A program made the translations under genes and the position numbers. 56,036 nt of DNA from Girardia tigrina (lineage: Eukaryota): contig MQRK01193787.1 of NCBI GenBank assembly GCA_001938485.1, positions 1-56,036 of the forward strand, written 5' to 3'. Positions 1 through 56,036 of this stretch are shown piece by piece (position 1 is the stretch's first letter; every line of letters begins with the position of its first letter). The notes beneath the pieces are model-generated. The model did no database searches, had not been told where the DNA came from, and worked only from the letters and a program-made list of their open reading frames with translations.

Positions 1-194
1 AATTCTTTTGCGGTGTTGAGCACGGATGGATCCGTCAAGCTTTTGTAGCGGATTTTGTCAAGCGCATCGCTGGAATTGGAGATCAATTCCCGAAGAAAAA
101 TCTCTTTGTTCGAGTAGAATGTGTTGATGATTAGACTCATCAACTGGGTGATTTCGACCTGAAAGGCGAATGTTTCGGTTTCACAGTCGGTCAT
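1..194 (-). pseudogene. HSP90: Hsp90 N-terminal coding fragment, running off the left edge; captured fragment or possibly a true gene start
   Basis: Reverse strand from ATG at 194 reads [64 protein letters not shown], the Hsp90 N-terminal signature. Normally conserved positions are altered by single transitions (FQAEIAQ to FQVEITQ, RYES to RYKS), suggesting decay. It is not in the ORF track. Confidence 0.93.
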
Positions 195-415
195 GATTAG
201 AATTTGAAAATTTTTGAAAATGATATTTCTATCTGTGGATTTCTTTAGCACCGATTTGCAGATTTCGATTTGATTCNNNNNNNNNNNNNNNNNNNNNNNN
301 NNNNNNNNNNNNNNNNNNNNNNNNNNCGGTCATGATTAGAATTTGAAAATTTTTGAAAATGATATTTCTATCTGTGGATTTCTTTAGCACCGATTTGCAG
401 ATTTCGATTTGATTC
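188..415. repeat. Exact 89-bp duplication on both sides of a 50-N gap (188-276 = 327-415); probable contig-overlap artefact
   Basis: The sequence immediately left and right of the N run is identical. Confidence 0.85.
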
Positions 416-537
416 AACTCTATGAGTTTAAGAGCAAGACTCAATACGGATTTTACTTCCTTTTCTAAACTCGAACTCGTTTTAATTATCAATCTCAAAT
501 TATTCCAATCATTTGCCGTGATCATCGTATAAATTAA
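370..537 (-). pseudogene. SMU1-like (CTLH region) coding fragment within the chimeric ORF
   Basis: MITANDWNNLRLIIKT...[23 protein letters not shown] resembles SMU1 DINSGHWDTVLQAIQS...[22 protein letters not shown] (recalled alignment). Confidence 0.5.
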
Positions 538-639
538 TATTTGTTTTTCCAATTCCCAATTATTAATGTAGCCCTTTTTAAATGGCATAAACAAAAACAG
601 ACTGGATAAATTATTACAGTCGTTTAATTCTGATCCGAT
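538..639 (-). pseudogene. ACTR6: Actin-related protein 6 (ARP6) coding fragment within the chimeric ORF
   Basis: IGSELNDCNNLSSLFLFMPFKKGYINNWELEKQI matches the ARP6 motif NQIDE..D.SGLFYILPFQKGYLVNWDVQRQVW. Confidence 0.75.
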
Positions 640-747
640 ATTTCGCGGATTTTCGAAATGATCGATAACTTTCTCATGATACAATCGTGTCATGAGATTC
701 GGAGAGCTTTTTATCAAACGAAACGATTTCGCAGTTATATTTTGCAT
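631..747 (-). pseudogene. ISCU: IscU Fe-S scaffold N-terminal fragment with mitochondrial presequence; start of the chimeric ORF
   Basis: A basic, Ser-rich leader is followed by RLYHEKVIDHFENPRNIGS, the IscU/NifU-N signature YHxxVxDHYENPRNVGS. It stops before the first conserved Cys. Confidence 0.9.
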
Positions 748-1281
748 ACTGTTTTTCTAAAATCAATTGGTTTTGATTTCTGTGCCAATTATTAATTCAA
801 AAAGGAAAAAATCTCGTCAAATTCTAAAAATTTTATTTGGTTTGAAAAAATTGTGAATTACTCACACCATTTACAAATCAACCAAACACACACACACACG
901 CATAAATTCCTCACCCGCTCGTCATTGGGCAAACATATACACACATATCCACATTTTTCAAATCACAACTCATTTCACAACTCACACACAAACAGAGTGA
1001 GAAAGATAAATCAACTTCAATGCGCCTTGCATACAAAGAAATCGACGATGATCGTAAAAAAAAACAAATGAGGCTCACAATGCCCTTGTTTAAATAATAC
1101 ATTTTCCATAAAGCGTCACAATTTGGTATTTAATTGGACGAGTTTCAATTGACGATTTTCTGTGTCGATTGAATGGAAAATATGTGAGTTTAAAAATCCC
1201 ATTGAATAACAAACAAACAATTATCGATTTTCAATATCTGTCTTGAAGTTTCTTTCGAGTATTTTCTACAACCATCAAAAC

Positions 1282-1470
1282 ATGAAAAAATCGACCAATT
1301 TCTTTGAGAATAAATCGATTTCCTGCCTCATAATTGTGTTAGCGCTCATTGACACTCATTCGTGCATATCTATCGGCCAGAAAATCTTTCTCGAAACGAA
1401 AACGGATTCATATTTGATTTAACTATATACATCATCACTAAACCATATGAACGTGATGATTTCATATTTA
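1282..1470 (+). pseudogene. Frameshifted 5' fragment of a secreted protein, possibly GH31 alpha-glucosidase-like
   Basis: MKKSTNFFENKSISCLIIVLALIDTHSCI looks like a signal peptide. A shifted frame then reads YRPENLSRNENGFIFDLT..KPYERDD, reminiscent of YKLENLSSSEMGYTATLT in lysosomal alpha-glucosidase. Confidence 0.3.
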
Positions 1471-1643
1471 CTTATTTATATATATTTATATATTTAATTT
1501 AATTTAATTAATTTAATTTTTTCTTAATGATTTTATTTAAAGTATTAATTTATTTTAATTATTTAATTTAATTTTAATTAGTTCAATTAATTATTTTAAT
1601 TAAATTATTTTATTTTTAACAAATGGGTTCAAAAATGAGTTAA

Positions 1644-2108
1644 AACGGAATCGCAACGCGACCAACACATATTAAACAATCTGCTGATGAACCATTCCAA
1701 AAAATATATATGGATTTCTGCGAACATTTTAAAAGAAATATTAATGGATCTCAATACATACTAGCGATAATCGATCAATTTAGCAGATACATCAGTTTGA
1801 ACGCAGTAGCTCATCAAGACGAGAAAACCGTGCGAAAGGTATTACTAGACAAATGGATTTTGAAATACGGACCACCAAAAGAAATCCATGCCGATAGAGG
1901 AAAAACATTCGAATCAGCCTTTTTTAAAGAAACAGCAAATAAATTTAAAGCTGAGATAGTATATTCCAGTCCTTACCACCACAATACCAATGGGATTGTT
2001 GAGAGACAATTCAGAACAATTAGGGATGCCATGAATATACGGATGAAAGACGAGGTCCACAAAGATTGGACGGAAATGAATTTTAAAGAAAATTCTATAA
2101 AACATTGA
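1644..2108 (+). mobile_element. Ty3/Gypsy-type (rve) integrase core remnant
   Basis: EPFQKIYMDFC...YILAIIDQFSRY...KYGPPKEIHADRG...SSPYHHNTNGIVER gives a D,D(35)E-type core. It is truncated on both sides with no RT or LTR seen. Confidence 0.9.
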
Positions 2109-4036
2109 AATGTTAATCTATAAAATTAATGTAATCAGAAAACAATAAATTAAATTTTTAAAATAACGTTTTTAATTTTAATTAATTCAATTTTTATCTG
2201 TATTTATTGTCGGGGTTCTTTTTGGTGATCTTTAAATTTTTGATATTTTTAAATTTTCGATATTTTTAAAAAATCATATTTATATTTTAAATAAATCAAA
2301 AATAATATTAAAAATTTTATTANNNNNNNNNNNNNNNNNNNNNNNNNNNNNNNNNNNNNNNNNNNNNNNNNNTAATAAATTTAAATAGTGATTAATATTT
2401 GTGTATTTTAAAAAATCGTGATTTATATTCAAAAATAAAATAATATTTGCTGTATTTCAAATTTGTGAATTGTATCTTAAAGTTGTAAATTTTTTTTGCA
2501 AATTTTTGTTAAAAAGAAATAAAACTTTTTATTAAAGAGAAATAATTTATAGTTTAAATTATTAATAATCACTATGTTTAAATTGAATTTTCAAAATATT
2601 TTTAAAGATCTAAATTTATAAAAAATTGAATAAAATAACATATTTATTTATTTATCGATATTATTATGTATATTTAGAATTTTTAGATCTGGATTATGAA
2701 ATTGAAATAGTTCCTCATAAATTTGTTTCAATAATGAAAATTGCAGTAGAAATAAAAGTTTGCAAATTATGAATTCTGATTTCAATCACGAACCTAATAT
2801 TTATAATCCAGTATTTTTATGTATAATTAATCTTGACAAAAAAAGCGAAAGAAAAGTTCCACCACAAAATTGTTTGAATAATTGTTATTTGTGATAGAAA
2901 TAAAGTTTTGAAGTTTAAATATCTCTATAGTTTTTTTACTATTAATATTTCTATTTTAGTCTCACGACTTATTGGTGCATCACGTTTTTATATTTAAATA
3001 TAAAAAAATAAATCTTTCTTTGTCTTCCAAAAACGCTACAAATTAATCACAACACCTGATATATTTAATAAAAAAATTTACAAAGATCGAAAATATTTTA
3101 CAAGACTATAAAAAATTGAATTAATAGAATATCAAGATGGACTAGATGATTATTACATTCGTTTGATTTTTTTTGTAACAAAGACTTTATGCAATTAACA
3201 AGATATATAGAAGCATATTACGAGTCAGAAGTCCCATTAAAAAGCCTTGTCTTATTCCCCTCTTCATTTGGAAATCCCTTTGTCCTATGGAAGCAAGACT
3301 TAAACATTTTGTTATGAAACCTTAACTATTTATTCTGTTTCCAAACTCTGTCCTGCTATATGCTAATCAAATTTTATGTTTCAGGTCCTCTTTTTGATTA
3401 TTAAAAACAATCATATTGGTACTTGGTTACTGTAGTTATTAAATTTTTTTAAACAAACTTCATCATTAGACTTTTCAGAAGTAAAAATCGCTAGGATGGT
3501 ATGTTACTGGAAATATGATAAGTAAAATTCGTGTTAATTTCATTCTATTTAGGAGACTCTCGGTCTGATCATTTGATACATGTCATGATATTTGTAAATG
3601 AGTGCTTTAATGAGTGGTCTAAGTTCTTGAAACTATGACATCTCAATTACAAATATTGTATGTTTTTAGTTCACAGATATTTTTTTCTTCGACGAATGTC
3701 ACCAACGGTTAATAAATACGTAATAGAGCATCTTTCCAAAGAGACAATTCTTTACTCATTGAAAGATTGCTCCAAAATATAGAATTAACAAGTAAAATTT
3801 TCCAAAAAAGGATATGTTAGAATTAAATGGAGTAAAATTAAAAATTATTTTAAAACACTTTTGTATATTATTTTTCCGTAAATGTAAGTTAAAAATGCTA
3901 GTGATTTACAAGTTCTGTATACGAAGCACAATTACACAATTCTTTTAAAGAAAATAATTATATTTAAATAAAATTAAAAAAATACTTTTTCATTACTCCT
4001 TCATTTTCTTCGATTGTTCTTATTTAATTCCTTTAA

Positions 4037-4250
4037 CCCTTTCCAACCCAAATTATTATTTTTGAATGTTGATTTAAATTGCTAAGAAACCAGTGAGAAT
4101 CGCGCTTTTTGGCATTCTAATATATGTTGTGTCATCTATTAGACTTTTTAGAAACTATTACTAAGTGTAAAATTTAAATTTGGTAAAAGAGATAACTGTA
4201 ATTTAATTTTTCAAATATGTTGCCATAAGGCAACAATGGGCTGGAAAGGG
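4037..4250. mobile_element. piggyBac-like MITE
   Basis: TTAA|CCCTTTCCAACCCA ... TGGGCTGGAAAGGG|CTAA: terminal inverted repeats with a TTAA-like target site. Confidence 0.65.
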
Positions 4251-5374
4251 CTAATTTTTTCTGATTTTTTTTCTAATTTTATTTGTAATTTTTTTTCTAA
4301 TTGAAAAACATTTGTTAAGTAGTTTGAATAAGTATGCGAAATTTTAGCTCACTAGCATAATTGGAAGTTGGTTAAATTGAGAGTTAAAGTTTTGTTCTAC
4401 TCAGATTGAATAACAGAGAGACAGTCGAAGAGTGTAGGGTGAAAAAAAGAAGGTCAACAAACACAATTTAAAAACTATGAAATCCTTATTTAATGGATTC
4501 AAAAGTTCGATAGATATTGAAAATTCGAAATCGATATTCCCAAAAACAATTGTAAAAAAAGTAGTGAGCTTCATGAGAATAGCAATTCGGTGAAGATAAA
4601 TAATTTATTTATCCAAGAAAATTGTTTATTTAAAAAATATCGGAACATTTCCCGTGACAATTCCGTGTCCCCAGCGTGTCGTATTGTATGCGAAATTAAA
4701 AAAAAATGATATCTAAAAATATTTGCTCATTATTAATAATTTTTTATTATATATTTTAGTATCCATGTCGGTTTTTTCTGTGTGTATGGGATAATTTTAC
4801 CAAAAGAATAAAAAAAAATTGTTGAAAAAACAAATTGAATTTTATTTCCCCGAAAACAAATCCATGGTAAATGTTGACATTAGCTTTTATTTTTGTGATA
4901 AGGAAAGTTCGATCTTGTCCCGGCTATCCAATCTCCCGTTTTATCATGAATAATAAAACTATTTTTTCGGCTAGCCTTTGAATCATTTATCTTCCCTCAT
5001 TTCCAGGCACGGTTTTTTTTCTGTTCCCCTAATTATAAATTTCGAAACCCGAAAACAATTTCCCCATTCGATTCTTTTCCCAAACAACAAAAATCCTCAT
5101 TTTATCTCCCACCCCCCTCAAAACTAAAAGAAATAGGTAAATGTAAAAAACGTATTTCCGATTTACTTTATCGATTTTAATGATCCGATCAATGGTCTTG
5201 ACTGGGTCAGAACAAACACCTACGTGTTTGGTTGGGTTATTTCGCATATCAATCGGGAATAGAAGTGAAATGCACAGACAAAGTGTGCTATTTTAACCCA
5301 GCATTTGCCATGCACTCTTATTATTATTAAGCCAAGTAACAGACGATGTTGCTTTTCTTTCATGTTTTCTGCTT

Positions 5375-5384
5375 CCAATATAGG
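5375..5384. promoter_or_regulatory. Perfect CArG box (SRF site) upstream of a muscle gene
   Basis: CCAATATAGG fits CC(A/T)6GG and lies about 470 bp upstream of the twitchin ATG in a CpG-richer region. Confidence 0.4.
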
Positions 5385-5745
5385 GAAATATTCCTCGATC
5401 AATTTTTGTCGATGCTACAGTAAAGGAAAGTTCAAAAATCAGACGCGAACATCTTTGCTGCGAATCAGTCGGCACAGTGTGCCACAGCGATGTGCACTAA
5501 AATTGCACATCTTTCGCCCATTTCAAAAGTGTGTCTGTTTATGAAAACCAACGAAATCTACGTACACATATATACATATACATCCCTATATATACATATC
5601 TATATAAACAGAAAACAATCAAATTCAATTTTACTTATCCTCATTTGATTCTTGTGATATTTCTGAACGTAAAATATTTCGAATTCATTTTGAAAAAAAA
5701 AACAAAATAAAAAATTATATAACAAAACAAAAACCGGTTTGAGAC

Positions 5746-5777
5746 TTTTCTTCCAATTCTTCTCTTCTCTCTCTCAG
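5746..5777 (+). promoter_or_regulatory. Strong splice acceptor in the 5' UTR (5'-UTR intron or trans-splice site)
   Basis: A long pyrimidine tract ttttcttccaattcttctcttctctctctcag ends 70 nt before the ATG. A candidate donor AG|GTAAAT is at 5136/5137. Confidence 0.45.
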
Positions 5778-5846
5778 GATTCGGAATAATTTCGTATTTA
5801 AAAAAAAGCCTAAAGATTTTTTTTTAAAGAGAAAAATAAACAAAAA

Positions 5847-8800
5847 ATGCCAGGTGATTGTTGATTTTTATTTATTTTTTTTTAATATTTATTTTGATAA
5901 AAATAAAAAAAATTTAATTTATTTTATTATTATTATTATTATTATTATTTTGGTATTTTTTTCTAGGAATAATTCCAAAATTTCCTGAAAAACCGAAAAT
6001 CCGACAAGCAGGAAAAAATATCATCTTTGAAATTCTATTGTCGAGTGATCCGGTCTCAGAAATCGCATGGTTCAAGGGTACGACCCCTATAGCTAATGGC
6101 GGAAGATATAAGATTACAAATACGAATAAAAAACCCACGGAGAATCTATTAACCATGGAAATTGTCGGTGTTGCCGCGAATGATAGTGGAGAATACAAGG
6201 TGCTTGCGAAAAACGAAATCGGTGAAACCCAAGCGACTATCAATTTAAATATTGCCAACCCGGTCAAAATGTATTTTTCAAATTTGAACTTTAATATTAT
6301 TTTAAACGAATAACTTTCAGAATTCAAGGAGTACCACCAAAATTTCTCGAGGTGCCCCAAATAAAACACCAAAACAACGGGATCCTAATCACGTGCATTC
6401 TCGAAGGTACTCCCAAACCGACCATTGAGTATTTCTTCAACGATCAACCTCTCCGTGCGGATGCCACAAGAAAAATCGTCGTCACTCCTCAAGTAAAAGA
6501 CAAATATGAAATCAAAATAGAAATCTTATCAACAAAACCGGAATTCGGGGGAATGTATAAAGTGACTGCAAAAAACCAATATGGCGAAAGCAAAGCGAGT
6601 ATTAACATCAATTTACAAGGTGAATTTAGTTATTTAAATTCATGATTTTTTTTATGATTTATCGTTTTAATTTAAATTAGTTAATTAATAAATTTTAATT
6701 AAATTTAATATAAATCAATATAAAAATGTGATAAATTATTTTGAAGGAATATTCTTTTGCTAATTTTGCTGTCCATTTGTAATGACGACACACAAACACA
6801 AATACGGTTTGAGTGTGCTTAGATGTTTACTTTAGTCGATTACGGTATTATGTAATATTCGTCAGTACGTGAGGCGACAGGCATGCATGCCCCCATAACG
6901 AGACCGAGTGACATCAGGAATCTCGAGTTATAATACACCTGGTTGCATTCCTTGGTTCATGTTGTCATGTTGTCAATGTACTGGATTTCACATTTCCCAC
7001 ACGCATCTATACACACATCGCGAGAAATACGCACACACGTCGAGAGAAATACGCACACACGTTCACTCACTTAAGAACGAATAGTTTTATTAACGATAAT
7101 TATACGATAATTATTGATTTTCAATCAGAATGTTGAGTATTGTATAAAAATTATATTTCCTATATTAATAAATATAATTAATAATTAAATATCCTATAAA
7201 AATAATACGTGAAATACAGTTCGTGTCTTGTTTCCTTTTTTTAATTTTTTCAAACAAAAAAAATGTCTTTTCCCGTCAGAAAGTATTAGGGGCAATTGGG
7301 AAAATCACTAAAAATAACTTGAAACAAACAATTTTCCCTTCGTTTTTAATCAATTAAGTTGTCATAAAATTCCTGTTTATGGTTCTTGATGGGATGCAAT
7401 AAATACATTGAACTAGAAAGAGATAAATGTTTGCTGGCGACAATTTACCGCGCAGACCGAGAGACGAGAACAAGAATTAATTTGTTATCGGTTTTTGAGG
7501 AACGAAAATAATACAAAAATGGAATAATCATTATCCAGTCGTGAAATTCGGGCAGTTTCATTACAACCTTTTATTATGTATGGTTTTCCTTGTATCATGT
7601 ATATAAAATAATTGTAAGGTAATCATCGTAACTAAACTGTGCCATCTGAGCATTTTTACAATTTATATTTATAAAAAAAAGATACATATGTAAATATAAA
7701 AAATAGGGTTTAAATATTCTGGAACGATATCAACATCAGACGAATTCTTTCTTATTCTTTCTCTTGAATTGTTAAATTTTTCGATATGGGCGAAGAATAT
7801 TCCAGTCTGGGAAGTAATTAAAAAAAACGAGTTATTTTATCAATAAATTCTTGTTTTGTGGATGTGATGTCCTGTTGAGAATATTTCTCGGTCCAATGAA
7901 TCATAGACTCTGAACAAAGGTTTTGAAACCGAAGTGAGTACCATCATTTGTCACCATTGGCACTCGCCTGCTATAAAATCCGACTAACCAGAGAATAAAT
8001 AATTAAAATTAACTCTAAGTTTCAAATAAGTAACCTATTTGGATAGTAGCATTGCTTTACTGTTGTGGATTGCTATCCCCACTTACTATTTCGAAAGTAG
8101 ATGGCAAAAGAAAAAGGTTTGAGACGGATTCTTATACAATCTAGTTTCCCAAGGCCACTACATGGAAGTATATTTGACTGAATAACACAGAAATTCTGTG
8201 TTCATGTAAACAATACTATGGGCCTCCCATCTCTTTCAATGGTATTGAGCCTAAGGCTCTTTATAGGGTCCACCCAAACTAAAGTCCTTAAGGGCCCCCC
8301 GATAGGCCTCCTACGGGGTCAGTGTCCTTCTGCCTGCGAGCGACCGGTTTTCCAGTTGCAAAAGACCAGCCATGGAATTTGGTGCCATGGCCATACATAC
8401 CTTTGGCGGTTACGGTGGACGCGTAACATCCTCTGAATGGGCACTGGAAAAACAATACTATACCCCATATTTCACTCTTCGATTTACCTTTGTAAATAAA
8501 ATACATTTTTAATACACCTTTTTACACTCTTTTTTGAAAGAATTAGTATCTTAAATTAAATATTGTATTGACAAATTTTGAAAAAAAGCCCATATTGAAA
8601 GGGTTTAATCGTTTTCTCTCTTTATTGGTCCCACATTTCATATTCAATGCAGAAAAAATATTATCAAAATGGTAAAATATAGAAATTATAGTTTAAAATC
8701 ACTCTTAGGAAAGAAGCACGGATAATCTGCTGATCTTGTAACTAAAACAAGACAAATATTTTCTATAAAATATTTCTTCTTATCACTCTCATCAATATCG

Positions 8801-11800
8801 GTATCGGATGATCAGGAAACAGAAGATCTTTCCTCTACATCTCTTTGCTGCCATGTGTTTCGAATGCTGATAATCTATCAGGACAAAATTCATGTGTATC
8901 TATGGTGTCAAAAAATCAGCCAAATCGATTGACGTTGGATAAATAATTTATTTAGATCATTTGACATGTTTCTAAATTTTCTTTTATCATTTTTAGCAAT
9001 TATAAATTCACAAAATTTATTCAAAAATAATAAATAGCAGGAAATAATGTCAAAAATTTAGATGGCCTCACTTTACCAATTTTGAATATTAATTACTAGG
9101 TTGTATTGTCTGATCAATAATGATTCGCCGAACTGCCACTAGTAATGGGAACCGACACTTAAATAGAATGGAAAATTCTTTTCATACAACATAAACAGTG
9201 GTCACTTCGAAATTGCGAATTCTCAACGATGTGACTCAACCAAATTACAACTTTTGATATCCCTTATTGTTGCTGTTATTATTCAATAATATTTAATTTT
9301 AATAAAAGTTTTTTTTAATTGTTTCTTCTTATTAACCCTAATGGGGCCGAAACTATTTCCTTTAGAAAAAATGAATTTTTGACATTAATTCTGGTTGATT
9401 ATATCAAAATAACTTGTTCTACATTAAAAAATATTTTTTGTTTCATACGGTCTCATGACTCATGACTCATATATACAAAGACTATTGTACCTAATGCCGC
9501 CTGTTGCTGAGTCGTCAAATTGATGTAAAAAATTATATTTGAGCAGTGTTCTTTTAAAAGGACGGTGGCCCCATTCGGGTTAAATATATATTTTTAGATG
9601 TATATTTACTGATGATGATTGAATAATGTAATTTAATTTTATTTTCATGAAATATATAACTAAAATAAGTTTCCAAAAAATCTTAAAATGTATAACAATA
9701 TGATCAATAAAACGAATAATAAAACATTTTGCAATGATTGTGGTTTAATAAATTTAAAATGTTTAAACGATCGAAGAAGCGGTTCTCAACTCTTTCTGTG
9801 GTGATTCATTTTACCATTTTGTTAGGACTTAGTGACCAAAAAAGAAAATCAATACTACTAAAAATATATAAAAATTATTCTAATACAATTTAATGAAATT
9901 GCTGATTCTGCTTTGCTTTTACAAACTCAACAATTTGTGGGAGTGTTGGGGATAATATACGTCACAAATCGTCTTCTCCATCAATAAAGTTGAAGCACAA
10001 AAATTATAATAAATCAAAAAAATTTATATAATAATCAAAGTAATTATGAAAAAAAATATTTTTCTCATTGTGATTTGACATTATCATAGAACATGACTTT
10101 TTCTTATGTAGGCCTCCTTTCCTCAATGGAAGTACATTATTGCTCTAGCGGCACTTACCCGGGCTAATAGCTCATAGAATTTATGAGGAGCTGAGTCGCT
10201 GTATCATTGTCCAAGCACTTACGTGCAAGTCCTCAACAGATAACAGACCCTGCCATTACACGTTTCCATAGTTCGGTTAGAAAGCATTGTCTTTACAGTG
10301 GTAGATTACAAGCCCTAGCCCACTATATTAAGCTTGTCAGCAACTCCAACCAGGCAAGCTTACGGACACTTTAGCCTAGAGAAGAGAGCTCTAGTTTCCA
10401 AGGGACATCGTGTGGAGGTGTGTCCGACTGTCTTAACTACTTAAAAAATTCTTAACAACCAAGAGTTAAAAATCTTGCCTTAGGGTAATGACCAAATGTT
10501 ACAGAAACCACTGGAAAGAAAGTATGTTGAAGTGCTAGAGAAAACAAATGATAACCCTTAACACCGATCAACATTATGATTCACCGATGAAGCAATGTTT
10601 TTGGGGTTTCCATTTAAATAAAATGATCATATTTACTAATAAATGAGTGTAAAAATAAAGAATTTCTCAGACGTGAGATAACTTATATCTATCACTTTTT
10701 ATTGTTACTGTTCTTTATTAGCGTGGATAAACGAGATTGGAATATATAAAAGAATATTCCCATGATAAAGAAGTAAGGAAAAAAAGAATACATACGAGTT
10801 TATTATTAGAGTAAAATGTCCCTTACACGACAGCATGATAAGGCAAACGAATTTGCATTTCCTTTTAAATTCTATTTGAAACTATTTTTTAATATTATAA
10901 TAATTTCGATGAAACATACCAAATTATATTATCTCTTAGCTGCAGAAACAGTAACCGATGCTGATTCCAAATCCAAGGCAACTCCACCTGTAGTTGTTGG
11001 AGAACCAGTTATTAAACAAGAAGATGGTGGAAGACGGGCAATAATCGAAATAAAAGTAGAGTCTTCTGCAAAGCCAGATGCAACTTGGTTGTTCTCTAAA
11101 AAGCCAATTAAGTCTAGTGGACGTTATTTTATCGACATCGTTAAACAAGACAACTATTATATTATGATTTTGGAAATAGATGATGTAAATTAATTATTAT
11201 AATTACTTTACATTGATGTTATTCCTAAACTTTAGGTAACGGAAAAGGATAACGGTAACTATCAATGTGATATCAAATCTGAAGGTGGTTCCACTTCTTC
11301 GAATGTAAATTTAAATCTAAGTGGTGAGTGAAGTTTTTGTAACATTTCCAAACACTTTCTTAACCTTTCTTTCATTTACTTTATTCTTTCTGTAGCTCCA
11401 ATAAAAAAAGGAGAACCTCCAACTTTTACTATAAAACTAGAACCATGTGAAGTGATGGATGGGGAAGAAGTGGAATTTACAGCAAAACTGAATGGCACCG
11501 AACCATTTTCAATTAAATGGTATCGAGAAGGAAAGATTCTTCAGAATACATCTGAATTCGAACAAACTTATGTCGGTGGAATTGCTAGACTAGTTATTGC
11601 TGAGGTTTTCCCCGATGATTCTGGTAAATACACAATAGAAGTGAAAAATGATTGGGGTCAAGATTCATCATCAGCTCAATTGACTGTTAAAGGTAAACTT
11701 ACAATGAAATTAGAAGAAATAATATTGTTTAAATATTTTTAGAAGAGAACGCTACTAAGAAACCTCAAGAGACAAACGAAATAAAACCAACACCCAAAGT

Positions 11801-14800
11801 AGTTCCACCTTTTGAAGCTAAAGTTCAAATGCCATCTAAAAATGATGTTTCAGCAAGTTTGTAAATTTTTTGATTGTTAAATTTTTTAATAATTTCCAAT
11901 TTAAGATGTAATTAACTGTTAGATGTTCTTGGAACATCCTCAGAATTATTATTAGAAGTTATTTCCGACATCGAATCCAAAATTTATTATGCTACAACGT
12001 TTTCAAAAAACAGTGATTAGCTCTAATATTTAAACAAAATGTTTTTGAGAAACAATTTACTATATAAATCTTAAAGTGGTATAAGTAAAAATACTTATAA
12101 TATTAATATTGGATTTTATTTTCATTTTATAAAATTGGCCTTTAATAAATTTTATCAATTTTAAATTACGCTAACATTATCAAATACAAAATCATTTCCT
12201 TAAATTTTATTAATTAAAAAATCTATATTATCATTTGCTAATAATTATCTTTAATCAAATTTTATAATTTTAAAATTACACAAACATTAACAATTATTTA
12301 ATAGTTTCGTTTTATTTTATTAATTTTAACATTTCTTTTAAAAAATTACATATTTTACAGAATTTCTACATTTTAATTGGTATATTCAATTTTACATTCT
12401 TTCAAAAATTTTTAATAGCATTTCTGAATTCCTGATATTAACAAAACTTCTTCGATTTATTAAAACTATAATATTTACACAGAGTAGGAAATAGCTGGAA
12501 GATAATTTCCAAGAATGTTCAGCTTGAACAGTTCATAAAGAGTTGGATTTCTGAAGAAAAACGTGTCCTTATTATTAGAATAAATGAATTTTATATTTCC
12601 TGGAATCTGAAATATCGGAATCTTAAAGGTTTCTGAACATGGCAACTAAATTTAATAACTTATTAGAATATTTTAAAATAACTTAAACAATCTACTCTAA
12701 TCTCTTATAATACAACAAGAGACAACTATACCAACAAAGAGGAAATATTTTGAAACATTTTTACTTAAAAAAGATGTAATAATTTTTTTGTCCATAAAAG
12801 GTTTGTTAAAAGTCTAAAAGAAGTTTGTAGTTATAACTTATTTTACTAATAAGAATTTGAGTTTTTAAAGAAAACTTAAGCGACAAAATTTTGATGAATT
12901 TATTCAGATATAATTAATATTAACATATTTTATTTAGTGTACGAAACTGAGGGACCAAAAAAAATGCCAACGGAAGTCATCGGTGCAGGTCCAACTTTTG
13001 CCTCAAAAATCACTAACGTAGAATCAAATCAAGGTTTTAGCTGAATATTAACAACACTAATTTTTAACGAAAAATTTTACGTAGGTTCTACCATTAATAT
13101 TCCTATTGATATATCTGGTGAACCCATGCCAGATGTTAGATTTTTAAAAGGAGGAAAAGAAATTCTTCCAGATGGCAGAATATCAATAAAGAGTGATCTA
13201 GCAAAGAAAAAGGTTACATTAAGTATCAAGAAAGCTCAGCCGAAAGATGAAGGAAAATATACCGTGAATTTAGAATATGGTGGAATATTGTATGACTCTA
13301 CTAAGTTTACAATTTATGTCAAGGATCGAAAAGCTTCAATTATGCCTGAGTAAATTCCTTAAATAAACAAATTAATGATATTGTTGTTAATCCCTACAGA
13401 GCAGAATCTGAAGAAGATGACGCTGTTGCTGAACTTGCAGTACCCTCTTCTAGAGGAAGTCGCCGTCCATCTCAAATAGAATTAATAAAGATGAATCTCA
13501 AAAAAGTTGATAAAACAGAAGACGGAGAACCAATCAATGTTGTAAGATATTCATTATTGAAACACGAAAAACTAACAATATAAATAATAAAAATTTCTAA
13601 AGGAAAAAGCTGACAGTAGAAGATCATCACAAACAGAAATACCGAAAACTGCTGGACTCTTAGATCCTAAAATGTTAGAATCTCAACTCCAGCAAAGACG
13701 AGAATCAATGGGGAGTCGACGAACATCTTTGGCTGATGTCATTCCTGGGTTTCCGGCTTTGAAGCATCACGAAAAGCCGAAACAGGTATATTTTCTGCAA
13801 ATTAAGTTTTTTTATTTTTAAACATAATTTAGCCTTTTTTGCCAAATGAGTTAAAACAGTTTTAATTGTAAATAAACATTCTATGTTTAACAGATTAATT
13901 AACAGAAAAGTGATTTAATGATTGCAAAAAGTTATTATGTAAAAGTTATTAAAATTAGGAACTAATTAGAAGGCAAAAGTGTAAGAGTGGATTGACCCCG
14001 GTTGGTAGCAAGTCATAACACTCGGGTAACTAAACTTTACATCAATATGAATAATTCTTGTTTCAATGCGTAATCACAGGGGAATTCCAGTAACATATAT
14101 TACTGACATGAATAATACCACAATGTATATCGTTGTGACCAAATCTTTTCATTTCGTATATTGCAATTTATTTATCTCTGTAACTCCATTCCTCAGTTAC
14201 TTGACTCAAACATGTTAGATCACATATAACGCCATATATAGTGACTTAGCTAATATAACCAAATGCATGGTACCACTTAAATTCTAATACAGTGCTGGAA
14301 ATAAAGATACTTCCACGTTCATTTTTTTTACCCAAGGAAGTTGATACTATTTGTGCAATTTTTTCCTCTGTTTGATTGATCAACAATCATTATTTAATTA
14401 CTTTCCATATCAATTTTAAACTAAAAATACGAGCTTTTAGGAAAGAAGTAAAAAACTTCTCAAAAACGTAGTTTTTCACCTGGAAATAAGTATACGTTCA
14501 CTTTTAAAAAATTTCAATTTAAACAATATCATATCAGAAAAGTGAATGAAATTCCCCGTGAACTTTCTTAGCTGATCAATATTCTTATCAAACTTTTCAA
14601 ACAGTGCCGTAGATAGCAGATACTGACTATAATTACTTGAGATACCCTTGGTTCATGTGATGGTGCACCACGGCGCCATCCATTTGCAGAAATTTTAATA
14701 AAATGGAATGACGCCACATCTTTATCTTTATTCTTATTAGTTTTACGATTTATCTTTGCGAGGAAGAGAAGACTGTCCTTTGTTCTCACCAGATCTATGA

Positions 14801-16043
14801 GTGTACTGTACTTTGATAGTTCAAAGGTTTAGTGTATTTTTAATCAGTAATGATGGTGAAACTAAAATTCCTTGGTTAGCAGTACAAATACTATACTTAT
14901 CAGTTGCAACAAAATATTTATGTTCAATTTCACTCTTCTTAAAAACCTCCTAACAATTCCGAAGGATCAAAGTTATCAGATTATGAGAAAGATCAAATTA
15001 ATAAAAAGACGAAATGGGGAAAAAGTAATGGGAAAATTTCGCAGGAATTAGGGTGCTCACTTGACTTGGTGAACAGATATCTTAGTAATCCCGTCGATTA
15101 TGGTACATAAAAATTATTATTGGCATGTTTACGGAATGAGCTACTGTTATTTTCAAGATGAAATTTTGGAGGTGGTAGTGTCAAGACTTGGGTGGCCTTT
15201 AGTGTACATAGAAAGCTTCTATTAAGATTTACTTCAAAAATGAACTCATATAACTGCCAAGAAGTTTTTTTGTTCTTTTTATCACTTTATTTTAATAAAC
15301 ATTTAGTGAAAGTGAACGTATACTTATTTCCACGTGAAAAACTACGTTTTTGAGAAGTTTTTTACTTCTTTCCTAAAAGCTCATATTTTTAGTTTAAAAT
15401 TGATATGGAAAGTAATAAAATAATGATTGTTGATCAATCAAACAGATGAAAAAATTGCACAAATAGTATCAACTTCCTTGGGTAAAGAAATACATGTGAA
15501 CTTTACTTTATTTCCAGCACTGTATAAACATTCATGAATGCATATTTATTTGCAATGTTGACGTGATTTTATCTACTTAAAAATTGTCAATAACTATTAT
15601 TAAAAAATAAAAATATTAAAGGTTATTTCAACTTGTTTGATTTACTTTTGAACCTTAATTAAAGGATAAGTGTGCTTGATCAATATCGCATTTCAGTGTA
15701 GCCAGTAATTAAAGTCAAATCGAAATCCGATAACATTTCAGTCAATTGGCTCTATTCTGATACGATATTAAATGTTTCTAGATATTACCATCTACTTAAG
15801 ATGAACATTTGCAAAAAGGATAATTTATATTCGTTATGTTTATTTATATGGATCAAGGCAGGGATCGGCAACCTGGGCCTCGATAGCCGCATGCGGCTCT
15901 TTTGATGTAAAGTTGCGGCTCTCCAGTTCCATACACATAAATTAAATATTTTATTATTCTAGTAGAGATATGTTTTGTACTAAAAAATTTTGTATGTTTT
16001 TTATATGAATAATTATTATTTCTTGAAGTAATTTATTTTAAAT

Positions 16044-16101
<58 letters not shown>

Positions 16102-17519
16102 CGAAAATATAATTTGATTAAAGCTTTTTTTATACAACTATTGGACATGTTTCGATGTTTACATACATCATCATCCGCAATTTTTGGATGTTTAGTATAT
16201 GAATATTGAATTGTTTAAATAACACAATTTTAATAGATACATTTACTTTAAAATGTATATTAGGGATTTTATATTATTATTTATTAAAGTATTATTGGGT
16301 AATAATGGCAAAAATATTTTAATTAAAAATTTTAAGNNNNNNNNNNNNNNNNNNNNNNNNNNNNNNNNNNNNNNNNNNNNNNNNNNNNNNNNNNNNNNNN
16401 NNNNNNNNNNNNNNNNGTCGTTCGTAATGTGAATCAAAACCCTTTTGTAGAACAGAAAACTCATCTTTTAAAATGGATGAGGTTCTATCCTTACAACATA
16501 ACCAATGATCAAGAACCTTACTCGATCGACTCATTGCTCGCTAATCCGGGTTTTGAGATGACGATTTGTCTCTCCTATGTACGAGTTTGACACCCGTGAC
16601 AATTAAATTTATATACCAGATTAGCTTGCAAATCACAAACTGTTTTCGATTTGTTTGAGAGGAAACTGAACTTTTGATGTGATAGAGACTACTTTAGCAC
16701 TACTTATTGTTGTACAAATACTCTTCTTAAATGCTCTAAATCCTTCAGAATATGGAATTTTAATGATTTGTTTGTATTCTTTAGTATTTTCTTCTTTTAA
16801 TTGTTTTTTAACTCGTGTATCTGTACATAATTTGTCTAATGTTACCCTAATGTTGTGTTCTATTTGCTTATTTGTATACATATTGTCCCTCAAGCACCTT
16901 CTAAGAATATTTAAACCCTGATTTGCAATTTCAAAACTGGACGACAAATTCCAAACTCTGTGAACAAGCCCTTTTATCATACCCTCTCTGTATTTCTCCT
17001 CACAAAAACTCTGTGGTGTTGTGTAAAGACCTGTATCTGTTGCCTTTCTGAATAATCCAGTTTTATAGCCTCCATTCATCCTAGTGACAAGAAAGTCCAG
17101 AAATGGAAGTTTATTATCTACTTCCAATTCTGTGGTAAATTTAATATTCGGATGAAGACCATTCATGAATGTTAGGAATGGTTCTAAGAGGGATTGATTT
17201 CTGAAAACCAAAAGGACATCATCCACATATTTCTTGTACAACACAGGTTTTTCACCAGGGTATGCATTCATTTTATCCTCAAGCGACTTCATAAATATTG
17301 ATGCCAAAGTTGGTGCTAATGGGGAACCCATTGGGACACCGTCTTCTTGAATGTACCATTCATCATTAAAAAGAAAAGGTACATTTTTGGCACAAAAATT
17401 TAGAAGTTCTTTCAGTGCCTGCTTGTTCATTATTTCATTCACAACATGTCCAATAGTTGTATAAAAAAAGCTTTAATCAAATTATATTTTCGAAATACTA
17501 AACTTGCGTTCACAAGACT

Positions 17520-17559
<40 letters not shown>

Positions 17560-17609
17560 NNNNNNNNNNNNNNNNNNNNNNNNNNNNNNNNNNNNNNNNN
17601 NNNNNNNNN

Positions 17610-17651
<42 letters not shown>

Positions 17652-20600
17652 AAAAAATCATTTAGTAGCTTTTTGAAATCTAAAAATTTTGTAAATGGTA
17701 ACTTTTGGCTCTTCCGTCTTAAAATATTGCCGACCTCTGGGTTAAGAGGTACTCTAATTATTTTTTTCTAGTGTGTTTTAGGACGGGTTAATGTACCCTG
17801 TACATAATTAATAATCAGTATGTCATTTACATAATAGCTTTAAAGGAATAATTCTCAACCTGTAGTTACAGAAATTAAAGACAACAATTAAAAATATAAA
17901 TAATTTAACCGTTTTTACACACAAAAAAATCAACAAGCTCTAAAATTCCAGTTTCATAATTTTTATATTTCATTTTTTTTATTTTATATATTCTCTTTCT
18001 TCACATATAAAATAATACTAAGAAAATATGTTTTCGCAAAAATGATGATGTAAAAGTTACATTCGAACTATGTTCGATTTTCTCTTTCAAAAGGTTAAAA
18101 TATAAAATAATATACGGATGTATATATGTGTCTGAATGTGTATATAAATAATTCAATTCGACAGACTTGATTTCACTGGCATCTTAAAATGATAATAAAA
18201 TGGTACTGATGAAGCTATATCAATGAAAAACTTTACATTGGACATCCAAACCTTCAGCTTTGAATGTCGACAGTTACAGTTTGATCCCAACAGTAGAAAT
18301 GTTCTACGCAATTAAAATGAGACTGCAGAATGATGGCAACAATACCTCTGAAACTCGCGAAAAGTGGACTCAAACCGTAACACTCAAACAAGAGATCCAA
18401 TGCTTTTGAAACTTATGAGTCTCACATTATTTGGTTTTGACTTTATTTTTCATTTCTTGATAATTTACAATCAAATCTTCTTATCTACTTAACCACATAC
18501 TAGATCAATCTTGAATTTGTTTTCAGGTATAGATGAGGATAAAACATACATAATTCAAGGTGGTTAAATGCTAAAAGATGATAAAGCAGTTTCTAACCTT
18601 TAATAACGATATATTTTACAACACTGTGCTCAAAACGTTGACGCCAATCATTACAGTGAAAGTCAATGTAGACATTACTATGAATGATTTATCTTCAGTC
18701 TCTCAAAATATACCGCATTACCTCCTTGTATGGATGGCCTTTCGGGGTTACTTTGATTGAAACACTTGGTAAAACGTAAATCTTCTTTCTTTTGACTTTT
18801 TTTGAGGAAAATTTCCTTTATATCCTCTGTGAGAAGATTATTAAGGAATTGAATTTACTCATTTTAATACATTCATCCTGGCTTGTGCTAATGTATGATG
18901 ATTTTCTATACTATAGATAGTTAAGTTTATTACTTTCATTTAAACTTAATATTAAATAAATGACTATAATTATTGTTAATTACCATTTAGGTAAAAGAAA
19001 CATTTATTACTGAACTGGTGGATCAGAATGTGAAAGAAGGAACCATAAAATGTGTACTAAAGGCAGCATTTTGTAAACCAAATGCTAAATATCAGTGGCT
19101 CAAGAATAAATTGGAAATATTTCAAGGTCCAAAATATAATTTTATTAAGTAAATTATCTTTAATTCATTAAATAACTTGATCATGTACTATCTAATTTAA
19201 GTGAAGGACAAGATTACATTCTTGAAATTAAAAAGGTTGCAATGGAGGATGCCGGAAGATATATTTTAAAATGTAATGGCGTCTCAACTCAGTGTAACAT
19301 TAAAGTGGAGGAAAAGAAAAATACTTATCATTTCAATCAAAAACTTCCAAAAACAGTGGAGGTTGTCCGAAATAAAGACATTACTTTGGAATGCAGTCTT
19401 TCCGATCCTCGAGCTCATGTAACGTGGTACCACAATGGCGAAAAAATAGAAGTAATTTCCTTTTAACTAAATGGATTATCTTAACAAAATAATGTTCAAA
19501 ACGATTTGGTTTTATTATTGTCTTATCTTTTTCATTATATATTAAAAGTATGTGAAAACCAATTAAGGTAGACTGAATAAGCAACTGCATAAACCCAATA
19601 TTCTAAAGACTTTCCGTTAAAGGTTTATAATCAATTCTTTTATTGCTTGCACAATTGGAATAGTTGATTGCTTTTGTTTTTGATTACATCAAGAATCTTG
19701 TTAAGTTCGTGTTAATTCGCAGTTGAAGATATATTTTTGATAACCAATTTAAAACGTAAAAAATTTGAAATAAAAAAGGGTTTTTAATAAAATTTGAAGT
19801 TGACATTTTCAAAACTTTTATTTAATAAAAACAAAATAACATATTTTTAAACAAGTTTTTTGACTAAGTTTACGAGGAACAATTTTCATTTTTTCACACA
19901 CAAACCATTTTTTACATAAAAATAATGAATTATAAATATAGTTGCATAATTTATTATTGCGTTTAATTTTAAAATTTTAATATTAAATTTATAAAATCTT
20001 ATTAAAATTTTATTATTTTTTTAAAAAATAATAATTTAAAAATATTGACAATTATTTTAAAAAACAAAATACACGCCATTTCAAAATATACTTATTGTGA
20101 TAATATACTACTGGAAAAAATATTTGCAATTACATTTTCGTGCATTTTTAAAAGGTTTAGGTAAATTAGTTCTTTTTTAAACTAAAGTCAACCTATTGAT
20201 GTATTATAATATACATTGACACATTTGTTTGTTTTAATAGTTTATTAGATAATAATGAATTTGTGTATTTTTGTNNNNNNNNNNNNNNNNNNNNNNNNNN
20301 NNNNNNNNNNNNNNNNNNNNNNNNNNNNNNNNNNNNNNNNNNNNNNNNNNNNNNNNNNNNNNNNNNNNNCGCAATAATGCACCATCATTCTTTAATAATA
20401 GACACACATTTTCTTTAAAATGTCTATATAAGTTTGATAAAATACCAAACTCTTCATCATTGATTTTATCCACTTCATGACAAATTCCAGACTATAGTGA
20501 CTCTTTGCCATCAAATTGTGGACCATTATATAATCTCTGCTTAATAATACTCCAGACTTTCTCTATAGGAGATAAGCCAGGGCTATGAGCTGGCCAGGGT

Positions 20601-21309
20601 AATATGTCTACTTTTTCAGCAGTAAGCATCTCAATGGTTTTCTTGCTTGTGTGCGCACGCGCGTTGTCTTGTTGGAATAAAAATGAATCTATTTCATTCT
20701 TTANNNNNNNNNNNNNNNNNNNNNNNNNNNNNNNNNNNNNNNNNNNNNNNNNNNNNNNNNNNNNNNNNNNNNNNNNNNNNNNNNNNNNNNNNNNNNNNNN
20801 NNNNNNNNNNNNNNNNNNNNNNNNNNNNNNNNNNNNNNNNNNNNNNNNNNNNNNNNNNNNNNNNTTGCTCCATGACATAAAGTTATCGTTGCCGTCGAGA
20901 GAAAAGCGGCACTCATCAGAAAAAACAACTTTGTCAAAATCGACATTTTCAATAATCCCTGACCGCACTATTTCTACTCTTTTGGCCTTCTGATTGTCTG
21001 ACAATTGTATCCTTTACATCTCCTACGATAACTCAATGCCATTGAACACATACGCCTTCGTATTTTGCGGGTGGACACATTGTTGGACAATATATTGCCA
21101 ATTGCTACTGATGTCACTTTTTTATGACCCTTTTCTAAAGACACTATAGCTTTTTTAATTTCATTGTTTATTTTATATTTCTTCGAGGTTGAATTCCTTG
21201 GAGGATTAAAACCTCTTGCACCACTNNNNNNNNNNNNNNNNNNNNNNNNNNNNNNNNNNNNNNNNNNNNNNNNNNNNNNNNNNNNNNNNNNNNNNNNNNN
21301 NNNNNNNNN

Positions 21310-21363
<54 letters not shown>

Positions 21364-24300
21364 TTAAGGATTACGTTATGTTACATTATGTTATGTAAGA
21401 TGAATCTAAAACTCTGAACAAATTGGTTGAAAGTGCCGTTTGAACATTAATTTCAGAATCACATAATTTAGAAATCAGTTATACTCAAATGACATTTACT
21501 AGTTTCCCTATACTTAGTTATAAAGCTAAAAACCAGTGATCTGAAGCTGAATGTAAGACCGTCGAAATATATTATTACAAAAACATTTATTTTAAAATGG
21601 ATTATCTTTTGTTTTTTTCAATAAGGAAGTGTAAAATGTGTTATATAATAAACCCTTTTAATATTATTAAGGCCATTTTTAGGGTTATTCTTAAAGATTT
21701 AGAAAAAAAAATTAACTTATAATTTTTTAATTCCAGTACTTACCTGGTTCTTATGAAATCAAAAGACGTGAAAACAGATGCATGTTAAAAGTATGCAAAG
21801 CCCGAACAGGAATGGAAGGAGAATATTGTTGTATTGTTGAAGGAGATGAAACATTTTGTGATCTGGCATTAGAAGAACCTAACTGGACCTTCACACGTAA
21901 TTTAAGACCACAAGAAGCATTAGAGGGTGATGTAAAAGCTCGATTTGATTGTGAAGCATCGGATAGAGATGCAGAATGTAGGTGGTTTAAAGGGGATCAG
22001 GTGAGGGATTTAGGGTAATGAAAGTCATCGATATTAATGCATCAACATTTTTAAGGAACTGAAACCAGGAGATAAATACGAATTCGGTGTAGAAGCAAGA
22101 ACCAAACGATTTTTAATAATAAAGAACATTACTATGAAAGATCATGGTGATTACTCGGCGAAAGTTGCTAAAGCTAATACAACAGCAATGTTAACAGTGA
22201 AACGTAAGTATATTGTAATATTTATATTAATTTTAATAAAATATATTTCCATTTTAGCCGATGTCGAATTTAGAACTAACTTAATGGACACGAAAGGTAT
22301 TGAATCCAAAAGAAAAGAACTTCATTGTTCTGCCTATAATCCAAAAAAATATCCTGTTGAATGGTATAAAGATGGAGAATTGATTCAAGAAAGTTCAAAG
22401 ATCGAAATGAGTCAAGTTGACGAGGATTTATATTTGATATTCAAAGAATTGGAACTGAATGATGAAGCAATTTATATGTGTAAAATAGGAGCTCATAGTA
22501 CCAAGGGCGAACTACAAGTTGATGAATGTGAAAAGCCTCCGACAGTTAATTCGGATAATTTGCCCAAATATTGTGTCTTGAAGAAGGGAGAAATGTTCAG
22601 ATGTTGTATGCCATATACAGGTTGTCCATTTAATAAACTGAATGATATTATTAATATTTCCCAGGATTTCCTGTTCCTCAAGTTGCCTTATTATTAAACG
22701 GCGATTTCCCACCGGAAACGGTGAAACTAAAAGCTATTCCACATTTGAAACAAGTGGAATTAGTTTTGGAAGACGCTAAAAGATCGGATTCAGGGAAATT
22801 TGCTTTGATGTTTAAAAATGGTAGTGGGGAATGTTCAGTTCCATTCGAATTGAATGTTCTAGGTAATACTTATTATTCTACTTAATCATTAAATCTTGTA
22901 TTTATCATCATAGATCGACCTGGCACACCAAGGGGACCTCTAAGGATAAATAACTTAGCTCATGATACTTGTACTCTTCTTTGGGAAGCACCGGAAGATG
23001 ATGGAGGATCACCAATTAAGCATTATGTGGTTGAAAAGATGGATCTTAAAGATGGTCAGTGGAAGGAAGTGAAAAAAGTCACCAAACCAGAATGTGATGT
23101 TGATCTGATAGAAGGAAATAAATACAAATTTAGAGTCCGAGCTGTCAATGATCAAGGCGAAAGTGATAATCTCGTAAATGAAAAGGAAATTCTAGCAAGA
23201 GATCAATTTGATCCTCCTGATCCTCCAAGTGACTTAGAATTAACAGATTGGGATTCAAATTCTGCTGAATTAAAATGGAACCCTCCTAAATCAGATAACG
23301 GATCTCCTGTCATTAAATATTTAGTACAATCTAAAACCTCAAATTCACCGTCTTGGAACAATGTGAAAGAAGTTAAAAACACTGAACAAAACACAAAGGT
23401 TGAGGGGTTGACCCCGAATGCTGAGTATCAGTTTAGAGTTATTGCCATTAACAAAGCAGGTCAATCTGAACCCTCTGAAGCGACTAAACCAATAATTGCT
23501 AAACCTCGATTATGTATGTTTTATTTAAAAACATTTTAAGGTACATAATTAACATTTTAGTGAAGCCAAGAATTGATAAATCTAAGATCGCGCCTATCAA
23601 AATAAAAGTTAGTCAGCCAGCCACAATCGAGCTTACGTATGTCGGAGAGCCAGATCCCGAAGCAGTTTGGACAATTAAAGATAAGGTATTTTCGACTTAT
23701 TAATCTTTTGTTATTAATATTATAACATTCAGACAGTGGAGGCTAATGAAAATATATTATTAACTTTCAAAGAAAGATCTACGAAAATTGACTTCAGTAA
23801 TTCACAAAGGAAACATACTGGTCTCTATAAGTTAACGGTAAAGAACTCTGTCGGCGAAGATTCAGCTGAAGTAGAGCTTGTTGTTCTTGGTAAACCTGCC
23901 ATGCCACAGGGTCCGTTAGTGATAAGTGATGTTACAAAAAATTCTGCAAAACTTTCTTGGGAAAAACCTGCAGACGATGGAGGAGCTGAAATAAGGTGAT
24001 CCTGATTCTAAATTAAAAATTTATTAACCTTATTCAAATTCACATCATAGCAATTATATAGTAGAAAAAATGGACATGAAAAAAGGAAAGTGGGAAAAAG
24101 TATCAGATTTAGTAAAGGGCACCTCTTTTACTGTTCCGAAACTAGAAACAGGTCATGAATATAAATTTAGAGTGTCAGCAGAAAGTCCATTAGGTATCAG
24201 TGAGCCTCTACAAGGAGAAAAAGCAATTGAAGCAAGGAATCCATTTGGTAAATGCGTTTTTCAATCTAAATTTTATACAATATAAAATTAGACGAACCCG

Positions 24301-27300
24301 GAGCTCCAGAAAAACCAGTAATAGAGGATCATGATAATAACATGATTCAGATTAAATGGAATCCTCCCAAAAGTGATGGTGGAGCTCCAATACAAAATTA
24401 TATAATTGAAAGAAAAGAGCCAAAATCAAATAGATGGGTAAAGGTCAACAAAGAACCTGTTACAGACAACACCTTCAAAGATGAAACCGTTAAAACTGGC
24501 AAGCAATATGAATATCGTGTGATTGCAGTAAATGAAGCTGGCCCTGGAAATCCAAGTGCTCCAAGTGATGTCGCGACGGCAAAACCTAGTAAAGGTAAAT
24601 AAAAATAACCTTAAAGATGTATGATAATTACCTCTTAATTTCATTATAGAAGCTCCAAAATTCGATTTGAGTAGTTTGGGATTGGGTCCGAATAACGAAA
24701 TAAGACTCAAGGCTGGCGAAAAATTAAACTTACCTATACCAATTTCTGGAGCTCCAAAACCGACTTGCGAATGGACTAAAAATGGAATCTCTTTACCTGA
24801 AAATGCTAAAGTAACAGATAAGGAGGACTTGACTGGAATTGAAATCCCGGCAGTAAAACGGGAAGATAGTGGAGTTTACAAAATAGCTCTTTCGAATCAA
24901 TTCGGAACAGATGAAGCTCAAATAAAAGTTATAGTGATGGACAAACCAGGATCACCGGAAAATCCAACAGTTACAGATATTTTATGTGACTCTTGCAAAC
25001 TCTCATGGAAACCTCCAAAAGATGATGGAGCATGTGAAATAACAGGTACACGTAAAATAATGATCTATAAAAGATATTTGAAATCTTTCTACAATTCGTA
25101 GATTACATAGTGGAAAAGTGTGAGGAAGGTTCAACTTATTGGCAAAAAGTTCCTGGTTTCATCAAGGACAATAGCATGGCCGTTAAAAATTTAGAAAAGG
25201 ATAAAAAATACAAATTCCGTGTCAGTGCGGTCAACAAAATGGGAACTGGAAAACCTTCTGAAACAGAACTTATCACTGCGAAAAACCCATTCGGTAATTG
25301 TAATCCTTTTTTATAATAAGAAAGTTTTATACTTATGAGATATTTATTAATAATTTATTATGTCCATGCAAAATTTAGAGGCCCCACAGCAACCGGAAGA
25401 ACTAAAGATAAAACAATTCGATAAAATGTCAGTTACTCTTGAGTGGAAACCACCTCAATCGGATGGAGGAAACCCGATTAAAGGTTTGTGATTGTAAAGA
25501 AAATTATCTACGAATAAAAAAAAATTATCAGGATATCAAGTCGAAAAGAAAATTGCCGGAGGTGATTGGCAAAAAGCTAGTGCTACTTTAGCTCCTGGAA
25601 CTACTCAGACTGTTATGAATCTCGTTGAAGGCAAGCAATATGAATTCAGGGTGAAAGCGGTCAATGATGCAGGCCCGGGGGAACCATCTAAGGCTACAAA
25701 GCCTCACACAGTACAAGATCCAATTTGTACGTTTTTGTGTACGTGTATAATTATGTGTATATGACAAATTTAGACCCAGCTGACTCTCCAACGACTCCAA
25801 ATGTAGATAAAATTACTAAAAACGGAGTAAAATTATCTTGGAACAAACCAAAACACGATGGAGGCAGTAAAATTAAAGAATATATTATTGAGAAGAAGAA
25901 CAAAGATGGAGAATGGGAACCTGTAAAGGAGATACCAGCATCTGCGGATAGAACAGCTGAAATTCCAATGAAGCCGGGAGAAGAGGCACAATTCAGAGTT
26001 GTTGCAGTTAATGATGCTGGACCGAGTGAACCCAGTAAACCAACTAAATCAATCACTGCAGAAGACCAGCCTGAAAGTCCAAAATTAAATTTATCAGCAA
26101 TGAAAGATATAACTGTAAAAGCCGGTCATGATATTCAAATCAGAGTACCATATACTGGGGGTTTTCCACAACCAACGGCTATTTGGAAGAAAAATGATGA
26201 ACCTATAACAACAGATCAAAGAACTCACATATCTGTTAATCCTGAAAACCAAGAAGTTGTTCTAGCAATATCTAATGCAAAGAGATCAGATTCTGGAAAA
26301 ATAAGTTTGACTTTGAAAAATGATTCTGGCCAAGACGTTGGTACTTGTGAAGTTCAAGTTTTGGGTTATTTATTTTTATCGAAATATTCAATATCAATGA
26401 CCTTATTTTACTTAAAGATGTTCCGGATACTCCTGAAGGACCCTTAGAAGCCACAGATATTCAGGCAAATTCAGTAACATTAACATGGAAACCACCAAAA
26501 GATAATGGGGGAGAACCAATTACAAATTATATTGTTGAAAAAAAACCAAAGGGTTCAGATGTGTATGTTGTTTTAAAAGAATTAAGATAAAAAATAAATC
26601 TTGAATTTAGATGGCAAAAAGCAGGAACTATGACCAATTCACCAACTGCAAAAATTAGAAATTTAGATGAAGGAACAGAGTACGAATTCAGGGTGATGGC
26701 AGAAAATTCATTGGGAGTGGGTAAACCACTTATGACTACTGCACCAATCAAGGCAAAAAATCCATTTGGTTAGCTAAGAAACTCATTTTACTTATAATCT
26801 ATAAGCATCTTTATGAAATAGATCCTCCTGGACCTACTTCACAACCTAAAGTTGATGGAGTTACAGAAGATTCAGTTACATTATCATGGGAGCCTCCAAA
26901 GAAGGATGGTGGTAAACCAGTTACTGGATACATAATAGAAAAGAAAGAAAAGGGAGATAAAAAATGGACCAAGTAAAATAATTAGTCAGATTTTCTTGAT
27001 TAACATTTTTTCTAGAGCAAATGTTGTCCCAATCAATGGTACAGATTTTACTGTGAAAAATTTACCCGAAGGAAAGGAATTCGAATTTCGTGTAATTCCT
27101 GTGAACGAAGCTGGGCCAGGGGAACCAAGTCCTGCAACTGATCTGGTTAAAGTTCAAAAACCTGAAAGTAGTTATATTTTAAAATTGTATCATTTTCGAT
27201 ATGACGATATAAAAATCTCATGACTTATTAAAAGGTCACATAAAAACAAGATAATATCGAATTATATATTATTTTGTATCTCATTTTGTAGGATTTACTA

Positions 27301-30300
27301 AGACATAAATATACGTATTTCCTTCAAAATACCTCGGATCTCCGTGATAGAGAAAAAACAAAGCAATGAAAGTTAGTGCATATAACAATCCACAAACATT
27401 AGCTAAGAATACAAACCAATTAATTTTATGTATGCCCCATCAACGTTATTAAATTTTCGTCGCATACGGCTAATTCAAAAGATTGCATTTATGAAGAAAG
27501 TGCCATCTTTTTTAGTAAATCAATCATTTACAAACGTTACACATTAAAAACGTTGCATCATTAAAATATAACAGGTTCTCAAAAAATTAAAAAGTATAAA
27601 GGTGCAAAATCGAAGATATAAAACAAATGATCAAGGGATGTGCAACTGTAGTCTTGATAGTTTCAATGATAACACAAGAAGAATACTCCAGACAAGCAAC
27701 CGAATCGGGGAGTTTTGTCTTTTCCTCTTTTCTCTGCTTTCTTTTAACATAGTTGCATAGATTGGATCGAAAACAGACGATCCCATGAGGTATGTAATCA
27801 GTATGGATAATACCTTTTCAATCACAGATACAGACAGCGTAAGAAAATTGAGATGTTTGAATGCCAAGTTTAAAGCTTCAAAGTAGGGTTTTCAACAATA
27901 CTTAACTACTCTTTGAATCACGATATTCCAAAGGAAAAGGGGAGAAAGATTCATCCTGAGTACTTATGTGCGACATAAAATGACGACCATGAGAGTTGAA
28001 AGGTTTCAAGTTGGTGGCTATGTATATCTGGTGTATGGAAGTTTGGTACAAATAAAGAGCATATTTTCAGATAAGTCAATTTGGAAGTAATGCATAAACC
28101 TATATAAAACAGATTTTTAATCAACACTAAAACTTTCATATGAATATCGACCTAATGATTCACATCTTGAAATGTTGTCCTCGGAAATATTCTCTGAATG
28201 AGAAACATTTGAAAAGTTTTGATACACAGATGGTCTCTCTTTCATAAATTTTGAAATCCATTTCTTTTTTTTTTGATTTCGAAATATAATTATTTTTATA
28301 AATGTACGTTATATCACGAAATATATTTCAGTGTTCTTATTCAACAAAATAATAAAATTTTATTAAACTTCATTAAACTACCGAGTTCATTGTCCTGGAA
28401 TTCAAGTGAAATATCAAAACAAACATACACATATCCGTTATATGAAACATAATTAGTATGTCAAAACAACTACTTAGTAGTGTTATTACTACTACAAAAT
28501 CAATGAACTAGTATTTCTCCTTCCTATCTAGTCTGCGGCATTTTTGAATGAATCGCATATATTTTTTAATATTTTTAAAGTTTAAAAGCTTTTTCTTCTG
28601 TTAATAAACAGTAAAATCATTAAAAAACACGTAAAAGTAATAATTTTCACATGCTATGTAAGAATTTTAATGGACTTTGAAGATATTGTCGTAGAAGTAA
28701 TGATTATTAGGTCACATTACCCTAAAATCAATGTTCAATCAGAAATCTCAATCGGATTTCATAAAATTGACTGCATGGTTTATTTATATATACATGACGA
28801 TTAATCCAACACAGACACAAGAGATGATGGTCATGAACGATGACGGTTAAACTACCGAAATAAGTTGTCGTTAAAAAACAATATTAAAATGAATGAGCTT
28901 TGTTTTCAAAAAATATTTCAATTTAAAAGACCTATTTATGATGACTTTGTTTCTTTTAAGCTGCTCCTAAAATACTCGATAAATCTCCAAAACAAATAAA
29001 AGCCGTTGCTGGAGAAAAGTTTCAAATAAAAATACCATACTCTGGAGGTTCACCTCTACCAGAAGTAATTTGTGAAGTTGTAAGTTTAGTTATTTGAAGT
29101 AGGAGACAAATCATATTTGTTCTCATTAGAATGGAAAACCAGTCCAACCAAATGAAAATTTTAAAATAGAAATTAGACCAGATGAAATAATTCTGACAAA
29201 TCTAAATCCTAAAAAAGAGGATCAAGGAAATTATAATATCACTTTGAAAAATCCTAAAGGTTCAGATAGTGTACCAGTCAAAGTTATCGTAAATGACAAA
29301 CCTGATAAACCAGATGGTCCTCTAGAAGTTTCTAATGTTACTGGAGACAGTTGTAAGTTATCATGGAAGCCACCTAAAGTTAGATAAATACATTACAAAT
29401 GCGGATTGATTATTATTTTCAATTGTAGGAAAATGGAGGAAGTCCAGTAACAAACTATGTTGTTGAAATGAAAGAACCCGGTACCGGCGAATGGAAGCCT
29501 TTGAGTAGATTTGTAAAAGGAACTGATTATGAAGTTTTTGGACTTGAAGAAGGGAAGCCTTATAGTTTCAGAGTCAAAGCAGAAAATGAATATGGTGTTG
29601 GTGAACCACTGGAAACAGACAAACCAATCATAGCTCAATCACCATTTAGTATTATTTAATTATCTGAACAATAACTTGTTAATGCCCTTATAGCTACACC
29701 TGATAGTCCGACTAATGTTGAGCCTGTAGACGTAGATGAAAACTCAGTGACCCTAGAATGGACAAAGCCTCGAAACGACGGCGGAAAACGTATAACAGGA
29801 TATCAAGTCGAATACAAACCTGAAGGTAGTGATGACTGGGTCAAAGCACCAATTGGATTAGTTAAGGGAACAAGTGCAACAGGTAAAATCAGACCCTTAA
29901 TCTAAGAATCTTATTTTATATTACAGTTCCGAATCTCAAAAAGGGTCAAAAATATCAGTTTAGAGTGAGAGCGAAAAACGATGCTGGATTAAGTGAACCG
30001 AGTCAATGTACAAAGGATATCGAATGTAAACCGAAATACAGTAAGAAAATTTTTATTTATTCTTAACAACTACGCTTTATTTTTAAACTTTTCGTGAAAG
30101 TTCGCAGTAAAATTATCACTTGAAAAACATTGATTTATAAAATATATTAACTGATAAATAGTATAATACAAATTTATAATTCACATAAGTTCAAAAAGAC
30201 CTTCTTGTAGGCAGAACATCGTATCAACCATGGAAAACAAACTTCTCCTGAAGCTAAAAGTATAGCTTGTGCATTGTTATTTCCGGAGTCTAGAAAGATA

Positions 30301-33300
30301 AAATTTTCATTGTATCTGCCATCAGAAAACTTCAAATACAAAAATCAATCCCATTCAGATATAAATCTTTTGATGATCAGTGGTCAGGTTAAATGAAACC
30401 TGGAGGAGTTGTTCAAAATAAGTCAACAGTGACGAGTTTTGAAAAGCCTAGTTTATACAATCATGCTTTAACTACCATCCAATTTTTCATATCTTTTCTT
30501 TACCGCGGAAGATGCTCTTGATGACAAGCAAAGTTTTCAATAAATCGTAGTTTTGTTTTTCCATAGAAGAACTCTGCAAAATACAAAATTACAAGGCTAT
30601 GTAAATTTTGATATTAAACCAGTGTATCTTCATTAGGAATATCAGGTTTCTAATCATTCCTCCATTTTCCATATAACTACCGATTTCTCTTTACCTCAAG
30701 TACTTTCTCTCAACATCTTCTCTACGAACAAAAACTTTAGTTAGATCCTTCAAAGTTGTGATGATTCTCAAGAGAAATTTGTTTTCAGAGTCCTCTCCAT
30801 TTTCTGAGGGTACTTATAAATGAATATTATTTACAACTTGCTGTGACAAAACTTTATCAAGAGTGCTTCAGTAATTGTCCTTTCATAATTGTGATCAAAG
30901 TTACTAATCAAAACCCGAAAATCATAATTTTATTAAAATTTATTAATGATTTTCGGGTTTTGATTATTAACTTTGATAACTATTATGAAAGGACAATTAC
31001 TGAAGCACTCTTGATAAAGTTTTGTAAACCTAGTCTAAATGTGCAAAGTGATTCGTCCAATCATATTAGAGTATTTTGACGTAACACACTGTGACGTAAT
31101 GGTCATCTTTCTATATAAACAATAACTTTCTAATTAAATACAGAACTGAAGATGCCACAAAAGTGGCGAAACATGTTTTCGAAAAAAATTTAAAATTAAA
31201 ATAGTGTTATTTGTGTTTAATTTTAAATAGAATTAATTAAATTTTGGTGAATTGTCGCACAGAAAATTTGTGGTATGTATCAATTATATTTATATTGATG
31301 AAAGTTTACTGAATTCAATGTAGAACAAGCAAGAAATTTTTAAGTAAAAATATGTTGCATAATTTCGTTCTTTCATGCAATTCTCTGAGAACGGTAAAAT
31401 AATTTCAAAGTTAACTAATAAATCAAAAAATAACTAGAGTTACTAGATTTACTTAATGTTTAGATACTAATTTGGCTTGCCCTTGGGAGGACGACAAATA
31501 ATGTAGAAATCTGGCTGGGTGAAGGAAATGAAACAATTTATATTTTTCATTATTAAATAAAAGTTTGAGAACTAAAACTTTTGGTGTTATGTAACATTTT
31601 GGGGGATGGGTGATGGGTCTAGCGATTTGTGACATGAGGGATTGGGGGGTCAAAAATCGGATTTTTGCGTTACGTATTAAATGAACATTGATAAATTTCT
31701 CAAAACTATTTTAATACAATTTAACAATATTGTACGAATGTTATTGTACGAATCCTTACTTTAATTATCGAATTATTTGAAATCTCACGTAATCTCAGTG
31801 AAATGAAAAATGAACTATATTATCATTTTCATAATAATTATTTTATTTTTTACGTTAAATACAAGAATAAATACAGATTTACCTTATACTCGAAATTGTT
31901 TTTCGTGATTATTTTATTATACTTGATTATCAATCCAAATTATTTTAGATTGATTTTTTTATAATCAATATTGATTATTAATACTTTCTTTTTAAAGCCA
32001 CACCGGATGCCCCAAGTACACCAATCATTGAGAAAGTTGGAAAAGATTCCGTGGAACTTTCTTGGCCAAAACCAATTAAAGATGGTGGAAATAAAATTAC
32101 TGGCTATCAGGTTGAAAAGAGAAAGAAAGGTGGAGATTGGGAGCCTGTTAACGACCGACCAACGCCGAATAATCATATGACAATTCCGAATTTGGAAGAA
32201 AATGGAGAGTATGAATTCCGAGTCAAAGCAGTTAATGCTGCAGGTCCAGGTGAAGCTAGTGAACCAACTTTACCAACGAAGATCTTCGATAAATCCGGTA
32301 CAAAGATATTTTTAAATTTTTATAAAATCATTTGTTTTTTTAGCTGGAACTGCTCCAGAATTCTTAAGCAAAATCTCTCCAGCCACTTCAGCAATGGGAG
32401 GATCTGCTAAATTCCAGTGCAGAGTAGATGGAAAACCAACTCCTGAAGTTAGATGGTTGAAAAATGGAATAGAATTGAGACCATCAGCTAAAGTGAAAAT
32501 GACCGATGATGACGGACTTTTGACTTTAGAAATAGCCGATGTCGAAGATAAGGATGGTGGAACAATTACTTGTGAAATTAAGAACAAAGCTGGAAAAGAT
32601 AGTTGTAGTGCACCCTTTGAAGTTCTTAGTGAGTGAATTTGATTTGTAATCCACATATAATAACTTGAAATATTAAATTGAAATTAGGTGTCCCAAAAGT
32701 TCTGTCAAATGTTTCCGATCAAGTTGCCGAAGTTGGGGAAACTATTAAATTAAAAATACCATTTAACGGTCATGGAAATATAAAACTTACTTTAAAGAAA
32801 GATAATAAAGAAGTTCCAGAATCAGATAAAGTGAAGATAAACGAATTTGATGGATTTGTAACTGTTCAGTTAAAGGGTAAGTTTTAGGGACACATGAAGC
32901 ATTATTAATACCTTTTAGATGTGAGTCCTGAGGATGCCGGAAACTATAAACTTGAAATCGCCAATGAAAGTGGTTCAACAGCTGTTCCTTTTAAAACGAA
33001 AGTTATCGGTAATATTCACGAATTATAGTTATAATTTCAAACTGACTCTTTTTTAATACAAGATTCGCCCGGTAAATGCGGTGGACCTTTAGTGGCCTCA
33101 GATATAACTAAAAATACATGTAATTTATCTTGGAAACCACCTCAAAATGATGGAGGAAGCAAAATTCAACATTATGTCGTTGAGAAAAAAGAACCAGGTA
33201 AAGATCAATGGGTGACAATATCTTCCATGTGTAAGGAGCCAAGATTTCCGGTTCAAGGTCTTCAAGAAGATCAGCATTATAAATTTCGTGTTGCTGCGGT

Positions 33301-36300
33301 TAATCAACATGGACCGGGAGAGTATTTAGAAATAGAAAATGATGTTATAGCTAAACTTCCGTTTGGTAAAATTTATGATAAATTAATAAACGAATTATTA
33401 TTGGTGATACAAATTAGATAAACCGGAAGCACCAGGAGAACCCACGGTCACAGAAGTTGGTGGAGATTTCGTTAGTCTATCATGGACGAAACCACCAAAC
33501 GATGGAGGCGGAAAAATAAAAGGATATTACATTGAAAAGAGAGAAGCAGGTAGTCCAAACTGGACGAAAGTTAACTTTCAATCATGTCTTCCAACAACAA
33601 TCAACATTCCAAATTTAATAGAGGATAAGAGTTACGAATTTAGAGTTTTTGCAGAGAATGAAGCTGGATTAAGTAAACCGTCAGTTGCATCGAAAGTCGT
33701 TAAAGTCAAAGATCCAAAAGGTAAATGACGAGTTGATGACATTATATATTACTTTTATTATTTGTTTTCTAATAACTTGTAAGTCTAAATGATTCTTGAT
33801 ATAATATTTAATTATATTTAATAAATACATAAAATGCGAATTAACAATGTAACTTGTCTTTTACAGCTTGCTCTCTTCCGGAATTTGTACAAGGATTAAA
33901 ACCAGTTACGGTAACGGAAGGGAAGACGGCCAAATTTGAAGTCACAATTGACGGAACTCCTCCATTAGATGTCACATGGTATAAAGGAGTCAGAGAACTT
34001 CAAGAGTCTCCAAGAATAGATATCGGCAAAGAGGGCAATAAATACTATCTAAATATTCATGATTGCTCAGGAGAAGATGCCGATGAATATAGTGTTAAAG
34101 CTTCAACAAGGTCTGGGTCAAGATTATCCAGAGCAGATCTTGTAATTAAAAGTAATTTGATTAGTATTTTGTTTGTTTTGAGTTATTAAGAATAATTTAG
34201 CGCCTCCTCATATAAAATTACCGGCAAGATTCAATGATGTTACATCTTGGGATAAAGGAGATAATATTGTTGTGAAAATTCCATTTACCGGTGTTCCAAA
34301 ACCAACAGCTAGATGGACGTTGAATGGGGAAGAATTAAAACCCTCTAGAAATGTATCTGTTGAGTTAAGAGAAAGACATGCTATATTGACAATTGAAAAC
34401 GCAAATAAATCCAATTCCGGAATATACAGCCTCACATTGGAAAATGAACTCGGCTCTGATCACGCCAAATTTGAACTAGAAGTCAATGATGCACCTAACA
34501 AACCGACAGGAGTAAGGGTGGAGGGTCACCTAGAAAATGGCGTCATGTTGTCCTGGACTCCACCTGTTTCGGAATCCGGTAAAAAAGGTTACATATCAGA
34601 ATATCACATAGAGAAAAAAGAGCTTCCCGACGGAAATTGGGTGCGTTGTGCGACTTCTCGGTTCCCTACTGTTCAACTTGATAATTTGCGCAATGGAAAA
34701 GATTATCAGTTTAGAGTTGTCGCTGAAAATCTCCATGGTCGAAGTGAACCAAGCGATGAAATTGGACCCATTACAATTGGGGAATCGTTTATCAAACCAA
34801 AGAAGAACAATCTTGATCAATCTTCTCGAAATCGGGGCGATTATGACGGACCTCCAATTGACAACTATGATAAATTCTGTAATTTTTATTATATTATTTA
34901 TATTCTTTTTTAATATATTTTTACTTGTCATATATAAAATTAAAAAATATTTTTTACTGACCAGTGTTATAGATGGGAGTTGTAGAGCCTATACAACTGT
35001 GCAGGGAGTGTAAACCGGTTAACCAGTTATTCGATATTTGCCAATTATGCGTAATATTCGTCTATTCGGTTAATCGATTTTTTTGGACGATTGACCGATT
35101 ATTACACTATTTCAACATGTATTTCAAAGAATAACAATTGTATTTTAAATTCGTAAATTGTATTTCAAAAAATAAAAATTGTATTGAAAAAAGACCCCAA
35201 GTTTATTTAGGTGTACCTTGAGTATTTGATCTTCACAGTATAAGAAAAAAATAAATGTCAATTTGTTAATTATAACTATTTTCAATGAATAAATTTGTTC
35301 TTAGACATAATACCAAACTGTATAGCTTCAGTAAATCATGTTTCGGAATTTAAATTTAAATGATCATATTGTTATCTTTATTTATGTTTCAATTTTCATC
35401 TTCTCCTGCCTAATGAAAATCTTAATTTGAATTAAAATCGTTCCTTTGTTATCCCTAAATTATTTTGAGTTTTTGTTATCCGGTTAACCGGTTATTAAGA
35501 GACAAAATATTAGGTTAATCTGTAAACCAGATAACCGATTAATTTACTCTTCCTACAACTTTGATATTCTTAGGAATATTGGTTCTATAATAAATTTAGA
35601 AGCCATTTATTCTCTTCAGCATGGGCAAAGTAGGTTCTAGTCCTCTTCGAACTAAGTTCCATTTCGTTCTTTTCTTCCTTAATTGACGTATTATATATTC
35701 CTCTACTTTTATACTTAAAACATTTATCGAATGTTTGTTGTAGTTTTAATAATTATTTGATGTGTTTCGAAGACCCTTGAAAATCGTTAATTTAAAGTAT
35801 CATTAAAATATTATTTAACAAAAAAATTCTCTCACATTTCTCTTGAAACAAAATAACAACAAGAAGCAACTTCTTTCGTGTATGTTGACATCTATATTTA
35901 AATGATAGAGGGTTTCATATATTTTGTTGATAGGAAGGGGTCGGTAAAATTGTTCTTTTTACTAATAATATTGTACTCCTTCAGTTGAAGTTTGATAAAG
36001 AAACTGATTCTTATTCATCTATTATTGTACATAAATGCATTTTAAAATATTTCAAAAAGTAAGATTGATCCAACATTCTATTTTCAGATCATGATTTATG
36101 GAACAAGTATAAACCTCAACCGGTGGAAATCAAAAGTGGTAGTGTCCATAATAACTATGAAATTCTGGAAGAACTTGGAAGGTTAAATACTTTTATACAT
36201 CTATTTTTATATCCATAAAGTATTACAAAATAAGTCTTTTTAGGCTTCATTTTGAAAAAGTTTAAAGCATCATATCCCTATACAAATCCTGCAATATAAT

Positions 36301-39300
36301 TTTTGATTCTTTTTCTCCAATGAAACATAAACTGTGATTGATCACTCTGGATGGGCCTTGATGTTTTTTTGAGCTGGGGTACCTTTATTTTTGATTTTCG
36401 ACCACTCCTAGGCCTGTATTGCAGACTCTCGTTTGCAGACAATCGTTTGACGCCTCGACCTACTGTTCGTACAGAGCATCCCAGAGGTTCCACAATGTCA
36501 TCGTCAAGGGGCCCTCGCGAAGCAATGTTGCAATCTGAGCACGTTTTGTTGCTATGCGTTTATTAACAGATTTCCAAATATCAAAAATTGATTAACAAAA
36601 GAATATCAATACTTATAATGTCTAAAATAAGTGTAAATAAATTGCTGTATATCAGCTTACGTTCCTTAAATCTAGTGACAAAGTTAGCTGACAAGACTTT
36701 TACAACACCCGGTATATGCATTCGATCTATCCTTTAAATGCAATAAAATGTTCCTATAAAAATTTACTTTTTAGAAATAAGCCCCCTTCTTTGATCCATT
36801 CCTAAAACACAAATGTTTCAATTTGACAAATTATTAAGTCTTTCTTAACGTATAAATAATTTTAATGATTAATCTCAATTTATTTGTGCAGTGGGGCCTT
36901 TGGTCAAGTCTATCGATGCCGAGAATTAGCAACTGGGAAAATATTTGTCGCTAAATTCATTGACACTCCTCACCAAGTGGACAAGAATGCCGTGAAACAT
37001 GAGATTGATACTTTAAATCACTTGCATCATCCGAAGTTATTGAATCTTCATGATGCCTTTGAAGATAAAGATGAAATGTGCTTGATAATGGAATTGTAAA
37101 CGATTTTAATAACATAATAAAATATGACTATAAAACCTGTTCATTAGTTTATCCGGTGGGGAACTTTTCGATAGAATTTGTGAGGATGGTTACAATATGA
37201 ATGAGGCTGAAGCTGCTAACTATATTAGACAAGTTTGTGAGGGTCTTAAATTTATGCACGACGATGGTTATATTCATCTTGATTTGAAAGTAATGTAAAT
37301 ATTTTGTTAGATACTTCTCTAATCTCTTTATTTTAGCCGGAGAATATCATGTGTGAGACCAGCAACAGTAATCGAATTAAAATCATTGATTTTGGATTAT
37401 CCACAAAATTGAATCCCAATGAACCGGTGAAAGTTACAACAGCAACAGCGGAATTTGCCGCTCCAGAAATAGCAGAAGTAGAACCAGTTGGTTTCTACAC
37501 CGATATGTGGGCAGTCGGTGTCTTATCGTACGTCTTGTAAGCATCAACTATACCTTTTTATTATTTGATAATACGTCATATTCTCTAGATTGAGTGGTCT
37601 ATCCCCATTCGGAGGCGATGATGACTATCAGACTCTTCAAAATGTCAAAAAGTGCGCATTTGATTTCAATGATGATGCTTTTAAAAACGTTTCCGATGAT
37701 GCGAAAGATTTCATTAGAAAACTATTGATAAGAACACCACAGTAAATATCGTTTTACTGTTTGAGCATGTTATATTTAATGTCTCTCATAGAAAAAGAAT
37801 GACTGTTTATGAATCCCTTGACCATCCATGGCTATTAAAATCATATGAAGGACAAACTAAAAAGATTCCCAGCAGTAGATATGATAGACTCCGTCAACAA
37901 ATGCATGACAGAATAGTAAGAACAAAACGTATTTTATCTATAAATTATATGTCATACTCTAAAAGGGTTCTCAATGGAATCGGAAACCAAATATTGGTCA
38001 TATTGCGAACTATAGTTCTATTCGGAAAAACAGACCTGTTGATTTCAAAATTCATGAAACTAGTTTTGGTAATTATTATTATTATTATTATTATGAACAC
38101 CAATATGGGTTTTCGAACATTTATTTTCAATACAATTTGAATTGGCCTTTGGACAACTCTCAGCAAAGCTTTCATAATTTGGCTTCGTTCTAAATTGATA
38201 AATTTTTGTTAATGTTTTTTAATAAACAATTATTCGAACAAATTTTTCATTATTTTCAGATTTTATTTTTAAAGTTCTAATTTTATAATTTTAGTATTAA
38301 TTTTATATACACATTAATTTTATTTTAAAAATGATCTTACTTAAAGAAAAAACATTTAATTAATCAATTTAAAAATTAGTTAAAAGTTATTTAAAAGTCA
38401 AAAAATTTTCGTCAGAATATATTGTGATTAATTTCGACGGATCAACCGTCATCATCAGACTGAATTAACAATGATATACTCGCGTTTATATATCAAAGCA
38501 ATGTTTATGTAATCATTATGTCATTTAAATCATGAAAATACTTTCAATAAAGTTGAAGAGGATGGTGTTTGGACATTGATTTTAGGATCAAAAAATTTGA
38601 TCAACAATTCTTCACACATCATCCTCTCCCAGTAATTATCAAATTGTGAATACAACGTCGAAATTAATCACAATATATTCTGACGAAAATTTTTTGACTT
38701 TTAAAAATTCATTATCGTCATTTTTTAAATATTTATATAAAAGTTATAAACTTTATTTAAATTTTTAATATTAAAATTTGAAACGATTTAATATTTTTCA
38801 AGTTTTTAAATACCATATGCTGTAATTTAAAATGCTAATTATGCTCGAATAATTATTCATCGTGAACATCCAAAATATCAATTTTCCATCTGGGTGGGAG
38901 AAACACATTTCCAAATACTAAACTCAACATGTAAAATTCAACATACCAAATTTAAAATATTCCTCACAATTATAATTATAATTATAATTATAATTAAAAC
39001 ATTCTTAAGTCAATCAAAGTTTATTAATTTCGATGGTTTAACCGTCATCGTCATCAGAACAAATGATTTTTCAAACGAAATTTACTTATATAGTGCAGTT
39101 AATGATTATGCAATGAATACGTAATCAGCACATCCTTTAAAAACTCTCAACAAAGTTGTAGAGAGTGCAGTTTGAACGTCAATTTTAGGATCCAAAGATC
39201 TTATATAAAACGCTGCACATGTCATTCTCTCCCAATAATTTTTATATTGAGTGCACAGAATTTTAAAGTGTTGTGAATTTATATCTCCTTTACAATGTCT

Positions 39301-42300
39301 TCTATGTCCTGCAATGTTACTTCACCTTCATTGCGACTGTGTTCCTGGATTGTCTTACAGAGATGACGTGAAGTCTCTCCAATGTATGTGGCGTTACACC
39401 CATTACATATATATTGGTAAATGAGATCTGAACGCAATCCTAATGGCGTTGGAGATTTATTGCCGAATTTTCAATTTTCTGAGTACGGGATATTACTTTT
39501 AAACTTATTGCATTATCTAACTCTTTCAAAATAGAATTTTTAAATATTTTAAACCCCTCTGAATATGGTACAGTTAACACATAACCAATTTCCAAACTTT
39601 TATCATTAGTGTTGCAAGATTGCTCTTGATCTTGAACATCTAAAATTTTAGTATTATTTTTTTGTCAATTAATTTATCAATAGTTTCCTTTGTTAATTAA
39701 TTCACTATCGATTTTGAATATCTATTATCATATAATAATTTGTTTAATTTATTAAGGCTGTCATTACATCCTTTATATGTAGATGAAAGAGCCCATGAGC
39801 GAAAAATAAAACCTTTAATCCTATTTCGACGATATTTGGATTCACGGAAACTAATCGGTATTGTATACAACCCCGTGTCAGTTTTCTTTCTGTAAATCTT
39901 CGTCTCATAACGTCCGTTTTTTCTCTCAATTTATAAATCAAGAAAGGACAATTTCTTATCTTGTTCTTTCTCCATAGTAAACTTTACATTTGAATGCAAA
40001 GAATTCATATAATTTAAAAATGGAGAAATATCTGTTTCATTTTGAAAAATCAAAAAAATATCATCAACATAGCGTTTATACGCTAGAGGTTTCCGACCAA
40101 CAAAAGAATCGACTTTATCTTCAATACTCGAAATAAATATTGAAGTCAAAGTGGGGGCTAATGGTGAACCCATAGCTACTCCATCAACTTGTTTGTACCA
40201 GTCATTATTGAACAGAAAATGCACATCTTGACGTGGCAAAACTTAACAATTCACGAAATGCAACTTCATCAAGTATACTGTGATTAGTAGTATTACTTCT
40301 CCAAAGATTGCAGCACAAATCAATAGGCTCTTTCAATGGAACGTTTGTAAATAAACTGACAACATCAAAAGAAGTCATAATTTCATCATTATTTTTAATA
40401 TCAAATTATGAAATAAAATCCACAAATTCAAAACTATCAAGACACCCAAAACCTTTTGGAATTAAAGGTTTCAACATGACATCGAGAAATTTTGCAATTT
40501 CATATTGTGATGTTCTAATCATCGACAATACTGGACACATTGGAACACCTTCTTTATGTACCTTAGGTAAACCATAAAGTTTATCAGGTTGTGATCCTAC
40601 TGGCTTTAATTTCTTCGCGACATCTTTATTTATATGATTATTATTAGCCAATTTTAATAATAGGTATCTATTTATAGGAAATATATTTCTTAGTAGACAT
40701 AATTTATACCAGGGGTTCAAAACCTTTTCAGACAATGGGCTCTTGATAAATATCGTTACCTCCAAAGACCTGCTACATTTTTTCACGATATATATGTAGT
40801 TAATGGACAATCATATTGTTGGAATATAAAAGTATATTTACAAAATTTACATTCAAAACAATAAACCTACTGTACATTATTTGTCCATGTGTATACAAAC
40901 AGAAAATCAATAATTATTTCGGTACACACTCAATGAGAAATTTTAGGCTTAGTCAATGAACCACATTTTTTCGGAATGACGCGAGATAAGGTAGGGAGAT
41001 ATTCACAGATGAAAGTAGGTATCCTTTGCATGTAATTGATGGAAGAATTACGGTTTGGTCATAACCATTTTAGGCTTTTAGTACCACCATGGTTGCGCTT
41101 GCCACCGTTTGACAACCACTGCATTATATTATAAATAATACGCTAATGTGTTTTTCACTTCTCCCTCCAAAAAATATGGTTTTGGACATTATATTTAGCT
41201 AGATATATCTAAATTAATTATTTGAAAGATATATTTGCATAGTCCAAAATTTTGACTTTATTGCTTTGGACTTTTAGTCCAGAATATTCTATCCAAAATA
41301 AAATTTTATGACTCTTGTGTACGTATTTTCACGACAACATCATGCTTAACGACCAGTAGAGATTAAAGATCATCGAGCTTGTTCTATAAAATAATCTGTA
41401 TAGTATAAATGTTAATGTCACATGTTCTCATCATCAATTATCTCACAGACCGGAAAGAGGCTGGTCCGAGGTTTATTAGGAAACCGTCGAATCAGTTGGT
41501 TGGCGAAACTCAAAATGCCGAATTCAGCTGCAAAATCGTAGCAGTAGCCGCTCCGATTGTTACATGGTGAGACTGATGTTTTAGATTTATATGTTGACAT
41601 AAATTATTTAAGGTTACACAATGACGTCCCTTTGACACAGAGTGTCAAATACATGCAAAGATATTCAGGAAAAGATTATAGTTTAAAAATAAATAGATCG
41701 AAATTGGAAGATCAAGGAGAATATGTTGTAAGGGCAGAAAATAGTTTCGGCAAAAAAGAACATACTGCTCTACTAAATGTTCAACCAATGATGAATAATA
41801 TATCAGGTAATACCTTAACCTTTCTTAATAAATAATAAATGCATTTATTTATTTAAAGCTATGCCAAAAGAATCAACACCTATGCGTCGTAGATTTGAAG
41901 AGGCTCAAATTGACATGTTTCATGAAGAAGAAAAAAAACCACGCTTCGCATTTCCTCTTAGAAATCGATTCATACAATCGGGTAATAGCGTGAAGATCAT
42001 GTGCACTGCCGATGGACATCCGACTCCTGAAATACAATGGTAAGGAGTATCACAAATGTTTGTTGTCGTAAAATTTCATTTCTGCTTTCATTTAAGGTTT
42101 AAAGATGGAGTAGAATTAATTAAAGGAAAATGTGATTATGAAATTTCCACTTTATGTGGAATTACATCTCTCGAGGTTTATTCATGCGGTCTCCAAGATG
42201 CTGGGAAATATAGTTGCCGCATAACGAATAAGTTAGGACAAGATGAAACATCAATGAAACTTCATGTTGAACGTAAGTAATTTGATTAATAATGCCTACT

Positions 42301-45300
42301 GAAATACATTTATTGCCATTTAAATGTCGAACTTTTAATAAAAAGTGAATTAATGTAGATAAAAGATGAAATATTTCGGTTATAATGAAATGCTTGATAG
42401 ACTTTCTTATTTATTTTTAAGGAATTTGAAATCGGCATCAAAATTATCCTTAAGTAGCATGAATTTTGATACAACAATGTTAAAATTATTTACCTTACAA
42501 ATGGCAAATCTATAAGGCAAATTAGAAAGTAGTTTATGTGTCAGGTAGTCATCGATAAGATAATCTTTAACCGCTTTATGCCATAAATGAACCTTTGTTA
42601 ATCTTTATTGACCCAAAAACGGCCAATGAATATCTGATTACCTGAGGACAATAGCATGTCAGTTAAAATCAGCAACTGTTTCTAAGTTAATACATTTTCT
42701 ATTTCAATTAAAACAACTTTCTGATTTTAATTTATGTTACAGAGTACGTTTTATGTTCTTATAAATTGCACCTTTATGTAAAACATACCTAATATAAAAC
42801 CGCATTTTTTAAAAAAAATGCTGCCCGGAATTAAAATCGAAGTAAACTATAAATATTTATTTCTAGAAATTTTACAATGTTCATAATTTTAAAATTTTTG
42901 TTCATAATACTGTAAAAAGTAGCTACTTATGCATCACTTCAACACGTATTTCAAAGATTAACAATTGTATTTCAAACAAGTAAATCAAAAAATAAATTTT
43001 TTATATCCATTCTTTATGCAGACAAAATTCTACTTGGTCAACAAAGTTTTTAAAATTACAAAAAATTTAAATTTAAAAAATTTTAATAAAAAAGCACATT
43101 AAAAAATAATATAAACTACTTATAATTTATAAGTAGATATCTTGCAATTAATATTGTTCGGGAAGTCCGAATTTTCCGTTTTTTTCCCATTTTGAGATCT
43201 TCAAAAGTTTTTTTTCGATCAAATTTTCACATTATCATTTATTATCATCGAAAGTGAGTAAGTGTGCAAAGTTTGAAGAAAATCGATGGAGTAAAAAGCC
43301 TTCAAAAACAGGTTTCTAAATTTAATGGATACATATATATACTTATATAGAAAGTAAGCTAATAAAAAGAATGGAAAAATAAAAATTGTATTGAAAAAAA
43401 TACCAAAATTATGTAGATGTACATTAATTATTTAATCTTCATTGTATAAGAAAAAATAAATGATAATTTATTAATTATAACAATTTTTAGTCAAACATCT
43501 AAATAAATTCGTTCCTGGAGACAATATAGCCTCAGTCAAATCATATGTTTTGGAATTTAAATTAAAATTATTATATTGTTATCTTTATTCATGTTTCAAC
43601 TTCCCTCCTATTGAACTTTGAACAATATAGGGTTATTCTTAATTATGTACCCATCTATTCAAAATTATATACCAAATATTAAAAAAATTTAATTAATATA
43701 TTTTTGGACTTTTACGCCTTATTAAATGCCTATAAAAGAAAGAAAAACTATTATAAAAGATATTTACGATCCAATTATTTTAATGAGTCAAAACCACAGC
43801 CACTCAATAAAATATATTTGCGATATTTTGAATCTCGATCGTAAATACAAAATCACGAAAATGGGAAAAAATTCGTTTCATCATCATTAGGGAAACATGC
43901 CGAATAAGACAGAATACTTTAAATAATATCGATCAATTGATATTTAATTCAGTTTCTTGTTATAATAGTCTGATTCAGAAAGAATTAGCTACAATCATTG
44001 AGAATCATGAAAATATAACAACCAACAATATCGAGAAAGTTATCCAAAATGCAAATAAGTAGAAAACGGCTTACTTTAGTGCCAAAACAAAGAAATACAG
44101 AAGATAAAAAAGACATGCGAACTCGGTAGAATCTCGGATTCTAATCTTGTTTTTCTCGACGAAACTAGATTTAATAAACACACGACAAGATCCTATTGAT
44201 ATTCACTCGTAAATACAAAGGCACATTTAAATGTAGATGCCAACAAAGGAAAAAATATTAGCTTGATGTGCGTCATTGACGATTCAGGTATATTGTTTTA
44301 TCAATATAAACAAGGTTCGTTTACATCAGAAACCTTTATTGAGTTTTTGCATAATGGTTTGGGCAGTTATCTAATGGCAGATCCCGCTAAAATACTTATA
44401 ATGGACAATGCTGCATTCATAAATCCGCACTCTTAGTTCAATATTTTCAAAACAGAAATATTCGAGTAAAATATACAGTTCCGTACTCCCCGGAATTAAA
44501 TCCAATCGAAGAATTTTTTTCGATGATAAAATCTAGATATCACTCGGCCAGAAATACTAACAGTGAAATAGGTATTGAGGGTACATTAGACTCGATTTTA
44601 TGTTCGAGAAATGATTATTCGCAGGAATGTCGAAACTTTTTTATAAACATGAGATGGCTAGAAAGAGTTAGAAGAAGAGAAGATTTTATTTAATTAAATT
44701 CTTGGTAAAATAAATCATTATTATCCGTTTGTCGTTTTAAGATATCTTTGTTCAATCTTAATTAAAAAATAATTTAATACTATTTATTTTGTCTATAATA
44801 TTAATAAATGGGTATATAATTTTGAATAGATGGGTATATAATTATGAATAACCCTATAATTAATTATTACGAGGACTCTTTAAGAGTCAAATTCTCCACT
44901 CAGTTTGGGTGATTGTGTTATGATGACTTCTTAGTTATGATAGTCCTCTTCTGCAAATACGGTATTATTGTTTAACCCCTTTACCGTGGAAAAAAAATTT
45001 TTTTTGTTGAATTGACTGTTAGTTTAGCCTACCTCTCTACATTGTTATTGATTTCCAATGCTTTTTTTGTATCAGGACGAGTTAACTCGGGACGTACGGC
45101 ACACAGACGACTTTTATATATCTGAAGACGAGTTAACTCGTGATGTACGGTTAAGCCCAAGATTTCATATGATGAGTTAACTCGTGACACACGGTAAAGG
45201 GGTCAAGGCAGTTAATAATAGCAAAACTGATTATAAAACATATTTATAGAAGTGATGCTGCCCCATTTTCATATTAAAACCTTCATACTAATATGGTTCA

Positions 45301-48300
45301 AATCTATCATAGAGGAATCCATTGTGTTAATATTATTTTTTACACGTATCATCACTTGACACAATAATTTTATTTTCCTAATTTAAACCATTTATTTTGT
45401 TTTTCTTTCCCTTTTGTCAGTAGATTGAATTTTTTTTCTTTCAGCAAACCGCGTTCAAATGCTTCTCAATAAATCGTCAAATAAATTCTCGTCATCTACA
45501 TCCTCTGAATTTCACAGTTTCAATCGCACGAATAGTGTGACAAGCTCTGAATTTTCCAGCACGACAAGAAGTTCTAAGCGATTTAGTGAAATTAAAGAAG
45601 TTTCCTCAACTGATCTTTCTTTTGCTTCTTCCTCAAGAAGTTCCTATAAATCTTCGACAACAGAAAAGAAATCGAATATTACTACATCCTCAAACAGCAG
45701 TGTTACTGAGACCAAGAAGCAAACTGTAGCTCCTGAATTTACGGAAAAATTGAAAAAACCAACAGGGTTATTTGATGGAGATCGGTTGACATTAGAAGCG
45801 GCGTTTTCGGGAACTCCAGTACCGACTATTAAATGGACAAAAGATGGAAAGGTGATTTCTTTATATGGTTCCCACTTTAATTTTAATCTAAAATATTTGT
45901 TATTGGTGTCATTTTATTGATCCTTTTTTTTATTACTTAAGAGACTAACTTGAGAATACTTGAGATTCGGGTACCAATCATTAGATTATAGATGTATATA
46001 ATAGTAATCCTGTAAATAAAATATTCTGGACCCTAGAAGCTTCTATAATTGATCTTTGTAATCGTTCAATTTGATGGATACAACAATTTAAAACAATGAA
46101 AATCTAATTAATTAATAAAATATTATTTTAAGGGTTTTACATGATTTACAATGACAGAATTTTTATAGGTCTGTTTTTTTTACTTTAAATAAAAAAAATA
46201 AAACTCAGTATTTTTTAAATTGGTTTCTCAGTATTAAAAAAAACCAATTTATTATTTATTATATTATATATTATAAATGCTACCCGCTATTTCGCCGTAT
46301 ATACTACAATGTGTGAAATGTTAAAGTTGGATTGGTATATTAATTTGAACTTCGCTCTCCATGATAACTACAAAAATATTATGCAGAGGAAAGAATAATG
46401 CCAATAGAGTGCTGTTGAATCTGAATCCTTTCGTTCCTAGGAGTGTATATAAACGTTTTTGTATATATGGACCGATAAACCGAGGAACGTATATTTTCGA
46501 TTGATGTTTTTAGCGAGTTTTAAAAATATTTTACTGTTTTTTTTTAAATACAGAGAAATCAATTTAAAAAATACTGAGTTTTATTTTTTTACTGTGCAAA
46601 AAATATTCATCGTATTTATATTTAATGTAATTTAATAAATTTTAATTATTATAAAAATAAAGCAAATTAACTTTTTAAAATTCATTGTTCATTCAGGGCT
46701 TCTTAAACTTTCATTCATGACCTCATTTTTTGTGAGTAATTTGGCGACTCATTATTAATATAAAAAGATTTACAAATATTCTGTGTTGATTTATTTATTA
46801 AGTAACATTATAGATGCATAATGTAAATTTTTTTTAAATTTTCTGGCTCCCCGTTGCACTAAGTGTGTTTATACAACCAGAAGTCTCTAGAATCACGGAA
46901 CGAAGGAACATGACTGTTCATTTTTCAGAGGGAAGCCTAAGCGTGCCCGTGCATTGAAAGCTCGCACACTTGCATCTGAAGCCGTGTGAGAGGATCAGAA
47001 AACTTTGTATTTGTCAAATGATTTCAACCCGATACAGAGTCTATGATTCACTACCATGTGCTCCAATGCTTAGTATTATTTGTAATACACAGTCATTCGT
47101 AACAGTCGGGAGACGCTTATATATTCATACATACATTCTGGTACCTTTAATTCACCTAAAAGCAATATATTAAAATATTTTACATTAAATTCTCGCGACA
47201 CCCATAGTTTAATAGGGTTTTATATTATTTAATAAAAATAAATTGTTTTTTTAATTTAAAATTTTACATTATTATTTGTAAATTTAATTATAGTTTGGAT
47301 GAAAACCTCAATTAAAAAATTTTAAAATGTGATCATATGACATGTTTCGATGGTTTCTTGCCAATTTATGTCGACATGCAAGCAAATTAAGTAAAAAATA
47401 AAGGTACCATTATACAAATTTTGTACGCAGACACGGATTTAAAAAAAAGGTTTAAGAAAATATATGGAAATAACAAACTAATCATTAAGATGCCATATTC
47501 TCAAGAGTTTAGATAATTTACGAGAAGTATTAATAGAAATATAAGTAGTGTCATGATTGTTTCAATCACATCCAAAGTCCCAAGGTACTTCCAAAATAAA
47601 TTGAAAACAGTCTGACGATTTCAAGATAATCTCGTTTATAAATTTAGTTGACTAATTTATTATAGAAAATAATCATTATTTCAAAACCCGGATTAGTGAG
47701 CATTCACAATCGAAGAAGATTTAACGCATATCATACGTTTTTGATTTTTTATTTTAGAGGTACTTTAAAGAAATTGATTAAGTTTTAGATTGAAATACTG
47801 GTATTTCTAAGGTCCATAATAAATACATTTGTGTATAATTCGAAATAAATATTATCATTAATTACTTAAAATAATTCATGTCGTATAAACTCTACAATGG
47901 TCCTTGGTAATTTCATCGTTATCACTGATTGATGCGATTTGTTGATTTAATATACCCCATAAACTTATTCTATTCTTCATCTTTCATGAGACAATGTCTA
48001 AGGCAAAAATAGATTAATTGCATTTATAAAATAGGATATAAACTTGGGAACTATACCAAAAAATGTTAGTAACAGTTTATAATAATAAAAAATCCATGTT
48101 TTAAAACAGTTTACTGTTTAAGTTTTATAGTTTTTTTAGATTTTCTATACATCATCATATATTCCATACCTATTTTAAAGGTTATGAATATTCTAAAAGA
48201 TATTGTTTTCTTTTTAAAGGGTCTACGGAAGAGTTGTCCTACCATTCTCGTAACGAGTCTCATCCTGCGTCGGAAATTTCGGTTGTGCAATGAACAAACC

Positions 48301-51300
48301 ACAAACATTGACAATCTAAATAGCGTTTCCATCTAATTCAAATCAGGTGGATAAATAATGCAAAACATAATTTATATCATTTAGCGTTAAACCGTTTTTG
48401 TCTCTATTTTACCCATACCAAAATGTTATATCGTGATAGAATTTAATTAAAAATAAAAATACTTCATAACCCCACTGAGGCTCTGGATCCCAGAACTTGT
48501 TTTACATTTGTCACAAGTTTTTATTAAATTTGGTTAAAAATACTTTTTCTAGGTCCTAAAAGGAGATGGAGTAATCGAAATCACAACAACGGCTGGTCGA
48601 TCAAAACTAACGATTGCTGAAGCCATGTTAGAAGATTCTGGAACATACGTATGTGAAGCCTCGAATGAAGCAGGCGTTAAGGATACATCAGTAGTTGTGG
48701 AAATAGGTTTGCTTTGAGATTTGATAAAGCTTCAATTATGATTGAAATAATTAGCGGAAAACTTGGATGCTATAACTAATGGAGGTTCACCTCCAGCCGC
48801 TGAAGTCAAGAGTACACCAAAAGAAGTAACCAAAGCATCTGAGAACAAAACAATTTCGACATTTTTCAAACAACATTTAACCAGTCAAAATCTCATGGAC
48901 TCGGATCCTATGTCTCTGAGCTGTAAAGTTGAGGGCTTTAATTCGAGTAACATGAAAGTAAAATGGACTCAAAATAAAACTCCAGTTCCTGGAAATTTCG
49001 AAATTACTCAAGATGGAAACACACTATCCTTAAAACTGGATGAAGTCTTTCCTGAAGATGGAGGTTTATATATGTGCGAAATATCCGATGAAAGTGGACG
49101 AACTTTGGCTTTAACAGCGTGTACTGTTGTCATTGGAAGTACAATAATACATTTATTAATTTAATTATTAATTTTCCAATTTTCTAGTACCAGAAGAAAC
49201 TCCTGAGGAGCCGATTATCAGTAAATTTACAAAATCGGATACGATTGACGAAGGATCTTCTATTACCCTTAATTGTGGATTCGAAAGCGAAATTATTTCA
49301 GGTAAAATCATCCTAAATATTTAAGATTTACTGAATTTTTAATATTTTTCGACATTAACTTTTATTTAAACATTATGTCTAAACTTTCATTACGTCAGTG
49401 GTTTCCAACCTTTTTGTACCAGCGGTCCTCTTTAAAAACAAATTGTTGATTCATTTTTTGTGACACCTATTCGATTTTTTTGTTTTGTATTCGAAAATGA
49501 TATTTTGGAAGCAGCTGCATGCCCCCTTGCGCCCCACAGGTTGGAAACCACTGCATTATGTGCATTTAATAAATACCCAGCTTGACAAAGACAACTAATT
49601 TCAAAAAGGGCCATTTTATAACACAACAAGCTTACTGTATGTAAGTATCATATTTCAACATTGTAAGTAGCGTTTAAGCCACTTTCATCATAACTAGATT
49701 CGAAAAAAGTTTTAAAAGAAAAGGTGGATTTTTTGCTGAAATTTATGTGTAAATTCATTAATAAAAAATTGATAGTTATGAATTCTCATTAAAATTTTGA
49801 AAACGACATAAACGAAACTAACACAAACTATTAAAAACACCAGTATAAATGTTATTATAGAATTTGATAGGGTGTTTATACAGAACATGTCACAATTATT
49901 TATTTACTTTGAATAGATAATTCATAATTTGAATATAATCATTCTTAGGTGCATTAGAGAAAATTATTAAATATTGTTGGGGTGTTTTTTTGGTGAACTG
50001 TAAATGTTTGGATATTTTTAAATTGAAAATCATATTTATAGTTAAGATAAGTTAAAATAATGCTTTATTGATTAAAATGAATTTTTTTAATAAAATGACC
50101 TATAAAGAAAGTTTTCTATAAGTAAAACTGAGTTTTAGAATAATTTAGTGTCTTTAAAAAATTAATTTATAATAGAAGTTACAAAATTATGAGTAAATAA
50201 AAAACAGATGGAGATTTCATTTTCTTTAAAAAAATCTTTCAAAGTTATAATTTATTATACTTACAGTACATAACTTAAATTAACTAAAATTATATTTCAA
50301 ATAGGATATCTGGTTGTGCTAAAAATGAAACATTGTTCCTCATAAATTTGTTTAAAAAATCATTGTTTGTTAGAAATTTTTGGATTTACGAACCCAATAA
50401 ATAAACATTTTTCCAATGTCAGTTACTTGATCATCCTTTTCGTCTGGAAGATAATTCCAAAACTAATTGAAAAAATTAATATCTTTTTCAAAAAACATTT
50501 TAAAAAATGCAAAACAGATTCCTTGTAAGTCGAGTTTATAATATTTTCCTTATCAGAAATTTCAGAATTCATATTTATCGCAAAAAATTATTAATGACAA
50601 TAATTCACATTGTATAAACTGTGTTTTTATTCATTTAATGCACATGGAGGTCTAGCTTACGCGACCACCACCTGTGGAAGAAAGTGATGAAAGAAAAAGA
50701 AAAGAAAATTATTTATAATTAATAAACAATAATAAATAATTTTCTTTTCTTTTTCTTTCATCACTTTCTTCAACAGGTGGTGGTCTCGTAAGATAGACCT
50801 CCATATGGATTTAATGAATAAAAACACGGTTTATATAGTTAGGAAAATTTTCTCGTTAATTTAATCATGTATCAAAAATCAATTTGTTAAATTTTTCTTT
50901 TAATTTAATTAATAAAATTAAAGTATAATTATAAAATTTATTTTTAAATTAAAATTAAAAGTTATTTATAAAATTTTATCATAAAACTATTAAATTTTAA
51001 TTTAAAACTAATATTTAATTTTTAAAAATTTATTTCTTAAAAATATGATAAAATTTAATCTGTTTATTATTAATTTAAAATATTTTATCAATTATAGGGT
51101 TTATCGAGCTATTTCATAATTTAGCAGGCCATTTAATAACAATTTTAAACACAAAATATCTTATTCATAAAATATGTGAATGCAAAAAACATTGTGTAAA
51201 AATGAAGTAACGACTTTTTTAATTTTATTTTTTACATATAAATAAGCTTAATGGTTTATTATTTGTCCCCTCTCAGCCCTATGAAGATATCCATAGGGAA

Positions 51301-52566
51301 TGCGCTGTAATTTCCGGTTTATACATCACTGAATTTTTCGAACTATTAATCTTCGAAGTTTTACTTTATTTCAAGCACTACCTCGAACGTTATCCATGAT
51401 AAAAAATAGGTTTTCAATACCTTTGATAATGCAGTACTCTTTAACGTTTTTAATGTATTGTTTAAAGTTTTCACCATTTACTACTCTTTCAAATATGGTA
51501 TTATAAATCATGCCATATTTGTTCATTGCCACGAGTACTGAAATATTACGACTTCTAGCTGCCGAAACAATCAAATTCCTCTCATCGACTTTAACCTCGA
51601 TTTGGACGAGTAACAACAGCAAAGCCAACTTCGTTCAAAAATATATAGTTTTTATCATTATTAATAACTTCTAATGCTCGAACGTGTGAAGCATATACTT
51701 TTCTGAGTTCAATTGTTTTAGTGCAGTTTTTTTACGCTCAGGACCAATGTGACATCTTTTAGAGTGTAGTGAAACTCTATTAAAGATCTATCCATTATGC
51801 TTATTGATAAATATATAAAATGAATTAAAACAAATGTTGATTGACAGATCAACGTATATTAATTATAAATAAATATTTTAATTTTTTGTTATTAAATTGC
51901 TTGCATAAATTATGAAATAGCTCGAAAACCCCCCCAATATTTGCCTAGTAAAATATACCAATTGAAATTAATATAAACATTTTTCGGTTTTATATAATTA
52001 TTTATTTCTTTTTGTTTTAATTTAAAAATAATTTTTAATTTTTGTATTTATTGAAATTTTTCAAATTAAAAAAAATCCATAAATTATTTGGAAAAGTGAA
52101 AATTTTAACTAATTTCTCATACTGCAAACATTAAAATCAGACCTAAACCGGATTTTAATTCAACCAAAGTTGTTGGGATCATACTGAAATACTTTAACAT
52201 TTATCAAATATTATTCTCTTCCAAAATCATGTTTAATAATTTAAAAATCCTTTAAAAAAGAAATATTTAAATGGTTTTTTTTCTTAATTTTCAATGATGA
52301 AAAATTGAAATGGTTCCTAATATTCAGTGAAATGGCTGAAAGACGATCAGGAAATATCAAACGACGATCGAACGGAAGTACAAATGACCAACCAAGAAGC
52401 CACGATGAAGCTTGCTTATACTCTCTCTACAGATTCCGGATTATATACAATTGTAGCCTCAAACGCTAAGGGCAAGACAACGAATTGCTGGTTCTCATTG
52501 ACTGTTCTTCCCGGAGAAGATACAGAGACTAATGTCGACGTTGATAAATTATTATTGACGGCTTGA
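5847..52566 (+). CDS. unc-22: Twitchin (unc-22/projectin family giant Ig-FnIII kinase); about 60 coding exons and 4,400 aa by hand estimate
   Basis: Exon 1 is ATGCCAG|gt at 5847-5853. GT-AG introns link consecutive Ig and FnIII ORFs, and the junctions I translated stay in phase. Architecture: (Ig)9 (IgFn2)2 IgFn3 IgFn2 IgFn3 Ig2 Fn2 Ig2 Fn kinase (Ig)5. The stop TGA is at 52564-52566. Confidence 0.95.
5967..6619 (+). CDS. unc-22: Twitchin exons 2-3 (Ig1, Ig2)
   Basis: [11 protein letters not shown]...WFKG...[15 protein letters not shown] and [11 protein letters not shown]...[15 protein letters not shown]. Confidence 0.9.
7012..7062. repeat. Short tandem duplication (gagaaatacgcacacacgt x2) in a CpG-rich intronic stretch
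   Basis: The direct repeat is visible in the sequence. Confidence 0.7.
8220..8449. mobile_element. GC-rich 230-bp insertion with a 12-bp target-site duplication (SINE-like or non-LTR fragment)
   Basis: AAACAATACTAT occurs at 8208-8219 and 8450-8461, and GC rises sharply between them. Confidence 0.65.
9336..9579. mobile_element. piggyBac-like MITE
   Basis: TTAA|CCCTAATGGGGCC ... GGCCCCATTCGGG|TTAA. Confidence 0.7.
10109..10440. mobile_element. GC-richer dispersed repeat (SINE-like) sharing blocks with 8141-8180 and 8221-8242
   Basis: ggcctcc..tcaatgg is shared with 8221, and ctagtttcc.a.gg.ca...tgga.gt.t.t..gactg is shared with 8141. Confidence 0.5.
10940..13784 (+). CDS. unc-22: Twitchin exons for Ig3-Ig5 and the PKA-site linker
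   Basis: I-set motifs ([17 protein letters not shown]) are followed by a linker with RKAS, RRPS, RRSS, RRES and [11 protein letters not shown]. Confidence 0.88.
14290..15522 (+). mobile_element. Internally deleted Tc1/Tc3-like DNA transposon with TIRs of about 210 bp
   Basis: TA|CAGTGCTGGAAATAAAG ... CTTTATTTCCAGCACTG|TA, with long IRs at about 14290-14503 and 15310-15522. Transposase remnants are [23 protein letters not shown] and [13 protein letters not shown]. Confidence 0.92.
16047..16098. repeat. (TA)n microsatellite, left flank of the Penelope insertion; partner tract at 17526-17645
   Basis: Seen directly. Confidence 0.95.
16097..17525 (-). mobile_element. 5'-truncated Penelope-like retroelement (RT, GIY-YIG, pLTR) with an inverted partial pLTR at its 5' end
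   Basis: ORF 16633-17442 has [22 protein letters not shown] and [15 protein letters not shown] remnant ([25 protein letters not shown]) follows. A 55-bp inverted repeat links 16097-16151 and 17443-17497. Confidence 0.92.
16140..16181 (-). ncRNA. Minimal type I hammerhead ribozyme of the PLE pLTR (core variant CGGAUGA)
   Basis: Minus strand: ATTG-CGGATGA-T-GATGT atgtaa ACATC-GAAAC AT GTC-CAAT. Confidence 0.75.
18991..34878 (+). CDS. unc-22: Twitchin Ig6-Ig18 and FnIII 1-15 exon block (super-repeat region)
   Basis: Repeated LxWxPPxxDGG...Y.VEK...Y.FRV.A.N..G FnIII motifs alternate with Ig domains (R.DSG.Y.L...N..G). Confidence 0.95.
20107..21225 (-). mobile_element. Tc1/Tc3-like transposase remnant (gapped)
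   Basis: [22 protein letters not shown] and [15 protein letters not shown]. Confidence 0.9.
21310..21362. repeat. (TA)n microsatellite
   Basis: Seen directly next to a gap. Confidence 0.95.
21395..21600 (-). mobile_element. Decayed PLE 3' remnant with an oppositely oriented degenerate hammerhead
   Basis: Minus strand [15 protein letters not shown] is a GIY-YIG C-terminus. Plus strand 21537-21577 reads TGAT-CTGAAGC-TGAATGtaagaCCGTC-GAAATATATT-ATTA. Confidence 0.5.
28660..28880 (+). mobile_element. Decayed PLE 3' remnant
   Basis: [16 protein letters not shown] (GIY-YIG end) is followed by a degenerate hammerhead-like ATGAACGATGACGGTTAAACTACCGAAATAAGTT. Confidence 0.5.
30846..31200 (+). mobile_element. 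PLE 3' fragment with a 5' fold-back palindrome (80-bp arms) and a hammerhead
   Basis: 30846-30925 is the reverse complement of 30946-31025 with 3 mismatches. The right arm encodes [25 protein letters not shown], a GIY-YIG C-terminus. Confidence 0.85.
31143..31180 (+). ncRNA. Minimal type I hammerhead ribozyme
   Basis: GAA-CTGAAGA-T-GCCAC aaaa GTGGC-GAAAC AT GTT-TTC. Confidence 0.8.
31586..31688. mobile_element. MITE end remnant, PIF/Harbinger-like
   Basis: GGGGGGTCAAAAATCGGATTTTTGCGTTACGTATTAAATGAAC resembles termini of such MITEs (recalled). Only one end is seen. Confidence 0.35.
35002..35555. mobile_element. hAT-type MITE with an 8-bp TSD
   Basis: CAACTGTG|CAGGGAGTGTAAA ... TTTACTCTTCCTA|CAACTTTG, with subterminal AACCGGTTAA-type motifs. 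The internal sequence is also present at 42937-43610. Confidence 0.75.
36088..38068 (+). CDS. unc-22: Twitchin kinase domain and autoregulatory tail
   Basis: [44 protein letters not shown] and DMWAVGV are all present, with catalytic residues intact. Confidence 0.95.
36270..36713 (-). mobile_element. Tc1/mariner 5' end remnant
   Basis: Minus strand terminus TA|CCGGGTGTTGTAAAAGTC, followed by [22 protein letters not shown] (HTH plus GRP-like motif). Confidence 0.6.
38391..38704 (-). mobile_element. Miniature PLE: GIY-YIG C-terminus and hammerhead bracketed by a 49-bp inverted repeat
   Basis: The IR links 38391-38439 and 38656-38704. The minus strand reads [38 protein letters not shown]. Confidence 0.85.
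38424..38460 (-). ncRNA. Minimal hammerhead ribozyme (AUC cleavage triplet)
   Basis: GT-CTGATGA-T-GACGG ttgat CCGTC-GAAA TTAA TC-AC. Confidence 0.8.
39019..39060 (-). ncRNA. Hammerhead motif with a 3-nt duplication after the core
   Basis: GTT-CTGATGA-CGA-TGACGGT taa ACCATC-GAAA TTAA TA-AAC. Confidence 0.6.
39019..40660 (-). mobile_element. Degenerate Penelope-like retroelement (RT plus GIY-YIG)
   Basis: [53 protein letters not shown] and IGETSRHL, with frameshifts and stops. Confidence 0.92.
41448..52566 (+). CDS. unc-22: Twitchin C-terminal five Ig domains and Ser-rich linker
   Basis: PRFIRKP...[15 protein letters not shown]; [13 protein letters not shown]; a Ser-rich exon at 45445-45851; FPEDGGLY; [11 protein letters not shown]. 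Confidence 0.9.
42937..43610. mobile_element. Partial copy of the 35002-35555 MITE interrupted by a repeat of about 380 bp (about 42995-43375) that recurs at 55300-55620
   Basis: It is collinear with 35110-35405 on both sides of the insert. The insert shares aattaatat(a)taaactacttataatttataagta and gagtaagtgtg.aaagtttgaagaaaat with 55300-55620. Confidence 0.7.
43626..44858 (+). mobile_element. IS630-like ITm (DDE_3) DNA transposon, degenerate, both TIRs present
   Basis: TATAGGGTTATTC.TAATTAT.TACCCATCTATTCAAAATTATATACC and its inverse. Transposase motifs are [19 protein letters not shown] and [18 protein letters not shown]. Confidence 0.92.
44976..45202. mobile_element. piggyBac-like MITE with three internal GAGTTAACTC palindromes
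   Basis: TTAA|CCCCTTTACCGTG ... CACGGTAAAGGGG|TCAA. Confidence 0.75.
46191..46596. mobile_element. MITE with inverted repeats of about 55 bp
   Basis: aaaaaataaaactcagtattttttaaattg.tttctc.gtatt and its inverse at about 46536-46590. The right terminus reads CACAGT on the minus strand. Confidence 0.65.
47300..47870 (+). mobile_element. Decayed PLE (thumb plus GIY-YIG) with an inverted half-hammerhead at its 5' end
   Basis: [13 protein letters not shown] and IVSITSKVP are homologous to the 16.6-kb copy. Minus strand 47339-47362 reads GGCAAGAAACCATC-GAAACATGTC. Confidence 0.7.
49396..49553. mobile_element. hAT (Buster/Charlie) MITE
   Basis: CATTACGT|CAGTGGTTTCCAACCT ... AGGTTGGAAACCACTG|CATTATGT: a 16-bp perfect TIR with an 8-bp TSD centred on TA. 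Confidence 0.92.
50616..50835. repeat. Long fold-back inverted repeat (arms of about 100 bp, short AT loop)
   Basis: aaactgtgtttttattcatt...gaaaagaaaattattt is the reverse complement of aaataattttcttttc...aatgaataaaaacacggttt with about 7 mismatches. Confidence 0.9.
51093..51931 (-). mobile_element. Internally deleted IS630-like ITm transposon
   Basis: TIR GGGTTT(A)TCGAGCTATTTCATAATTTA is at both ends. Remnants are [21 protein letters not shown] and FFIMDNVR. Confidence 0.85.
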
Positions 52567-52929
52567 GTAGCTTTAATCTTTCCGTAAACAAAAGCGACTT
52601 TACGATATAGACTTGAAACAACAAACTGTTTTCCATTTGTTCGTTATTGTTGTTTGTTTATTTCGGTGTGAGTGTTTTTTTTTCAGTTATTTCTCCTAAT
52701 TTTCTATAGTTGAATTTCGATTCGAAATTTTGCTAAGTATGCCGCTTACTTAATCGAAAGAGGAGATCTAACAGCTGGATTGTCATACTAGATGTACTTG
52801 ATGGCCTAGTATTTTCCGACCAACCGAAAGACTTTATAATGGATTTGTGGAATTCGTTTTAGTTTGTCCCTTTGGATTTATGTTTGGCCATTTATTAGAT
52901 TTATTTCAATTGTATACTTAAATTATTAT

Positions 52930-52935
52930 AATAAA
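52930..52935 (+). terminator. Candidate polyadenylation signal of twitchin
   Basis: An AATAAA lies about 365 nt after the stop and is followed by T-rich sequence. Confidence 0.4.
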
Positions 52936-55299
52936 TATCCATATTGATATGTATTACTTTGATTTATTATTTTTACTAACCACATTATACCTTTTTTATT
53001 TGATTAACAATTATTTTCTTTGCTTTGATTAAAATGGGTTAAAAAATCTTTAAATGCGAATTCTTGACAAAAGACAAGACAAAGAAAGACAACCAAGTAC
53101 GCTTTGAACCGCTCGTTCTTTCTAACTCTGTGGTATTGCACGTTTCGTTCACGTTTTTACATTTGAACTTTATGCGAAGATTTTGTGAAAAATTTGCTTG
53201 TCCTTATAAATACAATTAATAAATCCTTTGTAAACAGTTTTGTATTTTGTTTCAATAAGTTTTACATATTTATTTCGTTAGAAAATGGGTGTTTTTTTAG
53301 TCAGATTTTCATAAGGAAATACGAAAGCAAGATGGATTAAGGTTTGACGTTTCCAGGCTTTTGAATGAAGTTATTTTATTATAAAATAATAGTTGAAAAA
53401 CTTCATCTCTTCTTAAAATTAAAATTATATCATTTTAAAATAATATTAAAATTTTAATTCAAAATTTTTATCATTACAAGATTTTCTTTAACACTAAATA
53501 AACCAACAGAATTTTTTTTTAAAAAAATAAATAATATCTCTATCTGTATGACCGGTGAGCTAAATTTTCGTATTTGAAAGTCTCTGTTTTATTCATAAAT
53601 TTATTTTTCCAAATATATTTGAAGAATTTTCTAAAAATTTCAATTAATGTTCCTTAAAAATCGACTTTTCTGTCTTGAACGGTTTCCAACTACTTTACCA
53701 TTTTTTTCAATGTATACATGGTGGTTAACATAAAAAAATTTAAGACAAATATTATTTGATTTGTACCATTAAAATTTTTTTAGATTTGCATTCGTAATAA
53801 AAAAGTTATTTATAAATTAAATGTTGATGTTGTTATTAATAACGAAAATTTTCAAATTTATACAAAATTGATTTTTAGAAATATAATTAGTAAATAAGTA
53901 ATTAGTAATTTCTATGTTTGTTCATAGAAATGCTCACAGAATTCCTTGTAGGAATCATCTAAAATCACATTATTCAAATTATGTGTGGATTTAACAGCCG
54001 GTCGACCAGCACCGTGTTCTGACGATTTCGTCGGCTGCTCAGCGTCTTTCGACAAATGTGTTGCACTGACAGAATTGTCTCGATGTGGGCTATCCACATT
54101 GACCACACATTTACGTTGATTCATTCCGGTTCCTCTCCCATCTTGCATTTTGATCATTGAAAATTTTTAGCGTGACCGACAATACAACATTAATTCCTTC
54201 CTATGGCGTTTCGGTCAAACGACCAATAATGAAAAAACTGTTAAAAAAACTTTTTAATAAATGATTTGTTAAATTAAATTAAACAAATATTGGAAGAGAA
54301 CACAATTTCAAATGTTAATGTTTAGTTTTTGAATAAAAATTATGTACGTTTTCTTTTATATATTTTCGATCAATATTGAATATTAATCGTCGCTCGGATG
54401 TTTTTACCCGATAATGATATTGACGGAAACCGCACTTTGCGCACAATTTGGAAATACATGACGGATCCCCACAATCTCACTGATCACACACTCGGGTTGT
54501 GCTTCGACGAACGGAGCGGTATCGGCGTTCACAGAAGCGGAACCGCTGCGAGCCGATCACGGGACCGCCATCCCATGACATATCGACCGATGATCACCGG
54601 ACCCGATCGGCAATCTCTCCGGGCAGCAAGTCCCGGCACGTCTAAGAGGTGCCGGCCGTCGCCACTCGGTCCGACTGCCGGCACCATACTTCCTTATGTG
54701 GAGAGAATCAACGCATTACACAAACATACAAATCATTTTCATAGGCAATTACTAATTATATACTATTTGAATTACATTTTCATTTAGAATTAGTATACTG
54801 CAGTGACACTATAATAAACAAAAAATTAAATCATTCAATAAATCACAAAATTCAATAAATACAAATTTTTAATTTAATAAAAATATTTCTAAATTCAAAT
54901 TTACCAGGAATAAAAAATTTTCGATTAAACCAATTCATACAATTTCTAATGTTTTTGAATTAATACAAATTTTTGAAATTTTATATAAAACACAAAAATA
55001 GTTCAATTATATGAATAAAATATTTTAAATAAATTTGACCACACAAATTTCTGACAAATTTACGAATTACAATTTCACAATCACTAATCAAAACGATAGA
55101 TTCATATCCAAATAATGAAACCGATTGAAAATAATATTACAAAATAGACTACCGAATTAAAAAGATCGATTTAACTTTTATTTGTTGTAAATGATCAATA
55201 ATGCAGCTTGATTGAGAATTTGAAATTGCGTTTGGAAAAATCACCGTTTTCGAACTTTTCAACAATTCAACTTTTTTATAAAAAAGTCAAAACATCGCA

Positions 55300-55620
55300 A
55301 AACAGAACTCTACTTTGCCAACAAAGTTTTAATTGAAAAAATAATTTACAAAACACAATAAAAAATTAATATAAACTACTTATAATTTATAAGTAAATCT
55401 TTTTCAATTAATATTGGTCTGGAATTCGAATTTTCTATTTTTTTCCTATTTTGGGACCTTAAAAAGGTTTTTTTGTCAAATTTTCAAATAATCATTTATT
55501 GTCTTCGAAAATGAGTAAGTGTGTAAAGTTTGAAGAAAATTGATTAAGTAAAACACCTTCAAAAATAAGTTACTAAATTCCATGGATACACACACACACA
55601 AACACATATATATATATATA
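55300..55620. mobile_element. Dispersed repeat copy (same family as 42995-43375) ending in a CA/TA microsatellite
   Basis: Collinear similarity over about 290 bp. Confidence 0.7.
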
Positions 55621-56036
55621 TTAGGGTGGGTCGAAATTTTTTTCTCCAAACATGCCTAAAAAGTTGTGCTTATGCTAGAAAATGAAATATCCGTGCAAAA
55701 GACTGCTGTTTAAAAGGGTTTACAGGTCCCAACTTTTGTTTGTATGTATTAGTACTATCCCAGTAAAAATGCTCGCACACGTGCCATTGTAAATTCATCC
55801 TGCAAGCAGTCACACGCTTGCAGAAAGACCATTTTTGACATGCTCTATTCACAAATCCAAGCTAACGCGTGCATGTATAGAGAGGTCAACAGAAAGCTCA
55901 GAGTATAAAAAATAAATAAAAAATAATGGAATAATCAGAAGACTCGAAAAAAGCCTAGGGCAACCTCTACAATGGCTGATATGCTTGTTGCATGCAAATG
56001 AATTGCCATTCAGGAAGTATTTTTCAGTCGTCGATG

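Follow-up and report, generated by a model that had tools for sequence, protein, structure and literature searches.

How did one open reading frame (ORF) in a flatworm genome come to carry pieces of unrelated genes, and does it run on into the Hsp90 coding sequence that lies beyond it? The locus stands at the left-hand edge of a window (the whole stretch of DNA analysed, 56,036 nucleotides) of AT-rich animal DNA with a G+C content of ~30%, in which seven runs of N in 56 kb mark a gapped draft scaffold. On the minus strand the frame from the ATG at 747–745 runs without a stop for 140 codons, as far as base 328, and then meets an assembly gap (277–326, unstranded) of 50 N, a length not divisible by three. 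The open frame itself is as a preliminary description of this DNA had reported it. That description regarded the ORF as a mosaic of four unrelated housekeeping genes. IscU and ARP6 are indeed joined here on one strand and in one frame, up to the start codon of Hsp90, whereas SMU1, also named as a source, found no support. Alignment of a single protein with the ORF from end to end had been set beforehand as one of the observations that would speak against a mosaic. No protein aligns in this way, and the ORF as one known protein is ruled out: matches are local only, to IscU over amino acids 5–57 and to ARP6 over amino acids 30–85.

The IscU and ARP6 pieces and their junction

The first piece (631–747, minus strand; ORF amino acids 1–39) comprises a start codon, a presequence-like N terminus and the conserved N-terminal motif of IscU. 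Amino acids 1–21 include four lysines or arginines and neither aspartate nor glutamate, a presequence-like composition. IscU/ISCU chains in the PDB match amino acids 22–52 (E=1.2e-4), the Pfam family NifU_N matches the piece at E=6e-4, under its gathering score, and a phmmer scan of 1.84 billion representatives recovered several IscU proteins. Together these matches bear out the proposed IscU start of the ORF for amino acids 1–39. A genuine IscU gene with an intron after its first exon was considered and ruled out, because the residues past G-S (IGSELNDCNNLS) are identical in the ARP6 protein P0001 and no donor site is present.

ARP6 is the source of the second piece (523–639, minus strand; ORF amino acids 37–75). 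P0001, a partial ARP6 of 240 amino acids, is the best match among the representatives, with 35 of 39 residues identical over its residues 49–87 (E=2e-15), and the PDB chain 6igm_G, also ARP6, matches the piece at E=2.5e-3; the ARP6 segment of the earlier account is therefore confirmed for this interval. Its limits are sharp. In an alignment of 44 ARP6 relatives, ORF residues 37–75 match, and residues 31–36 and 76–79 are never ARP6-like. The nearest named relatives of P0001 are from trematodes, cestodes and one monogenean, at ~50% identity. Three of the four differences between the piece and P0001 involve residues that many family members carry, which makes P0001 probably the gene of a close relative and not the direct parent. 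One change is radical: ORF residue 72 is isoleucine, where 38 of 40 relatives have aspartate and two have glutamate. Such a D-to-I replacement at a near-invariant position suggests that the ARP6-derived residues are not constrained as ARP6 and may represent a drifted copy.

The preliminary description had noted that the pieces are intron-free. In two flatworm relatives (L001 and L002) no intron interrupts the part of ARP6 copied here, which falls inside one exon, so the absence of an intron cannot separate an RNA from a DNA template and is uninformative for ARP6. The ARP6 genes of these relatives (L001, 3064–3594; L002, 1001–2248) have in common an intron just before the ADN(A/C)IY motif; the next intron of L001 lies ~5–6 residues downstream of the copied stretch and L002 has none there. 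Of these two genes, which differ downstream, the Cichlidogyrus one has a 42-bp intron as its only intron. The related claim that all pieces come from one strand and from the 5′ parts of their sources holds for the co-orientation and for IscU and Hsp90, and holds roughly for ARP6, where residues ~49–87 of ~400 are represented.

The IscU and ARP6 pieces overlap at junction 1 (631–639, minus strand), where the codons for I-G-S are common to the IscU family (V/I-G-S) and the ARP6 family (I-G-x). In the ARP6 alignment columns, I occurs in 33 of 40 sequences, G in 35 of 40 and S in 8 of 39. Judged from both protein families, junction 1 is a microhomology junction, of possibly up to 9 nt.

The third piece, the Hsp90 start and the assembly gap

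Piece 3 (416–522, minus strand; ORF amino acids 76–111) is stop-free in the ORF frame and has no match in any search. It had been called SMU1-like. No match was found at E≤10 in the PDB sequence set, which includes SMU1 chains; no LisH/CTLH or other relevant Pfam family appeared at E≤10; and there was no match at E≤1e-3 among the 1.84 billion representatives. The SMU1 assignment is accordingly not sustained, although a diverged piece of 36 residues could escape these searches. The region is also stop-free on the opposite strand (416–530, plus strand; 38 codons), so openness alone reveals neither the strand that codes nor the origin of the piece. Two other identities were ruled out. Piece 3 is not a continuation of ARP6 or another part of ARP6 or IscU, to which it has no similarity, nor is it an ARP6 intron, since the L001 intron lies ~5–6 residues further on, L002 has none and no GT follows the ARP6 piece. 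A search of piece 3 for heat-shock elements, as a test for a native Hsp90 promoter, gave one-mismatch matches only, at a frequency near chance. Piece 3 may be a further capture, or else simply the native DNA that precedes Hsp90.

At the other end of the locus, positions 1–194 (minus strand) encode codons 1–64 of Hsp90 of the cytosolic type, matching its N terminus at E=8e-28 and remaining open to the edge of the window, as had been claimed. The Hsp90 codons are intact and highly conserved.

All three junctions of the mosaic lie within one contig (327–2322), which has gaps at both its ends. This contig runs on into ordinary AT-rich non-coding DNA containing a CA repeat and an integrase fragment, so the mosaic is not a cDNA or vector sequence. 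The position of the mosaic on a 2-kb contig between gaps of a draft with so many N runs could nevertheless be taken to mean that the whole of it is an artefact, either a library or amplification chimera or a mis-assembly of non-adjacent coding fragments. Microhomology junctions also arise when a polymerase jumps in vitro, and searches gave no independent occurrence of the mosaic: among the 1.84 billion representatives there is no protein that spans any of its junctions, the pattern of junction 1 has no match in metagenome contigs, and the 56-kb window holds no second copy of the mosaic or of its parent genes. A word-index protein search with ORF amino acids 1–110 was likewise blank, but the same index also missed proteins found by phmmer. 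Exact look-ups for P0001 and for two ORFs of the window found no record. Against an artefact, an overlap of 9 nt is too short to make a k-mer assembler mis-join, so molecules spanning junction 1 must have been sequenced. Moreover, a rare chimera would have had to dominate coverage to produce three junctions in 330 bp, on the same strand and in frame, within 1.5 kb of ordinary sequence, and the D-to-I change would be unexpected in a chimera newly made in vitro from the functional gene, with the proviso that the true parent was not seen. We regard an artefactual origin of the whole mosaic as rather improbable.

The link from the mosaic to Hsp90 turns on an 89-bp stretch that is present on both sides of the gap. 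Its right-hand copy (327–415, minus strand) ends the right-hand contig and consists of an 82-nt Hsp90 leader (334–415) and ATG ACC G (327–333). The left-hand copy (188–276, minus strand) ends the left-hand contig and consists of the leader (195–276) and the first 7 nt of the Hsp90 coding sequence. The copies are identical at 89 of 89 positions and 0 nt separates either of them from the N run, in agreement with what had been reported. The Hsp90 ATG (333–331) and the ACC G that follows it are in frame with the upstream ORF within the right-hand contig itself, independently of the gap.

An unmerged contig overlap leaves identical sequence on either side of an N run, and false duplications beside scaffold gaps are a common artefact of draft assemblies that requires no second copy. 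The locus resembles them in that exactly identical sequence borders the N run, itself of placeholder length, on either side; it differs in that such a duplication covers only the 89 bp, whereas the IscU, ARP6 and piece-3 junctions lie inside the contig. By the sequence itself the 89/89 match fits an unmerged overlap and is also compatible with a sequence present twice. The simplest reading, we infer, is that two contig ends overlap and were left unmerged, in which case the frame would run on into Hsp90. The earlier statement that collapsing the copies continues the frame into Hsp90 holds if both are one sequence; as the sequence is written, the 50 N break the frame.

A graph assembler ends contigs at the limits of a stretch that has two contexts, which makes a second copy, near or far, a live alternative. 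The mosaic would then be real and the Hsp90 coding sequence foreign to it: the genome would hold two copies of the 89-mer (leader and ATG ACC G), one a short fourth mosaic piece and the other belonging to the genuine Hsp90 gene. The contigs would have been scaffolded across this repeat, or would lie close together with intervening sequence. The four pieces of such a mosaic would be much alike in length (117, 117, 107 and at least 89 nt), and its continuation would lie elsewhere. Both contigs do end exactly at the limits of the shared 89 bp, as at a repeat node with two entries and two exits, and a simple linear overlap is usually merged by graph assembly; the piece sizes would also be uniform. 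The 89-bp duplicate is the only complex overlap at any gap of the window. At the gap 17560–17609 (50 N) a (TA)n microsatellite lies on either side (17525–17645) and is the likely cause of the assembly break; the 34-bp match there is this (TA)n run and lends no support to the idea of a scaffolder that habitually leaves overlaps. Set against the second copy are the frequency with which false duplications flank gaps without one and the lack of a second context for the 89-mer in the window. We consider it unlikely, though worth serious attention, that the Hsp90 coding sequence is foreign to the mosaic.

Proposed origin of the mosaic

We propose that the mosaic is real and arose in the flatworm genome by serial microhomology-guided template switching, that it either adjoins the 5′ end of Hsp90 or takes it in, and that it is probably unselected. 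This account has in our judgement an even chance of being right. A polymerase would start on the 5′ end of an Hsp90 template, hop to the template of piece 3 (~107 nt) and then to ARP6 exonic sequence (117 nt), and make a last hop to IscU, which would be copied up to the IscU start codon. The polymerase could be a reverse transcriptase on mRNAs, or a replicative or repair polymerase on DNA. The first route would be that of chimeric retrocopies (PMC5470649), the second that of gap filling and FoSTeS (PMC8277862), where animal Pack-TIRs offer a precedent for microhomology at the breakpoints of captured fragments. A poly(A) tail, a target-site duplication or an element end is not visible because the 3′ side of the mosaic lies beyond the window, past base 1.

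Several known processes resemble this scheme. Chimeric retrocopies formed when reverse transcriptase switches templates between cellular RNAs have been reviewed (PMC5470649); like the present locus, they string together parts of transcribed but unrelated genes, head to tail and on a single strand, with short shared sequence at the junction and a 5′-most piece that reaches the start of its source gene. The mosaic departs from them in that its middle pieces are only ~110 nt long and stop short of the 5′ ends of their sources, and four sources in a row, all in frame, are unusual. Co-oriented pieces and a short shared junction are nonetheless present, since all identified pieces lie on the minus strand and junction 1 carries I-G-S. 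Another process operates at repaired double-strand breaks, where short stretches of distant loci are chained at microhomologies as templated insertions or by microhomology-mediated break-induced replication. The chaining of short stretches joined at microhomologies is common to both, whereas those chains are usually of mixed orientation with non-coding DNA and the identified pieces here are coding, co-oriented and in frame.

The preliminary description had attributed the locus to serial gene-fragment capture. As serial template switching the idea stands, and fits the I-G-S microhomology junction; the vehicles it named (Helitron, Pack-MULE/Pack-TIR, LTR element and Terminon) find no support in the window, which shows no LTR, TIR or Helitron-type ends. 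That the fragments are cargo of a capturing element, whether Pack-TIR/Pack-MULE-like, Helitron-like or LTR, would suit a window rich in element debris (integrase at 1644–2105, reverse-transcriptase ORFs at 16.6 and 40 kb and a DDE_3 ORF at 20.5 kb), and animal Pack-TIRs fill gaps with microhomology documented at the breakpoints of captured fragments (PMC8277862). In that gap-filling, FoSTeS-type capture, as here, short exonic fragments are duplicated elsewhere with microhomology at their breakpoints, and a neighbouring gene at times acquires a chimeric 5′ region made of captured pieces. The same work stresses nearby parental copies, of which there are none in these 56 kb, and no TIRs or target-site duplication flank the mosaic in the window. 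More broadly, no inverted repeats bracket 1–747 within 1–16000, the left end being outside the window, and the same interval has no long direct repeats of the kind expected of an LTR element besides the 89-bp gap duplicate. Pfam searches of 748–10800 found no further gene fragments and no other housekeeping piece, and the window holds no second copy of the mosaic; the ends of a Helitron (5′ TC and 3′ CTRR with a subterminal hairpin) would lie beyond the window or are undefined. Terminons are a feature of bdelloid rotifers, with an Athena-type reverse transcriptase element at telomeres; the proteins of this window are flatworm-like and no Athena-type element adjoins the mosaic. The integrase fragment is the only nearby element-coded sequence; it is truncated, ~900 bp off and on the opposite strand to the mosaic. 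That an element of these kinds carried the fragments is in our view highly doubtful.

Other features of the window were recorded alongside. The integrase fragment (1644–2105, plus strand) spans 154 stop-free codons with a Pfam rve core (E ~7e-15), and has no coding sequence for reverse transcriptase or RNase H on its left side. No tRNA or Rfam structured RNA was found in 1–6000. A very large multi-exon gene of Ig I-set and fibronectin-III domains, with long introns and a Dscam/sidekick-like domain mix, occupies ~10800–49200 (plus strand), and I-set matches also occur among ORFs in 748–10800. One of its exons shares 79% identity with an ORF on L003, a compact Logan contig (SRR33002330), and 60% with a protein of Trichobilharzia regenti; the window is not human DNA. 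Its introns contain two RVT_1 fragments (16633–17472 and 39931–40810, both minus strand) and a DDE_3 transposase fragment (20492–21004, minus strand); among these three, 16633–17472 and 20492–21004 are bordered or interrupted by assembly gaps. An inverted-repeat pair at 14280–15532, with arms of ~211–250 nt that are 92% complementary and spaced by 746 nt, has a foldback or MITE-like look.

The open frame and its possible meaning

The frame remains open across every junction, including 65 codons of piece 3 and leader for which no coding source was verified. The probability of such a stop-free stretch is 0.0026 by shuffling and 0.026 empirically, from windows of equal length in the neighbouring 10 kb; both values refer to a single locus that was picked for being an ORF. 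For an unselected accident, a fully open frame over all junctions is improbable, at about 1/3 (for junction 1) times 0.003–0.03 (for the 65 codons). Selection is one explanation that suggests itself; the other is post-hoc ascertainment, the reader having been in search of ORFs.

A rival reading is that the locus is a working chimeric gene, in which ~138 residues, from the IscU start and presequence through the ARP6-derived piece and piece 3 to the translated leader, would form an N-terminal extension on an Hsp90 paralogue and possibly redirect it to mitochondria. The frame that is open through all junctions and in phase with the Hsp90 ATG, improbable by chance, agrees with such a gene, as do the basic IscU N terminus, presequence-like and without acidic residues, and the intact, conserved Hsp90 codons. 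No homologue of this architecture occurs among the 1.84 billion representatives, however, and a piece of ARP6 exon followed by a translated leader is unlikely to fold as a linker. The gene is also putative in that its continuity into Hsp90 rests on the gap at 277–326, and its openness is what led the reader to choose the locus. We attach very little probability to a working gene. We infer instead that the mosaic is more likely a young, unselected by-product of template switching, while its putative product may be a chimeric protein directed to mitochondria, or it may act as a small-RNA template.

A broader process can also be imagined, active in the flatworm lineage, by which stretches of ~90–120 nt, taken from 5′ regions of unrelated housekeeping genes with high expression, are stitched into ORFs. 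Selection would then have kept this locus open, giving a cytosolic-type Hsp90 an IscU presequence or providing a small-RNA template against essential genes; we think this improbable. A literature search found no description of such chimeras in the flatworm phylum. The mosaic is of interest as one case and so far falls short of proving a new process. Should it prove an artefact or a false join, it would serve as a warning that identity flanking a gap can mimic an in-frame fusion unsupported by the assembly. If real, it would be a compact natural example of the shuffling of exon fragments from several sources, with an intact frame and a ready-made targeting signal ahead of a chaperone gene, and as such raw material for the birth of new genes.
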